Notes under the pieces: generated by a model
What the model was told of the DNA's origin: nothing
What the model saw: only the letters and a program-made list of their open reading frames with translations
Databases searched by the model: none
Part shown: in pieces, positions 1 through 64,000 of the stretch
How the letters are laid out: the number at the start of each line of letters is the position of its first letter
Numbering within the stretch: position 1 is the first letter of the stretch
Assembly (NCBI GenBank): GCA_045538275.1
Contig: JAZSRB010000008.1
Span: forward strand, 15,750 to 79,749
Reading direction: 5' to 3'
Length of the DNA: 64,000 bases
From: Akkermansia sp.
GTDB lineage: Bacteria; Verrucomicrobiota; Verrucomicrobiia; Verrucomicrobiales; Akkermansiaceae
Position numbers and translations under genes: made by a program

Positions 1-164
1 TGAGCCGCCGCCACGGCGGCATGCCAGCGGCGGTCATCGCGGCCATCAATGCAGTAGCCGATAAGCCCCTCACCGCAATCATCATTGAAATACGGCTTGG
101 AAACCGGGCGAATCAGCGAACAGGAAGCCAGCACCAACGGGAGGATTAGATAGAGCACTTTCAT
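1..164 (-). CDS. Putative lipoprotein, 5' part only (runs off the left edge of the window)
   Basis: Manual translation from ATG 164: MKVLYLILPLVLASCSLIRP..., with lipobox LASC. ATGA overlap with the stop of the upstream Sel1 gene. No stop before base 1. Confidence 0.7.
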   Translation of the reverse strand, partial: MKVLYLILPLVLASCSLIRPVSKPYFNDDCGEGLIGYCIDGRDDRRWHAAVAAA

Positions 165-1303
165 GATTCAGATATACTAACGGTAGGTTGTTTAAAATCT
201 TTTTCCGCACGAGTGCGCCAGTACTGAGCAGCGGCAGCATCCTTCTGCACACCGCGCCCCTGTTCATAACAGGATGCCAGGGCCAGCTGAGCCTCAGCAC
301 GCCCCTGCTCTGCGGCCAGGCGATACCAGAGCACCGCCCGGGTGTCGCTCTGCGGCACACCTTCGCCCAGCTCATAGGCACGCCCCAGATAATATTGAGC
401 CAGGTCATCCCCGGCATTCGCCGCCTTTTGAAACCAATCGGCCGCAGCCGCAACATCCCTGTTTGTTCCCTCTCCATACAGATAACACATACCCAGGTTA
501 AACATAGCATCTACAAATCCCTGGAATGCGGATTTCTCATACCACGCCACAGCCTGTGTCAAATCGCGAAGAACGCCGGCACCGGAAGAATAACAGACCC
601 CCAGCGCGCATTGCGCCGCCGCATTCCCACACTCTGCAGCTGCGCGGAACCACGCAGCGCTTTCAGCCGCGCGGGCTGCTTCCCGGTGGCAGCATAGCCC
701 GGCCTCATACGCCGCAAGGGAATAATACGATGTAGCCATCTCCAGCCCCAGATTGGCAGCCGCAGCATACCAGCGGGCAGCCTCACCCCAATTCTGAGGC
801 ACATGCACGCCGGTTTCACAGGCCACAGCAAGCACAAACGCAGCATTAGGCCGAGTAACTGCCTGCTTCTGCAAAATTTCCATTCCACGGGGGTGCATAT
901 GCCGCAGCAACGCCTCAGCAAAAGGATAACTCATCTGCACCCCGGAAAGATGCCCCATGCGCTCCGGGTGAGTGCGCGCCACAGATACTAACTGCAACAT
1001 GGCAGATTCATGACCGGCAGCCAGATCAACCAACGCACGCAATGCACCGGCATCATGCCCCAGCAGCAAATCCAGCTCTGCAGCTGCAGACTGGTGCACC
1101 GGGGCACGCTGCACCAGCTCCAGCAAAGCGGCAGAATCCCCACCACCGGCAGCTCGAGACGCCAGATTCTGAGCCGATGGTGCAAGTACCATCCATCCTC
1201 CCGCTATGCCTAACGGCACCAGCACCACCAGAAGCAACACCTGCACCGCAGCCTGAATGGCACGGCGAGTCGGAGAACGCAAATCTTTCTGCAATCCGGG
1301 CAT
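161..1303 (-). CDS. Sel1/TPR-repeat membrane-anchored protein
   Basis: N-terminal TM segment and multiple Sel1 repeats (AQCALGVCYSSGAGV..D...AVAWYEKSA, AQYYLGRAYELGEGV, AQLALASCYEQGRGV). Confidence 0.9.
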   Translation of the reverse strand: MPGLQKDLRSPTRRAIQAAVQVLLLVVLVPLGIAGGWMVLAPSAQNLASRAAGGGDSAALLELVQRAPVHQSAAAELDLLLGHDAGALRALVDLAAGHESAMLQLVSVARTHPERMGHLSGVQMSYPFAEALLRHMHPRGMEILQKQAVTRPNAAFVLAVACETGVHVPQNWGEAARWYAAAANLGLEMATSYYSLAAYEAGLCCHREAARAAESAAWFRAAAECGNAAAQCALGVCYSSGAGVLRDLTQAVAWYEKSAFQGFVDAMFNLGMCYLYGEGTNRDVAAAADWFQKAANAGDDLAQYYLGRAYELGEGVPQSDTRAVLWYRLAAEQGRAEAQLALASCYEQGRGVQKDAAAAQYWRTRAEKDFKQPTVSISES

Positions 1304-1436
1304 CTAACGTACTATCCGGCATTCTACCCGCAGAAACCAACCGGAGCAAGCAAAAAATCCCCGTATTTCAGGCGGAATGGTGAAATTATCGGAAATCATT
1401 TGCCTTTTGGTGGAAATGGTGTATACTTGCCGCGCC

Positions 1437-3041
1437 ATGCTGACCATCAAGAAACTCACCAAAGCACACGCCGGCCGCACCCTCTTTTACGAGACCGAGC
1501 TGGTTGTCAACTGGGGCGAGCGCATTGCGCTGGTAGGACCCAACGGAGCGGGAAAATCCACCCTGTTCCGCATGATTCGCGGCGATGATACGCCGGATGA
1601 AGGTCAGATTGTCATGGACGATTACGCCGTAGTCGGCTACCTGCAGCAGGAAGCCGGCGACCCCACCGACCGTACCGTGCTCGAAATTGCCATGAGCACC
1701 ACCCCGGAAATGGGTGATGCTATCCGCACGCTGCGCGAATGCGAAGCCAAGGGCGACAACTCCAGCGATGAGTACGCCGCCGCCATGGATACCTTCATTT
1801 CCCACGACGGCTACCAGATTGAGCCCAAGGCCAAGAAGATTCTGAAGGGACTCTCCTTCAAGGACGAGGATTTCCACCGCCCAGCCCGCGAGATGAGCGG
1901 CGGTTGGGTGATGCGCGCGCACATGGCGCAGCTGCTCACAGCCGAGCCGGATCTCCTCATGCTGGACGAGCCCACCAACCACCTGGATTTGATGAGTCTG
2001 CTGTGGTTCCAGCGCTACCTCATGAATTACCCGGGGGCTATCTTCATGATTTCGCACGACCGCGATTTCATGGATTCGCTCGTAGAGACCGTGTACGACA
2101 TTGAAAATGGCGAACTCGTGCGCTACACCGGCAACTACACCCGCTTCCTGGAACTCAAGGAACAACGCTATGAGCTCGTGCTGGCCGCCTGGCGCAACCA
2201 GCAGCGCGAAATCGCCCACATCGAATCCTTCATCGAGCGCTTCCGCTCGGTAGCATCCAAAGCTTCGCAGGTGCAGAGCCGCATCAAGCAACTGGAAAAG
2301 ATGCGCCGCATCGAAAAGCCTCGCCAGAGCCGCCGCGTGTTCAAATTCATCTTCCCGCAGCCCCCGCGCAGCATGCAGAAAGTGCTGGAGCTGGAAAAAG
2401 TGGGTCAGAGCTACGGCGAGAAGCGCATTTACAAGAACCTCGACCTCCTCATCGAGCGTGGCGACCGCATCGTGCTCGTAGGTCCGAACGGCGCGGGCAA
2501 ATCCACCCTGCTCAAGATTCTGGCCGGCGTCATCCCCATCGACGAAGGACAGCGCGTGCTCGGCACCACCACCCGCATCGGCTACTTCTCACAGATGCGC
2601 TCGGAAAACCTCACGCCCAACTTCACCGTGCTGGAGGAAATCATGAAGGCCGACCCCGAGCTGCGAGAGGAAGAAGCCCGCGCCGTGCTCGGCTCCTTCA
2701 TGTTCCGCAAGCTGGACTGCGAGAAGCGCGTAGAGGTGCTTTCCGGTGGTGAGAAATCGCGTCTCAGTCTGGTGAAATTCCTGGTGAACCCGCCCAACCT
2801 CCTGCTCATGGACGAGCCCACCACCCACCTCGACCTCATGAGCGTAGAAGCACTTTCCCAGGCACTCAAGCGCTACGAAGGCACGCTGGTATTCATCTCG
2901 CACGATGTGCACTTCATCCGCTCCCTGGCTGAAAAGACGCTGCACATCAGCCACGGCACCGTCACCCCCTATGCCGGCGGATATGATTACTATCTGGAGA
3001 AATCAGGGCTGCTGGATAATCCGGATGCTATGGATCAATAA
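1437..3041 (+). CDS. ABC-F family ATP-binding protein (translation factor-type)
   Basis: Two NBDs (GPNGAGKST twice, SGG signature motifs, LDEPTNHLD/MDEPTTHLD), no TM segments. Start set at ATG 1437 (MLTIKKL), just after a TATACT -10 box. Confidence 0.93.
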   Translation: MLTIKKLTKAHAGRTLFYETELVVNWGERIALVGPNGAGKSTLFRMIRGDDTPDEGQIVMDDYAVVGYLQQEAGDPTDRTVLEIAMSTTPEMGDAIRTLRECEAKGDNSSDEYAAAMDTFISHDGYQIEPKAKKILKGLSFKDEDFHRPAREMSGGWVMRAHMAQLLTAEPDLLMLDEPTNHLDLMSLLWFQRYLMNYPGAIFMISHDRDFMDSLVETVYDIENGELVRYTGNYTRFLELKEQRYELVLAAWRNQQREIAHIESFIERFRSVASKASQVQSRIKQLEKMRRIEKPRQSRRVFKFIFPQPPRSMQKVLELEKVGQSYGEKRIYKNLDLLIERGDRIVLVGPNGAGKSTLLKILAGVIPIDEGQRVLGTTTRIGYFSQMRSENLTPNFTVLEEIMKADPELREEEARAVLGSFMFRKLDCEKRVEVLSGGEKSRLSLVKFLVNPPNLLLMDEPTTHLDLMSVEALSQALKRYEGTLVFISHDVHFIRSLAEKTLHISHGTVTPYAGGYDYYLEKSGLLDNPDAMDQ

Positions 3042-3166
3042 GTCCGCCGCAGGCGGATATCGCCGCGATATCGTCTGCGCAGCAGATATCGTCCTGCCGG
3101 AACGGCAGGATATCGTTCCCGTTTACGGCAACGCTTATCCCCTTCCCAACCATTGGGAAAGGGATT
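3039..3166. repeat. Array of short hairpins punctuated by GATATC (left copy, REP-like)
   Basis: GATATC at 3056, 3067, 3085 and 3109 separating hairpins tccgcc-gca-ggcgga, gatatcg-ccg-cgatatc, tctgc-gca-gcaga, tcctgccg-gaa-cggcagga, plus two further imperfect stems. Confidence 0.8.
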
Positions 3167-3180
3167 GCGTTTACCCGGAA

Positions 3181-3615
3181 TCAGAAGGTCAACATCGTAT
3201 AAAGAGCCCGTATCAGGTAATAAGCCGGCACTCCGATTGCCACCAGCACCAGAAGAAGTTGCAACACTTTCTTACGCATCCAGAGTCCCTTCCCTTTCTT
3301 CAATTCCTTGAGCACGTGCAACAAGGATGAGATATATGGCAGCATCAAGGTAAACAGAAAAGCCAGTATCAGAACCACGTACACCATCGCCGGCATTTTT
3401 CCTGGCATGACAATATCATAGGTCAGCACACCGAAAAGCGCCAGGAGCACGAGAAATTTCAACACAAGCAGCGCATAAATCACCGGGTGCTGCCGAATCC
3501 GGATTTTACGATACTTATCCACGTAGACCATACCATCCTTTCCCGGCAGAATATGCGTGCGAAAAAACAGGCCTGCCAAAAACGCCATGAGGATGATAAA
3601 GAATACTTCTAACAT
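3181..3615 (-). CDS. Hypothetical 4-TM membrane protein
   Basis: 144-aa ORF with four hydrophobic segments and an internal repeat (ILPGKDGMVYV / VMPGKMPAMVYV). Visibly more AT-rich than its neighbours. Confidence 0.75.
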   Translation of the reverse strand: MLEVFFIILMAFLAGLFFRTHILPGKDGMVYVDKYRKIRIRQHPVIYALLVLKFLVLLALFGVLTYDIVMPGKMPAMVYVVLILAFLFTLMLPYISSLLHVLKELKKGKGLWMRKKVLQLLLVLVAIGVPAYYLIRALYTMLTF

Positions 3616-3668
3616 GACCTCATTATAGCAAGCGCACCCGAATCAACAAGGAAAAAGCGATTCTGATG

Positions 3669-3757
3669 TAAGTCCGCCGTAGGCGGATATCGTCGCGGCA
3701 TCGCCGCGATATCTCTCCTGCGGGAAGACGATATCCTCCCGTTGGTCGGACGGGAAA
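3669..3757. repeat. Array of short hairpins punctuated by GATATC (right copy)
   Basis: Starts with TAAGTCCGCCGTAGGCGGATATCG, matching 3039-3062 at 23/24 positions. GATATC at 3686, 3708 and 3730. Confidence 0.8.
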
Positions 3758-3786
3758 AATGGGCCTGGCGCTGCTGCACCAGGCCC
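3753..3786 (-). terminator. Rho-independent terminator closing the terminase-containing unit
   Basis: Stem gggcctgg/ccaggccc (3761-3786) followed on the minus strand by ATTTTT. Confidence 0.65.
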
Positions 3787-3795
3787 GTTGGTTCC

Positions 3796-3924
3796 TCACA
3801 GCAATCCTGCGGCTGCACAGGCGCCGATGATGGCACCGGCAATGAGCTTGGCCCAGGATTCCTTGATTCCCCAACCAGTCAGCAGACTGGTCAGCCAGTT
3901 GTGTTGTGTATTATGCGTATTCAT
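3796..3924 (-). CDS. Small hydrophobic protein (42 aa) downstream of the terminase, possibly lysis/holin-like
   Basis: Manual translation: MNTHNTQHNWLTSLLTGWGIKESWAKLIAGAIIGACAAAGLL*. Begins 16 nt after the TerL stop and ends just before a terminator. Below the ORF-track length cut-off. Confidence 0.65.
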   Translation of the reverse strand: MNTHNTQHNWLTSLLTGWGIKESWAKLIAGAIIGACAAAGLL

Positions 3925-3940
3925 AGGGGAATTTTCTGCA

Positions 3941-5545
3941 TCACATGCGAGCGCGGCGGGGCGTTAAACGCAGCTGCACGGGGTAGGCCATGCCATGCGT
4001 CAGCGCCTCGGCAAACATACGGGCGGCATCTGCCGAGTGCGAAGAAGCATCGTGCACCGGGGTTTCACGATAGGTGCCGCTGGCCCCGGCGGGAGCGGTG
4101 CGGTACATTTCCAGGCAGCTGAGGCCGGAGGGTTCCTTTTCCCCGCGCGGGTTGACGCGCTGCTGCAGGGTATCGCGGTGGAACCAGCTGTGCGCCAGGA
4201 TACCACGCAGCGAATTGATACCGCGCCAGATATCCGGTGTGCGGGGCACCACCCGCACGGCGCAGATTCCCTCGCGCGCCAGACTTTCCACATAGGACTG
4301 CCCGTGCGGGTCGCGGTGGGCGGCATCGTGCGGCAGGAAATGCGCGGCAATATGGCCATAGCTCATCTCCCATTCGCGGATTTTTCCGGCAAAGTGCTCC
4401 AGCGGCAGCTGGTTGGCTGAATAGTGGTTCAGCCAATAGACATTGCCGCCGTAATTCTGCACCAGCCAGATGGAGGTGTGGTCGCTGAGTCCTAAATCCC
4501 ACGCGGTGTAGAGCGGCTCCTGCGGGTTGTAGTCGAACGCACAGCCAATGCGTCCCTTTTCGCGCAGCCGGGCAATCTGCGCACCGTAGATGGCGCCATC
4601 GTTGCCGGTGGCAAAGGCTTCATCCGGCGTGGAGGGGTATTCCTGCCGCATGGCAGCACCCATGGTGCGCTCCATGCGGGCGTACCAGAGTTTCTGTGCG
4701 TGGGTAAGCTGCACCCCGCACTCCTGCTCCAGCTTCTCGAAATAGGCAGCCTGGGCATCGGACCAGCCGGCCTTACCCTGCAAGGCATAGTCCGGGTTAT
4801 CGAACCAGCTCATGAAGAAGAAGCGGAAATCGAGCGGCGAAAGCTCCTCTTTGGCACAATTTTCCATGGCCTGTGAGGTCATTTCATAGTTCACGCCGTA
4901 GCGGCCCCCCTCATGCGTACTTTCCAGGATGATGGTACCCTCTGCCGGCACGGTATTAATGGCACCTGTTCGGATTTCACGTGCGCGCCAGGGCGCATGC
5001 ACCGAAACATGCGCCAGCTCGCTCACATGCAGCAGCTGCAGTGTGCCGCCGCGCAGGGTGGTACCCAGGCGGATATCGCTGCCATTGGCAAAGGCAAGGC
5101 GGCCGCGGGCATCCGCCGCGGGGTGCCAGGCTCCCTTTTTCACCATGCCGCTCTGCTGCTTGATGAGGTAGCCTACGCAGGCAAGAGCCTGTTCCTCCTC
5201 CGTAGCATGCGGCGGCAGGTAATCGAGGTGCTCCCAGGCAAAGCGCACCTTTTCGAGCTTCTGCTCGGCATCCGGCAGGGTCTTATCAATGATTCCCGCG
5301 TGGAAATTCGGCGTGAACAGGCAGTTATCCAGCATGAGCATGGCCACATAGGTGGAAATGCCCAGCTGGCGCGCCTTGAGCACCACATTGCGGTGCCACA
5401 GGTTGCGGTGCAGCCGCAGCTGCGCCGCATTGGGGGTGAACCTCTGCATGCGCCCGGATTTATTCTCAATCCAGTACAGGTTATTCAGGCGCCAGAGCGG
5501 GTCGCTCAGGCGGCTGCGGAACTGGGGATCAATAGAAGTCAGCAT
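3941..5545 (-). CDS. terL: Phage terminase large subunit (TerL)
   Basis: Walker A-type VLKARQLGISTY, Walker B LLHVSE, coupling motif ESTHEG, and RNase H-like nuclease motifs AWDLG, PHDA, HSADAARM. Start chosen at ATG 5545 (MLTSIDPQ); 5569 and 5572 are alternatives. Confidence 0.9.
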   Translation of the reverse strand: MLTSIDPQFRSRLSDPLWRLNNLYWIENKSGRMQRFTPNAAQLRLHRNLWHRNVVLKARQLGISTYVAMLMLDNCLFTPNFHAGIIDKTLPDAEQKLEKVRFAWEHLDYLPPHATEEEQALACVGYLIKQQSGMVKKGAWHPAADARGRLAFANGSDIRLGTTLRGGTLQLLHVSELAHVSVHAPWRAREIRTGAINTVPAEGTIILESTHEGGRYGVNYEMTSQAMENCAKEELSPLDFRFFFMSWFDNPDYALQGKAGWSDAQAAYFEKLEQECGVQLTHAQKLWYARMERTMGAAMRQEYPSTPDEAFATGNDGAIYGAQIARLREKGRIGCAFDYNPQEPLYTAWDLGLSDHTSIWLVQNYGGNVYWLNHYSANQLPLEHFAGKIREWEMSYGHIAAHFLPHDAAHRDPHGQSYVESLAREGICAVRVVPRTPDIWRGINSLRGILAHSWFHRDTLQQRVNPRGEKEPSGLSCLEMYRTAPAGASGTYRETPVHDASSHSADAARMFAEALTHGMAYPVQLRLTPRRARM

Positions 5546-8500
5546 CTTCAGGAAGGTGTTCGTTATCATCATCCAGGGGGGGAGGCAGCTCCTCCTCGCT
5601 ATAGTTGTTCGGGTATGGCGAAACAACGCGGTTCAGCACCGTCTGAATCAACTGCACATCCTCCGGTTTCTTGCGCAAGACATCGCAGAATTCCACCAGA
5701 GCCTGTACATGCTCATCACGGTTCACGCCAAATTCTGCCAGCAACATATGGCGAGCCAGCTCACTTGTTAAAGCCTCGCCACGTGTCAGCTGGTCTGGCT
5801 CACGAGTCAGCAGGAAATAGGACAAGCGGGAATCCTGGAATATTTGCATGAACATTTCTTCATTGTTGATATTACGTTCCTCACCTCTTTCCCAATCCTC
5901 TGCGCTCCTGGTCCGGTGCTTCAGCAGATTATCCATATACACCTTCAACTGACGCTTGCGCCAGCGGCAATTAGAGGCATAATCATACATGCGCTCCAGC
6001 TCAAAATCAAACAGATTCAGCGGGGTAAGAGTATGCGGTATCTCATGCGGTTTTCGTGCCATACGAGGACGCAACAGCGGAATGCCATCCGATGTTTGTA
6101 CCACATATGGTGCACGCTGATGCGGGCTGGCGGAATCCGGCATACCCGGCATCAGACGCACCATCTGGTCTGGCAGACGTGTCGTACGATACACCGTCAC
6201 ATACTGCAGGCGCGAGGTATCCAGCTCTCCCGGACGGATTCCCCCAAGCTTCACCCCACAGACAGTCGGAGGATTATCCGCCCCCATCCCATCGGCCCAT
6301 TCTGCCACGCGCTCATAATGCCGCATGAACGATTCCAGGCCGACCTCCGGAGTCCAGCGATTATCCACCTTGCCAGGGGGCTTACCGTCCACCCCGCCAT
6401 AGCGTTCCATATCCCACCAGATGCCATCCGGGCCGACATAGGGCACCTTCACCACGCTGCGGCGAAGCTCAGAAAGCAGACGCAGAGCTGGCATGACACG
6501 TTCATCACCATGGTATTCAGGAGGCAATTCCACCTGATTTTCCATAGAATACCCCTTTTGGACCAGGTCCGGGCGGAACACACGTGTATTCCCCCCCTTG
6601 GTATAATCCGGTTCCGCAATATTATCGGTCTGAATCGGGTTCAACGACATTCGGCAGATTTCACTACCCCCGCGTTCCGTAATACCATATGCACGCAACT
6701 CCGGGTACTTCTGCAACACCTCACCCAATTCCTGCATGGCAGCCTCCGGCGAACGGGTACCGAATACATCCGCCAATTCCGACTGCAACAGGGTGCGTTC
6801 AGATTCGGGCAGAAGTTTCCAGCCCCGCGCCGGGTCATCCAACAGGTTCCAGAGAGCCTGCCCCGCTGCACGGAACGTGCGTTCCCCACCATAAGCAAAG
6901 CACCATCCCTGCTCAAAGCGGCGGGCGGAGTCCGGTTCATAGGCATTTCTGAGGTATTTTTCCAAAGGAATAGGATTATCCTTATTATAGCGACGGCGAA
7001 GGGCTGCCACATCTGGAATCATCTCCTTGACCTGCTCAGCCGCAATGCGGTTCGCACGCACCAGTCGCTCACGATAGTTGATAGCCGATTCCTGTATCGT
7101 AAACTTGCTGAACGGTGTGGTGTAGAACCATTGTTTCACCGAATTCGGCAGCTGGGACTCGCGCATATGCGCCAGCATATACCGTACATTGAGCTCAGAC
7201 ATGCAGCTGGCCAATCGCGCATTCATTTTTACCGGGTCTCCAGGATGAATTAAATTCGGATACCGGCGGCGCATGATACGGCGTTTCGATCCGGTGATGC
7301 GGGTATCATCCATCTTATAATCACGCCCGATTTCCAGAACCTGGTCGCGTTCCTCCGGCGACAGCAGATTCTCACGCACCAACAAATCGGCCACTTCCTC
7401 CGGTTCAACCCATTTGGAGGACAGCATACGATTCCAATACGCCTTGAAACTGAGTTGCGCAAGCGAAAGCGGGGTCAGCGGGCGGCTGTGACGCACCAGG
7501 TAACGGTCTGTTTCATCCTTTACCAGCTTCAGCGTATGGTCCAGGCGGCGGCCTTTGTAACGGGTCCAGTTCTTATTCTCCCGGACAAACTCAAGCCCCA
7601 CCTTGAACAAAGTGGAATCCCCCATCCATTGCGCGCAGAGGTCACGAGCCGCAGTATTACACAAATGGTCATAGCCCAGATATGCTTTCTGCTGCATCGG
7701 GAACATATTGCTGCGCAAATACGACACGCGCTCCGCAGCATCCTTGACCATACCACGTTGTAATTCCGGAATCAGCATATTCTTGCCCATGGGAAGGAAC
7801 GAGGTTTCCACATTACCTACTACCGAATTTACCACATAGCCAGGGAATTCGAACCACGGCGTATAACGGCCATCGGGACGCTTCATGCGCCAGAGCTTTC
7901 CCCCCTTGCCATCAGGAGTGCTCTCTAGATCGTTCCCGCTCAAGTCCGAATAACGGAGCATCACCTCGCTATTCATGTCGTACCGGGCACGATTATCGCT
8001 CATATCAGGCCGGATTTCTGAAAGCGGCTTGGGGTCCCATACCTTCCGGTCCAGGCAGTCTCCAAACTCCCGATTCAGCAGATGCGCGTAAATATCTGCC
8101 GGGGCGTGCGCCATGCATAGCGCATCCTGGAAATCCCGGGTATGCGGAATAACCTGCATGAGGGCATCTGCGCAGGAACGCAGGCTGAGAATAATGCGAT
8201 AAGCCTCCACTAACTGAGGTGCATCCGTTTTTCGCGGCAGACGGGTCCGCTTTACAGCATGTTCATAGCAATTGGTAAAGGCATGGCGCGGTTCATCTCT
8301 CAACCACCGCGGAGCATGACCTGAATAATGGCGGCGCTGCATATACATATGCCCGATACGCTCACACAGCATATTCAGAGACTCCTCACGAGGCATGCCG
8401 CGCTGCCAGCGGTCAATGGCAGCGCACACTTCACTATGAATGAGGGCGCGCCGCTGCTCGCTGCGATAACGAGCCTCCTTCTGGCTCTTGTTGATACGCC

Positions 8501-10676
8501 TCAGACTATCCAACGTTTCCGTGTTCAACAAATAACGATAGCCAAGTCTCTTCACTTCCTCCACGTAATCATTCATAACCGCGCGGATAGCCTCCTCCCG
8601 GAACGGGCTGTAAAAGCCATTCAACTGAGCCTGTTTGGGAATTTCTGCCGGTTTTCCCTGAGCAATACGGAGCATGCGCTGATCGTATTCCTTGAGCTGC
8701 TGTTTATTCTTCAGCATCTCCCCATTTGCCAGCTGAAACCACTCATCATACAGCAGCAGGTAAGGAATCGCCTGCTCTGCATTCAACGGGCGGCGTTTCT
8801 TCCCGGTGGCATTCTCCACCAGCATATCAAATGTCTCCGGGTCATTCACATCCCGTTTCACCAGCTCCGGGCGCGACAAGCCATCCCGGTCAGCGCGTTT
8901 CTGCAGGAAAGCACGGGCGGTTTCTTCCTCCTGGAAACCGATATGATGCTCCGTATTGAGCAGCTTGAGAGACCTCAGCACCTCCTCCAGCGGGCCGGTA
9001 CCCGCCCACCGGCGGCTGCTGCAGAGAGCCTCCCTCAGCAACTCATTCTTCGCATGAATGTCAGGTTCATCCAGAATACGTTTCCGGGTTGCTTCATTCA
9101 CCCCCCAATCTGCCAGAATCTCCCCATTATCCAGCAACGCAGAGGGGGAGCGGAAATGGTGCAATGCCGCGCGACCAGACGCTATCAACACATACGGCAA
9201 GTTCATAGCAGCCTCTCGCATATTAGTTTCAATATCGGTGAAATTATCACCGAAGCTTTCCCAATCAATGTTGGAGGCCACCTTATCTACACGGGCTGCC
9301 AGCTCCTGCATACCCAGTTCAGTAGCCTGCGCAGCCTTACCCGCCAGAAGCATCTTGGCATTCTCCGCCGTCAGCGTACCCAGCCCCTGGAGCGCGGCTA
9401 GTGAATACCCCGCCACCCCCGCATTGCGGGCTTTCATGAAGTTGGCAATTGTGCGGTTAAGCATCTGCGCGCCGACGCGGGTCATTCCCATGTAAATCCC
9501 AGCCTGCAGCCCACCAGCCAGAATGCCAGCGGCTGTCTGAAGTTCCTGGCGTCCCTTGGGTGAGCGCTGGCGCGCCTCTGCCACCGCCGCCCCCGTACCA
9601 GCCAGAGTCAGCGCAGCAAAGCCGGCCCCTCCCATGAAAGCCATGGCAGCCCCGGGGATTGCCCCGGCAGCATCCACCGCCATCTGCTCCGCCAGGTGAG
9701 CATCTTCACCCAGGTCAATGGGGAATAATTCGCCTTGTGCCACGCTGCGTAATTCATGCAGAGCCTGAAGCCGCTTATCGGCAGCAATGCTGTACCGGCG
9801 CAGCGTATCGCTATCAAAGGTCTCACCGGCAGCCCGCGTAAGCGCCGTTGAAACATGACCAATCCCCTGCAGCAGGGAATGCCCCACATCTGCCGTACCG
9901 CGGCGCATACTGTGCAGCACAGCCTCTCCCAGATGCGCCGGTTTTTCCTCCAACGCACGGGTGGAGTCCAGCGAACGGGCCACAGCATACACACGAGCCC
10001 GGGCATCGGCATCCATATCAGCCAGCGCATCCACAGCCTGCACCAGGTCAGGAGTATTGGTAATTACCTTGGGGAAAGTGACCAAATCTGTTTCCAGCGT
10101 CTTAATAAGTTCCCATGCCTCCGAGAGAGATTCGGCCAGGGGCATATACTGCTCACGCTCCTGGTAACCAAGCTGCAAAGCTGCCTCATACACGCTACGT
10201 TCGGCGGCATCCTCCGGCTGTTTCGTATCCTTGCCCTGCAGCGCAGCATGATAAGTCTGCTCGTAAAGCTGGCGGGCTTTCTGGCGCACAGGGACCTCGC
10301 TGTTCTGTACTGAAAGTGCAGTAAACAGCTCTGGTTCAGTATCGCGCACCCCCAGTTCCCGAGAAATATTCCGCCGCAGTTCAGACCATTCGGCACGCAC
10401 CTTCTCGCGCTCCAGCCCACGGTGGTCCACCACCCAGGAGCGGTTGATACTGGACATAAGCTGGTAGTCCCGCTCCTCAGCCGGGCGGGATTCATCATCA
10501 GCTCCAGCCTTATGGCGCACCTCTGCCGGCACGGTAGACGGGTCACCAGTCAGCAAGGTGTTCCAATACTGGCTCTTCTCCCATTCCTTGCCGGAATTCA
10601 CCTCGCGCAGCGGCGGAAGCGACTCCAGCGGTACGGGCTTTCTGATTTCTTCTATTTCTTGTTCCATGTTATTCAT
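5529..10676 (-). CDS. Very large hypothetical protein (1715 aa), phage internal-virion/DNA-ejection-like
   Basis: Uninterrupted 5.1-kb ORF. Helical N-half with a Gly/Ala-rich hydrophobic segment (AAGAIPGAAMAFMGGAGFAALTLAGTGAAV). Its 3' end overlaps the terL start. The function is inferred from context only. Confidence 0.8.
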   Translation of the reverse strand: MNNMEQEIEEIRKPVPLESLPPLREVNSGKEWEKSQYWNTLLTGDPSTVPAEVRHKAGADDESRPAEERDYQLMSSINRSWVVDHRGLEREKVRAEWSELRRNISRELGVRDTEPELFTALSVQNSEVPVRQKARQLYEQTYHAALQGKDTKQPEDAAERSVYEAALQLGYQEREQYMPLAESLSEAWELIKTLETDLVTFPKVITNTPDLVQAVDALADMDADARARVYAVARSLDSTRALEEKPAHLGEAVLHSMRRGTADVGHSLLQGIGHVSTALTRAAGETFDSDTLRRYSIAADKRLQALHELRSVAQGELFPIDLGEDAHLAEQMAVDAAGAIPGAAMAFMGGAGFAALTLAGTGAAVAEARQRSPKGRQELQTAAGILAGGLQAGIYMGMTRVGAQMLNRTIANFMKARNAGVAGYSLAALQGLGTLTAENAKMLLAGKAAQATELGMQELAARVDKVASNIDWESFGDNFTDIETNMREAAMNLPYVLIASGRAALHHFRSPSALLDNGEILADWGVNEATRKRILDEPDIHAKNELLREALCSSRRWAGTGPLEEVLRSLKLLNTEHHIGFQEEETARAFLQKRADRDGLSRPELVKRDVNDPETFDMLVENATGKKRRPLNAEQAIPYLLLYDEWFQLANGEMLKNKQQLKEYDQRMLRIAQGKPAEIPKQAQLNGFYSPFREEAIRAVMNDYVEEVKRLGYRYLLNTETLDSLRRINKSQKEARYRSEQRRALIHSEVCAAIDRWQRGMPREESLNMLCERIGHMYMQRRHYSGHAPRWLRDEPRHAFTNCYEHAVKRTRLPRKTDAPQLVEAYRIILSLRSCADALMQVIPHTRDFQDALCMAHAPADIYAHLLNREFGDCLDRKVWDPKPLSEIRPDMSDNRARYDMNSEVMLRYSDLSGNDLESTPDGKGGKLWRMKRPDGRYTPWFEFPGYVVNSVVGNVETSFLPMGKNMLIPELQRGMVKDAAERVSYLRSNMFPMQQKAYLGYDHLCNTAARDLCAQWMGDSTLFKVGLEFVRENKNWTRYKGRRLDHTLKLVKDETDRYLVRHSRPLTPLSLAQLSFKAYWNRMLSSKWVEPEEVADLLVRENLLSPEERDQVLEIGRDYKMDDTRITGSKRRIMRRRYPNLIHPGDPVKMNARLASCMSELNVRYMLAHMRESQLPNSVKQWFYTTPFSKFTIQESAINYRERLVRANRIAAEQVKEMIPDVAALRRRYNKDNPIPLEKYLRNAYEPDSARRFEQGWCFAYGGERTFRAAGQALWNLLDDPARGWKLLPESERTLLQSELADVFGTRSPEAAMQELGEVLQKYPELRAYGITERGGSEICRMSLNPIQTDNIAEPDYTKGGNTRVFRPDLVQKGYSMENQVELPPEYHGDERVMPALRLLSELRRSVVKVPYVGPDGIWWDMERYGGVDGKPPGKVDNRWTPEVGLESFMRHYERVAEWADGMGADNPPTVCGVKLGGIRPGELDTSRLQYVTVYRTTRLPDQMVRLMPGMPDSASPHQRAPYVVQTSDGIPLLRPRMARKPHEIPHTLTPLNLFDFELERMYDYASNCRWRKRQLKVYMDNLLKHRTRSAEDWERGEERNINNEEMFMQIFQDSRLSYFLLTREPDQLTRGEALTSELARHMLLAEFGVNRDEHVQALVEFCDVLRKKPEDVQLIQTVLNRVVSPYPNNYSEEELPPPLDDDNEHLPEDADFY

Positions 10677-10682
10677 AATGTC

Positions 10683-11918
10683 TTATTCCGGTTGGTAGCA
10701 CACCCAGTTATCACTTTCTTCCTGCAGCTGAGTGAGCCATTGTTCACTTTCTTTTTCCGGGCGCCTCATCAAGCGCTGCAGAGCCTCCTCCTGCAAACGG
10801 CCGAGACATTGCACAGCCTCCGCATCTCCCGGGCAACCGAAGCGGCCTTCATGGTACATATTCCACAATCTGCGGCTCATACCGCTGCGCTGCTGCGGCG
10901 GCACCTGCGCACTCTTTTGCAAGCGCTGCAGCAAAAACAATCTCTGCTCAGCCGGAATCGGCGCCAAGGCAATGTCCACCACGAATTGCTCGTCATCTCC
11001 ATCGGCACGTTCATCTATGCGGCGCAACCAGTTGCAAGCCTCTACTGAGGAAAGAGCCCTCCTGGGGCACTGCAGTTTTTCCACGGAATCCGGCTTGATT
11101 ACACCGGCTGCCACCGCACTGTGCAGAGCAGCGGCATCGGGTTCAGTTCCCTGCTCAACCCCAGCAGCCAGCTGCAATGCCAGCGCGCTGAATACCCCCT
11201 TGCGGGCCTGTTCCACTTCTCCTTCCAAGGCGCGGATATCCTCCGCCCCCTGGGGGCGGGGGTCCGACTCTGCATCCCAGGCAGCCAGCGCCTCGTGCGG
11301 ATTCTGCTGCAAGCGCTGCTGCCAGCGCGAATGAAGGCTGCGGCTCTGTGCATCCGACAACTGCTGCTGCATATCTTCCTCCGGCACAAAAATTTCGCGT
11401 CCCTGTTCCAGCCATTGGCAGGCGGCTTCAGCATCTCCCCGCAGCACTGCGGAATCCACCTGCTCCTGCCACCGGCGGCGCGATTGGTGGAGACGCTCCA
11501 CCTCCATACGGCGGCGCCCTTCCAACGAATAGCGGCAACCATAAGCCTCGCTCATCCTGCGTGCCCGCTCCCGAGTCTCCCCACTGAATTGCTCCAGCAT
11601 TTGCTGCACTCGCGGAGTATAGGCCTGATTCCAGCTGTAATCCCAGTCCCGTACCGGATTTTCCAGCAGCTCCTCCGTAGTTTCCCGCGCAATTTCATCA
11701 AGCATACCGGCCACATCCGCATCATTTCCTGCGGATGATACCCGGTAGATAGCATCTGCCAGCTCAGCAACACCTGCGCCAGCAGCAGCAACGCCCTGCC
11801 CCAGCACCCGGCCAGAGCGGCTCCAATCATTTAACGCATTGAGCGGCAAGTGCACTCCCTGACGCGGATACGCCAGCATGCCCCACTCTTTCATTCGAAT
11901 AGCCATGCTGAGAAGCAT
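10683..11918 (-). CDS. Hypothetical helical protein (~410 aa), phage ejection-protein-like
   Basis: N-terminal Gly/Ala-rich amphipathic segment (GRVLGQGVAAAGAGVAELADA) followed by a Q/E/R-rich helical region. Stop is 6 nt from the next start. Start uncertain (11894, 11906, 11918 or 11942). Confidence 0.75.
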   Translation of the reverse strand: MLLSMAIRMKEWGMLAYPRQGVHLPLNALNDWSRSGRVLGQGVAAAGAGVAELADAIYRVSSAGNDADVAGMLDEIARETTEELLENPVRDWDYSWNQAYTPRVQQMLEQFSGETRERARRMSEAYGCRYSLEGRRRMEVERLHQSRRRWQEQVDSAVLRGDAEAACQWLEQGREIFVPEEDMQQQLSDAQSRSLHSRWQQRLQQNPHEALAAWDAESDPRPQGAEDIRALEGEVEQARKGVFSALALQLAAGVEQGTEPDAAALHSAVAAGVIKPDSVEKLQCPRRALSSVEACNWLRRIDERADGDDEQFVVDIALAPIPAEQRLFLLQRLQKSAQVPPQQRSGMSRRLWNMYHEGRFGCPGDAEAVQCLGRLQEEALQRLMRRPEKESEQWLTQLQEESDNWVCYQPE

Positions 11919-11988
11919 GGCACGATACCCCCACCGGGTCAATCATACCCGGTGGGTCGGCAGCGCGTTCCAGCCTGTACCCGCAACC

Positions 11989-12663
11989 CTACGGCACCAA
12001 CTTCATATCATCATCAAACACTATACGAAGCGGTTGAGCAGTAGGAATTTCCAACTGCTCAACACCAGCCGGGCTCAGTCCACGCAAGTGCATCACCAGC
12101 GCCCGCAGACTGTTACCATGCGCCACCACCAGCAACCGCTCCCGCGCATACAGGCGGGGGCGCAATTCCTCCTCCCAGCAGGCGCGCACACGCCGCAGTG
12201 TATCCTTGAGAGATTCCGTAGCCGGCAACAGCGACGGAGAAACACCTGCATAGCGAGGGTCATTCCCCGGCCAACGCTCATCGCCCATGGGAATCGGTGG
12301 CGGGGGGCAATCAAACGCACGCCGCCAGCGGTGCACCAGCTCCTCCCCCATTTCCTGTTCCACCTCCCGCTTATTCCGTCCCTGCAGAACACCGTAATGC
12401 TTCTCATTCAAACGCCAGTCTTTGTACACAGGAACCCAGGCACAATCCAACCCTGCCAGCACAATATTGAGCGTATGAATCGCCCGCATAAGCAGAGAGG
12501 TACACGCCGCGCCACACACAAACCCGCTTTCTGCCAGGCGGCGCCCGGCCAGCTCGGCCTCATGCCGCCCCCTCACAGACAAAGGCACATCTGCCCAGCC
12601 AGTAAATCGGTTGTCGGCATTCCATTGAGATTCCCCATGCCTCAGCAACACAAGTTCTTTCAT
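11989..12663 (-). CDS. gpmA: 2,3-bisphosphoglycerate-dependent phosphoglycerate mutase
   Basis: LVLLRHGESQWN, FTGW, RLNEKHYG.LQG, ESLKDT and VAHGNSLR motifs. Confidence 0.96.
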   Translation of the reverse strand: MKELVLLRHGESQWNADNRFTGWADVPLSVRGRHEAELAGRRLAESGFVCGAACTSLLMRAIHTLNIVLAGLDCAWVPVYKDWRLNEKHYGVLQGRNKREVEQEMGEELVHRWRRAFDCPPPPIPMGDERWPGNDPRYAGVSPSLLPATESLKDTLRRVRACWEEELRPRLYARERLLVVAHGNSLRALVMHLRGLSPAGVEQLEIPTAQPLRIVFDDDMKLVP

Positions 12664-12731
12664 GCAGAAATGATGCGCTATTGGCACTCCACAATTGCAA
12701 AACGGGCAGAATCTGTTACAATACCATACGT

Positions 12732-13163
12732 ATGACCCGGATTCGCCTTATCTTTCTGCTCATCATCCTTTCCTTTATCTGCAGCCTGATACTCATGCTG
12801 CCCGGCTGGTTCAGAGACCCGGAAAAACTGGTGCAGGGCGAGTGGCAGGAAGCAAACAAACTCGGCTTTGTCGAGGTAACCGATTCCACCGCCCGCTGGC
12901 GCGGCAGTAACTACAAGGGGACCTTCCACTACACCTGGGTGCAGACGGACTCCGAACCCTACACCGCTGAAGTCTCCCGCCATAAAGATAAATGGCTCAT
13001 CGGCATCACCTTTGAGGATGATGACCATGCCGTGGTAGATTTTTACATCATGGATAAACTCCCACAGGAAGCCCGCGACTTTATCCGCCAGAAAAACCGG
13101 GCAAAAAGCCGCCCGGAGGACGAACTCAAACTGCGTTTCCGCCGAATCAAAGCGGGAAATTAG
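12732..13163 (+). CDS. Hypothetical exported/membrane-anchored protein
   Basis: N-terminal TM/signal (MTRIRLIFLLIILSFICSLILML) followed by a beta-rich domain. Promoter TTGCAA-16-TGnTACAAT directly upstream. Confidence 0.75.
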   Translation: MTRIRLIFLLIILSFICSLILMLPGWFRDPEKLVQGEWQEANKLGFVEVTDSTARWRGSNYKGTFHYTWVQTDSEPYTAEVSRHKDKWLIGITFEDDDHAVVDFYIMDKLPQEARDFIRQKNRAKSRPEDELKLRFRRIKAGN

Positions 13164-13285
13164 GCTCAAATATCCTCCTCATGCAGATTATCCTTGAAAA
13201 ATCATGTTCTTTGCGTTAAAAGTAGCACAGGGCAATTTTTATGTCCACCAGGATTTCTTACTCGAACCCCAAACATACTAAAACT

Positions 13286-14212
13286 ATGGAAACCTCATTC
13301 AAGATTCACGGCCTCTGCGCAGCCACGCACACCCCCATGAACGCTGATGGCTCCTGCAATCCCAATGCAGTAGACGCACAGGCCAAATTCCTGGCCAGCC
13401 AGGGCATCAAATCCGTCTTCATCACCGGCTCCACCGGTGAATCCGCCCACATGCAACTCACCGAGCGTAAGGAAAACATGGCAGCATGGGGCGAAGCCGG
13501 CAAAAAATATGGCATCGATGTCGTAGTACACACCGGTGGCAACTGCGTTTACGACGGCCGGGAACTTGCGGCCTATGCTGCAAAATGCGGCGCCACCGCC
13601 ACCGCCAGCAACGCCCCCTGCTACTTCAAGCCGGGCAGCATTGACCTGCTGGTAGACAGCCTTGCCGTGGCAGCCTCCGGTGCCCCCGAGCTCCCGTTCT
13701 ACTTCTACGACATTCCCGTGCTCACCCACGTAGGCTTCAACCCCTGCAAAGTCATCGAAGCCTGCGCCAGGAAGATTCCCACCTTTGTAGGCGTGAAGTT
13801 CACCAACCCCGACCTCGCCCTGTACATGGACGCGCTGAACTACGAAGGCGGCAAGTACGACATCCCCTGGGGCGTGGACGAATGGTTCCTGGGCGCCTAT
13901 GCCACTGGTGCCAAGGGTGGTGTAGGCTCCTCATTCAACTACGCCCCCAAGCTGTATGATGACATCATGAAAGCCGTGGACGCCGGCGATCTCGCCGAGG
14001 CTCGTCGCCTCCAGCAACTCTCCGTCACCATGATCAACATCATCGCCGGCAAGGGCTACATGGGCTGCTGCAAGTACCTCATGAGCGAATGGACCGGCGT
14101 CGACTTCGGTCCGGCACGCCTCCCCATGGGCAAGCAGGACAAAGCCACCCTCGATGCGCTCAAGAGCGAGCTCAAGGCCATCGGGTTCTATGACTGGGCC
14201 ATCTACAAGTAA
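13286..14212 (+). CDS. nanA: N-acetylneuraminate lyase (DHDPS superfamily)
   Basis: GSTGE motif, YDIP Tyr, Schiff-base Lys in GVKFT. Adjacent to an AGE epimerase. Confidence 0.8.
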   Translation: METSFKIHGLCAATHTPMNADGSCNPNAVDAQAKFLASQGIKSVFITGSTGESAHMQLTERKENMAAWGEAGKKYGIDVVVHTGGNCVYDGRELAAYAAKCGATATASNAPCYFKPGSIDLLVDSLAVAASGAPELPFYFYDIPVLTHVGFNPCKVIEACARKIPTFVGVKFTNPDLALYMDALNYEGGKYDIPWGVDEWFLGAYATGAKGGVGSSFNYAPKLYDDIMKAVDAGDLAEARRLQQLSVTMINIIAGKGYMGCCKYLMSEWTGVDFGPARLPMGKQDKATLDALKSELKAIGFYDWAIYK

Positions 14213-14232
14213 CACCTTACCCAAGCCTCCTC

Positions 14233-15426
14233 ATGGACACGAAAGCACTTGGCGAATTCTACAAAGACAAGCTGCTCAATGAGGTAGTACCGTTCTGGTT
14301 CCCCCGTTCCCTGGATAAGGAGAACGGGGGGCTCTACCACTGCTATGCCGCAGATGGCACCCTGGTGGACACCGACAAGAACGTATGGGCCCAGGGCCGC
14401 ATGGCCTGGATGCTCCTCACCTGCTACAACAGCATCGAAAAGAACCCGCTCTGGATGGAATGCGCAGAAAGTGCGCTCAGGTTCCTGGAAGAAAAATGCG
14501 CTGACCACCAGCTCAACCGCATGTACTTCCACGTAACGGCAGAGGGCACCCCCATCCGCATGCGCCGCTACGCCTACAGCGAATGTTTTGCCGCCATCGC
14601 GTGGGCAGCCCACTACGGCGCCACCGGTGCTCCCCACAGTGCAGAACGTGCACGCAACTGGTTCGGAGTCTTTGCTGACATCTTCTTCACCCCGGGCAAA
14701 ATGACCCCCAAGGGTACCGGCAACCGCCCCGGCGAAAACCTGGGCTGCCGCATGATTATGCTGGTAACAGCACAAGAAATGCGCCGCTATCTAGGAGACG
14801 AAGGAGGCATCTACACCGCCTGGATTGACCGTTGCATCAACGATCTGCAGACCCTGTTCCTGCATGAGGAAATCAAGGCCGTACTTGAAAACGTAGCACC
14901 GGATGGTTCCATTATCGACCACTTCGATGAGCGCACCCTCAACCCCGGACACGCTATTGAAGGCGCCTGGTTCATTCTGGAGGAAGCCCGCTCCCGTGGC
15001 GGTGACCAGAAAGCCCTTATCGACACCGCCTGCAAGATGATTGACTGGTCTCTGGAGCGCGGCTGGGACAAGAAATACGGCGGTCTGCTCTACTACACCG
15101 ACGTATTCGGAGGCCCGGTGCAGGAATACTGGCACAACATGAAGTTCTGGTGGCCGCACGATGAAGCCCTCATCGGCACCTGCCTGGCCTACGTCATGAC
15201 CGGTGATGAGAAATACGCTGAATGGCACCAGCGCATTCACAACTGGGCATTCGAGCACCTGCAGGACAAAGAACACGGCGAGTGGTTCGGCTATTGCAAC
15301 CAGGACGGCACCACCACCAACGGTCTCAAAGGCTCCATGTGGAAATCATTCTTCCACCACCCGCGGGCCCTCTGGTGCTGCGCACACTATCTCGGGGCCA
15401 TTTCCGCCCCCTCCACACAAGCATAA
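14233..15426 (+). CDS. nanE: N-acylglucosamine 2-epimerase (AGE family)
   Basis: WAQGR, NPGHAIEGAWF, KFWWPHDE and KSFFHHPR motifs typical of the AGE family. Confidence 0.88.
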   Translation: MDTKALGEFYKDKLLNEVVPFWFPRSLDKENGGLYHCYAADGTLVDTDKNVWAQGRMAWMLLTCYNSIEKNPLWMECAESALRFLEEKCADHQLNRMYFHVTAEGTPIRMRRYAYSECFAAIAWAAHYGATGAPHSAERARNWFGVFADIFFTPGKMTPKGTGNRPGENLGCRMIMLVTAQEMRRYLGDEGGIYTAWIDRCINDLQTLFLHEEIKAVLENVAPDGSIIDHFDERTLNPGHAIEGAWFILEEARSRGGDQKALIDTACKMIDWSLERGWDKKYGGLLYYTDVFGGPVQEYWHNMKFWWPHDEALIGTCLAYVMTGDEKYAEWHQRIHNWAFEHLQDKEHGEWFGYCNQDGTTTNGLKGSMWKSFFHHPRALWCCAHYLGAISAPSTQA

Positions 15427-15446
15427 TTTCACCAACATACTGAAAC

Positions 15447-16628
15447 ATGATTATCGGCATACTCAATTCCGGCGGCGACTGCCCCGGCATCAATGCGGTG
15501 ATTGAAGGCTACGTCTCCGCTGCCTACCGCCGCGGTTGGCGAGTCATCGGTTTCCACGACGGCTTCGAAGGTCTGCTCCCTGTAGCAGGCGGCCGCCGTT
15601 ATGAAACCCTCACTCCCAGCAAAACACATAAAATCCGCGCTTATGGCGGTACCATTCTCGGCACCACCAGCACCGGCAACTTCAAGGTAGTCACCAACAA
15701 GGTAGGCCGCCGCCAGGTGGATCGCGAAGTTATGGCCAAAGCCAAAAAGACCATTAACGCCCTGGGGCTCCAGGCTCTGGCCGTTATCGGCGGCAGCGGT
15801 TCTGCACGCACAGCCAAGCTCCTCTCCGAGGAAGGGCTTCCCGTGATTTCCATTCCCAAAACCATTAACAACGACCTCTGCAGTGACTCCGACTACACGT
15901 TCGGATTCCACAGCGCCGTTTCCGTGGTAACTGAATCCATTGACCGCATCCGCACCACCGCCAACGCCCACCAGCGCATGATGGTGATTGAGGTAATGGG
16001 CGACATGTCCGGCTGGATTGGTCTTTACGGCGGCATTGCCGCAGCAGCAGACGTAGTACTCATCCCCGAAATCGACTACGACCTTGAAAAAGTGATTGAA
16101 TGCATCAAGGCCCGCAAAGCCACCGGTCAGCGTGAAATCATCGTTGTTGTAGCGGAAGGCTCCCGGCTGAACGGCCAGCTTGTTACGGTTCACAACAAAG
16201 AAAATGGAGATGAACGCCTCGGCGGCATCGGCAACAAGCTCTCCCACATTCTGCAGGAACGCACCGGCATTGAAACCCGCTACTGCGTGCTGGGACACAC
16301 CCAGCGCGGTGGCTCCCCCTGCGCATTTGACCGCATCCTGGGCGTGCGCTTCGGCGTTGAGGCCGTAAAACTCATTGAGAAAAAAGACTTCGGCAAAACC
16401 GTTGTGCTCAATGGTCTCAACATCGACAACGTCCCCATTGAGGAAGCCGTGGCTCACCACCGCTTCGTGAACCCCGATAGCCAGATTATCAGCACTGCTC
16501 GTGACCTGGGCATCATCTTCGGCGACCGCAGCCCGGAGGAAATGCACCATGACCGCAAGCGGGTATGCTCCACCAAAAAGGAACCCGCCCGCAAGTGCTG
16601 CAAATCCAAGTCGGCAAAGTCTAAATGA
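15447..16628 (+). CDS. 6-phosphofructokinase paralog with degenerate active site
   Basis: Pfk fold motifs (GGDCPG, GGTILGT, RYCVLGHTQRGG) are present, but GGSGS, PKTINND and MGD replace GGDGS, PKTIDND and MGR. K/C-rich C-terminal tail. Confidence 0.85.
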   Translation: MIIGILNSGGDCPGINAVIEGYVSAAYRRGWRVIGFHDGFEGLLPVAGGRRYETLTPSKTHKIRAYGGTILGTTSTGNFKVVTNKVGRRQVDREVMAKAKKTINALGLQALAVIGGSGSARTAKLLSEEGLPVISIPKTINNDLCSDSDYTFGFHSAVSVVTESIDRIRTTANAHQRMMVIEVMGDMSGWIGLYGGIAAAADVVLIPEIDYDLEKVIECIKARKATGQREIIVVVAEGSRLNGQLVTVHNKENGDERLGGIGNKLSHILQERTGIETRYCVLGHTQRGGSPCAFDRILGVRFGVEAVKLIEKKDFGKTVVLNGLNIDNVPIEEAVAHHRFVNPDSQIISTARDLGIIFGDRSPEEMHHDRKRVCSTKKEPARKCCKSKSAKSK

Positions 16629-17587
16629 ACAAAGCCCTCACATATCTGTGCGCGTTAGGGGGCATGGTCAGCAGCCTGCTCACCTCATGCTCCCACCAGG
16701 AGATTATAACGCCGGAAAAAACAACCCCCAGCTATGTTGCTATGGAGGTTAACTCCGGGCGTGTGCTTTACTCATCCAACTCCAACCTCAAGCGCCCCAT
16801 CGGCATGCTGACCAACCTGGCCACCGCCGTAGTCGTCATGGACTGGGTAAAGGCATACCAGGTGGACATGAACCGCCTCATCACCGTACCGGCAGGTGCT
16901 GTGGTCTGGCATCGCACCAACCTGCTCCGTCTGCGTGCGGGCGACAGCATCTCCGTGCGAGATGCTCTGTATTCCGCCCTCATGTGGGATGACAGCGCCT
17001 GCGCCACCACCCTGGCCTATGCTTGCGGCAGCAACCTGAGTACCAGCAACCCGGAGGGGGCCTTCATCGCCCAGATGAACAACCTCGCCCGCAAGCTGGG
17101 CATGACCTCCACCGTATTCAAGGGAACCAATGGAGCCGTCATCACCCAGTCATCTGCGCGAGATATGGCCCTGCTGGGCATCTACGCCACCAACGATACT
17201 GATTTGCTGGCCATTACTGCCCAGACCGGCTGCATCGTCACCATACACTCTGCCTCCGGCACACGCCGCCAGACCATCCGCAACAACAACAAGTTGCTCA
17301 GCGGCTCCGGTCATGTGGATGGGCTCAAGGTCGGGCAATCCCGCAGCGCAGGCAGCTGCCTCATGGTGACCGCACGCCGCGCCTCCGTAAAACGCATCAA
17401 CCCCTCCACCGGCAAAGAAGCTACCTTTGCGCAGCGTCTGCTGGTGGTCATGCTCGGCATGCCCTCCTCCAACACCCGCTACAAGGAAGCTGCCCGCTTC
17501 CTGCGCGATGGCTGGAACGCATGGGACGCATGGTTGCCCACTAACGATTACCTGGATAGAACAAAATTCATCATACTTCCCGAATAA
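16625..17587 (+). CDS. Peptidase S11 (D-Ala-D-Ala carboxypeptidase)-like lipoprotein with degenerate catalytic motifs
   Basis: Lipobox LTSC. S11-like segments (SGRVLY..N...RPI, MN..A..LGMT.T.F, DGLK.G....AG.CL). SxxK reads MLTN and KTG reads KVG. ATGA overlap with the upstream pfk paralog. Confidence 0.8.
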   Translation: MNKALTYLCALGGMVSSLLTSCSHQEIITPEKTTPSYVAMEVNSGRVLYSSNSNLKRPIGMLTNLATAVVVMDWVKAYQVDMNRLITVPAGAVVWHRTNLLRLRAGDSISVRDALYSALMWDDSACATTLAYACGSNLSTSNPEGAFIAQMNNLARKLGMTSTVFKGTNGAVITQSSARDMALLGIYATNDTDLLAITAQTGCIVTIHSASGTRRQTIRNNNKLLSGSGHVDGLKVGQSRSAGSCLMVTARRASVKRINPSTGKEATFAQRLLVVMLGMPSSNTRYKEAARFLRDGWNAWDAWLPTNDYLDRTKFIILPE

Positions 17588-17593
17588 AAGCTT

Positions 17594-18694
17594 ATGAACA
17601 TTGGTATTCTCAACGCCGGTGGCGACTGCCCCGGCCTCAACGCCGTGATTGAAGGTGCCGTTGGCGCCGCATCTGCCCGCGGGTGGACCGTCTATGGCTT
17701 CTATGATGGCTTTGAGGGCTTGCTCTCCACGCCTGAAAACGAACGCTGGCGCATCCTGACGCCCGAAAACTGCCTCAACATCCGCTCCACCGGCGGCACC
17801 ATCCTCGGCACGGTAAACAAAGGCAACTTCACCGTGAAAAGCGGTGTTGGCGGCCGTATGCAGATTGCGGAAGACGTGCTGGCCCGCAGCAAGGCAACCG
17901 TAGAACGCCTTGGCCTCTCAGCCCTCATCGTTGTGGGCGGCGATGGTTCCCAGACCATTGGTCAGGAACTCCGCCAGATAGGTCTGCCCATTGTGGGGGT
18001 GCCCAAGACCATTGATAACGACCTGGGAGCCACAGACTACACCTTCGGTTTCTGGACCGCTGTTTCCGTGGTCAGCAAGCAGCTCGACCGCCTGCGCACC
18101 ACAGCCTATTCTCACCAGCGCATCATGGTGGTGGAAGCCATGGGGCGCCACGCCGGCTGGATTGCCCTGTATGGCGGCATCTCCGGTGGTGCAGACGTGA
18201 TTCTCATCCCCGAGATTCCCTTCACCCTGGAAGACGTAGTGCGCAAGGTGGAACTCACCAAGGCCCTCGGCCAGCGCGAAATCATCATCGTGGTAAGTGA
18301 AGGCGCCACCATCGGCGGCAAACTCCTCACGCTGGATGAAGAGACCAAGGGCGAAGTACGCCTCGGCGGTATTGCCGCATTCCTCTCCACCAAGCTCGAG
18401 ACCCTCACAGGCATCGAAACCCGCTACTGCGTACTGGGCCACACCCAGCGCGGCGGCTCCCCGATTCCCTTCGACCGCGTACTCGGCGTGCGCTGCGGAG
18501 CCAAGGCTATCGACCTCATCGAGGAAGGCAAGTTCGGCGAAACCGTGGCCCTGCACCGCACCGACATGGTTTCCATGCCCATCGAAGAAGCCGTGCGTAC
18601 CCTGCACCTGGTGGACAGCAAGAGCCAGCTCATCGAAGCCGCCCGCGAAATCGGCATTTCCTTCGGTGATGCAGCCGATGCAGGCAACATCTGA
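17594..18694 (+). CDS. pfkA: 6-phosphofructokinase (G104/K124 mixed-substrate type)
   Basis: Intact GGDCPG, GGDGS, PKTIDND, MGRHAGW and LGHTQRGG. Confidence 0.93.
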   Translation: MNIGILNAGGDCPGLNAVIEGAVGAASARGWTVYGFYDGFEGLLSTPENERWRILTPENCLNIRSTGGTILGTVNKGNFTVKSGVGGRMQIAEDVLARSKATVERLGLSALIVVGGDGSQTIGQELRQIGLPIVGVPKTIDNDLGATDYTFGFWTAVSVVSKQLDRLRTTAYSHQRIMVVEAMGRHAGWIALYGGISGGADVILIPEIPFTLEDVVRKVELTKALGQREIIIVVSEGATIGGKLLTLDEETKGEVRLGGIAAFLSTKLETLTGIETRYCVLGHTQRGGSPIPFDRVLGVRCGAKAIDLIEEGKFGETVALHRTDMVSMPIEEAVRTLHLVDSKSQLIEAAREIGISFGDAADAGNI

Positions 18695-18720
18695 TACACC
18701 ATCACAATCCACCTCACATC

Positions 18721-18755
18721 CACCCGCCGCAGAGCACCTGCAGCGGGTGTTTTTA
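18721..18755 (+). terminator. Rho-independent terminator after pfkA
   Basis: cacccgccgcag/ctgcagcgggtg stem followed by a T-tract. Confidence 0.75.
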
Positions 18756-18766
18756 TTTGTCAGGGC

Positions 18767-18795
18767 TTGCAATTTCATGCGTATGTGCGTATAAT
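18767..18795 (+). promoter_or_regulatory. Sigma70-type promoter of the P-type ATPase
   Basis: TTGCAA-17 nt-TATAAT. Confidence 0.75.
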
Positions 18796-18811
18796 CAACG
18801 CCCCCGATCTT

Positions 18812-21709
18812 ATGAAAACCTACACCGACATCCACACCGGCCTGACCAGTGCCCAGGTAAAGGAAAGCCGCCAGCAGCATGGCAGCAACGAAATGACCCC
18901 ACCCAGCCGCGACCCATGGTGGGTGGAACTTGCCCGCAAATTTGCCGACCCGCTCATCGTCATCCTCCTGGCCGCAGCCGTCATCTCCTTCATCCCCGTC
19001 ATCCTTTCCCCCGGCGAGCACAGCCCCATCGAAAGCATCGGCATTCTCTGCGCCGTACTGCTCGCCACCACCGTGGGTTTTGTCAACGAATACCGCGCCA
19101 ACAAGGAATTCGACATCCTCAACAAAGTGAACGACGTCACCCCCGTGCGTGTACTGCGCGATGGCAAGCACACCATGGTGCCCAAAAATGAACTCGTGGT
19201 GGGTGATATCGTCACCCTCGAAACCGGTGTGGAAGTCCCGGCAGACGGCGTGGTGCTTGAATCCTCCTCCCTGCGCGTCAACCAGTCCTCCCTCACCGGC
19301 GAATCCGAACCCGTGCTCAAGCAACCCGGCGAGGGCGAGGAAACCCTCCCCGGCGCCTATCCGCGCAACGTGGTGCTGCGCAGCACCCTCGTGACCGATG
19401 GCCACGGCGTCATCTGCATCACCAAAGTGGGCGACCACACCGAAATTGGCAAGGTAGCCGAAGCCGCCACCAAGGAAAGCGGCGTCAAATCGCCGCTCAA
19501 CCTGCAGCTCGAGGGGCTCTCCCAGGCCATCAACGTGCTGGGCACCTCCATTGCCATGCTCCTCTTCGTCTCCCTCGTAGCACACGACGCGCTGCTGGGC
19601 AAATTCGTACTCACCACCAGCCAGTGGTACTACTTTGCCGCCCTCATCGCCGGCATTGCCGCCGCCACGCTGAAAATCTGGTATCCTGTGCTGCGAGACC
19701 TCCTCGGCTACATGAAGGTGCGCATCCCCTCCCCCGCCTGGGTGAAGCAGGGCGGCTTCGGCGCCTGGGGCAAGTGCCTCCTCACCGGTGCCATCATCTT
19801 CGGCGCTGCGCTGGCCGGCCTCATCTACAGCGGCATCCTGCCCGCCGACCCCGCCACCTGGATGCCCCAGGCCGCTGCGGATAAAATCCTCACCTACTTC
19901 ATGATTGCCATCACGCTCATCGTGGTTTCCGTGCCGGAAGGCCTGCCCATGAGCGTGACCCTGAGCCTGGCCTACAGCATGCGCAAAATGGCGAAGCAGA
20001 ACAACCTCGTGCGCGAAATGGACGCCTGCGAAACCATTGGTGCCGCCACCGTAGTCTGCTCCGATAAGACCGGCACCCTCACCATGAACCTCATGACCGT
20101 GCGCGAAGCCAACTTCCCCGGCGTGAACGAACAAGGTGCCGCCGCCCCCATCTTCCCCCTGCTCACCGAGGCCGTGGCCGCCAACTCCACCGCCGACCTC
20201 GATGAAGAAGGCAAGGTGCTCGGCAACGTGACCGAAGGCGCCATGCTCATGTACCTCAACGGCAAAGGCATCTCCTATGCCGATGCCCGCAGCAAGTTCA
20301 GCGTCATCGCCCAACTTCCCTTCCACACCCAGAACAAATTCATGGCCACCTGCGGCAACTCCGCCGTACTCGGTAAAGAGGTCATCTTCCTGAAAGGCGC
20401 ACCCGAGGTGGTACTTTCCAGGTGCTCCACAGCCTACGCCAGCGAGCTCACCGATGCCGCCCGCGAGGAAGTGCTCACCATCATCCGCACCGCCCAGCGC
20501 AAAGCCATGCGCGTGCTCGGCCTCGCCTACAAGGAAGGCCGAGCCGACACCCCCGAAGCAGTCAAGGAAGCCTGCACCGACCTCACCTGGCTGGGCTGCT
20601 TCGTCATCCAGGATCCTGTGCGCCCGGACGTTCCAGCCGCCGTGGCTTCCTGCCACAAAGCCGGCGTGGGGATCAAGATTGTAACCGGCGATAACTTCGA
20701 AACCGCCTGCCAGATTGGCCGCGAAATCGGTCTGCTGCCAGAGGGCGAACTGCCCCAGGGCGCCGTGCTCACCGGCGACCAGTTCGGCCAGCTCACCGAG
20801 CAGCAACTGCTCGATGGCGTGAATGACCTCCGCGTGCTCTCCCGCGCCAAACCCATGGACAAACTGCGCCTCGTCAACGCCCTGCAGGAAAAAGGCCACG
20901 TCGTCGCCGTCACCGGCGATGGCACCAACGATGCCCCCGCCCTCAACCATGCCGATGTAGGCCTCTCCATGGGCATCACCGGCACCTCCGTGGCCAAGGA
21001 AGCCTCCGATATCATCCTGCTGGATGACTCCTTCGCCTCCATCATCCGCGCCATCAAGTGGGGGCGCTCGCTCTACCGCAACATCCAGAAATTCATCGTC
21101 TTCCAGCTCACCGTGAACGTAGCTGCCTGCGGTATCGCCGCGCTGGGGCCCTTCATCGGCTGCGAGCTGCCCCTCACCGTCACGCAGATGCTCTGGGTCA
21201 ACCTCATCATGGACACCTTCGCCGCCCTGGCCCTCGCCTCCGAACCGCCCAGCGATGACGTCATGGAGCAGAAACCCCGCAACAAGTTCGCCTTCATCAT
21301 CACCCCCGCCATGTGGCGCTGGATTCTCTGCCTCGGCATCGGCTTCATCATCGCCCTGGTGAGCTACGTGAAGTGCATGCCCTCGCAGGAGCTTGAACCG
21401 GAAGCCTTCCGCCACTCCGTCACCCTGCTCTTCACCGGCTTTGTGATGCTGCAGTTCTGGAACCTGTTCAACGCCCGCGTCTACGGCACCAACAACAGCT
21501 TCGTGAACGGCATCTTTGCCAACCGCAGCTTCCTTTTCATCCTCGCCGTCATCCTCTTCGGCCAGGTACTGGCCACCCAGTTCGGTGGCGATATCTTCCG
21601 CACCGTGCCCCTCACGCTCTGCGAATGGCTCACCCTCGCCGCGGTCACCTGCCCGGTCCTCATCATCGGCGAAATCGTCCGCCTCATCGGCCGCGTCCGC
21701 GCCAGATAA
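18812..21709 (+). CDS. Calcium-translocating P-type ATPase (PMCA-like)
   Basis: LTGES actuator motif, VPEGLP, DKTGTLT phosphorylation site, KGAPE, TGDGTNDAPAL and QMLWVNLIMDT. Confidence 0.95.
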   Translation: MKTYTDIHTGLTSAQVKESRQQHGSNEMTPPSRDPWWVELARKFADPLIVILLAAAVISFIPVILSPGEHSPIESIGILCAVLLATTVGFVNEYRANKEFDILNKVNDVTPVRVLRDGKHTMVPKNELVVGDIVTLETGVEVPADGVVLESSSLRVNQSSLTGESEPVLKQPGEGEETLPGAYPRNVVLRSTLVTDGHGVICITKVGDHTEIGKVAEAATKESGVKSPLNLQLEGLSQAINVLGTSIAMLLFVSLVAHDALLGKFVLTTSQWYYFAALIAGIAAATLKIWYPVLRDLLGYMKVRIPSPAWVKQGGFGAWGKCLLTGAIIFGAALAGLIYSGILPADPATWMPQAAADKILTYFMIAITLIVVSVPEGLPMSVTLSLAYSMRKMAKQNNLVREMDACETIGAATVVCSDKTGTLTMNLMTVREANFPGVNEQGAAAPIFPLLTEAVAANSTADLDEEGKVLGNVTEGAMLMYLNGKGISYADARSKFSVIAQLPFHTQNKFMATCGNSAVLGKEVIFLKGAPEVVLSRCSTAYASELTDAAREEVLTIIRTAQRKAMRVLGLAYKEGRADTPEAVKEACTDLTWLGCFVIQDPVRPDVPAAVASCHKAGVGIKIVTGDNFETACQIGREIGLLPEGELPQGAVLTGDQFGQLTEQQLLDGVNDLRVLSRAKPMDKLRLVNALQEKGHVVAVTGDGTNDAPALNHADVGLSMGITGTSVAKEASDIILLDDSFASIIRAIKWGRSLYRNIQKFIVFQLTVNVAACGIAALGPFIGCELPLTVTQMLWVNLIMDTFAALALASEPPSDDVMEQKPRNKFAFIITPAMWRWILCLGIGFIIALVSYVKCMPSQELEPEAFRHSVTLLFTGFVMLQFWNLFNARVYGTNNSFVNGIFANRSFLFILAVILFGQVLATQFGGDIFRTVPLTLCEWLTLAAVTCPVLIIGEIVRLIGRVRAR

Positions 21710-21733
21710 TGAGTCCAGCCGCCTCCGCCTTCC

Positions 21734-21765
21734 AACCGCCGCTTCCCCGGAAGCGGCGGTTTTTA
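21734..21765 (+). terminator. Rho-independent terminator after the P-type ATPase
   Basis: aaccgccgcttcc-cc-ggaagcggcggtt followed by Ts. Confidence 0.8.
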
Positions 21766-21874
21766 TCCTCGTGCACCTCCTGCAATCCCATAACAATAAT
21801 TTTTTCCTGGTAAGCGCATGCTTCCTGTGTCATACAGCGCGTTTATTGAGCGTACAGAAAGAAGCACATTTGCC

Positions 21875-21904
21875 TTGTGCTGTTTTGTTGTTCTGTGGTA
21901 CACT
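21875..21904 (+). promoter_or_regulatory. Putative promoter of the small ORF, overlapping a LexA-box-like palindrome
   Basis: TTGTGC-18-TACACT with extended -10 TGn. TGTTC-tgtg-GTACA at 21889-21902 overlaps the -10. Confidence 0.55.
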
Positions 21905-21948
21905 CCGCATGCCGCCTGGTGCGGCAAAAGCCAGGCGGCATATAAACA

Positions 21949-22047
21949 ATGAAATTAGTAATCATGCGCCTGACGGCAGCCCACCTTAACCCGGTGCTGG
22001 CTGAGCAACTAATCTGGATTCTCTTCGTTGCGTTCCAGAGGTGTTAG
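21949..22047 (+). CDS. Small hydrophobic peptide (32 aa), candidate type I toxin
   Basis: MKLVIMRLTAAHLNPVLAEQLIWILFVAFQRC*. Preceded by an 11-bp perfect 5' hairpin (21909-21941) containing the SD-like AGGCGG, and followed by its own terminator. Confidence 0.6.
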   Translation: MKLVIMRLTAAHLNPVLAEQLIWILFVAFQRC

Positions 22048-22054
22048 AATCCAC

Positions 22055-22098
22055 GCCCCGCCCCGGAAAACCGGGGCGGGGCAAAATCTTTTTTTTTT
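22055..22098 (+). terminator. Terminator of the small-ORF mRNA
   Basis: 12-bp perfect stem gccccgccccgg-aaaa-ccggggcggggc followed by a long T-run. Confidence 0.75.
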
Positions 22099-22105
22099 AC
22101 ACATC

Positions 22106-22134
22106 TTGACTTTACCCTCCAACTGTGCTTTAAT
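22106..22134 (+). promoter_or_regulatory. Sigma70-type promoter of the putative sRNA
   Basis: TTGACT-17 nt-TTTAAT. Confidence 0.7.
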
Positions 22135-22140
22135 CATTCC

Positions 22141-22219
22141 CAGCGGGAAACCGCTGTTACTAATTTCATTTATATCAGCCCCCGGGTGTTGCCGCACCGC
22201 TAACGGGGGCTTTTTCTTT
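22141..22219 (+). ncRNA. Putative ~80-nt sRNA, candidate antitoxin
   Basis: Own promoter, 5' hairpin cagcgg-GAAA-ccgctg, AU-rich linker and terminator agcccccg...cgggggct-TTTTCTTT. No ORF. 14-nt and 10-nt perfect complementarity to the upstream small-ORF mRNA. Confidence 0.65.
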
Positions 22220-22610
22220 GGTTAGTGATAGCACCAGCACGTAGAAAAGCCCGCTTGCCCAGATAATCCATAAAGCGCGTGAATGCCCGCTTGCGGTTGC
22301 TCTCTGTCTTAGCTCCAGCCTGTCCCTGAAACTCGGTAAGATACTCGCGAACGGTAGGCATCTTGCCACCCATGCCGCTTGCCTGCGCCACAGAGCGCAA
22401 GGCATCAGCGGCTTGCAGGTAGGTAGTCTGCCCCTTGGCAAGGCGTTCCATGCCGTCCGCTACTTCCTGCGCGAGCTTCTGGGCTTGTCTGGCAGACATG
22501 CCGTCCCTGCCCTTAACGGGTACGCCCGTAGACTTGCGTATCTTCTTGCCGTCCTGCTTCCAGCACGCAACGTAAACGCAGCTGCCCTGTCTTGTTTCAG
22601 TCCATGCCAT
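22200..22610 (-). pseudogene. 3'-truncated tyrosine integrase (N-terminal arm-binding/core-binding part only)
   Basis: Beta-rich N-terminus (VYVACWKQDGKKIRKSTG), then helices and PTVREYL.EF...KT..NRK.A..RF..YLG. No catalytic R-H-R-Y domain. Directly downstream of a tRNA 3' end. The family assignment is by resemblance only. Confidence 0.65.
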
Positions 22611-22645
22611 AATGTGTATGCTGTGGGGTTATCTTTTCTCCGATA

Positions 22646-22745
22646 TGTGCCCCCTGCAAGAGGTGTGTCCCCGGGGGGGGTCCCCTGTGTGTCCCCTCCT
22701 GTGGGCTTATCTGTGTCCCCACGCTACCACAGCAATATGTGCCCC
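22646..22745. repeat. Five direct copies of TGTGYCCCC (putative integrase arm-type sites)
   Basis: Copies at 22646, 22664, 22688, 22712 and 22738 (the last is 8/9), between the tRNA 3' end and the integrase start. Confidence 0.7.
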
Positions 22746-22815
22746 TACAAGATAAAAAATCGCGCTGTAAAGGGACTACGTCCTCTACAGCGCGTTATTT
22801 TCAGTATATTTTGAG

Positions 22816-22889
22816 TTGCGGGAGCAGGATTTGAACCTGCGGCCTTCAGGTTATGAGCCTGACGAGCTACCTGGCTGCTCCATCCCGCG
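22816..22889 (-). tRNA. tRNA-Met(CAT), initiator type (fMet)
   Basis: CGCGGGATGGAGCAGCCAGGTAGCTCGTCAGGCTCATAACCTGAAGGCCGCAGGTTCAAATCCTGCTCCCGCAA. C1:A72 mismatch and CAT anticodon. CCA not encoded. Confidence 0.95.
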
Positions 22890-22969
22890 ATTTTATCAGG
22901 TCACCCTTGCCGGGTGCGACAGGAATATACCACCGGATTCCCGATGCGTCAAGTCCTTTTTGAAAAAAA

Positions 22970-23647
22970 TTAATTTTTTCCTTTGGCTCGCCAATTCTGG
23001 GTCAGAATATCCACCGCAGTCTGGTTGCCGGCCTCAGCGGCATTGACGAGCCACCCCATCATCAGCTCCTCATTCTTAGGCACCCCCTTGCCCGTGGCGT
23101 AGCAAGTGCTGAGCATGAGGCAGGCCTCGCCGTCCCCCTGCATGGCAGCATAGCGCAGGTAGCGGATTCCCTCTGCCTCGCTGGCATTCTTGGCCGTACC
23201 ATTCAAATGCATGCGCGCCAGCATAAGCTGCGCTGGCACCGAATCATCATCGGCCATGCGTTCCAGCCATTTGAGAGCCCCCGGCAGATTCCCTGCCCGG
23301 GCCTCCATCTGCACCAGCGTGTGGCAAGCATCCTCATTTCCCGCGTCAACAGCCGCAGCATACCACTTTCGGGCCTTGGGAAGCGAGCGTTTCACCCCGA
23401 TACCGCGCTCATAGCAAAGCCCCATGGCCGCCATGGCACGGGGTTCACGGCTTTCTGCCGCCCTGGAAAACCAGCGGAAAGCGTGCTTGTACGAGCGGAT
23501 AGCCCCTTTCTGCCCGGTAAGCAGACGGCGGCCGTATTCATACTGAGCCACAGGATCCCCCGCCACGGCAGAGCGCCGAAGCTTGTAGATGCCGTGGCAA
23601 CTGGTCAACACCAGCAGCACCCCGGCTATGAGCCAGAGCTTTTTCAT
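22970..23647 (-). CDS. Sel1-repeat lipoprotein
   Basis: Lipobox LTSC and Sel1 repeats (AQYEYGRRLLTG, AMAAMGLCYERGIGV, ACLMLSTCYATGKGV). Confidence 0.9.
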   Translation of the reverse strand: MKKLWLIAGVLLVLTSCHGIYKLRRSAVAGDPVAQYEYGRRLLTGQKGAIRSYKHAFRWFSRAAESREPRAMAAMGLCYERGIGVKRSLPKARKWYAAAVDAGNEDACHTLVQMEARAGNLPGALKWLERMADDDSVPAQLMLARMHLNGTAKNASEAEGIRYLRYAAMQGDGEACLMLSTCYATGKGVPKNEELMMGWLVNAAEAGNQTAVDILTQNWRAKGKN

Positions 23648-24435
23648 CTGAAATAATTCTGTTGTTTCTCACTAATGGGCATTCCCAGGCGTTCCATAAC
23701 CGCCAGCATATCCTCCCACAGTGCGCGGCGGGCTGAGAGCGCCTCATTACGCAGCAGGTAACTGGGGTGGTAAGTCACACGTACCGGCACGCCCTGGCAT
23801 TCCAGCCATTGGCCGCGCAGCGCATTCACCCCCTGTTGAGTTCCCAGCAACCCCTTGGCCGAACTGCCACCCAGGCACACAATGCAGGCAGGCTGAATCG
23901 CACGGATTTCTGCCATGATAAGCGGGGCGCACGCCGCCAGCTCCTCCGGGCCGGGTGGTCGGTTGGCCGTGCCCTGGTTTTCCCCCATGGAGGGGCGGAA
24001 CTTACACACGTTGGAGATATACACATCCTCGCGCCGAAGCCCCATGGTTCCCAGAATCTTCGTAAGCAACTGCCCGGCAGGCCCCACAAAAGGCTCACCC
24101 TGGCGCTCTTCCTCATATCCGGGAGCTTCGCCCACCAGCATAAGCTTCGCGTGCGGATTCCCCACGGCAAACACCATGGTCTCGCGCAGCGTACCCAGCC
24201 GCCGGGCGGGTTTCCAGTCCGCAGCCTTGCGCCGCAGCACATCAAGCTTCTCCTCCACGCTCATTTCCGGCGCAACCGGGGGCGGCATTGAAACAGGAGC
24301 CGGGGTACCGCGCCTGGCCGCCAGCATCCACTCGCGCAGAATCCCGCGGGCATCATCATCCACCGCCAGACGCTGCTGCCCCCCTTCCACCATGTGAGTA
24401 AGAGATTCCACCGCAAGTTGCTTGAGCGTAGGCAT
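23644..24435 (-). CDS. udg: Uracil-DNA glycosylase, family 4
   Basis: LVGEAPG.EE..QG.PFVGPAG, YISNVCKFRP and TYHPSYLLR. Confidence 0.93.
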   Translation of the reverse strand: MPTLKQLAVESLTHMVEGGQQRLAVDDDARGILREWMLAARRGTPAPVSMPPPVAPEMSVEEKLDVLRRKAADWKPARRLGTLRETMVFAVGNPHAKLMLVGEAPGYEEERQGEPFVGPAGQLLTKILGTMGLRREDVYISNVCKFRPSMGENQGTANRPPGPEELAACAPLIMAEIRAIQPACIVCLGGSSAKGLLGTQQGVNALRGQWLECQGVPVRVTYHPSYLLRNEALSARRALWEDMLAVMERLGMPISEKQQNYFR

Positions 24436-24470
24436 AGTGGCATTCTAGCACATATGCAAGAGATAGCAAG

Positions 24471-24652
24471 GAATTTTGAATGTAGAATTGGGATTTTGAA
24501 TACATTGATTCCGGCAGACTGACGCCTGTGGAATAAGCGATATGCGAACTTGCAGCTCGCCCGGCTTAAGTTCGGAATATATGAAAATCTGCTATGCGCA
24601 GCGCAGGGAATTGTATACATTCTACATCCAGAATTCTACTCTCTACATTCAA
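24471..24652. repeat. Heptad-flanked intergenic element with 11-bp terminal inverted repeat
   Basis: TTGAATGTAGA (24476) / TCTACATTCAA (24642). GAATNNN heptads on the left, ATTCTAC heptads on the right, internal short hairpins. Confidence 0.55.
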
Positions 24653-24670
24653 CATAGACATATTGTCCGC

Positions 24671-24699
24671 TTGACGCCGAATTTCGCATCTGCTAGAAT
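24671..24699 (+). promoter_or_regulatory. Sigma70-type promoter of the methyltransferase (leaderless geometry)
   Basis: TTGACG-17-TAGAAT with extended TGn. ATG begins 8 nt after the end of the -10. Confidence 0.7.
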
Positions 24700-24706
24700 T
24701 CTGACA

Positions 24707-25816
24707 ATGAGCAGCCACCAGCCAACCGGGGAGGACCCGAGGTATCTACAGGAACAGATTATTACCTACCTGGGTAATAAACGGAGGCTGCTCGATTTCA
24801 TTGGCAAAGCCGTACTGCAGGTACGCGAGCGCATGGGGGGACGCAAGCTGCGTTGTTTCGATGCCTTTTCCGGCTCCGGCATCGTGAGCCGCTACCTGAA
24901 ACAACACGCAGAGCTTCTTTTCAGCAACGACCTGGAAAGCTACGCCCGCATACTCAACACCTGCTACCTGGCCAACCGCGACATCGTGAGCCAGGCCAAG
25001 CTGCCGGAATTGCATGCTCACCTGCTGCAGCAGATTGAGCAGAACCTGGCACCCGGTATGCTGGCGGCATACTACGCTCCACAGGATGATACCCACATCT
25101 GCCCCGGAGAAAGAGTCTTCTACACCCGGCGCAATGCCATCTATCTGGACACCGCCCGCCGCTGCATAGGAGCCATCCCGGAAGCAATGCAGCCATTTTT
25201 CCTGGCGCCGCTGCTCTGCGAAGCCTCCGTGCACACCAACACCGCCGGCATCTTCAAAGGCTTTTACAAAGACAAGAGCGGTATCGGCAAATTCGGCGGA
25301 CGGGGAGCCAACGCCCTGCAGCGCATTCTGGCCCCCATTGAACTCCCCCTGCCCATCTTCTCACGTTTCGATTGCGAGAACCATGTGCTGCAGAGTGATG
25401 CCACCGCCGCCGCCGCAACCCTGCCGGAACTTGACCTGGCCTATCTCGACCCGCCTTACAACCAGCACCCTTATGGTTCCAATTACTTCATGCTGAACCT
25501 CCTGCTTCAGAACAAAGAGCCTCAGCAAATCTCGCGCGTATCGGGCATACCGGCAGATTGGAACCGCTCACCCTACAACAAGCGTGCCCAAGTGCAGCAG
25601 GCGCTGGATAAATTGCTACATACCCTGCCCGCACGATTCATCCTCATTTCCTACAATTCAGAAGGCTTCATCCCCCTGCCGGAAATGCAGCAACTCCTCA
25701 GCAGACACGGCAAATTCCAGATCATGGAAACCGACTACGCCACCTTCCGCGGCTGCCGCAATCTGTGTGCACGCGCGCTCTCTGTCAAAGAATATCTTTT
25801 CCTGCTGGAAAAGTGA
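24707..25816 (+). CDS. N6-adenine DNA methyltransferase (D12/Dam-like class), orphan
   Basis: YLGNK..L, motif I DAFSGSG and motif IV YLDPPY. No adjacent endonuclease. Confidence 0.9.
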   Translation: MSSHQPTGEDPRYLQEQIITYLGNKRRLLDFIGKAVLQVRERMGGRKLRCFDAFSGSGIVSRYLKQHAELLFSNDLESYARILNTCYLANRDIVSQAKLPELHAHLLQQIEQNLAPGMLAAYYAPQDDTHICPGERVFYTRRNAIYLDTARRCIGAIPEAMQPFFLAPLLCEASVHTNTAGIFKGFYKDKSGIGKFGGRGANALQRILAPIELPLPIFSRFDCENHVLQSDATAAAATLPELDLAYLDPPYNQHPYGSNYFMLNLLLQNKEPQQISRVSGIPADWNRSPYNKRAQVQQALDKLLHTLPARFILISYNSEGFIPLPEMQQLLSRHGKFQIMETDYATFRGCRNLCARALSVKEYLFLLEK

Positions 25817-25862
25817 CACAGAACTTGCTTGACGAAATCCCTCCTGCGGGTATCATTGGACT

Positions 25863-26234
25863 GTGAATTATCTCTCAACCCTTTCCCACATGAGTGCCTG
25901 TGCGCTGCTCGTATCGCTGAGCAGCTGCTACCCACAGGCATCTGACCCGGAACAACTGCGGCTGGCGCACGAACAGAACGCCGCCCTGCGCCAGGAAATC
26001 GTACGCATGCAGCAGCTCATCAAACAGGCGGGCGATACCAATGCTGACCTGTCTGAAGCCGTGCAGGCCAAGGAGCAGGAACTCACCGATGCGCTCAACG
26101 AACTCAAAGTGGTCAAGCGCCAGGAAACCGAAGCCAAACTCCGCGTCATTGAACTGCAGGACCGTCTGGATGCTTTCCGGGCCAATTTCCGCATGCTGCA
26201 GAACGAAACCATCAAGCTCCACAAACGCCCATGA
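25863..26234 (+). CDS. Coiled-coil lipoprotein
   Basis: Lipobox LSSC followed by a heptad-rich helical region. GTG start right after TTGACG-17-TATCAT (ATG 25890 is an alternative). Confidence 0.75.
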   Translation: MNYLSTLSHMSACALLVSLSSCYPQASDPEQLRLAHEQNAALRQEIVRMQQLIKQAGDTNADLSEAVQAKEQELTDALNELKVVKRQETEAKLRVIELQDRLDAFRANFRMLQNETIKLHKRP

Positions 26235-27181
26235 GCACGCCCACAGAACCAACGGTGGATAAGGAAAAAGAGCTTACCCCCGAAGTAGAAGCCCCCGTGG
26301 CAACCGAAACCGCAGTCATACCCCCGGCATCTGAGGAAAAGTCCGCTGAACCCACCCAGGAGCCCCCGACCCGCCCCAGAAAGAAAACCGGCAAGAGTGG
26401 TTGGCTCATGGACTCCGCACTTGTGCTTGCCCTGGTGGGCATTATCGGTGGCGGCGCATGGTTTATCCAGCAGGAACTTGAAAAATACAACGTGCCCTCC
26501 CCCATGGAACTGGCACAGAACGAATACCTCGAGCTCTGCAAACAACACGAACAACTCCAAGAAGCGGCCTACCGCGCCGATGAGCAAATCCGCATGCGCG
26601 ACCGCATTGCCGGCCTCGAAACTCAGCTCCTCAGCATCAGACGCCAGATTGCCGAACGCCGCAGCGCCACCAGTGAGGAAGAATCACGCGTACACTCCCT
26701 CCAGCGCGAAATCCGCCAGGAGGACAAAACCTCCCGGGCCGTAGCCCGCAGTCTGCTGGTCGGGCTCCCCATCGGCAACGCCGCCACCACCAGCGGACGC
26801 GCCTACCCGAACGCCATCATTCACCGCCTGAAAGCTGGCCGAATCACCCTGCGATTTCCCGAAGGGCAAGCCACATTCCCGCTCTCCAATCTCGTCAAGG
26901 ACAACCTGCCGGACATAGCCCGCTATGCTCTGGGCCTTGATGACATGGTGGATATGAGCGACTTTGACAAAATGCCCAAACGCCGTAAAGGCAAGCTCAT
27001 CACCCCGCGCAAAGCACCGACTCAGGTAGCAGCAGAACCTGCCCCCAGCTACGAACCGGAGCCCACCGCCCCGGTGGTCAACACCCAGGCCCCGGCGGTC
27101 ATCACCGTAGAACCCGGTGGCCTTGATGCAGATTCCGAATCATGGGAAGCCCCAGAAGCCCCGCTTCCCATTGAAGAATAA
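26231..27181 (+). CDS. Hypothetical membrane-anchored coiled-coil protein
   Basis: Acidic/Pro-rich N-terminus, one TM segment, coiled coil, small beta-domain and Pro/Ala tail. ATGA overlap with the upstream gene. Confidence 0.8.
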   Translation: MSTPTEPTVDKEKELTPEVEAPVATETAVIPPASEEKSAEPTQEPPTRPRKKTGKSGWLMDSALVLALVGIIGGGAWFIQQELEKYNVPSPMELAQNEYLELCKQHEQLQEAAYRADEQIRMRDRIAGLETQLLSIRRQIAERRSATSEEESRVHSLQREIRQEDKTSRAVARSLLVGLPIGNAATTSGRAYPNAIIHRLKAGRITLRFPEGQATFPLSNLVKDNLPDIARYALGLDDMVDMSDFDKMPKRRKGKLITPRKAPTQVAAEPAPSYEPEPTAPVVNTQAPAVITVEPGGLDADSESWEAPEAPLPIEE

Positions 27182-27203
27182 CGCCTCCTTATTCCATTAA
27201 CCG

Positions 27204-27244
27204 AAAAAAGCGCGCATCGGAACCATCACCGATGCGCGCTTCTC
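27204..27244. terminator. Terminator between convergent genes
   Basis: aagcgcgcatcgg/ccgatgcgcgctt 13-bp stem with a flanking A-tract. Confidence 0.75.
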
Positions 27245-27261
27245 ACTTCTCTCGCTGAATC

Positions 27262-28395
27262 TTATTTCTTCTTGCGGCAACAGGCCTTATTTTTGGCGGG
27301 AGCCGTGCAATCGGCCTTGGGGGCCAGCGTGCGGTTCATCTGCTTCCAGCTCCAATCCCAGCGGGTAAGTGACGTGAAGCAAGCCGTGAGCAATTTCACG
27401 CTGGCCTCAATATCCACCTTGTGCGCCATTTCAATGCTCTGGTGCACATTACGCACAGGAATAGAGATAGCGCCGGTCACAGCACCACCGGCGGTGAACT
27501 TCTGCATGGCTCCGGCATCGGTACCACCAGCAGCCAGCAGCTCTAGCTGGTAAGGAATCTCACCCTCCTGGCAGAGCGCCGTCATGAACTTCACCATGCG
27601 GGGGTCCGTGATAAGCGTACCATCGTACACCTTCACCGCCGTCCCCTTGCCCAGCACCGTGCACTTATCGTGCGCACCGCTGCCGGGGGTATCAAAGGCG
27701 ATGGTCACATCCAACGCAAACGCAAAATCCGGGTTGATGGCAAGCGTGGCAGCATGTGCGCCGCGCAGCCCCACTTCCTCCTGCACCGTGAACACGGCAT
27801 ACAAATCGTAATCCGGCAGGTTACCGCTCTCCTTGATAGCGCGCACCGCCTCAATCAGCATAAAACAACCACCACGGTTATCAATGCTCTTCACATTCAG
27901 GCAATCGCCCATCTCCACCAAATCGCCGATACGGGTGATAGAATCGCCGATGGAAACATACTTCTCCACCTCCTCCTTGCTCATGCCCAGGTCCACCACG
28001 TAATCCGTCACCTGGGGCATCTTTGAGCGTTCCTCCGGGCTCATCACGTGAATGGGCTTCACACCCATGCAACCGGGCAGATCCTTCGTGCCATGCACCA
28101 CCACGCGCTGCGCGGTCAGGGTCTTGGCATCAAAACCACCCAGGGGCAGAATGCGGATAAAGCCATTGTCATCAATATGGCGCACAATGAAACCGATTTC
28201 ATCCATGTGAGCCGCGCACATAATGCGCTTTTCCGCACTCTTACCCTTGATAAGAGCCACCACATTGCCCACATTGTCCACCTTGATTTCATCAGCCAGC
28301 GGGGTCATCTCCTTGATGACCAGCTCGCGGATGCCATACTCAAAACCGGGAGCCCCGGTTGCCTCGCAGAGGTCTTTGAAGAGCTGGATATTCAT
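27262..28395 (-). CDS. M42 family metallo-aminopeptidase (TET-like)
   Basis: AAHMDEIG, SIDNR, TVQEEVGLRGA, ALDVT, GGTDAG and HQSIE. Confidence 0.93.
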   Translation of the reverse strand: MNIQLFKDLCEATGAPGFEYGIRELVIKEMTPLADEIKVDNVGNVVALIKGKSAEKRIMCAAHMDEIGFIVRHIDDNGFIRILPLGGFDAKTLTAQRVVVHGTKDLPGCMGVKPIHVMSPEERSKMPQVTDYVVDLGMSKEEVEKYVSIGDSITRIGDLVEMGDCLNVKSIDNRGGCFMLIEAVRAIKESGNLPDYDLYAVFTVQEEVGLRGAHAATLAINPDFAFALDVTIAFDTPGSGAHDKCTVLGKGTAVKVYDGTLITDPRMVKFMTALCQEGEIPYQLELLAAGGTDAGAMQKFTAGGAVTGAISIPVRNVHQSIEMAHKVDIEASVKLLTACFTSLTRWDWSWKQMNRTLAPKADCTAPAKNKACCRKKK

Positions 28396-28517
28396 GCCGC
28401 CTACTTTACTCCTTTCCACTCCACTTGGCAAGGGCAGACTCAGTACCAGACATCATTTTCCGGACATGCACACAGGAAACACCTTGCAATGCAGCGGTAG
28501 TGTGTTATGATACAACC

Positions 28518-29915
28518 ATGAACCGCCTGCCGATTCCGCAATATGTGATGGCTCTGGCCCATGTGGCCGCCCTGCGCTCCGAAGACCCCTACCGCAAGGT
28601 GGGTGCCGCTGCGCTGGATAAGGACAACCGCGTGATCGGCACCGCCTACAACGGACTCTTCCCCGGATTCGACGCACCGGAGGGATTCTGGGCATCCCGC
28701 GATGAACGGCAGAAATACATGCTGCACGCCGAAATCAACCTCTGCAGCCTCTTCAAACGCGGCGAAGCGCGGATTGTGGCGTGCACCACCATGCCCTGCA
28801 CCTCGTGTATGCAGGCACTCTGCGCCCACGGAGTCAGGACCATCTACTATGGTGAAGACTACGCCGCCTCCCAGGCGCCGGCTATTGCCGCCATGTATGG
28901 GGTGGAGCTCATCAAAGTGGAGGACTACCCGCTTTCCACACGTTTCCCGCTGGTTGCCCCCAGGGTGGAATCCCCCGCCTGCAATTGCAGCAACGAAGAA
29001 GAAACCCTTCCGGTGGAAAGCCGGCTGCGCGGATGTTTCATGGGCCTTATGTGTGGTGATGCCCTTGGCGCACCGGTAGAATTCCATAGTCCCAGCGATG
29101 TATGTTCCCTGTACCCGGATGGTATCTCGGGCATGGTAGACGGGTGGGGCTGCACAGATGAACGCCGCAGCGGTGAAATCACCGATGATTCCGAAATGGC
29201 CATTGCCCTGCTCCGCAGTCTGCTCAACGAGCAGGGATTCAACTCCCTGGCCATCCAGTCGCAGTATATCGACTGGCTCTCCACCGACCCGGATGACGTG
29301 GGCGGCACCATACGCAGCTCTCTGAACGGCAAGTTCAATGCCGATTCACAAGCCAACGGGGCGCTCATGCGCGTAGCTCCCCTGGCCCTCTATGCCACCC
29401 TGCACCCGGAATGGGACTGGGAAACCGCCGCCATCAAGGAATGCAAGCACACCCACATCAACCCGCGCTGCATTCATGCCAACGTCATCTACGTTGAATC
29501 CCTCATCCTCGCGCTGCAAGGCTACACCCCGCAGCAGATATACACCACAGCCTGCAACCGCGCCCAGGAGCTCGATGACGTGCAGCTTCTCAGCCGTCTG
29601 CGTGCGGCAGAATACGAAGAACCCGAATATTACCCCCAGGCAGGCTGGGTGGAAATTGCTTTCCAATGCGCCTACTACTGGCTGCTGCACGCCACCGATT
29701 ACCCCTCGGCCATGTGCCGCATCGTGAATCGCTGCGGAGACCCCGATACCAACGCCGCCATAGCCGGAGCGCTGCTGGGGGCAATCTATGGCGACTGCGG
29801 CATCCCCCGCGAATGGCAGAATGAAGTACTCTGCTGCCGCTGCGAACGGCCCATGCGCTACCGCGCCGCCCAGGGCATGCAACTGCTGGAGGAGCTCATC
29901 GTCCAAGCCCAATGA
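28518..29915 (+). CDS. Fusion of dCMP deaminase-like domain and ADP-ribosylglycohydrolase
   Basis: N-terminal RS.D....VGA, AYNG, HAE..., PCTSC (Zn-deaminase). C-terminal GDALG, TDDSEM, NGALMR and GDPDTNAAIAGALLGA (ARH/DraG family). Single open frame. Confidence 0.88.
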   Translation: MNRLPIPQYVMALAHVAALRSEDPYRKVGAAALDKDNRVIGTAYNGLFPGFDAPEGFWASRDERQKYMLHAEINLCSLFKRGEARIVACTTMPCTSCMQALCAHGVRTIYYGEDYAASQAPAIAAMYGVELIKVEDYPLSTRFPLVAPRVESPACNCSNEEETLPVESRLRGCFMGLMCGDALGAPVEFHSPSDVCSLYPDGISGMVDGWGCTDERRSGEITDDSEMAIALLRSLLNEQGFNSLAIQSQYIDWLSTDPDDVGGTIRSSLNGKFNADSQANGALMRVAPLALYATLHPEWDWETAAIKECKHTHINPRCIHANVIYVESLILALQGYTPQQIYTTACNRAQELDDVQLLSRLRAAEYEEPEYYPQAGWVEIAFQCAYYWLLHATDYPSAMCRIVNRCGDPDTNAAIAGALLGAIYGDCGIPREWQNEVLCCRCERPMRYRAAQGMQLLEELIVQAQ

Positions 29916-30901
29916 GTGCTCCCCTGCTCCAGGTCCGCGACCTCACGGTCGAGTTTCACTCCCGCGCCGGGGTAAACTACGCCGTCAACGGCGTTTCCTT
30001 TGACCTGAACGCCGGCGAAACCCTCGGCATTGTCGGCGAATCCGGCTCCGGCAAATCCGCCACCTCCTCCACCCTCATGGGACTGCTGCCCAGCCCGCCG
30101 GCCCGCATCGGCCAGGATTCCCGCGCCTGGTTCGACGGCATCGACCTGCTGCACGCCCCGGAAAAAGTGCACGCCACCCTGCGCGGGCGGCGCATCTCCA
30201 TGATTTTCCAGGACCCCATGACCTGCCTGAATCCCTGCATGTGCATCGGCGACCAGGTGGCGGAGCCACTCGTGCTGCACCAGGGGCTCAGCTGGCGCGA
30301 AGCCCGCCGCCTCGCAGTGGAAGAACTGGCCCGCACCGGCATACCCGAGCCGGAAAAACGCGCCCTGGCCTATCCGCACGAATTCTCCGGCGGCATGCGC
30401 CAGCGCGTGATGATAGCCATGGCACTCATCACCCGCCCGCAAATCCTCATTGCCGATGAACCCACCACCGCGCTCGATGTGACCGTGCAGAAACAGGTGC
30501 TCGACCTCCTCCGCACCCGCCAGCAGGAACTGGGCACCGCCATCATCCTCATCACTCACGACCTCGGCGTGGTGCGGCAATACGCCCACCGCATCCAGGT
30601 CATGTATGCCGGCAGCATTGTGGAAAGCGCACCGGCCGAAGAACTTATCCGCCACCCGCGGCATGCCTACACCCGCTCCCTCATGGCCTCCATTCCCGGC
30701 GCGGCAGACAAAGGCAGCCGCCTGCAGACCATCCCCGGTCTGCCCCCCACCCTGCGCGAGCCCGTGAGCGGCTGCGCCTTCCGCCCCCGCAACACCCTGG
30801 GCAACCCCGCCCTCTGCCTCACCGACCGCATCCCTGAGCTCGTGGAAATCACCCCCGGCCACTGGGTGCGCAACTGCCCCGGCTGCATGGCATCCGCATA
30901 A
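29912..30901 (+). CDS. Oligopeptide/dipeptide ABC transporter ATP-binding subunit (OppD/DppD-like)
   Basis: GESGSGKS, FQDPMT.LNP, FSGGMRQRVMIA, DEPTTALD, HPRH.YT and a Cys-containing C-terminus. Confidence 0.93.
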   Translation: MSAPLLQVRDLTVEFHSRAGVNYAVNGVSFDLNAGETLGIVGESGSGKSATSSTLMGLLPSPPARIGQDSRAWFDGIDLLHAPEKVHATLRGRRISMIFQDPMTCLNPCMCIGDQVAEPLVLHQGLSWREARRLAVEELARTGIPEPEKRALAYPHEFSGGMRQRVMIAMALITRPQILIADEPTTALDVTVQKQVLDLLRTRQQELGTAIILITHDLGVVRQYAHRIQVMYAGSIVESAPAEELIRHPRHAYTRSLMASIPGAADKGSRLQTIPGLPPTLREPVSGCAFRPRNTLGNPALCLTDRIPELVEITPGHWVRNCPGCMASA

Positions 30902-30966
30902 GCTAAGCAAAACAAATAGTGCTAACCTCTTGAAAAACAAGGAAGCGATATCTACTATCGTCTTCC

Positions 30967-32403
30967 ATGAACCACAAACTCACCACCGCCGCCGGAGCAC
31001 CGGTGGCCGATAACAACCGCTCGCTCACTGCGGGACCGCGCGGGCCCATGCTTATGCAGGATACCTGGCTTTTCGAAAAGCTCAGCCACCTGAACCGCGA
31101 GGTCATCCCGGAGCGCCGTATGCATGCCAAGGGATTCGGAGCATTTGGCGTGTTCCGGGTCACGAATGATATCACCCGCTACACCTGCGCCGATTTGTTC
31201 TCCTCCATCGGCAAAGAGACGGAAGTCTTTGTGCGTTTTTCCACCGTGGCGGGGGAACGCGGCGCAGCCGATGCCGAACGCGACATCCGCGGCTTTGCCG
31301 TGAAGTTTTACACCCAGCAAGGCAACTGGGACCTGGTGGGCAACAACACCCCCGTCTTCTTCCTACGCGATCCCCGCAAGTTTGCCGACCTGAACCACGC
31401 CATCAAGCGCCACCCGGCCAGCGGCCTGCACAGCCCCGCCGCCAACTGGGATTTCTGGACCTCCCTGCCCGAGGCCTTCCACCAGGTCACCATCGTGATG
31501 AGCGACCGCGGTATCCCGGACGGCTTCCGGCACATGCACGGCTTCGGCAGCCATACTTTCTCGCTCATCAACGCACAGAGCGAGCGCATCTGGTGCAAGT
31601 TCCACTGGGTGTGCCAGCAGGGCATCCGCAACCTGACAGATGCCCAGGCAGCCGCCCTCATTGCCGCCGACCGCGACAGCGCCGGAACCGACCTGTACCA
31701 GGCCATCGCGCAGGGCAATTTCCCGAAATGGAAGCTCTGCATCCAGGTCATGACTGATGCCGAGGCCGCCGCATTCCCCTTCAATCCCTTTGATTTGACC
31801 AAGGTTTGGCCGCACGGGGATTTCCCGCTCATCGAAGTGGGTGAAATGGTACTCAACCGCAACCCGCAGAACTATTTTGCCGAGGTGGAACAGGCCGCCT
31901 TCAATCCGGCGCAGGTGGTGCCGGGCATCGGTTTCTCGCCGGATAAGATGCTGCAGGGGCGCCTCTTTGCCTATGGCGATGCCCAGCGCTACCGCCTGGG
32001 GGTGAATCACCACCTCATCCCGGTGAACCGCCCGCGCTGCCCCTTCCACAGTTTCCACCGCGATGGTCAGATGCGCACCGACGGCAACCTGGGCGATACC
32101 CTCACCTACGAGCCGAATAGCTACCACGAGTGGCAGGAACAGCCGCAATTCACAGAACCGCCCCAGCACATCTGCGGTGATTCCGGTCATTGGGACTACG
32201 CCAACGACGATGCAGACTACTACGCCCAGCCGCGCGCCCTGTTCCTGCTCATGAACAAAAAGCAACGCCAGGAACTTTTCGACAACACAGCCCGCGCCCT
32301 GGCCGGCGTGCCGGAGTTCATCCGCCAGCGCCACCTGGAGCACTGCTTCGCCTGCCACAAGGAATACGGCGAGGGCGTGGCCGCCGCCCTGTCCGCGCCC
32401 TGA
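30967..32403 (+). CDS. katA: Monofunctional heme catalase (small subunit)
   Basis: [32 protein letters not shown] and heme-ligand motif RLFAYGDAQ. Confidence 0.97.
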
Positions 32404-32412
32404 GGCGCGGAC

Positions 32413-34155
32413 TCATGGCTCAACCCAGCGGCCGTGGTCCTTGATGAGCTGCACAAGGTGCTGCACGGCTTCCTCCTGCGGGATATTCATCACCACCGGG
32501 GTGTGGCCCACATAGAGGTTAATCTTGTTCGGGGCGCCGCCTACGTAGCCGAAATCGGCATCGCTCATTTCGCCGGGGCCATTCACGATGCAGCCCATGA
32601 TGGCGATTTTCACGCCTTTGAGGTGCCCCGTGGCCTCGCGGATGCGGGCGGCTGCTTCCTGAATGTTGTAGTGCGTGCGGCCGCAGGACGGGCAGGAAAC
32701 GTATTCGGTCTTGCTCAGGCGCACGCCGGCGGCCTGCAGGATGTTGAAGCCCAGGCGGGCGGCCTTGTCGGGGTCGGTCTCACGGCGGATAAGCACGGCA
32801 TTGCCGATTCCGTCACACAGCAGCGCTCCGGCATTCACGCCGCCGGCCATGGGGGCAGAGAGCGTATCCTGACCATTAAAGAGAGTATCCTTGAGCAGGA
32901 TGCTGTGGCGGGTCGGTATCACCGCAGCCAGCAGACGGAACGCCTGCACGCAGGGCATATCAATACCGTCCTTCACCGTCACCAGCGTGGCGGGAGCATC
33001 AGCCAGAGCAGCGGTGGCGGCAGCATCGCGCGGATCAATCTCCACCGCAGCGCTATCCTCGGCCGAGATTTCCGGCATGAAATCCTTCATCACCGCCGGG
33101 TCGAGAGCCTTGCAGGCAGCCGCGGGAAGCACCACGCGCACCGGTTCATTCCAGCCCAAGGTCACGCCGCCGCGGGTAACCACCTCGGCCTTGCGCTTGT
33201 TGAATTCAAAGGGGTTAAAGGCATCCGGCACTTCCACGGCAAGCGAAGCAGCGGCGGGCATCACGCCCGGCTGGTAGGGAGCCGCCAGCTCGAAACCGGG
33301 GGCAATCTCATACACCGGGTCCTCGGTAAGGGAAACGCGCAGCGTATCGCCAATGCCATCTGCCAGCAGCGAGCCCACACCCGTGGCGCTCTTGATGCGG
33401 GCGTCCTCGCCCTCGCCGGCCTCGGTCACGCCCAGGTGGATGGGGTAGTTCCAGTCGAGTCCCTCCTCTGCCAGGCGCTTCACCAACAGGCGGTAGGCCT
33501 GAATCATCACCTTCACATTGGAGGATTTCATGGAGAACACCAACTGGTGGTAATCCAGCTCGCGGGCAATGCGGGCAAACTCCAGCGCGCTCTCCACCAT
33601 GCCATCCGGCGTGTCGCCATAGCGGTTCAGAATGCGGTCGGAGAGGGAACCATGGTTGGCCCCCAGGCGCATGGCGCGGCCGTGTTCCTTGCAGAAAAGC
33701 ACCAGCGGTGTGAATGCCGTGCGGATTTTCTCGATTTCCTCCTCGTATTCGTAATCGGTGTAGTCACGCTCCACAAACTTCTTCTTATCCACGAAATTAC
33801 CGGGATTCACGCGGATTTTCTCCACCCACTTGGCGGCCTCCATGGCAGCATCGGGTTTGAAGTGAATATCGGCCACCAGAGGCACGTTGCACCCGGCGGC
33901 GCGCAGCTCGCGGGCAATATTCTCCAGATTTGCGGCATACACCTTGGTCTGCGCCGTCAGACGGATGATTTCGCACCCCGCCTCAGCCAGCGCCAGCGAT
34001 TCGCGCACGCAGCCGGCGGTATCCAGCGTATCGCTGGTCAACATGGACTGAATACGGATAGGATTACTCCCACCAATCCCCACATTTCCCACCATCACCT
34101 CGCGGGTCAGGCGGCGCGTATACTGGTACAGACTCGGGCAATGAAGCGTGCTCAT
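32413..34155 (-). CDS. ispG: (E)-4-hydroxy-3-methylbut-2-enyl-diphosphate synthase, long form
   Basis: IRIQSM, VADIHF, RLGANHGSLS, HLGVTEAG, CPSCGRT and MGCIVNGPGE. Confidence 0.97.
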   Translation of the reverse strand: MSTLHCPSLYQYTRRLTREVMVGNVGIGGSNPIRIQSMLTSDTLDTAGCVRESLALAEAGCEIIRLTAQTKVYAANLENIARELRAAGCNVPLVADIHFKPDAAMEAAKWVEKIRVNPGNFVDKKKFVERDYTDYEYEEEIEKIRTAFTPLVLFCKEHGRAMRLGANHGSLSDRILNRYGDTPDGMVESALEFARIARELDYHQLVFSMKSSNVKVMIQAYRLLVKRLAEEGLDWNYPIHLGVTEAGEGEDARIKSATGVGSLLADGIGDTLRVSLTEDPVYEIAPGFELAAPYQPGVMPAAASLAVEVPDAFNPFEFNKRKAEVVTRGGVTLGWNEPVRVVLPAAACKALDPAVMKDFMPEISAEDSAAVEIDPRDAAATAALADAPATLVTVKDGIDMPCVQAFRLLAAVIPTRHSILLKDTLFNGQDTLSAPMAGGVNAGALLCDGIGNAVLIRRETDPDKAARLGFNILQAAGVRLSKTEYVSCPSCGRTHYNIQEAAARIREATGHLKGVKIAIMGCIVNGPGEMSDADFGYVGGAPNKINLYVGHTPVVMNIPQEEAVQHLVQLIKDHGRWVEP

Positions 34156-34320
34156 GCCCTAACTTTACTCCCACCGCGGATGTTTTTCAAGCCCGAACAG
34201 CCCCATGCCCCCGCCAAAGCGCATTTTATCGCCTCGCAAGCGATGTTATGTTCGTTTTGCAGTTGACATTTCGGACAAATGGATTTAACTTAAGTTAAAG
34301 AAACCAATAAAGCTTTCCTC

Positions 34321-34911
34321 ATGAAAAAGTCCTCACGTCGCTTCCTGTTCCTGTCGCTCACGGGCTGCATGCTCAGCTCCTGCGTGTACGTGACTCAATC
34401 AGTACCCGATATGCCATATGAAGGGACCGCCGGACGCACCCAATACCCTGACACCTGGGTGACCACCCAGCCTACTGGCATCAACTATGCGCCCATTCCC
34501 GACCCGGTGACCACCCAGCCCCCCGCAGCTGCACCATCTGCTGCCAATGCTCCGCTGGATCTGACCCAGCCGCTCACCCCGGTGGCTCCCGTCCCCAAAC
34601 CGGCCGCTGCGCCCAAACCCGCTGCTCCGGCACCGGCAGCCAAGCCGGTGGTCAAACCCGCAACGCAGCCCACAGCCCCGGTGCTGCAGCCCATGGTGAG
34701 CACCGCAGCACAGAAGCCGGTGGACATGAGCCAGATTACCAACACCGGCCCTATTCCCGTGGCCACCCGCGTGCCGGGCGACCCCACCCGCGTGTACAAC
34801 CCGCTCAACCCCAGCAAGACCATCCGCGTGGTGGATAAAAACGGCGTCCCCTACCCCAGCGGCAAGGAACTCAAGGTGCGCGGCACCAACTTCCACTTCT
34901 ACGTGCCTTAA
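34321..34911 (+). CDS. Pro/Ala-rich hypothetical lipoprotein
   Basis: Lipobox LSSC, a PAAAPKP low-complexity linker and a small C-terminal domain. Confidence 0.8.
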   Translation: MKKSSRRFLFLSLTGCMLSSCVYVTQSVPDMPYEGTAGRTQYPDTWVTTQPTGINYAPIPDPVTTQPPAAAPSAANAPLDLTQPLTPVAPVPKPAAAPKPAAPAPAAKPVVKPATQPTAPVLQPMVSTAAQKPVDMSQITNTGPIPVATRVPGDPTRVYNPLNPSKTIRVVDKNGVPYPSGKELKVRGTNFHFYVP

Positions 34912-34914
34912 AGC

Positions 34915-35796
34915 ATGAGTTCCCTCCCTTTCGAAAAGGTGTGCATACTGGGCCCCGGTCTGCTTGGCGGTTCCATTGCCATGGCCGTGCACAAGCACCT
35001 GCCCGGTTGCGAACTGCGCATCTGGGCGCGCCGCCAGCAACCGCTCGACTTCGTACGCGAACGCGGCATTACAGAGCACACCTACACCGATGCCCGTGAG
35101 GCCGCCCGGGGCGCGGAACTCGTCATTCTCGCCACCCCCATCGGCGTCTTTGAAGAACTCTCCCGCTACATCCTTTCTGCGGTTTCCAAGGAAGCCATCA
35201 TCACCGACATAGGCTCCGTGAAAGCCTATGTGCACCGCACCACCGGCGCCATGCTCACCAGCCGCGGGCGCTGCTTCATCGGCTCACACCCCATGGCAGG
35301 TGCCGAAACACAGGGCATTGAAAACGCCTATGCCGACCTCATCAAAGGCGCGACCGTAGCTCTCACCAACCCGCACGGGGCCCCGGAAACCAAGGTGAAG
35401 CAACTGGCGGCTTTCTGGGAAGCCCTGGGCACCAGCACCTATATCATGGACCCGGTGAACCACGACCGCACCGTGGCCCGCATCTCCCATTGTCCGCACA
35501 TCCTCGCTGCCCTCTGCGCCCGCGGCGCCACATTCGGGCAGGAGCCCATGGAGGATTTACAGCGACTGGCCGCCAGCGGCTTCCGCGACACCACGCGCGT
35601 CTGCTCCGGCGGCGCGAACATGTGGGCCGATATCCTCTGGGAAAACGATGTAGCCGTGCGCGCCGCCCTGCACGACTGTGTGAACGACCTGCACCACCTC
35701 ATCGACCTGCTCGAAACCCAGGACAAGGAAGGCGTGCGCCAATGGCTCATTGCCGCCAAAAACGCCCGCGAAACCGTGCGGGAAATTGACAATTGA
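34915..35796 (+). CDS. tyrA: Prephenate/arogenate dehydrogenase
   Basis: G.GLLGGS Rossmann motif, TDIGSVK, GSHPMAG, HD...A.ISHCPH and SGFRDTTR. Confidence 0.93.
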   Translation: MSSLPFEKVCILGPGLLGGSIAMAVHKHLPGCELRIWARRQQPLDFVRERGITEHTYTDAREAARGAELVILATPIGVFEELSRYILSAVSKEAIITDIGSVKAYVHRTTGAMLTSRGRCFIGSHPMAGAETQGIENAYADLIKGATVALTNPHGAPETKVKQLAAFWEALGTSTYIMDPVNHDRTVARISHCPHILAALCARGATFGQEPMEDLQRLAASGFRDTTRVCSGGANMWADILWENDVAVRAALHDCVNDLHHLIDLLETQDKEGVRQWLIAAKNARETVREIDN

Positions 35797-35960
35797 CGGA
35801 TGACAATTAACTCTTGATTCCCCCCCTTGCGCAGCAAGAAACAATAGACTCGCCAGCGAGTATCAGGCAACACATGCAAGCCCCTCATCCACCCTTAGCG
35901 TAACGAAAACTCCGAGTTGTGAGAATCAGCACCCCGCCCCAATTATTCACTATTCACTAA
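35787..35960. repeat. Heptad-flanked intergenic hairpin element
   Basis: TGACAAT-TGACGGA-TGACAAT on the left, TATTCAC x2 on the right, and internal mini-hairpins ttgc-gca-gcaa, actcg-ccag-cgagt and aactc-c-gagtt. Confidence 0.5.
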
Positions 35961-35967
35961 TCCTTAG

Positions 35968-37092
35968 TCATTCCGAATAGTATTGCCGGCGGTGGGGATT
36001 CATGTTGCGGCGGTGGTCCTCGCGGTCCTCGCGGTTGCGGAGAAGGTGGCGCTTCTCGCGGCGGCTCACGCGCTCCAGGGTCATCTGGCGCTTTTCATTG
36101 CGGCGCTCCAGCTCGGCAATTTCGGCATCCAGATTGAGGAAATGCTCGTAGCGCTCCTGGGTGAGCGTGCCCGCCTCCAGCGCAGCGCGGATGGCGCAGC
36201 CCGCATCCTTGCGGTGGGAGCAATCCGCAAAGCGGCATTGGCTCTCCAGCGCGGTCAGGTCGGCAAACTGGGCGCGGAGGGTGGCAGCATCGGTCCACAT
36301 GTGAATCTCGCGCATGCCGGGGTTATCAATCAGCACACCGCCGCCGGCCAGAATCACCAGCTCACGCGCCACGGTGGTGTGGCGCCCCTTGCCGGTCACC
36401 TCGTTCACATGGCCGGTTTCCAGCCATTCATCGCCCAGCAGACTGTTCACAAAAGTGCTCTTGCCTACGCCGGAAGAACCCACCACCGTGATGGTGCGGC
36501 CCTTGGGCACGCGGCGGAGATACTGCGGATACCCTTTGCGCCAGCGGGCCACGATGGGGTACACCTCAGCGCAGCCCAGCGAGCGGATTTCCTCCACCGC
36601 GCGCTGCATATCCTCCTCTGGGGCGGTATCGGCCTTGTTCACCAGCACCACCGGCTCTGCCCCGCTCTTGCGGATGAGGGTGAGGTAGCGCTCGATACGG
36701 CGCGGGTTGTAATCGCTCTCGGCATCGGTAATCACCACCACCATATCCACATTCGCGCCGATGACCTGCTCCGCGCAGCTGCGGCCGGGGGCTTTGCGCG
36801 AAAAGCGGTTGCGGCGCGGCAGCATGGCACGGATGACCGGCAGATCCTTGCCCTGACCGGGGTCCACCGCCACCCAGTCACCCACGGTGGGCAGGTCGGC
36901 ATCGGAAACAGCATCGTGCCACACCTTGCCGGAGAGCACCACCTCGTGGTCGCCCTTCCCCTTGGCAATCACCGTGAAATTAATCTTCGTCTCGCGGATA
37001 ATGCGGGCAGGATACCACTCCGGATGCCCCAGCGCCGCCAGGGCCTCTGCATAATCCGGGCCCCAGCCCAGCATCTCCATGGTCACTTTCAT
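35968..37092 (-). CDS. rsgA: Ribosome small subunit-dependent GTPase A
   Basis: OB-fold N-terminus, NKAD, GSSGVGKST, GRHTT, DNPG and Zn-finger CRFADCSH....GC. Confidence 0.95.
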   Translation of the reverse strand: MKVTMEMLGWGPDYAEALAALGHPEWYPARIIRETKINFTVIAKGKGDHEVVLSGKVWHDAVSDADLPTVGDWVAVDPGQGKDLPVIRAMLPRRNRFSRKAPGRSCAEQVIGANVDMVVVITDAESDYNPRRIERYLTLIRKSGAEPVVLVNKADTAPEEDMQRAVEEIRSLGCAEVYPIVARWRKGYPQYLRRVPKGRTITVVGSSGVGKSTFVNSLLGDEWLETGHVNEVTGKGRHTTVARELVILAGGGVLIDNPGMREIHMWTDAATLRAQFADLTALESQCRFADCSHRKDAGCAIRAALEAGTLTQERYEHFLNLDAEIAELERRNEKRQMTLERVSRREKRHLLRNREDREDHRRNMNPHRRQYYSE

Positions 37093-37724
37093 GCGCGGCG
37101 AATCAGCGTGGCGTGTTCAATGATATGCAGGGCTATGTGCTCCTTGGTGTCCTTTTCCAGATACTCCACGTGGTCGGGGTAGACGAGCGCCACCTCGTTC
37201 TCACGGGAATCAAAGCCGATATCGCGGCGGGAAACATCATTCGCCACAATCATATCGCATTTCTTGCGGCGCAGTTTATCCTGGGCGTATTCCTCCACGT
37301 TCTGCGTTTCGGCGGCAAAGCCCACCAGCGTGCCCGTGAAGCCGAACACATCGCGCATGCTGCCCAGAATATCCGGCGTTTTCTCCAGCTCAATCACCAG
37401 GCGCTCGCCGCTCTTCTTCATCTTCTGCTCCTGCACCTCCACCGGGCGGTAATCCGCCACGGCAGCGCAGAGGATGGCAGCATCAGCATATTTCACCATA
37501 TCGCGCACGGCATCATACATCTGCTGCGCGCTCTCCACCGGTATGAAATCCACCCCGGCGGGCACATCCAGCGTAGTGGGGCCGGAGATGAGAATCACCT
37601 CGTGCCCCTCGTGCCGGGCAGCCCCCGCCAGCGCATAGCCCATGCGCCCGGAGGAACGGTTCGTCAGATACCGAACGGGGTCGAGTGCCTCGCGCGTCGG
37701 CCCGGCTGTGATGAGAAACTTCAT
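37089..37724 (-). CDS. coaB: Phosphopantothenate-cysteine ligase (stand-alone CoaB)
   Basis: LITAGPTRE.LDPVRYLTN.SSG.MG, AAVADYRP, PDIL, GFAAET and VAND. Confidence 0.92.
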   Translation of the reverse strand: MKFLITAGPTREALDPVRYLTNRSSGRMGYALAGAARHEGHEVILISGPTTLDVPAGVDFIPVESAQQMYDAVRDMVKYADAAILCAAVADYRPVEVQEQKMKKSGERLVIELEKTPDILGSMRDVFGFTGTLVGFAAETQNVEEYAQDKLRRKKCDMIVANDVSRRDIGFDSRENEVALVYPDHVEYLEKDTKEHIALHIIEHATLIRRA

Positions 37725-37989
37725 GTCGTGGGCGATTCTAGCACGATTCCCATTTCTTGGCAATCCTCAAACAAAATGCGCCATCGCATTTGCGGTGCGA
37801 TGTACAGATTTTTTTTGCAAAAGTACTGACTATCACAGATTTGAAAGAAATATGATGATTTGATTTTATTCCGAGTCTGGATACATCATAAATCTCTATG
37901 TGCTGATTGATAAGCTTATACAACGTTTTAATACTTTATCGCACCGCAAATGCGATACTCTGAAACGTATTCCAACAACTAATTCTCTC

Positions 37990-40194
37990 ATGCTCAGAAA
38001 ACTCATTTTCAAAACTACTGCCACACTCGGGCTGCTGCTGATAACCCTGGGGAGCCTTGCCCAGGCTATCACAGCAAATGATAAGGTAGCTGCAGAACTG
38101 TTCCAGATTCGCACCGAGACTTCATTCCCCGAGACTGTTGCCAAAAAGTTCGAGGCCATGAAAGCACCGCTGAAAGCGGTCATCGATGGAGGAGATGTCA
38201 ACGCCGTGGATGCCGAAGGCAAAACCGCCCTCGTGCACACCGTAGCAGCGGGAGATATTGAATTCATCGCCTACCTGCTCTTCAAGAACGCGGATACCAC
38301 TATCAAGGATAAGGCGGGTAAAACAGCTGCAGATTACACCAATGACAGCCAAATCAAAGCGCTGCTGGCCGCTGATACCCTGCATGGAAAAACGCTTTCA
38401 GACAGCGAAAAGGCCGAAATCCGCAAGAAATATGAGAAAGACTGGGCCGACTCATACCTCGGCGTTAATACTAGTTGTGATGAACTAGTAAAGATTGTCC
38501 AGGCAGGATGGAAGAACACCGACACCAAAGGGAACGACGTAATTCATTCTCTGGTTGAGCAGGACAATATCCGCAGTCTGACGCAGCTCATCACCATGAT
38601 GAAAGCAGGAGCCGACATCAACCGCTGCTGTTATCACGGCGTATGGGGGCTCGACAGCGGTGACCAGACCCCGCTGATTACGGCAGCGTCCGCTATCTCC
38701 AGAAACTACAAAGAGGAGCAAGCCTGCATTCTACTACTGGGGGGAGCAGACCCGAACATTCTCGGAACCCCTATTGAACACGGGGGCCTGAAAACCTCAC
38801 CCCTCTGCGTCCCGTTCCGCCGAAGTGTCGGCTACGTAAACGCACCACACGACCGGCTGCTCATCGCCGCAGGTGCAGCCAAAAGCTACCTGCAAGGCAT
38901 GAAAGAGGTCATCGCTCTCCGCATGGGCGACCGCTGTACGCCAAGTACTAAGGAGCTTTTCCTCCGAGTGCTGGATGAGGCGCTGGACAAAAAGAAGCCG
39001 ACCCCAGATGAAGCAAAAATCATCCTCAACGCCGCAGAGCGATACAAGGATCCCAAGCTCATCAAGGATCTAGCCAGGCGCAAACTTATTCCCACTACAG
39101 GCAGCGGGGATGACGAGGTTGTATGGACACCGACTGATGTCATCAAAAAAGCATCGGGGCAGGATAATCCGGAGGCCCACGCTGCGGCAAAGAAACTGGT
39201 CAAAGCAAAAAAATGGACAGAGAATAAGGAAATTAACTTCCTGCTGGCGGTCACCGCCGAAAACCCGGCCGAAATCAAACGCACAGCCAAAGAACTGGGC
39301 AGTATCAGCGATTTCATCAACAACCAATGTCTTCCCAGGCTCTCCGGCTCCTGGGTCGTCCAACCCACACACAGTAGTCCTTTTGCTCTCATCAGAGATG
39401 CAAAAATTGCCAAGGTGGTTCTCTCCCTGGAGAAAAATCTGGTTCCTGTTCGAGTGAACTGGAACTGCATGACCCCCAAACTGCTGAAACTCTATCTCAA
39501 TGCAAAAATGGACATGAATGCGCCACCATCTGATTTAGATGAAAATAGACGCAGGAAATCCGGCATGAAACAGGAGAAAGACCTCATCAACTGGGGGAAA
39601 ACAAGCCCTGAAATGCTGAATCTTCTGAAAGAGCAAGGGGTAGAACCTCCCGCAGATTTCCTCGATGAAAACCTCGCGCACATGTCTCTCGACACCTTGC
39701 AGGCATTCCTCGAGGCAGGATTCAAACCCGGCGAATCAGCCCTGAACTCCGCCATTTATTCAAATGTCGACGCAGTAAAGAAAATTGACCTGCTGGTCAA
39801 GCATGGTGCCAATCCTCAGGCCAAGGACTATCTCGACAGAGTCCTGGACAAGCCGGAGATAGCCAAGGCTCTTGTGCGTGCAGGCGCATCGAAGGATAAT
39901 GCGCTCAAGACCATTCAGGACAGAATAGCCAAAATGGACAACGGGCCGGTTGCCTCAACGGCCGATGGCTTCTACTCATACGCAGATTACAGAACCTTCG
40001 TAACAGTACGGGATATTCTGGAAGGCAAGATTTCCACCGACCCCGCCCCGGAAGCGGAAGCCGGGCCAGCTGGTGAAACTACAGCTGATAATGACGGGGA
40101 CGATGGCGAAACAAAGAAAAAAGCCAAAAAGAAAGGTAAGAAAAAGAAAGACGGCAAAAAAGGCAAGAAGAAGAAATCCCCAAAGAAGAAATAA
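37990..40194 (+). CDS. Secreted ankyrin-repeat protein with Lys-rich C-terminal tail
   Basis: Signal peptide (MLRKLIF...AQA), ankyrin repeats (VNAVDAEGKTALVHTV, GADIN, TPLITAA, LLLGGADPN) and tail KKKAKKKGKKKKDGKKGKKKKSPKKK. Confidence 0.85.
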   Translation: MLRKLIFKTTATLGLLLITLGSLAQAITANDKVAAELFQIRTETSFPETVAKKFEAMKAPLKAVIDGGDVNAVDAEGKTALVHTVAAGDIEFIAYLLFKNADTTIKDKAGKTAADYTNDSQIKALLAADTLHGKTLSDSEKAEIRKKYEKDWADSYLGVNTSCDELVKIVQAGWKNTDTKGNDVIHSLVEQDNIRSLTQLITMMKAGADINRCCYHGVWGLDSGDQTPLITAASAISRNYKEEQACILLLGGADPNILGTPIEHGGLKTSPLCVPFRRSVGYVNAPHDRLLIAAGAAKSYLQGMKEVIALRMGDRCTPSTKELFLRVLDEALDKKKPTPDEAKIILNAAERYKDPKLIKDLARRKLIPTTGSGDDEVVWTPTDVIKKASGQDNPEAHAAAKKLVKAKKWTENKEINFLLAVTAENPAEIKRTAKELGSISDFINNQCLPRLSGSWVVQPTHSSPFALIRDAKIAKVVLSLEKNLVPVRVNWNCMTPKLLKLYLNAKMDMNAPPSDLDENRRRKSGMKQEKDLINWGKTSPEMLNLLKEQGVEPPADFLDENLAHMSLDTLQAFLEAGFKPGESALNSAIYSNVDAVKKIDLLVKHGANPQAKDYLDRVLDKPEIAKALVRAGASKDNALKTIQDRIAKMDNGPVASTADGFYSYADYRTFVTVRDILEGKISTDPAPEAEAGPAGETTADNDGDDGETKKKAKKKGKKKKDGKKGKKKKSPKKK

Positions 40195-40202
40195 GTTACC
40201 AG

Positions 40203-40236
40203 AACCGGCGGGCAAGCAATCCCCGTCGGTTTTTTC
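40203..40236 (+). terminator. Terminator after the ankyrin gene
   Basis: aaccggcggg/cccgtcggtt stem followed by a T-tract. Confidence 0.7.
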
Positions 40237-40237
40237 A

Positions 40238-40594
40238 TTATTCCACCATCTTGCGCTGAGTGATGCTGCACGAGCGGGGCTGCCCACCGCGCTTGCGGGC
40301 GCGTTTCAGTTCCAGCTGCCGGGGGCTGGGAGCGCCATTGAGACGGTGGTCAAGCTCCTCGCACAGCGTACGCCGCGCCAGATAGCGGTTGATTTCGCGC
40401 TCGCGCTCACAATGGCAACGGATGACAATACCGCTGGGCACGTGGGTCAGATACACGCAATTGTTGGTCTTATTCACCTTCTGCCCGCCCTTGCCGCTGC
40501 CGCGCACGAACTTCTCCTCCAGGTCATTCCTGTGCACACCAAGGCGCTGCATCATTTCCTGGAGCTTCTGCAATTTTTCCGGCGATACGGGCAT
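40238..40594 (-). CDS. arfB: ArfB/YaeJ-like peptidyl-tRNA hydrolase (release-factor-like ribosome rescue protein)
   Basis: FVRGSGKGGQKVNK with the GGQ motif, H.PSG..IRC..ER.R..N and a basic C-terminal tail. Confidence 0.8.
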   Translation of the reverse strand: MPVSPEKLQKLQEMMQRLGVHRNDLEEKFVRGSGKGGQKVNKTNNCVYLTHVPSGIVIRCHCEREREINRYLARRTLCEELDHRLNGAPSPRQLELKRARKRGGQPRSCSITQRKMVE

Positions 40595-40741
40595 GGGGAG
40601 TATCCTAATGCAACAGCAGTAGCAAATCAAGCCGTTTTCTCAAAAAAGCTTTTATCGCCACCTGTTATATGCTACTATGACGGCGCTGCAACCTTGCTGC
40701 CCCACCGCATATTTCACCACACACACCTGCACACCCCGGAT

Positions 40742-41731
40742 ATGAAACATCATCTGCTCACCTCTCTTCCTCTGCTGGTTCTGGCTTTAGACCACCCAGC
40801 GCAAGCTGACACCTGGGGAACACTGAAAGAAAATATTTCAAAAAAATTCAACGATGTAGTGGAAAGCGAAGTCTCCCCGGCCAAGACAGATAAATCTGCT
40901 GCCGGCAAATGGGCGGCAAAAGAAATGGACGAACTCTCCCGCCTGGTGGATCTGTACAAAGGCTCCAGGAATGCAGAAATCCGCCAGCAGGCCGAGGAAA
41001 TGACCGAGGCCATCATCAAGAAATACCGCAAGGTGTACACCTTCCTGGGCTCTACGAAAAAAAATGCCCCGGCAAATGATTCCAAAAAGAAGGTCAGCCT
41101 GAGCAGCCTGGAGCCATTCCACGCCCGGCAGCAGGATGACCGCCTGGCTCTCTACAAGAAATACCTGGAAGTCAATGGTAACTTTATCAAAAACTCCCGT
41201 GGCAATCTGGCAAAGATACAGCCCATAGGCTGCATTCTCCGCACTCACCTGTTTGAGGATTTCCCGCAGGACGGAGCTTCCCGCGTCTCGCTTGACCAGG
41301 CCGCAGAAAAATGGGTCAACAAGGAGAATGAGGATATGAAAACGCTGCTGGGGCTACTCCCCGAATGCGAAGATAAGGCGGTTCTCGCTGAAACCATTTC
41401 GCTCATGGAGCAGATGATTGATTCCTATGCACCGCTTTACAAGGAAATCCAGAAGCTGGCACCCTACCGCAAATACGAAAAAACAAAAAAAATCTTTAAC
41501 ATTGAAATTGAGCTGGATAACCTCAGACAGGCCCACTCAGCGGCAGAGCAAAAACGTGCGGCGCACTATGTTACCTTCCTGGGCGCCAGAAACATTTTCA
41601 ACCGGTACGCCCCAGCCTACAGCGATTATCTGAAAACCATTGAAATCATTCTCACCACCCACCGGGAAAAAAAGGCTGCTGCCGACCGCGGGCGTTTCAC
41701 TTCCAAACGGGCCATGCATTTCGGCAGATAA
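40742..41731 (+). CDS. Hypothetical secreted helical protein
   Basis: Signal peptide MKHHLLTSLPLLVLALDHPAQA and a K/E-rich helical body. The ORF-track extension to 40073 overlaps other genes and is not used. Confidence 0.75.
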   Translation: MKHHLLTSLPLLVLALDHPAQADTWGTLKENISKKFNDVVESEVSPAKTDKSAAGKWAAKEMDELSRLVDLYKGSRNAEIRQQAEEMTEAIIKKYRKVYTFLGSTKKNAPANDSKKKVSLSSLEPFHARQQDDRLALYKKYLEVNGNFIKNSRGNLAKIQPIGCILRTHLFEDFPQDGASRVSLDQAAEKWVNKENEDMKTLLGLLPECEDKAVLAETISLMEQMIDSYAPLYKEIQKLAPYRKYEKTKKIFNIEIELDNLRQAHSAAEQKRAAHYVTFLGARNIFNRYAPAYSDYLKTIEIILTTHREKKAAADRGRFTSKRAMHFGR

Positions 41732-41855
41732 GCCCCCACCGGACGGAGCTTTCAGCCGCAGAACCAGCAGACGGGCAATTTTATTCATTTCCTCCCCGTA
41801 CTGTCCTGCATTTCCCTTGCGTTAAGCGGGCAAGGTATGTTACATTACACCCCTG

Positions 41856-44615
41856 ATGGCTACACTCTGCATACTGGACGGCATGGCGCTCATCTACCGC
41901 GCATTCTACGCCTTTATCAACAACCCGATGCGCAACTCCACCGGGCTGAACACCTCTGCCATGTTCGGCTTCATCAATACGGTGGTGCATCTCATCGAAA
42001 AAGAAAAGCCCACACACATTGTAGCCTGTCTGGACCCCAGCGGCCCCACTTTCCGCCATGAGCGATTCCCTGAATACAAGGCCAACCGCCAGGCCATGCC
42101 GCAGGAACTGCGCGATTCCATTCCCTGGATTGTGGAGATTCTGGCCGCCATGCGCATCAAGACCCTGCGCATGCCCGGATATGAGGCAGACGACCTCATC
42201 GGCACCATCACACGCATGAGCGATGAGGCCGGCAACATGCATGCCTACATGGTTTCCAAGGACAAGGACCTGGGGCAGTTGCTCTCGCCCACCTGCTCGT
42301 TCTGGCGCCCCGGCAAGAAGGGAAGCGATTTCGAGACAGTCGGTGTGACCGAATTCCTGGAGGAATGGGGTATTGAAAACCCGCGCCAGATTATCGACAT
42401 CCTGGCGCTCATGGGCGATGCCTCCGATAATATCCCCGGTGTGCCGGGTGTGGGGGCTGTTTCCGCTAAAAAACTCATCACCCAGTTCGGCAGCATTGAG
42501 AACATGCTCGCCCGCAGCGCGGAAATCAAAGGCAAGATGCGCGAGAAGATTGAGCAGAATGCCGAAGCCGCCCGCCTTTCCTATGAACTAGTGACGATTC
42601 GCCGCGATGTGCCGGTGGAATTGAAGCTGGAGGATTGCAAAGTGCAGGATTTTGACACCAAATCCCTGGCAGATATCCTGCAGAAACTGGAATTCAAGGA
42701 ACTGGCGAAAAAACTCTGCGGCACGCAGCCGGGCGATGCCGATATGGGCGAACTCTTTGCCGCTGCAGCCACCCCCGCCGGGCAGGAGACGGGAGAAATG
42801 CAGCTGGATTTGTTCACCCTGCCCCAGCTGGCGGATATTAACTCCACCCCGCACCAGTACCACCTGGTCAATACCCCCGAGGCCCGCGCCGCCCTGGCCT
42901 CCCGCATGGAACAGGCCCCCCGCTGGGCTTTCGATACAGAAACCACCGGGCTCGACCCGCTCACGGACAGGATGCTGGGTTTCTCGGTCGCCATTGACGA
43001 ACACGAGGCCTACTACATTCCCGCTGCAGAGGAGGGCTGGCTGGATTGCTTTGCCACCGCCTTTGCCGGAACGGCCGAAAAAATCGGATTGAATGCCAAA
43101 TTTGATATCCAGGTGCTGCACCAGGCAGGGCTGGTGGTAAACGGGCCTTTCTTCGACTGCATGCTGGCACACAGTGCACTGTATCCGGAGCTGCGACACG
43201 GCATGGACGAGATGGCCGAAGCCCTGCTGCAATACAAGACGATTCATCTGGAAGACATTGCAGGCAAAGGCAAGGCCATGGACACCGCTGCCGTACCCGT
43301 GAAAACCATGGCGGAATACGCCGCCGAGGACGCGGATGTGACCCTGCGCCTGTACCACGTGCTGCAGCCGCAACTGGTGGAAGCCGGGCAGGACGCCCTG
43401 ATGCGTAGCATTGAGTTTCCCCTGGTGCCGGTGCTGGCCGGCATCGAGGAAGAAGGCATGCGTGTAGAACCGGAGCTGCTGCAGAAGAGCTCCGAGGAAC
43501 TGGGTGCGCAGATTGACAGTCTCCGCGCCCGCATCGATGAGCAGGTGGGGCGGCCCCTCAACCTGAACTCACCCAAGCAGCTTGGCGAGCTCCTCTTCGA
43601 TGACATGAAGCTGCTCGCCAAACCCAAAAAGACCCGCACCGGGCAGTATGTGACCGATGAGGAAACGCTGCGCAAGCTGGTGCCGCTTTCCCCGCTGGTG
43701 GCGGATATTCTGGAATACCGAGAACTGAGCAAGCTGAAAGGCACCTATCTGGATGCCCTGCCCCGCTTCATTTCGCCGAAGGATGGCCGCATTCACTCCA
43801 CCCTGCTGCAAATGGTGACCGCCACCGGACGTCTTGCCTCGCAGAACCCGAACCTGCAGAACATCCCCGTGCGCTCAGAGGCCGGCAAGCTCATCCGCCG
43901 CGCCTTTGTGGCACGCGATGCGCAGCACAGCATTCTCTCTGCCGACTATTCGCAGGTGGAACTGCGCCTCATGGCTGCTCTCTCCGGCGACCCCGGCATG
44001 ATTGCTGCCTTTACCTCCGGCCGCGACATCCACGCCGAAACCGCAGCCCGCATCTACGGCGTGCCGCATGATGATGTGACAGCCGACATGCGCCGCAAGG
44101 CCAAAACGGTGAACTTCGGCATCATCTACGGCATCTCCGCCTTCGGGCTCTCGCAGCGGCTGGACTGCCCGCGCGGCGAGGCCGCCGGACTCATCGAAAG
44201 CTATTTTGCCCAGTTCCCGGGGGTGAAGGACTGCATGGATAAGCTGGTGGCCGATGCCCGCGAGCGTGGCTATGCCGAAACCCTCTGCGGCCGCCGCCGC
44301 AAGCTGCCGGACTTGAACAGCGCCAATTTCAACCTGCGCGCCGCTGCCGAGCGAACCGCCATCAATACCCCGATTCAAGGTACTGCGGCAGACATGATCA
44401 AGATAGCCATGGTGCGCGTGGCCGGGCTGCTGCAGGGGCGCCGCAGCCGCCTTATCATGCAGATTCACGACGAACTCCTCATCGACCTGCACCAGGACGA
44501 ACACGACCTCATCCCGCAGATTACAGAAGCCATGCGCTCTGCCCTGCCCCTTCCCAACGGCGTGCCGCTGGAGGTGGAGGCCAACACCGCCCCCAACTGG
44601 CTCGAAGCACATTAA
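41856..44615 (+). CDS. polA: DNA polymerase I
   Basis: 5'-3' exonuclease (LDGMALIYRAF, YKANR, EADD), 3'-5' exo (FDTETTG, YAAEDAD) and polymerase motifs (SADYSQVELR, AKTVNFGIIYG, QIHDEL). Confidence 0.98.
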   Translation: MATLCILDGMALIYRAFYAFINNPMRNSTGLNTSAMFGFINTVVHLIEKEKPTHIVACLDPSGPTFRHERFPEYKANRQAMPQELRDSIPWIVEILAAMRIKTLRMPGYEADDLIGTITRMSDEAGNMHAYMVSKDKDLGQLLSPTCSFWRPGKKGSDFETVGVTEFLEEWGIENPRQIIDILALMGDASDNIPGVPGVGAVSAKKLITQFGSIENMLARSAEIKGKMREKIEQNAEAARLSYELVTIRRDVPVELKLEDCKVQDFDTKSLADILQKLEFKELAKKLCGTQPGDADMGELFAAAATPAGQETGEMQLDLFTLPQLADINSTPHQYHLVNTPEARAALASRMEQAPRWAFDTETTGLDPLTDRMLGFSVAIDEHEAYYIPAAEEGWLDCFATAFAGTAEKIGLNAKFDIQVLHQAGLVVNGPFFDCMLAHSALYPELRHGMDEMAEALLQYKTIHLEDIAGKGKAMDTAAVPVKTMAEYAAEDADVTLRLYHVLQPQLVEAGQDALMRSIEFPLVPVLAGIEEEGMRVEPELLQKSSEELGAQIDSLRARIDEQVGRPLNLNSPKQLGELLFDDMKLLAKPKKTRTGQYVTDEETLRKLVPLSPLVADILEYRELSKLKGTYLDALPRFISPKDGRIHSTLLQMVTATGRLASQNPNLQNIPVRSEAGKLIRRAFVARDAQHSILSADYSQVELRLMAALSGDPGMIAAFTSGRDIHAETAARIYGVPHDDVTADMRRKAKTVNFGIIYGISAFGLSQRLDCPRGEAAGLIESYFAQFPGVKDCMDKLVADARERGYAETLCGRRRKLPDLNSANFNLRAAAERTAINTPIQGTAADMIKIAMVRVAGLLQGRRSRLIMQIHDELLIDLHQDEHDLIPQITEAMRSALPLPNGVPLEVEANTAPNWLEAH

Positions 44616-44630
44616 TCTCTCTCTCATACC

Positions 44631-45284
44631 ATGGAACTATCTGATATCGAATACATCAAAATAGGAATCTGGAGTTCCGGTATCGTCTTTACCCTGCTTC
44701 TGACCTCGCTGCTGACCAGGATTTTCTACCGGGCAGTCATCAGGCCCTGGCGCCGCATTGCCCCGCTGACTGTGGCCGATCTGAAAATGCGGCGCAAGTA
44801 CAAGCACCTCAAAGAAACCTGCCTGATGAAGCTTATCAAGCTCGGCATCTGGATATCGGGCACAATTTTCACCCTCCTCATGGCATGGGGTATTGCCCTT
44901 TGCATCCGCTATAATTTCCAGGGAGCCCCCATCAAAAAGATATTCTTCCTCATGATGTCCTCCGAAAATGTGGACAAAGCCACCGAACTGGCCGATATTG
45001 AGCGAACATCCACACGCATCGGCTCGACAAAAAATGAAATGCTCCGAGAAATCAAGGCAGAAATTGCCAGAATAGAGCAGGAATCCGGCGATGCTCTGGA
45101 GCACAACCCCGCACTCATGGCAGATTACAAATCGCTCTGCCTGACCCGGGATATTCTGGAGGGCAAAGCCACCAGCACCCCGGCTCAGGAAGCAAAGAAT
45201 ACTGGCGAAGATAAAAGCCCCCAAAAAAAGAAAAGGAAAAAGAAGAAGCGCAACGATTCTTCCACCCTCCATACCAACTATTAA
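44631..45284 (+). CDS. Hypothetical membrane protein with duplicated TM segment and ankyrin-protein-like C-terminus
   Basis: IKIGIWSSGIVFTLLL / IKLGIWISGTIFTLLM repeat. C-terminal ADYK...TRDILEGK...PAQEA and Lys-rich tail. Confidence 0.7.
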   Translation: MELSDIEYIKIGIWSSGIVFTLLLTSLLTRIFYRAVIRPWRRIAPLTVADLKMRRKYKHLKETCLMKLIKLGIWISGTIFTLLMAWGIALCIRYNFQGAPIKKIFFLMMSSENVDKATELADIERTSTRIGSTKNEMLREIKAEIARIEQESGDALEHNPALMADYKSLCLTRDILEGKATSTPAQEAKNTGEDKSPQKKKRKKKKRNDSSTLHTNY

Positions 45285-45298
45285 GCAAACAATTCATC

Positions 45299-45790
45299 AT
45301 GATGACTCTGGTAGGTTTAGGATACGATATTCACCGTTTTTCTGAGACAGAGCGCCCGCTCTGGCTGGGCGGGGTGCAAGTGCACCCCACCAGGGGGCTT
45401 GCCGGCCACAGCGATGCCGATGTGCTCTGCCACGCGCTGGCAGATGCCATTCTCGGTGCCATTGGCGAGCCGGACATCGGCTACTGGTTCCCCCCGGGCG
45501 ATGACAGCTGCAAGAATATCTGCTCACTGCGCATTGTGGAAAAAGCGGTGGAACTGCTCAAAGCCCAGGGTGGCCGCGTGGTGAATGCGGACTGCGCCCT
45601 CATTGCCGAAGCGCCCAAGATTATGCCCTTTGTGCAGCAGATGAAGGAGACGCTGGCCCCGATTCTGGGCGTGGCTCCCCGCCGCGTGGGCGTGAAAGCC
45701 ACCACCAACGAAAAGCTGGGGGCACTCGGCCGCCGCGAAGGCATGGCCGCCTTTGCCACAGTCGCCGTACAAGTTCCCGAAGAAGCTTAA
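45299..45790 (+). CDS. ispF: 2-C-methyl-D-erythritol 2,4-cyclodiphosphate synthase
   Basis: G.GYDIH, GHSDADVLCHA, DIG..FP and VKATT.EKLG. Confidence 0.96.
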   Translation: MMTLVGLGYDIHRFSETERPLWLGGVQVHPTRGLAGHSDADVLCHALADAILGAIGEPDIGYWFPPGDDSCKNICSLRIVEKAVELLKAQGGRVVNADCALIAEAPKIMPFVQQMKETLAPILGVAPRRVGVKATTNEKLGALGRREGMAAFATVAVQVPEEA

Positions 45791-45795
45791 CGACT

Positions 45796-46290
45796 ATGTC
45801 CCCGGAAATTGATTTACTGGCCTTTGCCGCCGTGGAGAATCTGAAAGCTGCAGGGCTCACCGTGACCACGGCCGAGAGCTGCACCGGCGGTATGATTGCC
45901 ACCGCCATCACCGAGGTTCCAGGCGCCTCCGCCGTATTCCGCTACGGCTGGGTGACTTATTGCAATGAAGCCAAGGAACGGCTCTTAAACGTGCCCGCCG
46001 GGCTCATCGAGGAGCACACCGTGGTAAGCGAACCGGTAGTGGCTGCCATGGCCCAGGCCGCCATGCGCCAGAGCGGTGCCGATATCGCCGTGGCCGTTTC
46101 CGGCAATGCAGGCCCCACCGCCGCCGAGGGCGAGCCCCCTGTAGGCACCGTCTGCCTGGCTATTTCCCGCCGCGGAGCCGCACGCCCGGTGCATACTGAA
46201 ACCCTCATTCTCCCCGGCATGACCCGCCGCCAGTTCCGCGAGCGGGTCACCGCCAAAGTGCTGCAGCTCATTGCAGGGGCCGCCTACTGA
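45796..46290 (+). CDS. pncC: CinA C-terminal/PncC nicotinamide-nucleotide amidohydrolase
   Basis: TAESCTGG, GAS..F..G.VTY.N..K, VS...V..MA and GTV motifs. Confidence 0.88.
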   Translation: MSPEIDLLAFAAVENLKAAGLTVTTAESCTGGMIATAITEVPGASAVFRYGWVTYCNEAKERLLNVPAGLIEEHTVVSEPVVAAMAQAAMRQSGADIAVAVSGNAGPTAAEGEPPVGTVCLAISRRGAARPVHTETLILPGMTRRQFRERVTAKVLQLIAGAAY

Positions 46291-46323
46291 AAAAAAGCCT
46301 GAGTTTTTACTCAGGCTTTTTTT
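46291..46323. terminator. Bidirectional terminator
   Basis: aaaaaagcctgagt-tttt-actcaggctttttt between convergent genes. Confidence 0.85.
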
Positions 46324-46328
46324 ACCAG

Positions 46329-48116
46329 TTAATTGATACCCTGGCGGTCGTAAAGCTCCTTGTAGAGCGGGCAGGTGGCATAGAGTTCCTCGTGTGTGCC
46401 ATCACCCACAATCCGCCCATAATCAAACACCAGAATGCGGTGAGCATTGCGAATGGTGCTGAAGCGGTGCGCCACAATCAGCGTGGTGCGCCCCTGTGCC
46501 AACTTATCCAGTTCTTCCTGAATCTCGCGCTCGCTTTCTGCATCGAGTGATGCCGTGGCTTCATCCAGAATCAGAATGGGAGCATCCTTCACAAAAGCGC
46601 GGGCAATGGCCACGCGCTGACGCTGCCCACCGGAAAGGCCGGCTCCGCCCTGCCCCAGCATGGTATCAATCCCCTGCGGCTGGCTATCCAGGAACTTGGA
46701 GACTGCCGCGGAATCTGCTGCAGCAAGGATTTCCTCATCCGTGGCATCCATGCGTCCCAGGCGGATATTCTCCCGGATACTGCCGGCAAAAAGTAGTGCC
46801 TGCTGCCCCACGAGCGAAAGCTGCTCTCGCAAATCGTGCGGATGCAAATCCCGGACGTCTGTACCATCCACCGTCACCGCGCCCTTGGTTACTTCATAGA
46901 AGCGGGGAATCAGCGAGGCAAAGGTTGTCTTGCCGGAACCACTGGGCCCGACAAGCCCCACAATCTGCCCGGCGGGAATGGTTAAATCCACATCCCGCAG
47001 CACCAGCGTCTCCGCATCGTAACCGAAACTGACGTTGCGGAAGCAAATCTCGCCTTTAACCCGTTCCTCAAATTTCTTCGGATTCTCCGGCAGAGGAATG
47101 GTATTGGGCTCCAGCAATACCTCTGAAAGCCGTTTCAGCGCACCTTGCGCCTCATTAAAGCGATTCCAGGCTGTACCGGCACGCTTCATGGAATCGAAGG
47201 TAAAGAACAGAGCGGCGGCAATGGCCATGAAATCGGTGAGCGACAACCCGCACATGCGCCCGCGAACCAGCAGGAAAGCCAGAGCCAGCGCCGTTACTAT
47301 CTCCATGATCGGCACGAGCGCTTTCTGGTACTTCACCAGTTTCACCAGATTCGTACGCAAACGGCGAGAGACTCCCTTGAACGCTTCAATTTCACGTTCT
47401 TCCATGGCATAGGCTCGCACCTCGCGCTGGTTTTCCAGATTCTGCTGCACAGCGGTATTCAACTCACCAAGTCCCTGTTGCGCACGCTGGGATTTCTGAG
47501 ATATGCGCTTACCAAACAGGATAATTGGCCAGGCTGCCAGTGCAATGAACACCAGATTCATCAGGAACAGAATACCCTGCCCGGAGGAAACAAGCAGGAA
47601 CACAAACGCCAGAATGGCACACAATGCCGTAATCGGCTGTTTCACCAGGTCATTGGAAACCGTAGTCAGAATATTCTGCACGCTGGAAGTATCTGCCAGA
47701 ATGCGGCTGATCACATCACCCTTCTGACGGCTCTCCATAAACGCAATCGGCAATTCCTGCACACGGCAGAACACCTGCATGCGCAGCGTTTCCAGAATGC
47801 GGATACCCAGAATATTCACCAACACCGCATTTGCCCACATGGCGAAACCACGCACCACAAAGACGCCGGGCATCATCCCGCAAGCCAGCAGCAGCAGCGT
47901 ATCCGGAGACAAGCTCTGCAATGAGGGAAATAATTGCAGCACCTCAGGAGTGGTACCCCCATCACCCCGGAACACCACCGGAAATACGTACTTCACCATG
48001 AACGGCACACCGGCACCGCTGGCGGCAGCGGCTATCATGCCCGTGACCAGCACCAGCACAAACGTGCTGAGATGCGGCAGCATAAACCGCTTCAGGAAAT
48101 AGACAAGATTTTTCAT
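46329..48116 (-). CDS. MsbA-like ABC exporter (TMD-NBD), copy 2
   Basis: TM domain plus GPSGSGKTT, LSGGQRQR, LDEATASLD and AHR. Confidence 0.92.
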   Translation of the reverse strand: MKNLVYFLKRFMLPHLSTFVLVLVTGMIAAAASGAGVPFMVKYVFPVVFRGDGGTTPEVLQLFPSLQSLSPDTLLLLACGMMPGVFVVRGFAMWANAVLVNILGIRILETLRMQVFCRVQELPIAFMESRQKGDVISRILADTSSVQNILTTVSNDLVKQPITALCAILAFVFLLVSSGQGILFLMNLVFIALAAWPIILFGKRISQKSQRAQQGLGELNTAVQQNLENQREVRAYAMEEREIEAFKGVSRRLRTNLVKLVKYQKALVPIMEIVTALALAFLLVRGRMCGLSLTDFMAIAAALFFTFDSMKRAGTAWNRFNEAQGALKRLSEVLLEPNTIPLPENPKKFEERVKGEICFRNVSFGYDAETLVLRDVDLTIPAGQIVGLVGPSGSGKTTFASLIPRFYEVTKGAVTVDGTDVRDLHPHDLREQLSLVGQQALLFAGSIRENIRLGRMDATDEEILAAADSAAVSKFLDSQPQGIDTMLGQGGAGLSGGQRQRVAIARAFVKDAPILILDEATASLDAESEREIQEELDKLAQGRTTLIVAHRFSTIRNAHRILVFDYGRIVGDGTHEELYATCPLYKELYDRQGIN

Positions 48117-49963
48117 GCTTCAACCTCCTTTTCTTTATCTTCCTCAGCCTGGCGCACCTGCTCATCATACAGGTGGCGGTAGAGCATGCAGCTTTCATAC
48201 AACTCTGCATGGGCACCATCGGCAATGACACGGCCTTCCTCAAACACCAGGATACGCTGTGCCATACGAATAGTGCTGAACCGGTGGGCTATCACAAAAG
48301 TTGTGTGTCCCTTCGCCAGTTCTTCCAGCTCCGCCTGAATAGCAGCCTCACTCTTCATGTCAAGGGCAGAGGTTGCTTCATCCAGCACCAGAACGGGCGC
48401 ATTCTTCAAAAACGCCCGGGCAATGGAAATTCGCTGCCGTTGCCCACCGGACAAACCGGCTCCGCCTTCGCCCAGCAGCCGGTCTATCCCCTCAGGGGTA
48501 CCCTCCGTAAACTCGTCCACCCTGGCCTGCCGGGCTGCGGTAAGCACCTCCTCCCGGGTTGCATCTGGCCGGCCAGCGCGAATATTCTCATATATGGTAT
48601 CGCGGAAAAGCGCGGCAAACTGGGACACGAGGCCAATGCTCCTGGTGCGGTCTGCGCGGGATATCTGGCGCACATCCACACCATCCAGCTTCACGCTGCC
48701 GGAGTCAACATCGTAAAACCGGCACAGCAGATTGATAAAAGTGGTCTTGCCTGAGCCACTCGGGCCCACTAGCGCCACCACCTGCCCGGCTGGCACATGC
48801 ACCGTCACATCTTTCAGCACAATGTTCTCCGCATCGTAGCCAAATGTGACATTTTCAAAATCCACGGCACCGGCTACTGGGTGATTCAGGCGCACTGGCT
48901 CAGCCGGCTCAGGCGTCTCATCCTGTGCGTGCAGAATCTCATTTATGCCATTGATACCCACAGCCATAATCTGGCACTGGTTAGCCACAGTGCCCAGATG
49001 CTTGATCGGTTCATAGCAGAAATAGAACGCAAAGGCAATCGCAGAAAATTGTTCAAGGGTAAGGCCATCGCTGCATCCCTGGTACAACGAATATGCCAGC
49101 GCCAGAGCCGACACCACCTCTACCGATGGAGTCACGCTGCTCTTCCAGGCATTCATGCGGATGATAATTGAGTTAAACCGGCGAATGCAATCACGCAATA
49201 GCCCCTCGCGGTACGATTCCAGATTGAAAGCACGCACTTCACGCTGGGCAGAAAATGTCTCCTCCACCACCGTCGTGATGACATTCATATCCTTCATGGC
49301 CTTTGCCATATGCTTGGCCATGCGCTTGCCTACGCCGCGCACAATCGGCACACAGGCGCAGGAAATAATCAGGTTTCCCAGCAAAATGGCGCTTTCGTCA
49401 TTGGTGCAGGCAGTATAGACCAGATACGCACCGGCCGAAACCAGGGTCAGCGGCTGAATCACCAGTTCATTCAGAATCGTCACCATCCCCTGCTGCGCCA
49501 TCTGGGTATACTGAATGACCGCCGTCATCAAAGCACCGCGCGTGCGACGGTCATGGTATGAGAATGAAAGCCACTGCAAACGGGAAAACACATCCACCCG
49601 CAACTCCAGAAGCCCCTCCGTACCGGCCTGGGTCAGCAGATAGGTGTTAAGATAGGTGGCAAGGCCCCGAATGGCCATTACCAGCGGTATCAACCCGGCG
49701 GCAATCCACATCATTGCCATGCTCATATCCTGCGGAGCAAAACAGGACTGCACCCAGTCCCTCAGCATGGCGGGCGGCTCCATGGTGCCGAATACAATCG
49801 GAAACACATACTGAGTCATGAATGGCAACCCGAAACCAGCAGCCGCGGCAGCCACGATACCAGCCACAACTCCACCGGCTATCAAATACCACCGTGGCAG
49901 CATATACCGCTTCAGCACCGGCTTCAGCACCTCCCACACTTTCTCATTTTCTGCTTTACTCAT
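48113..49963 (-). CDS. MsbA-like ABC exporter (TMD-NBD), copy 1
   Basis: TM domain plus GPSGSGKTT, LSGGQRQR, LDEATSALD and AHR. ATGA-coupled to copy 2. Confidence 0.92.
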   Translation of the reverse strand: MSKAENEKVWEVLKPVLKRYMLPRWYLIAGGVVAGIVAAAAAGFGLPFMTQYVFPIVFGTMEPPAMLRDWVQSCFAPQDMSMAMMWIAAGLIPLVMAIRGLATYLNTYLLTQAGTEGLLELRVDVFSRLQWLSFSYHDRRTRGALMTAVIQYTQMAQQGMVTILNELVIQPLTLVSAGAYLVYTACTNDESAILLGNLIISCACVPIVRGVGKRMAKHMAKAMKDMNVITTVVEETFSAQREVRAFNLESYREGLLRDCIRRFNSIIIRMNAWKSSVTPSVEVVSALALAYSLYQGCSDGLTLEQFSAIAFAFYFCYEPIKHLGTVANQCQIMAVGINGINEILHAQDETPEPAEPVRLNHPVAGAVDFENVTFGYDAENIVLKDVTVHVPAGQVVALVGPSGSGKTTFINLLCRFYDVDSGSVKLDGVDVRQISRADRTRSIGLVSQFAALFRDTIYENIRAGRPDATREEVLTAARQARVDEFTEGTPEGIDRLLGEGGAGLSGGQRQRISIARAFLKNAPVLVLDEATSALDMKSEAAIQAELEELAKGHTTFVIAHRFSTIRMAQRILVFEEGRVIADGAHAELYESCMLYRHLYDEQVRQAEEDKEKEVEA

Positions 49964-50134
49964 GAGTTTTATCTACTCTACCAGATTACGCCCCCACTGG
50001 CAATCATTTTCGGGTACTCGCCGCCACATGTGCGCATTTTTTGTGCCTCATGCTGCAGCATAACACGCCGACTGCTTGACATAGCAGCTCAAATAGTGCA
50101 ATATAGCCGCAGTTTTTTACGTCCGCGCAACGCC

Positions 50135-51478
50135 ATGAAGAGATTGCTTATCCAAACTATCGCTCTGACTGCCTCCGCCACTCTGCTTACCTCCTGCTTC
50201 GATGAAATCAAGCAGATGGTTGCAGGTGAGGAGACTCCGGCTGAACAGTCCGCCGCCGCTGCAGCAGAGGAACCGGCTGCACCGGCAGCTCCTACTGAAC
50301 CCTCCAATGATGATATCACCCGCATGCTTATGGAGCAGCTCAGCGGCTGTGAAATCGCCAACGCCGGCCAGCTCACCTGCAGCACCCCCACCAGAAATAC
50401 TGACAACAGCGTCAGCATGGGTGCCACTATCAAGCTGGCAGTCAAGGAAGACCTTTATGCAAAAGAAGCAGCCCCTGCAGCTTTCAACAAGGAGCGTGAG
50501 GCTGTGAACGAAGCGGCTAATGCCTCCATGAAGCCGGAATCCGTTTACCTCTTCCAGGTCGGTGCCACCACTGACCTCATTACCGATGCCGACCGCCAGG
50601 CCAAACCCCTGCCCGATAACCTGCAGGCTGCCATGAACGAAATGAAAGAACTGGCAGAAGCCCCGGTATACCGCAAGGTAGTCAACGCTGGTGATGAGGT
50701 GGAAGCCTCTGCCACATTCACCGCCATTTATGTGGACAACGCCTGGCAGTTCAGCAACATCGTGGTTGACAACGCCGCCCTGCTGGACCTCAGCGAATAC
50801 ACCGCACAGAGCGCCCTGCCCCAGGAGGCCCCCATCCTCACCCCCGAATTTGAAGCTGCCCGCAAGGCTGCCATCGCAGAGAAAGTAACAGCTTTCAACC
50901 AAATGGCTGAGCCCTACATCAAAGGACGCGAGGAACAAGCCCGCGCCACTCTCACCGAACACCAGGCCCGTGCAGAGGAAGAAGCCCGCCGCATGACAGA
51001 ACAAGCCGCCGCTCAGGAAGCCGCCCGCCAGGAATGCATTCAGGGCTTTGTACAGGCCCTGGCTGATGATAAGCTCTTCGCCGGCGAATGGACCCGAGAC
51101 AAGCGTTTCGGCGAACTTTCCCTGCACATTGAGCAAGCCAAACAGTTCGAGAATGCCGTACAATTCGTCGGCACCATTTACGACACAAAACTGCCTGAAG
51201 CCAGCCTCGATATCGCAGGCCGTTGCGACCTCACCCCCAAGGAAGATGGCACCGCCCAGCTCGATATCACCATCTACGACGGCCAGTACGACCCCGACCA
51301 GCCCACCGCAGAAGTATACGATGCCAAGGATGGCATGCTCTCCCTCAAGCTCAGCAAGGATGGCAAGCTGACCGGCATCATGAGCTGCACCTCCTGGGCA
51401 AATGCACCGGAAAAAGCGTTCCAGATTAACCTGGCCCCCAAGGCCAAGGAAAGCCCGAAAGGCAAGCGCCGCCGCTAA
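50135..51478 (+). CDS. Hypothetical lipoprotein
   Basis: MKRLLIQTIALTASATLLTSC lipobox. Codon usage resembles highly expressed genes. Helical linker and beta-rich C-terminal domain. Confidence 0.85.
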   Translation: MKRLLIQTIALTASATLLTSCFDEIKQMVAGEETPAEQSAAAAAEEPAAPAAPTEPSNDDITRMLMEQLSGCEIANAGQLTCSTPTRNTDNSVSMGATIKLAVKEDLYAKEAAPAAFNKEREAVNEAANASMKPESVYLFQVGATTDLITDADRQAKPLPDNLQAAMNEMKELAEAPVYRKVVNAGDEVEASATFTAIYVDNAWQFSNIVVDNAALLDLSEYTAQSALPQEAPILTPEFEAARKAAIAEKVTAFNQMAEPYIKGREEQARATLTEHQARAEEEARRMTEQAAAQEAARQECIQGFVQALADDKLFAGEWTRDKRFGELSLHIEQAKQFENAVQFVGTIYDTKLPEASLDIAGRCDLTPKEDGTAQLDITIYDGQYDPDQPTAEVYDAKDGMLSLKLSKDGKLTGIMSCTSWANAPEKAFQINLAPKAKESPKGKRRR

Positions 51479-51503
51479 TCAGGCACCCTTGATTCACCCA
51501 CAG

Positions 51504-51540
51504 ACAGGCAGATTCCGGAAGGGTTCTGCCTGTTATCTTA
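51504..51540 (+). terminator. Probable terminator
   Basis: acaggcaga/tctgcctgt stem followed by a T-rich run. Confidence 0.6.
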
Positions 51541-51658
51541 TATACTGATACTGTACCCGCAAGAAATCATGACTCATATTTCCCCAAATACATGTCAGCA
51601 TAGGGTATTATTAGATTGATTTTCCGGTTAGAATACGATAAAATCGCCCCCACACATT

Positions 51659-52543
51659 ATGGCCAGGCAAGCATTAGGAAAAGGGCTCGGCGCCCTCATC
51701 ATGAAGAAGCAGGAGACATCCACACCTCCCGCTAACGTTGTGGCAGATACCGACCGCGTCATCGTTGCCAATGTGAAGGACATCAAGACCTCTCCCTTCC
51801 AGCCGCGCCGCCATTTTGATGACGAGCTGATTGCCGAACTTGCCGCCTCCATCAGCGAACGAGGGCTTCTCCAACCCCTCGTGGTTCGCAAGGTAAATGG
51901 TTCTTTCGAGCTCATTGCCGGTGAACGACGTCTGCGCGCCGTCACCAGCCTGGGGAAAACAACCGTCAAGGTAGTTGTTCACGAAGCCTCTGACCAGGAG
52001 GTAGCAGAACTCGCCCTCATTGAAAACCTGCAACGCGCCGACCTCACCCCGTTGGAAGAGGCGGAGCAATACCGCCTGCTGCAGGAAAAATTCGGCATGA
52101 AGCAGGAAACCATCGCCCAGCATGTGGGTAAATCCCGTGCAGTGGTAGCCAACATGGTGCGTCTGCTCGAACTGGCCCCGGAGGTACGCGGGCTGCTCGA
52201 CCAGCAGCAGATTACCGTAGGCCATGCCAAGGTGCTGCTGCAGCTTAAGAACGCAGACAAGCAGACCCTGGCCGCACACCGCGTGGCGCGCGGCACCCTC
52301 ACCGTGCGCCAGACCGAGCAACTGGTGCGCAACATGCTTTCTCCCGAGGTTGTTCAACCCAAGGAAGAACCCACCCTGCCCCCGGCCTACGCCCGCGTAT
52401 GCTCCCAGCTCTCGCGCGACTTCGGCACAAAAGTCAACATCTCCATGAAAGGCAAGAACAACGGCGTTATCGAAATTCCCTACGCCGGTCGCGAGGACCT
52501 TGTGCGTATTCTCCAGATTTTCGGTATCAGCGAAAACCTGTAA
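51659..52543 (+). CDS. parB: ParB/Spo0J chromosome partitioning protein
   Basis: LGKGLGAL N-terminus, QPRR.F, GLLQPLVVR, IAGERRLRA, IENLQR.DL and HTH GKSRAVVAN. Confidence 0.96.
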   Translation: MARQALGKGLGALIMKKQETSTPPANVVADTDRVIVANVKDIKTSPFQPRRHFDDELIAELAASISERGLLQPLVVRKVNGSFELIAGERRLRAVTSLGKTTVKVVVHEASDQEVAELALIENLQRADLTPLEEAEQYRLLQEKFGMKQETIAQHVGKSRAVVANMVRLLELAPEVRGLLDQQQITVGHAKVLLQLKNADKQTLAAHRVARGTLTVRQTEQLVRNMLSPEVVQPKEEPTLPPAYARVCSQLSRDFGTKVNISMKGKNNGVIEIPYAGREDLVRILQIFGISENL

Positions 52544-53454
52544 TGTGCCGCTTACTACCCTTCCTCTTTCTGCTCTGCAGCTGCGATGATGCCCCACCCC
52601 CGGCGGCACCGCAGAGCGCACCGCCGGCCCCTGCCCCCCTGGTGAACACGCCGGAGTTCAGCGGCCACAACGCCTATGCCCACTGCGCGGTCATCTGCGC
52701 CCTGGGGCCTCGTTACAGCGGTTCCCCGGCATATGAAAAGCAACTCCAGCATCTGGAGCACCACCTTCATGCTATGGGGTGGCAGACAGAGCGAAACACC
52801 TTTTCTGCCCCCAATGGCATCAAGATGTGCAATCTGAGAGCTTTCCGCAGCCCCTCACCGGCTCTGCTCCTGCTCAGCTGCCACATTGACACCAAAACCG
52901 GCATTGCTCCCGACTTTCAAAGCGCAGATGACGGAGCCAGCGGTGCAGCCGTACTCCTGGAGCTGGCGCGTACCCTCGAAGATGACCGCGTGGAACTCAT
53001 TTTCCTGGATGGCGAAGAATCCTTCGCCCCCCGCATGAGTGAGACAGATGGTCTCTACGGTTCGAAATTTGATGTTGCGCGCCGCGGCAGTGCCTTGCCG
53101 CGCTGGCAAATTAACCTGGATATGGTCGGCGGGCGCAACAAGACCATCGCCGTTCCGGCGCTGGATACTTCCGATTTCATGTACGCGCAATACACAGCCG
53201 CAGTGCAGAAACTCGGTTTCAGCGAAACAAGGTGGACTGCCTGGCCCGGCTCCTATCTGGATGACCATGTACCCTATCTTGAAGCCGGGGTGGACAGTCT
53301 GAATCTCATAGCCCACTTCTCCGGCAGCAACTGGTGGCACACCACGCGCGACAACATGAGCCGCATCTGCCCCCGCTCCCTGCGCGAAAGCGGCTTGCTT
53401 ACACAGCAGCTCATCAAGCAGCTGCTCAGCGCAGATTCCGCAAGCGCTCAATAA
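52543..53454 (+). CDS. M28 family metallopeptidase/glutaminyl-cyclase-like lipoprotein
   Basis: Lipobox LCSC, HIDTK, DDGASG, DGEE, NLDM and DDH. TAATG overlap with parB. Confidence 0.85.
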   Translation: MCRLLPFLFLLCSCDDAPPPAAPQSAPPAPAPLVNTPEFSGHNAYAHCAVICALGPRYSGSPAYEKQLQHLEHHLHAMGWQTERNTFSAPNGIKMCNLRAFRSPSPALLLLSCHIDTKTGIAPDFQSADDGASGAAVLLELARTLEDDRVELIFLDGEESFAPRMSETDGLYGSKFDVARRGSALPRWQINLDMVGGRNKTIAVPALDTSDFMYAQYTAAVQKLGFSETRWTAWPGSYLDDHVPYLEAGVDSLNLIAHFSGSNWWHTTRDNMSRICPRSLRESGLLTQQLIKQLLSADSASAQ

Positions 53455-54184
53455 GCTGCTGCGGCACAGCGGCACGCTCCGCCGCCGTATTCAGCGGCAG
53501 CGTATGCGTCAGCACACCGGCGGCATCATAAACCATCAGCACAAGTTGCTTATTAGCCCCATGCAGCACGAGAATGCCGGCAGCATCCTTGAACTGCAGC
53601 GTCACCTCACCGGCCTCGCCCAGCATCCAGCCACGCCCCTGTGGATTCGCATCTCGAGCCAGATGCCGTATCGCCTGCAGATGCTCAGTCACTTCCGCTG
53701 GCACAAGCCCGGCAGGCAGCGCCGCAAGCTGAGCCACTACCTGCTGCCGGCGCTCCCGCATAGCTTTACGAATGGACGGCTCCACCACCAGCGGGCGCAG
53801 CATGCGGTCACCGCCGACTGCAGCTCCGGGATTCGCAGCCCCACCATACTTGCGTACCGGGCGCTCTGCCAAGGTAATCTGCAGCACACGCCGCTTCCCA
53901 TTCTGCAACGTCTCCACCGCCAGCACATTGCCGGGAGCCTGAGTCCGCAGCACAGCCCGCATCTCCTCACGCGAATGCACGGGCGCACCATTCAATGCTA
54001 CTATCACATCTCCCACCTGGAGTCCGGCATCACGCGCCGGGCTGGCAGGGTGCACAGCCTGCACCACCACCCCTTCCGGAGCTGCCGCCGAAACCACACC
54101 AAACATCACACGCGGTTTCTCTGCTGCCAGCGCTGGCAGCAGCATTGAGCAAAACAACAAACTTCGCACCACTTCTTTCATCAC
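53426..54184 (-). CDS. Secreted PDZ-domain protein
   Basis: Signal peptide and PDZ motif (GVVVQAVHPASPARDAGLQVGDVIVALNG). No protease catalytic domain recognised. Confidence 0.85.
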   Translation of the reverse strand: MMKEVVRSLLFCSMLLPALAAEKPRVMFGVVSAAAPEGVVVQAVHPASPARDAGLQVGDVIVALNGAPVHSREEMRAVLRTQAPGNVLAVETLQNGKRRVLQITLAERPVRKYGGAANPGAAVGGDRMLRPLVVEPSIRKAMRERRQQVVAQLAALPAGLVPAEVTEHLQAIRHLARDANPQGRGWMLGEAGEVTLQFKDAAGILVLHGANKQLVLMVYDAAGVLTHTLPLNTAAERAAVPQQLIERLRNLR

Positions 54185-54720
54185 AAATACTCCTCCTCTA
54201 CTTCTACCTCCGTTTTGTTCGGCACGCGGATAACCGTCGTAGTTCCATCAGCATCCAGCACAAAAGCATCCTCGTAAATCACCTCATAGCGGCGCACCGG
54301 GGCTTCGCCGTGCCGCCACTCCACTCGTTCCATGCTGCGGGAATCAATAATATTCCGGCTCATCAGGCCCTGGTTATCCCCCTCCGCCACGGCACTACCG
54401 GGCATAAGCAAAGCACCACTCACCACACAAAGCAGCATTGCCGCCGCCGCAACAGCGCTACCACCCAGCCAATAGCCCTTGCGGCGCGTTCTGCCGGCAT
54501 TCCGGCCAGACTCCACGTACATCTGCACACCCAGCTGCCCCACCAGCCGTGCAGGCATAGCTGCCGGCTTCAGGCGGCGCAGCAACTGCTCTACCTCCCG
54601 GCATTCATGCTCCTCATCAGAGGCCTGCTGCATAGCTGCCAGCAAGCGGCCCTGCAGGCCTGCAGGCATAGCGGCGGGCCTTGTGGCTACGGTCTCAAAA
54701 TCTGTTGTGGATGTTTTCAT
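54181..54720 (-). CDS. Putative anti-sigma factor (single TM)
   Basis: Duplicated cytoplasmic PAAMPA.L motif, one TM segment and a short periplasmic tail. Lies directly after the ECF sigma gene. Confidence 0.65.
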   Translation of the reverse strand: MKTSTTDFETVATRPAAMPAGLQGRLLAAMQQASDEEHECREVEQLLRRLKPAAMPARLVGQLGVQMYVESGRNAGRTRRKGYWLGGSAVAAAAMLLCVVSGALLMPGSAVAEGDNQGLMSRNIIDSRSMERVEWRHGEAPVRRYEVIYEDAFVLDADGTTTVIRVPNKTEVEVEEEYL

Positions 54721-54723
54721 GAT

Positions 54724-55281
54724 TCAGCGTTCTATGGGGTTGGCCTCAAGTTCCTTGCGCAGCGTCTGCAGCGCATAGCGATAGCGAGAGGTTATAGTGG
54801 CTAATTTATTGCCGGTCATATCAGCAATCTGCTGGAAAGTGTGCTCACCCCAGATATGGAGCACAACCACCTCCGCAAACTCTGACGGCAGCTTTCGCAA
54901 CAGGGATTCCAGACGCTCCCGCAGATACTCATCATCCGCTGCACTACTCAGCCATGGTGTTTCCTCCACCCCCTCGCGCAGCGTCTCCTGCTGGGCGGTG
55001 GCATAACTGCGCCGCACCTGTTCGCGGCGGCCGCGGTCCATAGCCAGGTGGCGAATAGCGGTGTAGGCATACGCGCGCCACTGGTTCTGTTCTCCGGCAA
55101 ACGAACCTCCTTCCACCGCATGCACCAGCTGCACCAGCGCCTCCTGCAGCACATCCTCTGCATCAGCCTCGCTGCGGCATTGCTGGCGGGCATACAGCAG
55201 CAACTGCGGACCATACTCTGCCAGCCAGGCCGACCAGTCGATACGCGCCGCGGCACTCTCTGTGGGGGAATGGTGTTTCAT
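54724..55281 (-). CDS. ECF-type RNA polymerase sigma-70 factor
   Basis: AEDVLQEA, AYAYTAIRHLAMD (region 2) and LP.E.AEVVVL......TFQQIA......ATITSRYRYA (region 4). Confidence 0.92.
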   Translation of the reverse strand: MKHHSPTESAAARIDWSAWLAEYGPQLLLYARQQCRSEADAEDVLQEALVQLVHAVEGGSFAGEQNQWRAYAYTAIRHLAMDRGRREQVRRSYATAQQETLREGVEETPWLSSAADDEYLRERLESLLRKLPSEFAEVVVLHIWGEHTFQQIADMTGNKLATITSRYRYALQTLRKELEANPIER

Positions 55282-55343
55282 TTCCTTTATACACTAAGCG
55301 GTTGTTGACCCTTGTTTTATCTTAACTCGCACCACTTTGCCAG

Positions 55344-55387
55344 AAAAAAAGCACAAAGGACAACGTTAAATTGCCCTTTGTGCTTTT
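55344..55387 (-). terminator. Terminator after aspS
   Basis: aaaagcacaaagg/cctttgtgctttt stem with an A-tract on the + strand. Confidence 0.75.
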
Positions 55388-55405
55388 ATCAAATTAACAG
55401 CTCTG

Positions 55406-57253
55406 TCAACCCTGCTGCTCTGCAGCAGCCTTTTCGGCTTCCAGTTTCTGGCGCAGTTTCTCTGGCAGCTTCACCTGGATATGCACATCGCGCAGCTGGT
55501 TGGGTTCTGCCGGGGCGGGAGACTCGCTCATGAGATCGGCGCCGCGGTTGTTCTTCGGGAAGGCGATCACCTCACGGATGGACTCGCACTTGCCGATAAG
55601 CATGACCACGCGGTCCAGACCGAGAGCCAGGCCACCATGGGGCGGAGCACCGAAAGAGAAAGCAGCCAGCAGGTGGCCGAACTGCTCCTGAATGGTGGCA
55701 TCGTCCAGACCGAGAGCGCGGAAGGTAGCGTCCTGGAGCTCCTTCTCGTGGATACGGATGGAACCGCCGCCCAGCTCGTTACCATTGAAGATAACATCAT
55801 AGGCCTCGGCGCAGATATCGGTCGAAATCTCACCCTTGAGCACTTTTTCCACATCCTCCGGCACCGGGCGGGTGAAGGGATGGTGAATAGCGCAGAAACG
55901 CTGCTCCTCCTCGTCCCAGCCGAAGAGCGGGAAGCGGTTCACCCAGAACAAATCCACCTCATCGTTACCCTTGAGAATCTCCATGAAATCCGCACAGGCC
56001 AGACGCACACGCCCCAGAATGGTGCAGCTCTGCTCCCAGTTACCGGCAGCAAAGAACACGCAGTCGCCGCTCTCGATGTTGAGGCGCTCCTTCAGAGCCT
56101 CAATCTCGGCATCGGTCAGGCGCTTGGTAATGGGGCTCTTCCAGCCCTCGCGGTCGTTCACGTCGCGCACCTTGATGTATGCCAGGCCCTTGGCACCAGC
56201 CTCAATGGCGGTCTGAGTGAGGGAATCAATCTGCCCCACAGAAGGGTTGAAGCCCTTGGCGTTGATAGCCTTCACCACGCCACCGGCTGCCACAGCGCTG
56301 GAGAACACGCGGAAATCGCTGTTGGCAAAAATATCGGAACACTCTGTAATCTTCATCTCGAAGCGGCGCTCCGGCTTGTCGGAACCATACTGGTCCATGG
56401 CATCGTGCCAGGTCATGCGCGGGAACGGCGTCACGATATCGCGCCCCACACTCTCCTTGAACACGCGCTTGAGCATCGCCTCAATCCAGCCGTAAATATC
56501 CTCCGGGGTAATGAAGGAGGCCTCAATATCAATCTGCGTGAACTCCGGCTGGCGGTCTGCGCGCAGGTCTTCATCGCGGAAGCAGCGGGCCACCTGGAAA
56601 TAACGCTCCATACCGGCCACCATGAGCAGCTGCTTGTACTGCTGCGGGGCCTGCGGCAGGGCGTAGAATGCACCGGGGGTCAGGCGGCTGGGCACCAGGA
56701 AGTCGCGGGCGCCCTCCGGGGTGCTCTTGGAAAGAATCGGGGTTTCAATCTCCAGGAACCCCTGCTCGTCCAGATAATCGCGCATGGTTTTGGTGATGCG
56801 GTGGCGCAGAATCATGTTGCGCTGCATCACCGGGCGGCGAAGGTCGAGGAAGCGGTACTTCAGGCGGATATCCTCATTGGCTATGTTGCGGTCAAGCTGG
56901 AACGGCAGCACCGCTGCCGGATTCAGCACCGTGAGAGCCGTTGCCTCCACCTCAATCTCACCCGTTGCCAAATCAGGGTTCGTGGCGTCAATCTCGTCTG
57001 TCTTGAGACGGCGCACCACCTTGCCGGTCACCTGAATCACGGTCTCCACGCGCAGCGCCTCAGCCTGCTGCGCCAGATTCGCGTCAATCTCCGGGTGGAA
57101 AACTACCTGGGTCTTGCCGGCACGGTCGCGGAGGTCGATGAAAATCACACCGCCGTGGTCGCGCACGGTGTCCACCCAGCCAACCAGCGTCACAACCTGG
57201 TCTACATGAGCGGGGCGGAGCTCATCGCACGTATGGGTACGGTAACTATTCAT
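55406..57253 (-). CDS. aspS: Aspartate--tRNA ligase, probably non-discriminating
   Basis: YRTHTC, RDHGG (His variant), GARDFLVP, LPQAPQ, FRDEDLRADRQPEFTQ and GAPPHGG.ALGLDR. Confidence 0.97.
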   Translation of the reverse strand: MNSYRTHTCDELRPAHVDQVVTLVGWVDTVRDHGGVIFIDLRDRAGKTQVVFHPEIDANLAQQAEALRVETVIQVTGKVVRRLKTDEIDATNPDLATGEIEVEATALTVLNPAAVLPFQLDRNIANEDIRLKYRFLDLRRPVMQRNMILRHRITKTMRDYLDEQGFLEIETPILSKSTPEGARDFLVPSRLTPGAFYALPQAPQQYKQLLMVAGMERYFQVARCFRDEDLRADRQPEFTQIDIEASFITPEDIYGWIEAMLKRVFKESVGRDIVTPFPRMTWHDAMDQYGSDKPERRFEMKITECSDIFANSDFRVFSSAVAAGGVVKAINAKGFNPSVGQIDSLTQTAIEAGAKGLAYIKVRDVNDREGWKSPITKRLTDAEIEALKERLNIESGDCVFFAAGNWEQSCTILGRVRLACADFMEILKGNDEVDLFWVNRFPLFGWDEEEQRFCAIHHPFTRPVPEDVEKVLKGEISTDICAEAYDVIFNGNELGGGSIRIHEKELQDATFRALGLDDATIQEQFGHLLAAFSFGAPPHGGLALGLDRVVMLIGKCESIREVIAFPKNNRGADLMSESPAPAEPNQLRDVHIQVKLPEKLRQKLEAEKAAAEQQG

Positions 57254-57380
57254 AATAAACGCATTAGAAAATTGAATACAGACAACGCTCCCGGATAAGA
57301 ACGCAGCGGCGTTCATTCTACGCTTTCTTACTCAATTGTCAAGCCGTTTTTAGCCCCACTTGCGGCATGATTAATCAGAT

Positions 57381-58382
57381 TTATTCAGACGCCGCCGGGG
57401 CTGCAACGCCGGAGCAGCGGGGGCAGGCTTCCACCCGGTGGCCGGGGGCAATTTCAACCATGGGGGGGCGCTCTGTCAGCTCCTCCACCGGGATTCCCAT
57501 GCGCTGGCAGAAACGGCAGCCCTGCACCTGGTGGCGGATAGAGGCCACATGCCCGGGAATGGAGGGCAGCAGGGTCTTGCGCACATAATCGCGGCGGGGA
57601 ATAGCCGCCAGCAGGGCCTTGGTGTAGGCATGCACCGGGTTGGCGAAGAGTTCCTCCACCGGGGCGCTCTCCACAATGCGCCCGGCATACATGACCAGCA
57701 CGCGGTCGCAGTGCTGGGCAATCACCCCCAGATCATGCGTAATGAGGAGGGATGACGCCCCCAGGTCCTCATGCAGCTCCCGCAGCAAATCCAGAATCTG
57801 CTGCTGCACGGTGACATCCAGCGCGGTGGTAGGCTCATCGGCAATGATGAGAGCAGGACGACACGCCAGAGCCATAGCAATGACCACACGCTGGCGCATC
57901 CCGCCGGAAAGAGAGCCCGGGTACTGGTTTGCGCACAGGGCAGCGCTGGGAATCTTAACACGGTTGAGCAGGTTGATAGCCTCCACCCAGGCGGCCTCAG
58001 ACGTCAGCCCGCGATGCAGCATGAGCGTTTCGGCAATCTGGTCACCGATGGTATGCACCGGGTTCAGCGCACTCATTGGCTCCTGAAAGATGATACCGGC
58101 ATGTCCGCCACGCAGTTCACGCAAGCGCCGGGGAGACATTTTGACCACATCTTCCCCGTTGAAAAGAATCTCGCCGGCAATAATCCTGCCATTCGGCTGG
58201 GGCAGCAAACGGGCCAGACTCATGGCGGTTACGCTTTTACCGCAGCCGCTTTCTCCCACAATTCCCACACACTTACCACGAGGGATGGTGAAACTGATAT
58301 CATCCACAGCGCGGGAAAGGCCACGTTCAGTCTCGAACGCAATGGTCAGGTTCTTCACTTCCAGCAAATGATCAGTACTCAT
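57381..58382 (-). CDS. Peptide ABC transporter ATP-binding subunit (OppD-like)
   Basis: GESGCGKS, FQEPMSALNP, LSGGMRQRVVIA and DEPTTALD. Confidence 0.93.
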   Translation of the reverse strand: MSTDHLLEVKNLTIAFETERGLSRAVDDISFTIPRGKCVGIVGESGCGKSVTAMSLARLLPQPNGRIIAGEILFNGEDVVKMSPRRLRELRGGHAGIIFQEPMSALNPVHTIGDQIAETLMLHRGLTSEAAWVEAINLLNRVKIPSAALCANQYPGSLSGGMRQRVVIAMALACRPALIIADEPTTALDVTVQQQILDLLRELHEDLGASSLLITHDLGVIAQHCDRVLVMYAGRIVESAPVEELFANPVHAYTKALLAAIPRRDYVRKTLLPSIPGHVASIRHQVQGCRFCQRMGIPVEELTERPPMVEIAPGHRVEACPRCSGVAAPAASE

Positions 58383-60592
58383 GGTGCAACGGGGGGGGCA
58401 ACAGGCAAAGGTATCTCTAAATCAGTCTCCGGGAAAACCTTATCCGAATGGCGGGCACGCATGGTCTTGGCCTTCATGCGTTCATCAATCCAGTACAAGT
58501 GGCTGTCCAGCGGGTCGTAGTAACGGGGCGGGCAAAAGCGGCATTCCGGTTCATCAGGCCAGCGCAGCCAGCGCCACTGAGCAAAACGCCAGTATGAAGT
58601 AGTCCACCCCGGCACCCAGGCAAGAGTAGAGGCAATGAGCTGCTGGGCTTTGTGGTGTGCCGCCACGGCCTCCTGCTCTGTGGTGGCAGCCTTGCAAGCC
58701 AGAATGGCGCGATCCAGAGAGGGCGAGTGCGTAGCGGTAATGTTGGATGTTCCAGGCATGGGGGCGCCATCGTCCTTAAACGCATAGGCTGAATCAAAGA
58801 ACGGCGCAGGATCCGGCAGCGGTGGCGAGAATCCCCAGGAGAAAATGGCCGCCTGATACTGCTTGGATTTGATGCGGGAGTACAGCACGGTGTCATCAAT
58901 CTGCTCCAGGCGCAAGTCCAGGCCACAGCGGGCAGCCTCCTCGCGCAGTATATTCATACAGTTGGTGTAGAGCGGGTCGATACGGCTGCTGAGTACCACT
59001 TGCAGACGCGTGCCATCCGGCTTGCAGAGAATACCATCCGGGCCTTCCTCAGTATATCCGGCGCGGGCAAAGTTTGCACGTGCTTTTTCCGGCTCAAACG
59101 GGAGCGCCTTGATACTTTCATCCGTATACTGCCCGAAGCCGGAGAAATACGATCCCAGGCGCGTGTAATCGCCTCGGAATACAGTATCCAGCACAGCCTG
59201 CACATTCAGCGCATGGTGAAACCCGCGCCGCATTGATTTATTGTTAAACGGCGGCTGGGAGCAATTCAGGTGGAAACCAAAGCAATTACGCGGCCAGATA
59301 TTGCTGAAATGCACGCGCTGAATCAGCCCGCGGTGCGCGGCATCCATCTCCAGCCCCTCGTACCAGAAATCTGCCTCTCGGGCATTGAATACATCCAGCT
59401 GCCCCAGGCGGAACAGCTCGCGAATCTTAGTCCCCTCCGATACAAACTGGTACACGATATGATCCACATTGCAGGAATATCGCGTATACTTGCGGTCAGC
59501 CGCCCACCAGTCGGGCACACGAATCAGGCTCACCTGACGGCCCATAATCACATCATACGGGTTCACCGTGTAACCGCCGGTGGTAGGCGCCACACGCCAC
59601 AGATAGCGTGTGGGATAATCCGGGCCGAATTCCGCGAAGAACGAGGTGCAGCTGGCCGGCACAGATGCATAGAACGGCGCGTACGGCCGTGCCGCCGCCA
59701 GGGTCACAGCCAAATATTGGTTGCCGTATATCTCTATACGCGAAAAATTTCCCATATAGTAGTCATTATAAAATGGTTCCACACTATAGGGAGAGGTACG
59801 CACAAAAAGAGAGGTCACAAAATCACGCGTTGTCAGGCGCGAGCCATCCGTAAAACGTGCCTTTTCGTCAATATGGAAGTATACCGTGCGGCCATCTTTG
59901 GAAACAGCCCAGCGGTCTGCCGAGCCGGGAATCAACTTACCTGTGCCGGGGTGCAGACGAATCAACGGCAGGTCAATATCATCATATATATAACGGCGGA
60001 ACGCATTATTGCTGTTCGGGCCGAACATCCGGAACGTACTGGGGAATGAGCGCTGCAGCGCCAGGCGCAGAGTACCGCCTTTCACCGCCTTGGGACTGCC
60101 CAGCTCCGGCTGGTCCATTCCGTCGTGCCACTCCAGATCCTCCGGCAGCTGGTTTTCGCGCAGAAACAACAGGTAATCCCCCTGCCCTTTGCGCCGACTC
60201 AGATTCATCAGGTTCGGCCAGGTGTTCAGGAAACGCATCCTGGCGCGATACCGGTGCGTGCTGCCAGGGGCAGAGGTCAGGTACTGCACCATGGACGCCT
60301 CACAGGTAGCGCGGTTCTCCTCCAGGTTTGTCTGCACATAATCACGCACCTGTGCATTCCATCGCGCCGGGAATCCGGCAAAGCCCGGCGGCATGTGCCA
60401 ACGTTTCGTGTACATCGGCACATCCGCATTTTCTGAAAATCCCAACGGCAACGTCAAATCCGACGGCGCGCGCCACTCCAACCCCAGAGCTGTACCATCA
60501 TCATCACACCCGGTCAACAAAAGCGCCCCCGGCAGCACGGCTAGTCCGAGCAGCAGGGTGCGGGTCACTTTTCTCAGGGTGCGAATCATCAT
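58379..60592 (-). CDS. Peptide ABC transporter substrate-binding lipoprotein (YejA-like, family 5) with N-terminal extension
   Basis: Lipobox LTGC, P.AVKGG, HPGT..LIPG.A..W, FHID..ARFTDG..LT..D and P.F.NK..R.G. Confidence 0.88.
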   Translation of the reverse strand: MMIRTLRKVTRTLLLGLAVLPGALLLTGCDDDGTALGLEWRAPSDLTLPLGFSENADVPMYTKRWHMPPGFAGFPARWNAQVRDYVQTNLEENRATCEASMVQYLTSAPGSTHRYRARMRFLNTWPNLMNLSRRKGQGDYLLFLRENQLPEDLEWHDGMDQPELGSPKAVKGGTLRLALQRSFPSTFRMFGPNSNNAFRRYIYDDIDLPLIRLHPGTGKLIPGSADRWAVSKDGRTVYFHIDEKARFTDGSRLTTRDFVTSLFVRTSPYSVEPFYNDYYMGNFSRIEIYGNQYLAVTLAAARPYAPFYASVPASCTSFFAEFGPDYPTRYLWRVAPTTGGYTVNPYDVIMGRQVSLIRVPDWWAADRKYTRYSCNVDHIVYQFVSEGTKIRELFRLGQLDVFNAREADFWYEGLEMDAAHRGLIQRVHFSNIWPRNCFGFHLNCSQPPFNNKSMRRGFHHALNVQAVLDTVFRGDYTRLGSYFSGFGQYTDESIKALPFEPEKARANFARAGYTEEGPDGILCKPDGTRLQVVLSSRIDPLYTNCMNILREEAARCGLDLRLEQIDDTVLYSRIKSKQYQAAIFSWGFSPPLPDPAPFFDSAYAFKDDGAPMPGTSNITATHSPSLDRAILACKAATTEQEAVAAHHKAQQLIASTLAWVPGWTTSYWRFAQWRWLRWPDEPECRFCPPRYYDPLDSHLYWIDERMKAKTMRARHSDKVFPETDLEIPLPVAPPVAP

Positions 60593-60593
60593 T

Positions 60594-62189
60594 TTATTCG
60601 TAGTATGTATGGCGGCGCGGGTCGGTAGCCTCGCGCACAGATTCTCCAATAAAGGTCACAATAAGCAAGGTGCTCACCAGCGCCACGAACGCACACGAGG
60701 CCACCCATGGCGAGGATAGTTTCGACAAACCATCATTCAGCAGACGCCCCCAGCTTGCATACGTATCAGGCAGCCCGAATCCCAGATAATCCAGCGAAGC
60801 AAGAGACAAAATCAACGCCGCCACGCTGAATGGCAGCAATGTCACCAGAATACCACGCAGATTCGGCAATATATGCCGCAGCAGAATATGGAACGTGCCG
60901 GCACCCATCACACGGGCCGCAGCCACATAATCACGCGTCTTTTCCTTCATGGTGGCGGTGCGCACCAGGTAGGTCATGTGCATCCACCCGAACATGGCCA
61001 GCAGACTCAGAATCAGAAACAGACCGCGCAACTCCAGCGGCACGAAGTCTGATACTATCATGACCACAAACAAAAACGGCACCTGCGACAAAATTTCAAT
61101 AAAACGCTGCGTCACCAAATCAAACCGGCCGCCGAAATACCCCATGAGCATCCCCATGGTCAGACCGATGAAATAAATCACCGGAAGATACAGCAACGCC
61201 GCCTTGATATTCACCTGCAAGCCGCCATACAGATACGCCAGAATATCTGCTCCCTGGCTGTTGGTACCCAGCAGGTGTCCCCCGGTAAGCGGAGGCGCCG
61301 GGTGGTAATACACCTTGCGCTCGCTGCCAGCCGGGGTCAGCATCATAAACTGCTTCAAATTCAGTACACCGCGGTAGTGTTCCTCCACCAGCCGGCCTTC
61401 CTTATATGTGGCAGAATACACCTCCGTGCGGTCCTGCAGCCACCCCTGGGCATGACCATCCGGCACACCCCGGCGGTAACGCACACGCAAGTGCGGCTGC
61501 TCATTGTCATACAACCGGCATGCCAATCCATTATAGGGAGTCTCTCCATCCGTATCATACAACACGCCATCACGCCACTCCAACGGCTCGGATGGAAACG
61601 ATGCCGCATCCATGGTCGGGTCATATGGTACCGGCGGCATCACCACAAATCCGGAAACGCCGGGCTGCCCCAGGCGGTCGCGCAACGCCCGGTAATCCGT
61701 CTCAGCCCGGGCCTCTGCTCCTTTGTAACCAAACACCTCACCGCGCAGCACCGCACGCGTAAGCGCCGGGCTGTACCAGTCGCCGTCATACACCACCAAC
61801 AGAGCCCTCTTGCCCACCAGGCACTGATCCATGGCCGCCAGCAGCATGATGATACCAAAAGCAATCAGCGACCAATAGCCACGCTTTATACTCTTGAAAC
61901 GCTTCACCTGCTTCGCATGCTTCGGTGACAGCCGCAGACTCGACGCCCGCCGCACCAGCAGATACAACCCCGCCAGCAACAGCAGCAGCATACACAGCCA
62001 GCCAAACCAGTGCACCCGGTCATCTGCCGCCAGATACGGCATCACCTCCCCTGCACAATTCAGCAGCGGAATCTCACGACTCACCGTAAACGGCCAGGAC
62101 AGCGTAGGCAGCAGCCAGCCATGCAGCTCCCCCAGCGCCCCCAGCAGGGCCGCCAGTATCAGCAACAGCGCTATAAGATTCTTGCTCAT
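60594..62189 (-). CDS. Peptide ABC transporter permease (YejE/OppC-like) with periplasmic insertion
   Basis: F...KRGYWS, HLLGTN..G.D, EAA-loop YVAAARVMGA and LDYLGFG...ASWG. TTG 62201 is an alternative start. Confidence 0.9.
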   Translation of the reverse strand: MSKNLIALLLILAALLGALGELHGWLLPTLSWPFTVSREIPLLNCAGEVMPYLAADDRVHWFGWLCMLLLLLAGLYLLVRRASSLRLSPKHAKQVKRFKSIKRGYWSLIAFGIIMLLAAMDQCLVGKRALLVVYDGDWYSPALTRAVLRGEVFGYKGAEARAETDYRALRDRLGQPGVSGFVVMPPVPYDPTMDAASFPSEPLEWRDGVLYDTDGETPYNGLACRLYDNEQPHLRVRYRRGVPDGHAQGWLQDRTEVYSATYKEGRLVEEHYRGVLNLKQFMMLTPAGSERKVYYHPAPPLTGGHLLGTNSQGADILAYLYGGLQVNIKAALLYLPVIYFIGLTMGMLMGYFGGRFDLVTQRFIEILSQVPFLFVVMIVSDFVPLELRGLFLILSLLAMFGWMHMTYLVRTATMKEKTRDYVAAARVMGAGTFHILLRHILPNLRGILVTLLPFSVAALILSLASLDYLGFGLPDTYASWGRLLNDGLSKLSSPWVASCAFVALVSTLLIVTFIGESVREATDPRRHTYYE

Positions 62190-62193
62190 CTGC

Positions 62194-63519
62194 TCAATCA
62201 AATCGCACTCGCGGATCCACCACCGCCACCAGCAGGTCCGATACCAGATTCCCTATGACAATCAGCACAGAGGTCAGCAGCAGCGTGCCCATTATCAGCG
62301 AATAGTCCTTATCCATCAACGCCTGGAAACTCAGCATCCCGAAACCCTGAATATCAAATACACGTTCAATCAGAATCGAGCCTCCCACCACGGTGCAGAT
62401 AACACTACCCAGTGTAGATACAATCGGAATCACCGAGTTACGGAACGCATGCCCCCACACCGCGCGGCGGAACGACACACCCTTGGAAACCGCAGTACGT
62501 ACATAATCTGCCGCCAGGTTCTCCATCAGGTTATTCTTCATCATCATGGTTGTTACCGCAAAGGTCGACACCACATAGCAGGTAAGCGGCAATACTGTAT
62601 GCATGGTCAGGTCGTAAAGTTGCTCCTTAAAGCTCATCCACTCAAACCCAGGACTTACCAGCCCATACAGAGGAAACCACTCCAACCGGGCTCCAAGATA
62701 CACCAGCATCACCGCCCCCAGAGCAAACCCCGGCACCGCATACCCCACAAACACCAGAACACTCGTCACACTATCCAGCCAGCTGCGGTGGTACAGCGCC
62801 TTCATCACCCCCAGCGGAATACTCACCAGATACGTGATAAACGCACCCAGTAACCCGAAATACAGAGACACCGGCAAGCGGTCCATCATCATACGCATCA
62901 CCGGCTCATTATACTTGTACGAAAGCCCCATATTTCCCTGCAGCACCCCCTGAAATGCATAGCGGCTGGCCACCGCACGCCAGCGGCGGCAAAACGGCCC
63001 CCTGGCCAGGGCCTCAATTTCCCCGGCATCCGTTATCTTGCGGCGTTCTGCCAGGCGGGCAGCGCGGTCAGCCGGCGATTCCAGGCGCACCACCCAATCC
63101 TCCTCCTGCATCCACTCCGGCGCCAGGTACTGTGGCACATCGCCCTCCCGGGTCACCTCCAGTACTGCAGAATGTCCGCTCGCAGAAGCAATGGTTATGG
63201 TTGCCATACCGGCATCGTTAAACTCCGCCTTGGCAATCTCCACCGCCTGCGGCAGCAACCCCAGCCATTGCAGATACGCCTTCCACGTAGGCTCCTGCAA
63301 ATTAAAAAGCTCCTCCAGGCGCTCCATATCATCATTCCCCAGGCGGGCATTCACCTGCCCCACAGTCTTCTCTCCCGTCAACGCGCCGATAGCCTGCTCC
63401 TGCAGCATACGCTCCACCGGCCCCCCCGGCACCATACGCGTCAGAAAAAACGCCAAAAACGTGATGCCAATCAACGTAATGGGCATCATCATCAAGCGTC
63501 TGAGGATATAATGTCGCAT
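62194..63519 (-). CDS. Peptide ABC transporter permease (YejB/OppB-like)
   Basis: YILRRL...P.TL.GI, PGGPVE, G.MG.S, RLPVS, DYVRTA.SKG, HAFRNS and IE.VF...G.G. Confidence 0.92.
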   Translation of the reverse strand: MRHYILRRLMMMPITLIGITFLAFFLTRMVPGGPVERMLQEQAIGALTGEKTVGQVNARLGNDDMERLEELFNLQEPTWKAYLQWLGLLPQAVEIAKAEFNDAGMATITIASASGHSAVLEVTREGDVPQYLAPEWMQEEDWVVRLESPADRAARLAERRKITDAGEIEALARGPFCRRWRAVASRYAFQGVLQGNMGLSYKYNEPVMRMMMDRLPVSLYFGLLGAFITYLVSIPLGVMKALYHRSWLDSVTSVLVFVGYAVPGFALGAVMLVYLGARLEWFPLYGLVSPGFEWMSFKEQLYDLTMHTVLPLTCYVVSTFAVTTMMMKNNLMENLAADYVRTAVSKGVSFRRAVWGHAFRNSVIPIVSTLGSVICTVVGGSILIERVFDIQGFGMLSFQALMDKDYSLIMGTLLLTSVLIVIGNLVSDLLVAVVDPRVRFD

Positions 63520-63625
63520 AGCAACTCACGGCATTCTACTCTTTTCCACACCCCGTGGCAAGTTCTGATTCTGTTATCAGCGCAGAAATCATACAAAAAA
63601 TGAGCGCATTCTTCATACAATCGAA

Positions 63626-63653
63626 AGGGCGACCTGTTTTCCAGGTCACCCCT
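63626..63653 (-). terminator. Possible terminator of the tRNA cluster
   Basis: gggcgacctg/caggtcaccc stem just downstream of the tRNAs. Short U-tract. Confidence 0.5.
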
Positions 63654-63674
63654 CACCTCTCATACAAAACTGAG

Positions 63675-63747
63675 TACCCCCGCGCGGACTCGAACCGCGG
63701 ACAAATTGATTAAGAGTCAACTGCTCTACCAACTGAGCTACGGAGGC
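63675..63747 (-). tRNA. tRNA-Lys(CTT), copy 2 in transcript order (no encoded CCA)
   Basis: GCCTCCGTAGCTCAGTTGGTAGAGCAGTTGACTCTTAATCAATTTGTCCGCGGTTCGAGTCCGCGCGGGGGTA. Confidence 0.95.
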
Positions 63748-63776
63748 ATATTGAGCTCACCCGGCTGCTCACAGAC

Positions 63777-63852
63777 TGGTACCCCCGCGCGGACTCGAAC
63801 CGCGGACAAATTGATTAAGAGTCAACTGCTCTACCAACTGAGCTACGGAGGC
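63777..63852 (-). tRNA. tRNA-Lys(CTT), copy 1 in transcript order (CCA encoded)
   Basis: Identical 73-nt body to 63675-63747, followed by CCA. Confidence 0.95.
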
Positions 63853-63896
63853 ACATTGTCTGTGAGCACCCTGCATCTGTGTCCCTCTAGAGGAGA

Positions 63897-63968
63897 AGCC
63901 GCTGGTCAGATTTGAACTGACGACCCACGCATTACGAATGCGTTGCTCTACCCCTGAGCTACAGCGGC
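63897..63968 (-). tRNA. tRNA-Thr(CGT)
   Basis: GCCGCTGTAGCTCAGGGGTAGAGCAACGCATTCGTAATGCGTGGGTCGTCAGTTCAAATCTGACCAGCGGCT. Anticodon loop TT-CGT-AA. Confidence 0.95.
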
Positions 63969-64000
63969 AGATGCTGTGTGCGGCGGCAGCTTACCATACG

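Follow-up and report, generated by a model that had tools for sequence, protein, structure and literature searches.

The window analysed here, a stretch of 64,000 nucleotides from an Akkermansia sp. contig, contains between positions 3796 and 11972 what is probably the operon for packaging and internal proteins of a dispersed, podovirus-derived system resembling a gene transfer agent (GTA), owned by the host since before the genus diversified and spread over at least four loci. The identities of the genes, their single origin, the purifying selection on them, their joint inheritance and loss and the cis word common to the loci were observed; formation of particles, their packaged content, release and transfer were inferred. 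A sequence-only reading of the same DNA had suggested that the unit might be a single module of a dispersed system, either GTA-like or domesticated in some other way, and this was supported by synteny, dN/dS, the TerL clade and co-occurring orphan genes, with the GTA function itself still an inference.

The three-gene cassette and its proteins

The features of the unit and its upstream neighbour were as follows.

11989..12687 (-), gpmA-type phosphoglycerate mutase (Pfam His_Phos_1 1.6e-37, TIGR01258 2e-84), upstream neighbour
11958..11972 (-), promoter-proximal word TGGAACGCGCTGCCG, 54 nt upstream of the p419 ATG and followed by TTGACC-N17-CATGCT
10683..11918 (-), p419, first operon gene, 411 aa from the ATG at 11918, or 419 aa from a TTG at 11942
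5529..10676 (-), big1715, giant protein of 1715 aa
3941..5545 (-), TerL, large terminase by sequence, 534 aa from the ATG at 5545, with the ORF open to 5626
3796..3924 (-), pep42, final ORF of the unit, 42 aa, hydrophobic at its C-terminus
3761..3786 (-), intrinsic terminator closing the unit, 11-bp stem with 9 G-C pairs, then a T-run

The ORF map and the gaps agreed with the same-strand order of gpmA, a ~410-aa ORF, a 1715-aa ORF, terL and a 42-aa ORF that had been described earlier, and the single terminator said to close the unit was found as a strong hairpin with a T-run (3786..3761, minus strand). The spacing from gpmA to p419 was 70 nt with the ATG start, which is that of the public gene call (P0055, 411 aa), or 46 nt with the TTG start; p419 and big1715 were separated by 6 nt and TerL and pep42 by 16 nt, while big1715 and TerL overlapped by 17 nt. 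Since the relatives of TerL align from approximately residue 27-36, the ATG at 5545 is its likely start. Membership of pep42 in the unit is uncertain; tblastn detected it in only two of 20 other-species loci (L016 and L029), and no family match was found in Pfam or PHROG. The flanks within the window consist of host genes (Sel1, ABC-F, DHDPS, AGE, two PFK, PBP and P-type ATPase), and beside the cassette there were housekeeping genes and no integrase or att-like context. That no small terminase, portal, capsid, tail or integrase gene and no att site is seen in the window had been noted before, and when structural proteins from the prophages of this genome were used as tblastn queries they matched nothing else in the window.

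The three genes p419, big1715 and TerL were syntenic at every complete locus in approximately 60 Akkermansia species, with flanks that vary by clade, and of the order gpmA-X-Y-terL whose synteny was to be checked, X-Y-terL was kept throughout. Intact 8-kb units were retained across these species with partner proteins down to 21-26% identity. The dN/dS values, also to be checked, were far below 1, at 0.02-0.08 for TerL and 0.16-0.28 for its partners (0.16-0.23 for p419 and 0.18-0.28 for big1715). The further claim that the unit is wired behind gpmA applied to the closest relatives and failed elsewhere: gpmA adjoined the cassette in only three of the 20 compared loci (L013-L015, the closest) and in same-clade relatives within another locus set, and unrelated genes took its place upstream of the cassette in other clades. 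A conserved element of its own lies upstream of the cassette, for which reason adjacency to gpmA was considered clade-specific and incidental, and gpmA is an upstream neighbour outside the system. Upstream neighbours in cluster 3 were considered as integrases and rejected; by eye they are secreted or PA14-like host proteins. About one quarter of the species have lost the system, and in one lineage (G004), the only one with lesions, it has decayed: TerL contains a stop and the big gene is split; the system is therefore dispensable. Homologues of the portal, capsid, tail and big genes were present in a sister genus (G078), in which TerL was not detected.

Judged by its sequence, the ORF at 3941..5545 is a large terminase, combining an ASCE ATPase (Walker A/B and coupling motif) with an RNase-H-like nuclease that has an acidic triad. 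It matched the profiles phrog_2 (7.5e-25), phrog_26724 and phrog_2472 (both ~1e-42) and, above the cut-off, Terminase_6C, and was approximately 35% identical to annotated phage TerLs; no match was obtained against PDB sequences. The ATPase and nuclease motifs, previously described as intact, proved invariant across 71 cassette TerLs (Walker A K57, R59, G62, S64 and T65, the glutamate of HVSE, the EST coupling motif, and the nuclease residues D350, D355, D407 and D506) and match those in phage TerLs. The dN/dS of TerL resembled that of housekeeping neighbours (0.02 vs 0.03 for ABC-F), and its identity dropped in parallel with ABC-F identity across genomes. In the TerL tree, a comparison that had been recommended, 61 cassette TerLs formed one slowly evolving clade with short branches (SH-aLRT 99), and Akkermansia prophage TerLs lay outside it on long branches.

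The protein p419 is helical and evolves fast. No match to it was found in Pfam, PHROG, PADLOC or NCBIfam, and those of its 84 relatives that carry a source name were all from Akkermansia. Its profile gave two matches: on a podophage contig (L114), a 627-aa gene that directly precedes the gene of a giant protein (E 1.2e-8), and, in a prophage of a different Akkermansiaceae genus, a protein of 749 aa (E 1.4e-14). Distant p419-big pairs without this TerL were present in other Akkermansiaceae genera, at least one of them in a context that by eye is prophage-like: a DnaC-like loader is present, and the p419 homologue carries a tail resembling a cell-wall hydrolase.

Full-length relatives of big1715 were confined to Akkermansia, and no match was obtained in Pfam, PHROG, PADLOC or NCBIfam, in a profile search of PDB or, by tblastn, in 50,697 phage records. 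Its N-half (AF2 pLDDT 78) consists of helices throughout and contains, at approximately residues 300-550, a conserved hydrophobic core rich in Gly and Ala, and its C-terminal 835 residues have a confidently predicted alpha/beta fold without known relative (pLDDT 88, pTM 0.84). Foldseek returned nothing significant for the N-half against PDB or for the C-half against PDB and BFVD. Approximately residues 100-555 were homologous (E ~1e-26) to giant phage proteins of 2200-3739 aa, which are encoded downstream of portal and scaffold genes and carry ART-PolyVal, LPD3, LPD37 and MuF_C, that is, they are polyvalent proteins. One of these giants lies on the podophage contig mentioned above, together with a TerL (40% identical), a T7-type portal and the p419-like 627-aa gene; on the strength of such homology, p419, big1715 and TerL all appear to be of phage origin, with homologues in one podophage lineage. 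Synonymous divergence in the p419-big1715 segment was 2-4 times that of the flanks, which suggests allele exchange as in conflict genes.

From the homology of a single region, taken for both proteins jointly, and from gene position, big1715 and p419 are inferred to be internal virion proteins, big1715 an ejected one; no virion domain such as MuF was detectable in either. The internal core (ejection) proteins gp14, gp15 and gp16 of T7 are large and mostly helical, are encoded late in the podovirus structural region and contain hydrophobic segments. The role inferred for p419 and big1715 would resemble theirs by a positional analogy only, and no sequence similarity of the inferred internal proteins to T7-type ejection proteins, nor any fold similarity in the case of big1715, was detected.

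Orphan structural genes and a shared promoter-proximal word

The search for orphan partner genes elsewhere in the genome, suggested by the sequence-only reading, yielded capsid, portal, scaffold and tail genes at the following positions.

C14:4943-5848, lone major capsid gene (phrog_3437 6e-50), ~10 kb left of the window
C27:43876-47163, portal operon: 131-aa ORF, 65-aa ORF, portal (phrog_332 9e-86), 91-aa ORF and a protein in scaffold position (phrog_3742)
C27:47229-47867, tail-tubular-A gene (phrog_394 6e-40), divergent from the portal operon
C15:74066-76525, lone tail-tubular-B gene (phrog_376 8e-124)

These genes sit among host genes, and no integrase was found beside the loci. In a genome of 2,664,102 bp the four loci lay at 0.46, 1.79, 2.21 and 2.50 Mb, with the cassette at 462,976-471,123, the capsid gene at ~1.787 Mb, tail B at ~2.208 Mb and the portal at ~2.504 Mb. 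The phyletic pattern of portal, capsid and tail B was determined in 51 genomes, where it was 36 present to 15 absent. Portal (60-92% identity), capsid (59-96%) and tail B (31-77%) were present in approximately 33 cassette-bearing Akkermansia genomes, the exceptions being three single gene misses, all in MAGs of 83-90% completeness. All 15 cassette-lacking Akkermansia genomes were without orthologues of the three genes and had prophage paralogues at 25-42% only. The orthologues follow host divergence. The same genomes also harbour prophages of related podophages, whose TerL, portal and tail genes belong to the same families as those of the system.

Several searches around these loci were negative. 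Genes for a TerS, for a tail fibre or receptor-binding protein and for lysis (holin, endolysin) were not identified for the system; PHROG gave no match for the 131-aa and 65-aa ORFs or for a 144-aa membrane protein, and Rfam no family for a conserved leader of the capsid gene. A 177/258-aa locus was ruled out as a core part, its candidates not being conserved. The nearest annotated phages are phiES15 and PS-1, and neither their cognate portal nor their capsid had a homologue in the genome; the real partners are of T7 type.

The 13-mer core of TGGAACGCGCTGCCG occurred exactly twice in the 2.1-Mb genome, upstream of p419 and upstream of the orphan capsid gene. A degenerate form was also located upstream of the tail-B gene and of the portal operon, bringing the number of loci to four. 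In other species, clade-specific versions of the word were common to the loci at the same offsets, and the word changed in step between clades. The degenerate motif was built from the four loci that it matched, and weight was placed only on the exact 13-mer, the absence of other matches and the co-variation across clades. A sigma-54 reading of the word was ruled out by misfit of the spacing and of the -12 element, and an ECF-type -35 (GGAAC) is possible in one clade only.

Probable gene transfer and its alternatives

Two criteria for a GTA were met by these observations. The phage genes are vertically inherited under purifying selection, as seen in the TerL clade, the dN/dS values of 0.02-0.28 and orthologues that track the host, and they do not make up a self-sufficient phage, being divided over four loci with housekeeping flanks and no integrase. 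On the most likely reading, the particle system is a podovirus-type gene transfer agent (viriform), with particles, packaged DNA and transfer all inferred. In the proposed mechanism, a dedicated regulator would switch on all loci through the shared promoter-proximal element; no regulator was identified and there are no expression data. Capsid, scaffold and portal would form procapsids, into which p419 and big1715 would be taken up as internal proteins. TerL, for which no cognate TerS was found, would dock on the portal and carry out headful packaging of DNA that most likely comes from the host chromosome. The absence of TerS is compatible with non-specific packaging and does not demonstrate it. 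The tail proteins would then close the particle, and when the particle meets a recipient, its internal proteins may be ejected together with the DNA.

The same dispersed particle system could instead serve a purpose other than gene transfer, namely delivery of the giant protein as an effector, interference with incoming podophages through competition for, or poisoning of, their assembly, or killing or lysis. We regard this as unlikely while still deserving attention: big1715 and p419 evolve fast, in the segment of raised synonymous divergence; the N-region of big1715 is shared with polyvalent proteins, which have been read as conflict effectors (PMC5512222); and the same genomes contain the related podophage prophages. 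However, both catalytic sites of TerL are kept under housekeeping-level constraint, implying packaging of DNA, no effector domain was detectable in big1715, and genus-wide vertical inheritance is unlike the patchy distribution typical of defence islands.

Less credible still is a capsid-free machine made of the three genes alone, for example a terminase-driven membrane channel of ejection-type proteins or a nuclease defence, with the orphan structural genes as unrelated relics. The tight coupling of the three genes in one operon, the hydrophobic core of big1715 and the distant p419-big pairs lacking this TerL would fit such a machine, but the cassette is present and absent together with portal, capsid and tail B over the 51 genomes, bar the three MAG misses, the cis word co-varies across loci, and at least one of the distant pairs has, by eye, prophage-like surroundings.

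That the unit is what a decaying prophage, or one recently deleted (the main alternative when the DNA was first described), left behind without function can practically be set aside: the missing partner phage genes in the window and the lesions of G004 speak for it, but recent deletion was contradicted by the synteny of intact, widely diverged units in approximately 60 species, by dN/dS far below 1, by the single origin and slow evolution of TerL and by housekeeping flanks without integrase or att-like context, and the marks of decay (patchy distribution, lesions, relaxed selection) were not met, with lesions in G004 only.

Relation to known systems and significance

RcGTA (Rhodogtaviriformidae, Alphaproteobacteria) is siphovirus-like and consists of a 15-kb head-tail cluster and accessory loci, with CtrA and GafA as regulators. 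The Akkermansia system resembles it in vertical inheritance, purifying selection and location at several loci; the RcGTA loci are under common host control and its terminase packages without sequence specificity, background that is in part summarised in PMC12946183. Unlike RcGTA, the Akkermansia system belongs to the T7-like podovirus type; it is also much more fragmented, and no counterpart of CtrA or GafA was identified.

Another parallel is FpGTA of Faecalibacterium prausnitzii, which its authors consider "most likely podovirus-like" (Borodovich et al., Nat Commun 2026;17:2046, PMC12946183). FpGTA comprises a 10.5-kb operon and a second locus, encodes lysis proteins (holin, endolysin) as well as an RBP and a candidate TerS, and is supported experimentally by packaged DNA, EM and proteomics. 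Both systems have phage-derived, host-inherited particle genes in a human gut commensal, at more than one locus, with TerL, portal, scaffold and capsid. The Akkermansia system differs in having at least four loci of mostly one to five genes, no TerS, RBP or lysis genes found and no experimental support for particles, and in its host phylum (Verrucomicrobiota vs Bacillota). It also has a giant polyvalent-type protein, and none was met in the consulted passages on FpGTA.

The polyvalent proteins of phages and conjugative elements have been interpreted as conflict effectors, and their copies in host genomes as remnants (Iyer et al., J Bacteriol 2017, PMC5512222). The resemblance of big1715 lies in the homology of its residues ~100-555 to giant podophage proteins encoded among virion genes. 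The criterion of being encoded among virion or packaging genes is met, big1715 lying directly upstream of TerL, and that of several effector or LPD domains in one polypeptide is not: big1715 has no Pfam domain and no recognisable effector, LPD or MuF domain, and its C-terminal 835 residues are without relatives.

Nothing relevant was found in the literature on a GTA, or on a terminase or portal, in Akkermansia. If the interpretation is true, the system would be a second GTA example of podovirus type, from a new phylum and with extreme dispersal of its genes. It would also link GTAs to the polyvalent class of injected phage proteins and offer a cis-regulatory word that can be tested. A bolder proposal, which we hold only tentatively and slightly on the doubtful side, is that Akkermansia, including A. 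muciniphila, makes a podovirus-type GTA as a chromosomal regulon of scattered single-gene and small-operon loci, under a dedicated regulator with a co-evolving word, in which a fast-evolving, recombining giant of polyvalent ancestry is injected with random host DNA. Under this proposal, no other GTA described would be as fragmented, and Verrucomicrobiota would have its first. A. muciniphila is among the most studied human gut commensals and is in development as a live therapeutic. If true, the finding would bear on the movement of genes among gut Akkermansia, including those for resistance or mucin use, on the safety assessment of probiotic strains, on the reading of bacterial DNA in gut virome preparations and on genetic tools for these hard-to-manipulate bacteria.

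Gene unit in the window and its phage ancestry

The arrangement proposed in the sequence-only reading, five ORFs on one strand closed by a terminator, was recovered with the same spacing by ORF and family searches. The genes flanking the unit in the window were ordinary host genes.

Features of the unit (window coordinates)
12687..11989, minus strand: gpmA, dPGM-family mutase
11918 or 11942 to 10683, minus strand: p419, ORF of 411 or 419 aa
10676..5529, minus strand: big1715, ORF of 1715 aa
5545..3941, minus strand: TerL (ORF open to 5626)
3924..3796, minus strand: 42-aa ORF
3786..3761: strong intrinsic terminator, downstream of the 42-aa ORF

Successive spacings were 70 (or 46) nt, 6 nt, an overlap of 17 nt, and 16 nt. 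TerL matched phrog_2, two half-length PHROGs (~1e-42) and Terminase_6C and was ~35% identical to annotated siphophage TerLs; these matches show it to be a genuine terminase large subunit, as had been supposed. No family match was found for p419 or big1715 in Pfam, PHROG, PADLOC or NCBIfam, nor any match for big1715 among PDB sequences or phage records. Long antisense ORFs opposite TerL/big1715 (4913-5851, 5844-7253 and 8328-9401, plus strand) were rejected as genes; G+C-rich coding sequence produces such shadow frames. Just past the terminator, a 144-aa multi-pass membrane protein (3181-3615, minus strand) is kept in the closest relative; its DUF6773 match was weak and below the cut-off, and no evidence ties it to the system. 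At 15447-18694, a D-Ala-D-Ala carboxypeptidase gene lies between two paralogous phosphofructokinase genes (~57% identical).

AlphaFold modelled the N-terminal half of big1715 as all-helical (pLDDT 78) and the C-terminal half as a confident alpha/beta structure (pLDDT 88, pTM 0.84); Foldseek returned no significant match for either half. When a profile of the N-terminal half was compared with 1.84 billion representative proteins, only 147 matched, and those beyond the Akkermansia family included giants of 2200-3739 aa sharing residues ~100-555. Since domains typed in 17 such giants included ART-PolyVal (7/17), LPD3 (2/17), LPD37 (1/17) and MuF_C (1/17), these relatives are polyvalent proteins, as that class is defined in PMC5512222. 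The contigs bearing the giants were podophage-like. On one of them, L114, the gene order runs from a TerL with 40% identity to that of the cassette, through a T7-type portal and small genes, to a 627-aa protein matching the p419 profile (E 1.2e-8) and then the giant. The three cassette genes (p419, big1715 and TerL) thus go back to a single podophage lineage. By position and size, we infer that p419 and big1715 are internal, ejected virion proteins.

Scattered partner genes and a shared upstream word

The window's own genome contains three TerLs of this family, two of which sit in podovirus-like prophages (C17:~154000-172000 and C22:~1-30000) and share 47% and 43% identity with the TerL of the cassette. 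Each prophage has a T7-type portal, a phrog_376 tail protein and an integrase, with a capsid-like and a scaffold-like gene assigned by eye, and both belong to the phage lineage that gave rise to the domesticated set. With the T7-type portal family as query, a third portal came to light in this genome, and 22 of 23 Akkermansia genomes each gave one high-scoring portal. The unit had been suspected to be one module of a dispersed system, and lone capsid, portal and tail genes, located by prophage/phage protein searches and then PHROG scans, were indeed found amid host genes elsewhere in the genome.

Lone structural genes outside the window
C14:4943-5848: capsid (phrog_3437, 6e-50)
C27:43876-47163: portal operon encoding a 131-aa protein, a 65-aa protein, the portal (phrog_332, 9e-86), a 91-aa protein and a 275-aa scaffold-position protein (phrog_3742)
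C27:47229-47867: tail tubular A, divergent from the portal operon (phrog_394, 6e-40)
C15:74066-76525: tail tubular B, adjoining nadE (phrog_376, 8e-124)

Judged by homology, these genes and the cassette together make up a nearly full T7-type virion set; no TerS, receptor-binding protein or lysis genes were identified for it. C27:51329-52635 encodes a 177-aa homologue of a protein from a prophage tail region, and a 258-aa ORF comes after it. The former is retained only in the closest relatives; the latter had no orthologue at that site in other genomes and matched elsewhere at only 26-35%, at least two of these matches lying beside prophage genes. The pair may be a fast-evolving receptor-binding accessory.

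Portal, capsid and tail B were scored against the cassette in 51 genomes. Orthologues were present in every cassette-bearing Akkermansia genome, at 60-92%, 59-96% and 31-77% identity, respectively, apart from three cases in which a single gene was missing from a MAG of 83-90% completeness. Portal, capsid and tail B were all absent from every cassette-less Akkermansia (15/15), where only prophage paralogues (25-42%) were found. The loci lie at 0.46, 1.79, 2.21 and 2.50 Mb in a 2,664,102-bp genome. That four unlinked loci were lost together is difficult to account for if they have no joint function.

In the 2.1-Mb genome the 13-mer GAACGCGCTGCCG has just two copies, one 54 nt before the ATG of p419 and the other ~200 nt before that of the capsid gene, each with a TTGAC-like hexamer 15-16 nt further on. 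A degenerate form matched the genome at four places, one ahead of each of the p419 operon, the capsid gene, tail B and the portal operon; because these sites served to build the pattern, its only informative result is that nothing else matched. Other species have a different word, yet one common to several loci at the same offsets: TGGAACGC.. in G029 and G036, TGGGCAATAAGTG in G017, GGGGGGCATGAAGT in G016 and the form GGGG.GCA.CATG.TGCGGCGG in G009. This co-variation suggests a single dedicated regulator, as yet putative and itself unidentified. The capsid leader (C14:5849-6050; ~170 nt from the promoter-like site to the ATG) is conserved across species (L117-L123), with blocks GGCAAGAGC, GCCGCGCGGCC, GGGTAATC and GCCGATTTGC. 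Rfam gave no family for it; a role as regulatory RNA or attenuator is possible.

Synteny, selection and history

Full-length relatives of big1715 (1686-1810 aa, 33-66% identity) were recovered. In two samples of the genus, big1715 was present in 32/37 and 40/53 genomes, and it was present in none of 24 genomes from other families of the order. Synteny was compared in 20-kb loci of 20 species and in 53 loci of public MAGs whose labels were without exception Akkermansia, Akkermansiaceae or Verrucomicrobiales. Every locus with a complete contig retained the order p419-big-TerL. The proposed wiring behind gpmA stood only as adjacency in the window, in its three nearest relatives among the 20 species and in MAG loci of the same clade; elsewhere the cassette was flanked by unrelated housekeeping genes (ribosomal protein S21, aminopeptidase, aldose epimerase; by eye). 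No integrase was found at the compared loci, and context was common within clades and different between them, which agrees with ordinary synteny loss more than with active mobility. The element upstream of p419 was present whichever gene preceded the cassette, in several species behind a terminator-like hairpin and T-run (by eye); on this basis the cassette is predicted to be its own transcription unit, its gpmA neighbourhood incidental.

Pairwise values against the closest relative
TerL: dN/dS 0.022, dS 0.42
ABC-F: dN/dS 0.029, dS 0.27
DHDPS: dN/dS 0.018, dS 0.54
big1715: dN/dS 0.19, dS 1.3
p419: dN/dS 0.16, dS 1.2
gpmA: dN/dS 0.12, dS 1.1

All three cassette genes had dN/dS far below 1. Synonymous divergence from big1715 to gpmA (window 5529-13163) was 2-4 times that of the flanks (dS 1.1-1.3 versus 0.27-0.64 for TerL and flanking genes). 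gpmA was only 81% identical to its counterpart in the closest relative, against 92-98% for its neighbours, and a 160-aa ORF (12681-13163) was likewise divergent (~74% protein identity). This suggests older alleles or recombinational allele exchange. Across genomes, identity to the window fell in parallel for ABC-F/TerL/big1715 (99/99/66, 97/88/45, 90/80/36 and 75/63/~30). In a tree of 83 TerLs, all 61 cassette TerLs formed one clade with short branches (SH-aLRT 99), and Akkermansia prophage TerLs, including the two of the window's genome, fell outside it on long branches. The ATPase and nuclease catalytic residues were invariant in 71 cassette TerLs. G004 (L032/L079, L112) appears to be in the process of losing the system: its big gene is broken into ORFs of 802 aa and 1006 aa, and its TerL, 8 kb away, has a stop codon.

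Interpretation and known systems

The cassette is best read as the operon for packaging and internal proteins in a dispersed, podovirus-derived, GTA-like system; its partner genes are scattered and co-inherited, and evidence of expression or particles is lacking. A particle system serving another purpose, such as effector delivery, anti-phage interference or killing, remains a rival. A self-contained three-gene machine is strongly disfavoured by the co-inheritance and co-loss with portal, capsid and tail B and by the shared word. A dead remnant, such as one left by the recent partial prophage deletion weighed in the sequence-only reading, is contradicted by the retained order, the low dN/dS and the single TerL clade.

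RcGTA is the model for dispersed loci under co-regulation. Our literature search found no report of such a system in Akkermansia. FpGTA of Faecalibacterium, a podovirus-like agent that occupies two loci and is supported by experiments (PMC12946183), is the nearest published case. In G078, a sister genus, no TerL was detected; portal and tail B lie just 2 kb apart, and a capsid gene and a collinear big homologue are present, so the particle gene set predates the genus Akkermansia.

Follow-up and report, generated by a model that had tools for sequence, protein, structure and literature searches.

A conserved phosphofructokinase paralogue lacking catalytic residues, encoded beside an intact Pfk in Akkermansia, as a candidate regulatory subunit

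The window analysed here, a stretch of 64,000 nucleotides of contig JAZSRB010000008.1, belongs to the 2.1-Mb genome, in 43 contigs, of an uncultured Akkermansia sp. and carries two phosphofructokinase (PFK) genes within what is probably one operon (Table 1). In the direction of transcription, this array comprises a lyase gene, an epimerase gene, the gene of an altered PFK paralogue (named psiPfk here), a dac gene and a canonical pfk. The genes are tightly packed: the lyase gene is followed by a gap of 20 nt, as is the epimerase gene, psiPfk and dac overlap by 4 nt, 6 nt separate dac from pfk, and a hairpin is found only after the latter. A third PFK gene, located on another contig, encodes the motifs GGNDS, PKTIDND and MGRHAGW, and by these motifs its product looks like a PPi-type enzyme. 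The annotation of psiPfk takes no account of its peculiarities: near-identical proteins are titled “MAG: ATP-dependent 6-phosphofructokinase [Akkermansia sp.]” in the databases.

Table 1. Genes and sequence features of the psiPfk–Pfk locus (positions in the window; residue positions 103, 127, 171, 243, 249 and 252 in the reference PFK numbering).
Feature	Coordinates	Strand	Remarks
DHDPS/NanA-like lyase gene, upstream in the operon	13241..14212	+	below NCBIfam equivalog cut-offs
N-acylglucosamine 2-epimerase-like gene, upstream in the operon	14233..15426	+	below NCBIfam equivalog cut-offs
psiPfk, 393-aa PFK-A family paralogue without catalytic residues	15447..16628	+	PF00365 match, AlphaFold2 model, orthologues in ~127/151 Akkermansia species genomes
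psi-specific basic loops GGRRYE (residues 48-53) and KTHK (residues 59-62)	15588..15632	+	conserved in psi; ENERW and ENC(L/H)N in the co-resident canonical Pfk
Ser117 codon AGC, position of the Mg ligand Asp103	15795..15797	+	DNA read: GGC GGC AGC GGT TCT = GGSGS
Asn141 codon AAC, position of the general base Asp127	15867..15869	+	DNA read: ACC ATT AAC AAC GAC = TINND
Asp186 codon GAC, position of Arg171	16002..16004	+	DNA read: ATG GGC GAC = MGD
RYCVLGHTQRGG, residues 278-289, kept fructose-6-phosphate ligands Arg243, His249 and Arg252	16278..16313	+	same in all psi orthologues and all canonical copies
psiPfk C-terminal tail, residues 361-393, Lys/Cys-rich	16527..16625	+	last ~17 residues (377-393) predicted disordered, pLDDT <50
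S11 (DacA-like) lipoprotein gene between both pfk genes (dac)	16625..17587	+	ATG overlaps the psiPfk stop (ATGA); SxxK motif degenerate
Canonical Pfk, 366 aa, presumed catalytic partner	17594..18694	+	two genes downstream of psiPfk; GGDGS / PKTIDND / MGR
Terminator-like hairpin after Pfk, probable operon end	18731..18753	+	consensus scan only

Both profile and fold place psiPfk in the PFK-A family, short group III type. Its 393 codons are uninterrupted, and the product matches the Pfam domain PF00365 from end to end (311.6 bits, profile positions 2-277) and scores 326 bits against NF002872, above the cut-off of 253. The AlphaFold2 model, obtained with a 37-sequence alignment (pLDDT 81, pTM 0.78), has the two-domain PFK fold, with disorder predicted in the last 17 residues only; Foldseek aligns it with B. 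stearothermophilus PFK (3pfk) at a target-normalised TM of 0.90 and an E-value of 1.8e-31. Gly104 and Lys124, the signature of the short “mixed” group III, are present in psiPfk as well as in the neighbouring Pfk, with which it shares 56% identity. The position numbers 103, 127 and 171 follow the E. coli / B. stearothermophilus scheme and were set by alignment to B. stearothermophilus PFK (PDB 1mto/3pfk), while the roles of Asp103, Arg171 and Arg243 are presumed from what is known of the E. coli enzyme. An initial reading of the window, made from the letters alone (the sequence-only reading), had described psiPfk as a full-length pseudoenzyme with three substitutions, GGSGS, TINND and MGD, and each of these is read directly in the DNA; two of the three motif changes require two nucleotide substitutions each. 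It had also described a retained ligand motif and a retained xEG glutamate, and both are there, as RYCVLGHTQRGG and AEG (Glu237). The canonical residues that it had assigned to the paralogue downstream (GGDGS, TIDND, MGR) are likewise found.

The residues of psiPfk were followed in 15 orthologues and then in representatives of 120 further clusters within the psi lineage. Asn127, at the position of the PFK general base Asp127 (PMC12203962), is present in 15/15 and 120/120, encoded by AAC or by AAT. At position 171, 15/15 and 117/120 have Asp and the remaining three have Asn, never Arg, and for Asp, too, both codons, GAC and GAT, occur. Position 103 behaves differently: the 120 representatives possess Ser (81), Asn (33), Asp (5) or Gly (1). 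Two codons from unconnected families, AGC and TCC, encode Ser103 in different species, a pattern that indicates repeated, independent losses of Asp103. Asp103 survives in G024, G111 and G130, three psi lineages that are divergent, so that the general base and Arg171 were replaced first, leaving the Mg ligand free to drift later; a relaxation of this kind is to be expected after the loss of catalysis. The change to GGSGS is, on this comparison, secondary drift and no defining change. The substitutions listed in the sequence-only reading are thus conserved in the orthologues as regards Asn127 and the loss of Arg171, and not as regards GGSGS. Canonical residues in the orthologues, the finding that it had named as contrary to its proposal, were not seen at positions 127 and 171, Asn127 being universal in both sets.

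A comparison with 24 canonical PFKs, from Akkermansia and four other families of the order, narrows the defining changes further. Only three columns invariant in the canonical set are fixed otherwise in the 15 psi orthologues: L16I, D127N and R171D. Besides, two lysines of the canonical 72-82 loop, where they are invariant or nearly so, are lost in psi. Conversely, all the fructose-6-phosphate ligands (Arg162, Glu222, Arg243, His249 and Arg252) are invariant, together with Gly11, Gly101/102/104, Ser105, Lys124, Thr125, Asn128, Asp129, Met169 and Gly170. Set against the residues of an active 6-phosphofructokinase (EC 2.7.1.11 / 2.7.1.90), psiPfk therefore lacks Asp127, Arg171 and Asp103, the last of them in most species, and possesses every fructose-6-phosphate ligand. 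At the level of residues, this agrees with the earlier view of a catalytically dead protein with a kept sugar-phosphate pocket. With its phosphoryl-transfer centre dismantled and its Mg ligand position drifting, psiPfk probably has no kinase activity, and the invariant pocket argues that it may still bind a ligand. The fixation of Asn127 and Asp171, with no free drift at either position, would show a specific new requirement of the pocket under any model; a new chemistry would explain it as well as a new ligand. The classical ADP/PEP effector site (Arg21, Arg25, Arg211 and Lys213) is absent from psiPfk, from the neighbouring Pfk and from all Akkermansia Pfk, so that no argument can be drawn from it.

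The distribution of psiPfk was surveyed in 151 species-level genomes of the genus Akkermansia. An orthologue with 68-97% identity is found in ~127 of them, and all these carriers also possess the second, canonical copy, with the exception of two assemblies (G050 and G133) whose contig breaks off at the locus. Some 22 genomes harbour a single canonical copy, ~57-61% identical to psiPfk, and two incomplete genomes yielded no match. The single-copy set includes larger, closed genomes such as that of Akkermansia sp. N21169 and a 2.65-Mb single-contig genome, probably of A. muciniphila. The carriers form a large group of uncultured gut species. All cultured Akkermansia are devoid of psiPfk, so that Pfk as such can function without it, and the four other families of the order that were examined possess canonical copies only. 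The gene order lyase–epimerase–psiPfk–dac–Pfk of the window is shared by all 14 other two-copy species examined. Three single-copy species display the lyase, epimerase, dac and Pfk genes without psiPfk, while in three further ones, the probable A. muciniphila included, only dac and Pfk are present.

The occurrence of the lyase–epimerase–dac–Pfk array in single-copy species implies that psiPfk is, judged by gene order, a local pfk duplicate placed between the epimerase gene and dac. As the linkage of the lyase and epimerase genes to this array is older than the duplication, the closeness of psiPfk to both was inherited rather than newly selected. Membership of psiPfk in a sialic-acid pathway was also considered; this assignment is weakened by the scores of the lyase and epimerase, which lie below the NCBIfam equivalog cut-offs, and by the linkage to dac-Pfk that predates the duplication. 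In the protein tree, the psi clade (support 100/99, stem 0.77) and the clade of co-resident canonical copies (100/100, stem 0.45) are both well defined. In this tree, psi branches off basally to all Akkermansia Pfk, a placement that is weakly supported (87/70) and subject to a long-branch warning, and an AU test does not reject the grouping of psi and the co-resident canonical copies as one clade (p = 0.16). The simplest reading, favoured by synteny and parsimony rather than by the tree, would be that one duplication took place in the common ancestor of the species with two copies.

Both copies have changed since. The co-resident canonical copy has acquired fixed changes at 14 columns; in six of these, psiPfk displays the ancestral state, that of the single-copy Akkermansia. 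psiPfk has, in addition, gained a basic patch with the loops GGRRYE and KTHK. A clear example is the ancestral KARK motif, kept in psiPfk and replaced by ELLK/ELTK in the co-resident canonical copy. The core net charge is ~+2 for psiPfk, as compared to -7 to -13 for most co-resident canonical copies, with three divergent lineages at -1 to -4. Taken at face value, this pattern looks like a post-duplication division of labour between the two copies and not like the idling of one of them.

Loss of the catalytic residues, and no more, would be accounted for by strain-specific decay, by an assembly or sequencing error, or by a pseudogene on its way out. Against these stand a median dN/dS of 0.18 for psiPfk (0.10 for the neighbouring Pfk; 50 species pairs, dS <1.5; dN ~1.7-fold higher in psiPfk) and a frame that is open in each of the ~127 species-level genomes, at least 353 amino-acids long and partial only at contig ends. 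The median amino-acid distance of psiPfk (0.28) is like that of the neighbouring lyase (0.27) and epimerase (0.31). Decay and sequencing error are contradicted by the dN/dS value and the undisrupted orthologues, and the two-nucleotide changes, conserved in more than 120 species, exclude sequencing error and chance; this group of explanations is already refuted and deserves virtually no credence. The earlier proposal of a gene maintained intact was right in this respect, the more so with synonymous codons in use at Asn127 and Asp171, and psiPfk is, by these measures, a maintained pseudoenzyme. A maintained protein might still be an enzyme with an altered chemistry or substrate: Asp171 could act as a base or metal ligand, the substrate could be an amino-sugar or other sugar phosphate issued from the upstream lyase and epimerase, or the phosphoryl donor could be another one. 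The fixed Asn127 and Asp171, the operon shared with NanA-like and AGE-like genes, and the existence of further PFK-A clades that depart from the canonical residues at 103 and 171 speak for it. However, the general base is missing from all orthologues, a working phosphotransferase is unlikely to tolerate a Mg ligand position drifting between Ser, Asn, Gly and Asp along with the loss of both loop lysines, those clades with altered 103 and 171 that may be active all retain Asp127, and the lyase/epimerase linkage is older than the duplication. An altered enzyme is consequently judged quite improbable.

The choice is then mainly between a protein acting on its own and a protein acting on Pfk. A stand-alone, homomeric sugar-phosphate binder could serve as a sensor or buffer, or moonlight as a binder of RNA, DNA, polyphosphate or membranes by means of its basic patch and tail. 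The kept ligand pocket is compatible with such a function, as are the psi-specific, invariant basic residues of GGRRYE and KTHK and the Lys-rich disordered tail of most orthologues; RNA-binding activity is described for yeast PFK subunits (PMC12980061). Furthermore, evolutionary distances give no specific tie to Pfk: with the lyase and epimerase controlled, the pairwise distances of psiPfk correlate with those of Pfk (partial r 0.46) no better than with those of the unrelated dac (0.53). Nor does genomic proximity, given the local origin of psiPfk within a pre-existing lyase–epimerase–dac–Pfk array, provide more than weak evidence of partnership. Yet the tail, polybasic in most orthologues, is missing or acidic in several lineages and cannot be the core of the function; where contigs allow a judgement psiPfk never occurs without the canonical copy, and this copy was likewise altered after the duplication. 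Invariant, too, are Arg162 and Arg243, which act across the PFK-PFK interface, Arg162 reaching into the fructose-6-phosphate site of the neighbouring subunit (PMC12203962), and which in our reading would make sense only at such an interface. A binder independent of Pfk is for these reasons considered unlikely, although less so than an altered enzyme. The retention of Arg162 and Arg243, the tight operon, the nearly constant presence of the canonical copy and the parallel divergence of the partner suggest instead a mixed oligomer with psiPfk as regulatory subunit. The reading preferred here, with confidence evenly balanced, is that psiPfk binds a ligand without catalysis and regulates the adjacent Pfk as its partner; ligand binding, hetero-oligomer formation and regulation are what we infer from the features above.

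The history that goes with this reading is as follows. A local pfk duplication placed an extra copy downstream of the epimerase gene and upstream of dac-pfk. When the lineage arose, Asp127 became Asn and Arg171 Asp, dismantling the phosphoryl-transfer centre, and the Mg ligand Asp103 and the two loop lysines were lost later. Strict selection has kept the glycines of the nucleotide loop and the fructose-6-phosphate pocket, including the Arg162 and Arg243 by which a PFK subunit contributes to the site of its neighbour. The present psiPfk would bind a sugar phosphate, and perhaps a nucleotide, without turnover. Presumably co-translated with the active Pfk from one operon, it would assemble with it as a mixed tetramer, in which it may provide Arg162 and Arg243 to the site of the catalytic subunit, while its own dead pocket and the new basic patch would form a regulatory ligand site. 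Through this site it may tune the ATP-PFK flux, by activation or inhibition, in a cell that would also possess a PPi-PFK.

Dead or impaired paralogues beside active ones are found in other PFKs. In plant PFP, the alpha subunit is a catalytically impaired PFK-family paralogue that is co-expressed with the active beta subunit and modulates it within a hetero-oligomer; these plant proteins are of the long PPi type and respond to fructose-2,6-bisphosphate as regulator. In Akkermansia, the pair likewise comprises an impaired and an active paralogue, but belongs to short group III with an ATP-type signature (Gly104) and results from a recent duplication confined to part of one genus. In the C-terminal half of eukaryotic ATP-PFK (human, rabbit muscle), the same three positions are altered, 103/127/171 being F/S/G (GGFEA, TVSNN and MGG), and Arg243 and His249 are kept, as in psiPfk. 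Eukaryotic ATP-PFK is a tandem duplication whose C-half has lost catalysis and whose former substrate sites are effector sites (Poorman et al. 1984, cited in PMC12203962). Eukaryotes have both units in a single fused polypeptide, and structures have established how it works, whereas psiPfk and Pfk are separate genes of a bacterial operon, with Asn and Asp as replacements and a presumed interaction. This regulatory C-half would be the closest structural analogy, the plant PFP alpha subunit being an equally fair comparison. The concept is also that of the AdoMetDC prozyme of Trypanosoma brucei, described as a dead paralogue kept as regulator of the active enzyme in a heteromer (PMC5201418), albeit with an unrelated fold and pathway and in a eukaryote.

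Among short PFKs, a comparable case is a PFK-A clade with the motifs GG[N/G]G and MG[H/N], represented by “6-phosphofructokinase 2” of Clostridium sp. CAG:58 and by Spirochaetaceae MAGs. These group III paralogues resemble psiPfk by their non-canonical residues at 103 and 171, but retain Asp127, which psiPfk lacks, and do not harbour its Asp at 171. The rarity of the psi changes was read from an alignment of ~121 single-domain representatives of the best 150 matches among 50%-identity clusters. Asp127 is replaced in only ~5 of these representatives, none of which combines Asn127 with Asp171; ~15 clusters display N/G at 103 and H/N at 171 with Asp127 kept. The best-scoring representative of the search, which covered 1.8 billion proteins, is a metagenomic tandem PFK of 730 amino-acids with an N-half degenerate at 103 and 171 and a canonical C-half, a fused analogue of the psiPfk/Pfk pair. 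A literature search returned no description of bacterial PFK paralogues devoid of catalysis, nor any of Akkermansia Pfk paralogues, and such a dead bacterial paralogue is not mentioned in a 2025 review of the PFK superfamily (PMC12203962). A dead paralogue of an oligomeric enzyme is a known phenomenon, of which the Akkermansia PFK case was not found in the literature.

A bolder version of the regulatory reading can be formulated. psiPfk might be a free-standing bacterial regulatory PFK subunit whose pocket, formed by Asn127/Asp171 and the basic patch, senses a sugar or amino-sugar phosphate derived from host glycans and gates the irreversible ATP-PFK versus the reversible PPi-PFK. In this version it would also repeat, recently and with the two copies as separate genes, the route of duplication and degeneration that gave rise to the allosteric half of the eukaryotic enzyme. 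We regard the whole as speculative and rather doubtful.

Glycolysis has its textbook control point in PFK, and the allosteric complexity of the eukaryotic enzyme is thought to stem from a duplication followed by the loss of catalysis in one copy. The weight of the present case is limited by the fact that cultured, medically studied Akkermansia do not possess psiPfk, that its function is inferred, and that dead paralogues are already known. Its orthologues represent a systematic annotation error, being named “ATP-dependent 6-phosphofructokinase”, and metabolic models of non-muciniphila Akkermansia are affected. If the regulatory model is true, the pair would be a young bacterial example of duplication followed by catalytic loss, caught while the copies are still separate genes. 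With single-copy sister species showing the state prior to duplication and over 120 species as replicates, this evolutionary route would be directly testable.

The gene lying between the two pfk genes of the window encodes a DacA-like lipoprotein in which the SxxK lysine is missing, as it is in all Akkermansia examined (the window and the orthologs in loci L034-L053). In the single-copy Akkermansia species, the SxxK region reads ASLSQ or SSLAQ. In the clade bearing psiPfk, the PFK paralog devoid of catalytic residues, the serine nucleophile is also absent and the region reads GMLTN or GMLAN. The psiPfk operon therefore contains two apparent pseudoenzymes: psiPfk and the DacA-like protein. The C-terminal tail of psiPfk is Lys-rich with scattered Cys in most species (e.g., KKEPARKCCKSKSAKSK); other species have a tail that is short, neutral, or acidic with stretches of CC/CCC.

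The products of the two genes upstream score well under the NCBIfam equivalog cut-offs: 119.7 bits against 281 for the NanA-like lyase and 330.5 against 600 for the AGE-like epimerase. Their substrates may be other than sialic acid and ManNAc. At the dac-Pfk locus of a probable A. muciniphila genome, this pair is not found beside dac-Pfk.

Features discussed in the text and their positions
Feature	Location	Strand	Remarks
DacA-like lipoprotein gene (S11)	window 16625-17587	+	between the two pfk genes
psiPfk C-terminal tail	window 16527-16625		compared with ortholog tails
NanA-like lyase and AGE-like epimerase genes	window 13241-15426
P0273, PFK-like	L056 6001-7038; L057 1287-2324		metagenomic contigs
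Third PFK gene	source genome G000, contig C13, L003 1300-2733	+	GGNDS, PKTIDND, MGRHAGW
P0123, 730 aa	5.2-kb contig, JGI metagenome		two short PFK units in tandem

Altered residues also occur in other PFKs. A widespread set of short PFK clusters (P0144, P0150, P0164, P0184, P0194, P0212, P0221, P0226, P0237, P0252, and others), including the "6-phosphofructokinase 2" of Clostridium sp. CAG:58 and proteins from Spirochaetaceae MAGs, retains Asp127 but carries Asn or Gly at residue 103 and His or Asn at residue 171. The database protein P0273 harbors Tyr103, Gln127, Gly129, and Gln171; its gene is located immediately 3' of gap and tpi and is followed by a Macro-domain gene, with no canonical PFK nearby in either contig. 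It is apparently a further dead PFK, within a glycolytic operon. P0123 corresponds to a pair of one degenerate and one active PFK, here fused into a single polypeptide: its N-terminal half possesses Arg103, Asn104, Gln171, and an insertion, and its C-terminal half the canonical PPi-type motifs GGDDT and MGR.

The third PFK of the source genome is, from its sequence, probably a PPi-dependent enzyme. The PFK set of the cell would thus comprise a PPi-PFK, an ATP-type PFK, and a dead copy.

Follow-up and report, generated by a model that had tools for sequence, protein, structure and literature searches.

Organization of the locus

The analysed window is a 64,000-nt stretch of an Akkermansia sp. 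genome (GenBank assembly GCA_045538275.1, contig JAZSRB010000008.1). It contains a compact module of two tandem genes on the same strand, a gene for a 32-aa peptide and, downstream, a candidate small RNA (sRNA) gene, each with a putative promoter and an intrinsic terminator (Table 1). A P-type cation ATPase gene (18767-21709) ends 240 nt before the module. A preliminary description of this DNA had proposed an extended -10 element, an 11-bp 5′ hairpin in which an SD-like AGGCGG is buried, a short ORF, a 12-bp terminator after it, and a second promoter (TTGACT-17-TTTAAT) serving a downstream unit with its own terminator. All of these elements were located in the sequence, at or close to the positions given, the ORF with the expected translation and the first terminator followed by a T run. 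The second promoter, together with the 5′ hairpin and terminator of the downstream unit, was also found to be conserved across loci.

Table 1. Coordinates of the module and its flanking features in the window
Feature	Position	Strand	Details
Peptide-gene promoter	21875..21904	+	weak -35-like TTGTGC 21875-21880; extended -10 TGgTACACT 21896-21904
5′-terminal GC-rich hairpin of peptide mRNA	21909..21941	+	conserved core 21911-21939
Translation initiation region, block 2 target	21940..21961	+	ATATA, 3-nt bulge, AATGAAATTAGTAA across AUG 21949-21951
32-aa peptide gene, candidate toxin	21949..22047	+	ORF giving MKLVIMRLTAAHLNPVLAEQLIWILFVAFQRC; AUG 21949-21951
Peptide-mRNA intrinsic terminator	22055..22098	+	12-bp all-GC stem (22055-22082), GAAA-type loop, T run 22089-22098
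sRNA promoter	22106..22134	+	TTGACT 22106-22111, 17-nt spacer, TTTAAT 22129-22134; TG 22126-22127
sRNA stem-loop 1 (SL1)	22141..22156	+	CAGCGG-GAAA-CCGCUG; from fold
sRNA recognition block (block 2′)	22157..22176	+	UUACUAAUUUCAUU + UAUAU; bears anti-start CAU
sRNA terminator hairpin and U tail	22177..22219	+	AGCCCCCG...CGGGGGCU; apical part bears UUGCCGCACC (22189-22198, block 1′)
Remnant N-terminal part (136 codons) of tyrosine-integrase-like gene	22200..22610	-	runs into sRNA terminator
tRNA-Met (CAT)	22816..22889	-	Rfam + ARAGORN

Transcription of the peptide mRNA is predicted to start at ~21910-21912, and the transcript would be ~185 nt long (~21911-22098), opening with a stable 5′ hairpin. 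An inverted-repeat check gave this hairpin a perfect 11-bp stem (21909-21919/21931-21941), and it folds on its own at -22 kcal/mol. AGGCGG lies at 21933-21938 within its 3′ arm, while its loop bears GGTGCGGCAA (21918-21927), one of two proposed targets of the sRNA and hereafter the block 1 target. A 5′-terminal hairpin of this kind would be expected to stabilise the mRNA. Its stem and the sequence CGGCAAA are kept in all modules, and a -10 of the TGnTAnnnT type lines up in the alignment of nine modules. The stem of the first terminator shows compensatory changes between loci and is followed by a 10-T run.

The sRNA would be ~78 nt long (~22141-22219) and be made from a separate, strong promoter ~45 nt past the mRNA terminator. 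The form CTTGAC-17-(TG)nTNTAAT is kept both in complete modules and in orphan sRNA copies. A simple consensus promoter scanner called neither the peptide nor the sRNA promoter in the window; support for both comes from their conservation across loci. In SL1, five of the six base pairs are altered on both sides across 22 sRNAs, and none of 500 shuffles matched the covariation score. The minimum-energy fold leaves block 2′ unpaired. No copy of the sRNA deviates from GTGTTGCCGCAC, whereas the outer terminator stem differs in one type (L011). The conserved promoter, the covariation of SL1 and the existence of solo copies that carry promoter and terminator suggest that the sRNA gene is a unit of its own. 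Read as its reverse complement, the mRNA 5′ hairpin is similar to the sRNA terminator (15/18 positions). The sRNA gene looks like an inverted duplicate of the 5′ end of the peptide mRNA.

The peptide gene is under coding constraint

The N-terminus of the peptide is variable and its C-terminal helix is near-invariant, with 13 invariant columns in the alignment. The C-terminal half, NPVLAEQLIWILF[IV]AFQRC, varies mostly synonymously: among variant codons of the C-terminal 19 codons, 18 were synonymous and 11 nonsynonymous in the reading frame of the peptide, whereas the other two frames gave 7/26 and 1/30. By this pattern of codon change, the ORF is under coding constraint.

An AF2 model of the peptide consists of a helix at residues 2-12, a kink at N14-P15 and a second helix at 15-31. 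Type I toxins are small (usually <60 aa), hydrophobic products of real, conserved ORFs, and the peptides of this family agree with that description at 30-32 aa and GRAVY values of 1.0-1.7, a moderate hydrophobicity. The peptide of the window has a GRAVY of 1.08, with 1.44 in its top 19-residue window; TisB, Fst and IbsC served as approximate yardsticks for hydropathy. With this moderate hydrophobicity and with R, H, N, E and Q among its residues, the peptide is not certain to be a transmembrane toxin of the classical type. Membrane targeting seems plausible for such a peptide, and its toxicity is suggested by analogy with known systems and by the distribution pattern described below.

The peptide had no match in Pfam, NCBIfam, PADLOC or PHROGs, and a profile search of 1.84 billion protein representatives returned 11 relatives, all of the same family. 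In Rfam 15 no match reached the gathering score, and a single noise match was the only one up to E=10. Because neither peptide nor RNA matches a known family, the earlier proposal of a new family in a tandem layout holds.

The sRNA recognition block co-varies with the start region of the mRNA

A repeat check recovered an exact 14-nt inverted repeat, 21948-21961/22157-22170, confirming the complementarity that had been noticed between the start-codon region and the sRNA. The 5-bp extension beyond a 3-nt bulge (ATATA/TATAT) was likewise present, and the resulting block 2 duplex has 19 pairs and spans -10 to +14 of the mRNA. In 300 shuffles of the 345 nt comprising the module, the longest distant inverted repeat was at most 10 nt. 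The observed complementarity is therefore far beyond chance. When the sRNA was cofolded with the mRNA, as the preliminary description had recommended, pairing was favoured by a ddG of -13 to -15 kcal/mol and both hairpins were retained.

The first codons of the peptide gene and the single-stranded block of the sRNA differ among at least 11 classes, yet they remain complementary over the AUG. The mean duplex energy was -20.6 kcal/mol for cognate pairs and -8.9 kcal/mol (sd 5.2) for non-cognate pairs; for each mRNA the cognate sRNA was the best partner, or the only better ones were nearly identical sRNAs from the same class or a sister class. Every cognate duplex covers the AUG, with a length of 14-29 bp depending on the class. 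CAT occurs in the last 16 nt of 20 of the 22 distinct blocks, where 0.31 would be expected. The RNA thus has what defines a type I antitoxin, linkage to a candidate toxin gene and complementarity to its mRNA, as far as these can be read from sequence.

The second block of complementarity behaves differently from the first in the covariation analysis that had been suggested for both. Block 2 co-varies across the classes, whereas block 1 is invariant, so no covariation backs the pairing of block 1. The exact match of GGTGCGGCAA to TTGCCGCACC (22189-22198) stood, and it extends to 15/18 positions, but block 1′ is not a free loop. In the minimum-energy fold of the sRNA, GGUGU/GCACC forms an inner helix and just UGCC and an internal loop are unpaired. 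The block 1 match is cut to 6+3 bp with a U:C mismatch in classes whose mRNA reads GGTTCGGCAA. A fully extended duplex of 63 nt is also possible in the window (-66 kcal/mol). We did not rely on this duplex, since it had no clear advantage over block 2 combined with the two hairpins and since other classes do not conserve the extension.

Distribution in Akkermansia

Of 151 Akkermansia species genomes, 34 have a match to the sRNA model and 27 to the peptide profile; the spread is patchy, with 1-5 module copies per genome. The carriers are mostly metagenome-assembled genomes (MAGs) from herbivore guts. The architecture is kept in nine aligned modules of 70-79% identity and in 22 distinct modules obtained by a pattern search; ~24 of the 71 pattern matches, in GC-rich phyla, lacked the promoter and terminator context and were discarded as chance. 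Each of the 32 uninterrupted peptide genes is followed, 80-200 nt downstream, by an sRNA on the same strand. In eight genomes the sRNA occurs by itself, pseudogenised toxins retain it, and the sole genome with a toxin match and no sRNA carries a decapitated toxin fragment. In these genomes an intact candidate toxin gene is thus never found without the sRNA, whereas the sRNA without a toxin is common. An orphan sRNA also lies on another contig (C3) of the window's own genome, at a site where a relative has the full module, and solo copies of the 46-nt terminator occur.

As far as found, the family is confined to Akkermansia. The covariance model gave nothing credible in 19 other genera of Akkermansiaceae; one weak match outside the genus was merely a hairpin and terminator after an HU gene. 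Blastn against 24 genomes from the order's other families returned no match, nor was the module found in the phage, plasmid and viral contigs searched.

Genomic context

Some 46 of the 78 copies have a tRNA gene no more than 1.5 kb away. In the window, the integrase remnant that runs into the sRNA terminator had no Pfam match of its own and is 44-47% identical to the N-termini of homologues at two other loci (L040 and L084), the first of which is a complete integrase of 396 aa that carries PF00589 and PF13102. The neighbouring tRNA-Met gene is the probable integration target of a decayed island, and the same tRNA region adjoins modules in several other species. At L040 the module is the final cargo of an intact 4.1-kb island that also holds tRNA-Gln, an integrase and a TerS-like gene; att-like repeats at 274-353 and 4359-4440 delimit this island. 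No att site or target duplication was found around the window's copy.

We also examined host factors. No Hfq domain was detected in the 98%-complete genome; Hfq dependence was therefore rejected, and the module probably works without Hfq. Control of the toxin promoter by LexA/SOS was rejected because the same genome has no LexA_DNA_bind domain. A LexA-like palindrome is present in some classes and absent from most, and TGTTC-N4-GAACA (≤1 mismatch) occurs 36 times genome-wide, at chance level and away from repair genes.

Discussion

We interpret the locus as a member of a new family of type I toxin-antitoxin-like modules, found only in Akkermansia, a reading to which we assign a probability of roughly 0.7. 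This agrees with the preliminary description, and it is supported by the coding constraint on the peptide, by the co-variation of the start region over at least 11 classes and by the rule that the toxin does not occur without the sRNA. In the mechanism that we envisage, the single-stranded block of the sRNA would pair with an mRNA segment that begins shortly before the AUG and ends near codon 5. Pairing would keep ribosomes from binding and yield a duplex open to cleavage by RNase III, so that the direction of regulation would be repression. The invariant UUGCCG(CACC) atop the sRNA terminator may meet the invariant CGGCAA of the mRNA 5′ hairpin loop in a kissing step, which probably supplies a fast first contact. 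Such a contact would suit a genome without detectable Hfq. The module appears to travel on small integrase islands at tRNA genes, where it would probably stabilise the islands or exclude rival elements; cells that lose the sRNA would be killed or arrested.

A different reading accepts a genuine sRNA-mRNA unit and makes the peptide non-toxic, a small membrane or accessory protein that has a physiological role and is produced only under certain conditions; the sRNA would then be a translational repressor of the ordinary kind. The moderate hydrophobicity and the polar residues within both helices are in keeping with it, and strict conservation of the C-terminal helix would also suit a specific protein partner. 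However, no neighbour gene that could encode such a partner is conserved. The patchy, multi-copy spread (1-5 per genome in 27/151 species), the sRNA-only genomes, the toxin pseudogenes with retained sRNA, the diversified recognition classes and the copies at tRNA/integrase islands all speak against it, because distribution, orphan sRNAs, class diversity and island sites are hallmarks of addiction modules rather than of housekeeping micro-proteins. We therefore regard a non-toxic peptide as rather improbable.

It is less likely still that the complementarity acts mainly in cis. Because both units lie on the same strand, a read-through RNA would hold both complementary blocks, and its 3′ part could fold back on the start region in the manner of hok mRNA with no free sRNA. 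Two natural deletion variants do fuse the peptide gene to the sRNA body: in L027 the first terminator is absent and the gene runs directly into the sRNA, and in L088 the junction lies between the two GGGAAACC loops. L088, however, has a stop codon in the peptide gene and is thus a decaying copy. Read-through would also have to pass a conserved terminator with a 12-bp all-GC stem and a 10-T run, and a near-consensus sRNA promoter is present in all classes and in orphans without an upstream peptide gene.

The position of the module 240 nt after the ATPase gene raises the question of whether the short, helical, hydrophobic peptide is a regulatory micropeptide of that pump, like sarcolipin, phospholamban, KdpF or MgtR/MgtS. 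A database protein (P0010) is even a chimera of the N-terminal part of the peptide and the C-terminus of such an ATPase. Among the loci compared, however, the ATPase 3′ end adjoins the module in the window's own genome only; other copies lie beside various tRNAs, integrases, an H+-pyrophosphatase gene and other genes. Neither orphan sRNAs nor 11 recognition classes would go with a dedicated regulator, and the genomic context of the other loci effectively rules this idea out. Equally hard to credit is that the inverted repeats are DNA-level features without RNA function (recombination or attachment sites, or ends of a miniature element): the ~400-bp unit does occur at many tRNA-adjacent sites in both orientations relative to integrase remnants, and solo terminators exist, but one side of the repeats falls within coding sequence that is under purifying selection and the other within a unit running from promoter to terminator, the ~400-bp unit has no flanking target-site duplication or terminal repeat, the att-like repeats of L040 are elsewhere, and the repeats change in step and always over the start codon, for which a DNA site has no cause.

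If the type I reading is correct, a well-supported Akkermansia family would bring a phylum of gut bacteria that live with hosts into the range of this class. Our literature search returned no report of a type I system in Akkermansia or Verrucomicrobia. According to an article of 2025 that proposes a cyanobacterial candidate (PMC12390103), type I systems were until then known only from Proteobacteria, Firmicutes and Tenericutes. The tandem same-strand layout departs from the usual assumptions of type I search heuristics. Naturally co-varying blocks on a constant scaffold would offer a test of how sRNA specificity evolves, and the classes could be a source of orthogonal RNA regulators; RNA regulators are now being engineered from type I systems (PMC12721322). 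The module also marks small integrase islands at Akkermansia tRNA genes, where neither of its genes is currently annotated.

More tentatively, and with clearly lower confidence than in the module itself, we consider a broader scenario that is possible and on balance doubtful: a first type I family of Verrucomicrobiota with Hfq-free, two-part recognition, in which toxin-less sRNAs act as anti-addiction immunity and the classes reflect an arms race. In that case, an invariant UUGCCG/CGGCAA hairpin-loop contact, common to all members, would allow fast docking and a hypervariable start-codon block would set specificity, giving at least 11 mutually orthogonal natural sRNA-mRNA pairs. The many toxin-less sRNAs, including the copy on contig C3, would confer immunity against toxins of incoming tRNA-targeting islands, and diversification of the classes would record the contest between islands.

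Comparison with known type I systems

A close likeness is with par of pAD1 from Enterococcus faecalis, in which the RNA I/Fst mRNA has a structured 5′ end and RNA II is the antitoxin. RNA II pairs at several blocks, one of them over the translation initiation region; a terminator-loop first contact has been proposed, and the antitoxin acts in trans although it is encoded next door. The Akkermansia module shares with par an mRNA for a small hydrophobic peptide, a structured 5′ end and predicted multi-block pairing that includes the initiation region, as well as the proposed terminator-loop first contact and trans action on a non-overlapping region. The par genes, however, converge on one bidirectional terminator, which makes their complementary blocks direct repeats; the Akkermansia genes are tandem on one strand with two terminators and their blocks are inverted repeats. 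Further differences are that the peptide does not resemble Fst, matching nothing in Pfam or NCBIfam, and that the sRNA terminator loop is complementary to the mRNA 5′ hairpin loop rather than to the mRNA terminator. With its tandem order, separate terminators and absence of Pfam, NCBIfam and Rfam matches, the module does not belong to the par/Fst-RNA II family.

In TisB/IstR-1, ShoB/OhsC and DinQ/AgrB, a neighbouring, divergent sRNA gene lies upstream of the toxin, with ~16-25 nt of complementarity. Several enterobacterial type I sRNAs pair in the 5′ UTR or at a standby site and not over the AUG, and TisB and DinQ are under LexA control. The trans-encoded pair ZorO/OrzO is of the same kind, and zorO-orzO and zorP-orzP are duplicated, diverged and non-cross-reacting (PMC3919570). 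A neighbouring sRNA gene with limited complementarity is common to these four systems and the Akkermansia module, as is a structured 5′ end of the toxin mRNA, thought to limit translation in the enterobacterial pairs; diverged recognition sequences are shared with zorO-orzO/zorP-orzP. Unlike in the enterobacterial pairs, the Akkermansia sRNA lies downstream on the same strand and would pair over the AUG. This position, together with the lack of a LexA domain, separates the module from the SOS-controlled pairs TisB/IstR-1 and DinQ/AgrB.

RalR/RalA of the E. coli rac prophage combines a DNase toxin with an Hfq-requiring sRNA in the opposite orientation, which has 16 nt of complementarity and pairs within the coding region (PMC4041452). 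In both modules a trans-encoded sRNA gene closely follows the toxin gene, candidate toxin gene in our case, within an integrated element that has decayed. The exact complementarity is short in each, 16 nt for RalA and 14 nt for the Akkermansia sRNA, and both sRNAs combine a 5′ stem-loop with an intrinsic terminator. The Akkermansia module differs in its same-strand genes, its small hydrophobic peptide and the lack of a detected Hfq.

Type I modules of Clostridioides difficile are carried on mobile elements and maintain them (PMC7699646), and the SprA1/SprA2 antitoxins of Staphylococcus aureus exert their effect in trans by way of a domain outside the overlap, which covers the start region (PMC6393315). 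Searches of Rfam, Pfam and NCBIfam revealed no sequence or family relationship to these modules. Their antitoxins are cis-encoded and overlap the toxin gene, whereas there is no overlap here. What the Akkermansia module has in common with them is a small-peptide toxin, a candidate in our case, paired with an RNA antitoxin on integrated elements that such modules are thought to stabilise.

Structure of the module in the window

The candidate toxin-antitoxin unit at 21875-22219 consists of a 32-aa peptide gene and, downstream on the same strand, an sRNA gene. All the features listed in the preliminary description (promoters, hairpin, ORF, terminators and both complementary blocks) were found in the sequence. 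In 300 of 300 shuffles of the 345 nt, the longest distant inverted repeat was 10 nt or shorter.

Features of the peptide gene and sRNA gene in the window
Feature	Position	Strand	Basis
Extended -10 of peptide gene, TGgTACACT	21896-21904	+	sequence
Perfect 11-bp hairpin, with AGGCGG (21933-21938) within the 3' arm	21909-21941	+	sequence
32-codon ORF	21949-22047	+	sequence
12-bp all-GC terminator followed by a T run	22055-22082	+	sequence
sRNA promoter, TTGACT, 17 nt, TGcTTTAAT	22106-22111; -10 at 22129-22134	+	sequence
Second terminator, closing the ORF-less unit	22177-22219	+	sequence
Block 2 and block 2', exact 14-nt inverted repeat	21948-21961 vs 22157-22170		repeat search
Block 1 and block 1', exact 10-nt match extending to 15/18	21918-21927 vs 22189-22198		repeat search

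The predicted folds agreed with the RNA structures proposed earlier: the mRNA has a hairpin at its very start, and the sRNA has a 5' stem-loop (SL1) closed by a GAAA loop, then 21 unpaired nt that include block 2', and the terminator. The picture needs one correction: a small GGUGU/GCACC inner helix at the terminator top leaves block 1' only partly exposed. When the two RNAs were cofolded, block 2 was paired across the AUG and both hairpins were retained; cofolding gained -13 to -15 kcal/mol.

Distribution and conserved anatomy

By blastn against relatives, whole-module homologues of 70-79% identity were found in several Akkermansia species, up to three per genome; the last 46 nt of the module also matched on their own at many places. 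When one genome per species was scanned with a pattern, the hosts were Akkermansia MAGs, mostly from goat, sheep, yak, buffalo, deer and cattle. In GC-rich phyla, about two dozen matches had none of the module's context and were dismissed as chance. A covariance model of the sRNA, run over 151 Akkermansia species genomes, matched 34 (1-5 copies each), and the peptide profile matched 27 of 151. The sRNA model gave nothing credible outside Akkermansia in 251 genomes sampled from 20 genera of the family, where one weak match proved to be a mere hairpin and terminator behind an HU gene. A profile search of 1.84 billion protein cluster representatives returned 11 proteins, all of them the peptide or mis-called extensions. 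No copy was found in complete genomes of the genus, and no match in Rfam, Pfam, NCBIfam, PADLOC or PHROGs or on the phages, plasmids and viral contigs searched. As judged by these searches, the module is a family confined to Akkermansia.

Across the family, the TGnTAnnnT-type -10 and the 5' hairpin GCCGCCUGG...CCAGGCGGC are kept, the loop CGGCAAA is invariant, and the AUG lies 8-10 nt past the hairpin. Five to eight early codons are A/U-rich and locus-specific, and the C-terminal part, NPVLAEQLIWILF(I/V)AFQRC plus the stop codon, is almost invariant. The GC-rich terminator of the peptide gene shows compensatory stem changes between loci. Downstream, the promoter CTTGAC-17-(TG)nTNTAAT is kept, followed by SL1 with a GNRA-like loop and a variable block. 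Five of the six SL1 pairs have two-sided changes, and the covariation score was reached by none of 500 shuffles. The apical GUGUUGCCGCAC of the sRNA terminator is unchanging, even in a sub-family with a different outer stem (GCCCGCCA/UGGCGGGC).

Over the C-terminal 19 codons, distinct variant codons were 18 synonymous versus 11 nonsynonymous, the latter mostly conservative and from the divergent sub-family; counted likewise, the other two frames gave 7/26 and 1/30. Judged by these counts, the ORF is coding. AlphaFold2 with the family alignment predicted helices at residues 2-12 and 15-31, the second with confidence, separated by a break at N14-P15 (mean pLDDT 76; 94 over residues 21-30). The peptide is hydrophobic, though not extremely (GRAVY 1.08, best 19-residue window 1.44 in the window copy; other classes score higher).

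Covariation of the start region with the sRNA

To the mRNA region from -12 to +30 of 16 distinct modules, each sRNA variable block was paired in all combinations. The mean duplex energy was -20.6 kcal/mol for cognate pairs versus -8.9 (sd 5.2) for non-cognate pairs, and the cognate sRNA ranked first for each mRNA unless a near-identical relative from the same or a sister class outdid it. The recognition classes number at least 11 (for example AUGAAAUUAGUAAUC, AUGAAAAAAAUAAUAACC, AUGAUAACAUUGAUAAC, AUGACUAGACUAGAC and AUGAUACAAUACGCACUG). Cognate duplexes ran from between -2 and -11 to between +14 and +34, with the start codon covered in every one, and 20 of 22 distinct blocks had an anti-start CAU within their last 16 nt, where 0.31 would be expected. 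Of all the evidence that the downstream unit is an RNA acting on the peptide mRNA, this co-variation of block 2 is the strongest.

Block 1 behaved differently: both partners are invariant, so that complementary sequences are conserved without covariation, and the match drops to six contiguous pairs plus three in classes whose mRNA has GGUUCGGCAA. For these two reasons a loop-loop kissing step is rated plausible, though unproven. Such a step would suit the window's own genome (98% complete, 2.1 Mb), in which no Hfq domain (PF17209) was detected. Because the sRNA terminator hairpin resembles the reverse complement of the mRNA 5' hairpin, comparison of the two suggests that the sRNA gene originated as an inverted duplicate of the mRNA 5' end.

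Linkage, orphan sRNAs and decayed copies

When sRNA-model and peptide-profile matches were combined, each of the 32 full-length uninterrupted peptide genes was followed on its own strand, 80-200 nt downstream, by an sRNA match. Eight genomes (G005, G012, G013, G014, G023, G104, G150 and G165) had the sRNA only, and several peptide genes were broken by stops, frameshifts or truncations yet retained it. The sole genome with a peptide match and no sRNA, G029, held a fragment without start and 5' hairpin.

The window's genome has a second, toxin-less sRNA on another contig (C3, 1385-1462, minus strand; locus L002/L098), which follows an H+-pyrophosphatase gene and that gene's terminator. Another species has the complete module at this site (L020), with an identical sRNA, and from this comparison about 190 nt with the peptide gene is judged to have been lost at C3. 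The orphan's recognition block does not match the window mRNA (-4 kcal/mol).

Tandem sRNA pairs of different classes occur at L017/L022/L066 (248 nt apart) and L037; these loci have no intact peptide genes and adjoin tRNA-Cys or tRNA-Leu. In a natural deletion variant, L027:1-160, the peptide-gene terminator is absent and the stop codon leads directly into the sRNA promoter. Another, L088 (minus strand, near the end), is joined between two copies of GGGAAACC, one in the first terminator loop and the other in SL1; its peptide gene also carries a stop codon (CAA to TAA). Solo 46-nt sRNA terminators lacking sRNA promoter, SL1 and recognition block (L013 and L039:7780-7860) directly follow an unrelated gene's stop codon, as if reused as its terminator.

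Association with tRNA genes and islands

For about 46 of the 78 copies compared, a tRNA gene (Met, two Leu, two Arg, two Ser, Cys or Gln) is no more than 1.5 kb away, versus an estimated 6% or so for random positions. An intact 4.1-kb island at L040:218-4440 contains, in order, tRNA-Gln, a 396-aa tyrosine integrase (PF00589), an Sf6-type small-terminase-like gene, an unknown ORF and the module, and ends in 80-nt att-like repeats 4.08 kb apart (274-353 and 4359-4440). By analogy, the integrase and small terminase recall phage-inducible chromosomal islands. In L040 the toxin promoter and first hairpin bases are duplicated 354 nt upstream (3305-3357 and 3659-3711, 87% over 53 nt), and the promoter's -10 region (CTGCTGTACAAT) shares TGCTGTACA with four direct repeats by the integrase gene (384-474), a hint that this promoter might be controlled by a DNA-binding protein of the island.

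The window copy has a P-type ATPase gene's terminator on one side and, on the other, a 136-codon integrase-like remnant running into the sRNA terminator, with short repeats and then tRNA-Met beyond. No att-like repeat was found on its left side, which fits a collapsed island. Several TGTGYCCCC direct repeats, probably arm-type integrase sites, lie at 22646-22725 between remnant and tRNA-Met; the motif also occurs 3' of the sRNA elsewhere, e.g. ...GCGTGTCCCCTCACTCAC in L007, L008, L015 and L017.

Interpretation and comparison with known systems

The locus is best read as a type I toxin-antitoxin-like module. The peptide mRNA would be stable and poorly translated, the sRNA would mask its start codon, and the module might aid the persistence of small islands or shut out competitors. 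We are confident that the RNA pair is genuine and only moderately confident that the peptide is toxic. In the main rival reading, which is less likely, the peptide would be a small protein under regulation but not toxic. Specific observations conflict with a purely cis fold-back role of the downstream element and with a DNA-site role of the repeats. They also conflict with a role of the peptide as an ATPase regulator, since among the loci compared the P-type ATPase adjoins the module only in the window's genome. A 99-aa database protein, P0010, fuses peptide residues 6-26 (MRLTAAHLNPVLAEQLIWILF) with the last 78 residues of a P-type ATPase resembling that at 18767-21709; the fusion, at a short W-x-LF similarity, may stem from recombination or from an assembly junction. 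LexA control of the toxin promoter was rejected: no LexA DNA-binding domain (PF01726) was detected in the window's genome, the motif count was at chance level, and the palindrome was present in some classes only.

A passage in a 2025 paper (PMC12390103) gives type I systems as known only from Proteobacteria, Firmicutes and Tenericutes, and our literature search found nothing on such systems for Akkermansia or Verrucomicrobia. Functionally closest is par (Fst/RNA II), through the multi-block pairing with hairpin-loop first contact proposed here. Also close are the trans-encoded enterobacterial pairs and RalR/RalA, with a similarly neighbouring, non-overlapping sRNA gene, RalA being adjacent to its toxin gene in opposite orientation (PMC4041452). 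The module differs from all of these in their defining features (gene orientation, peptide family, LexA or Hfq dependence), and its tandem same-strand layout is unmatched among the type I families compared.
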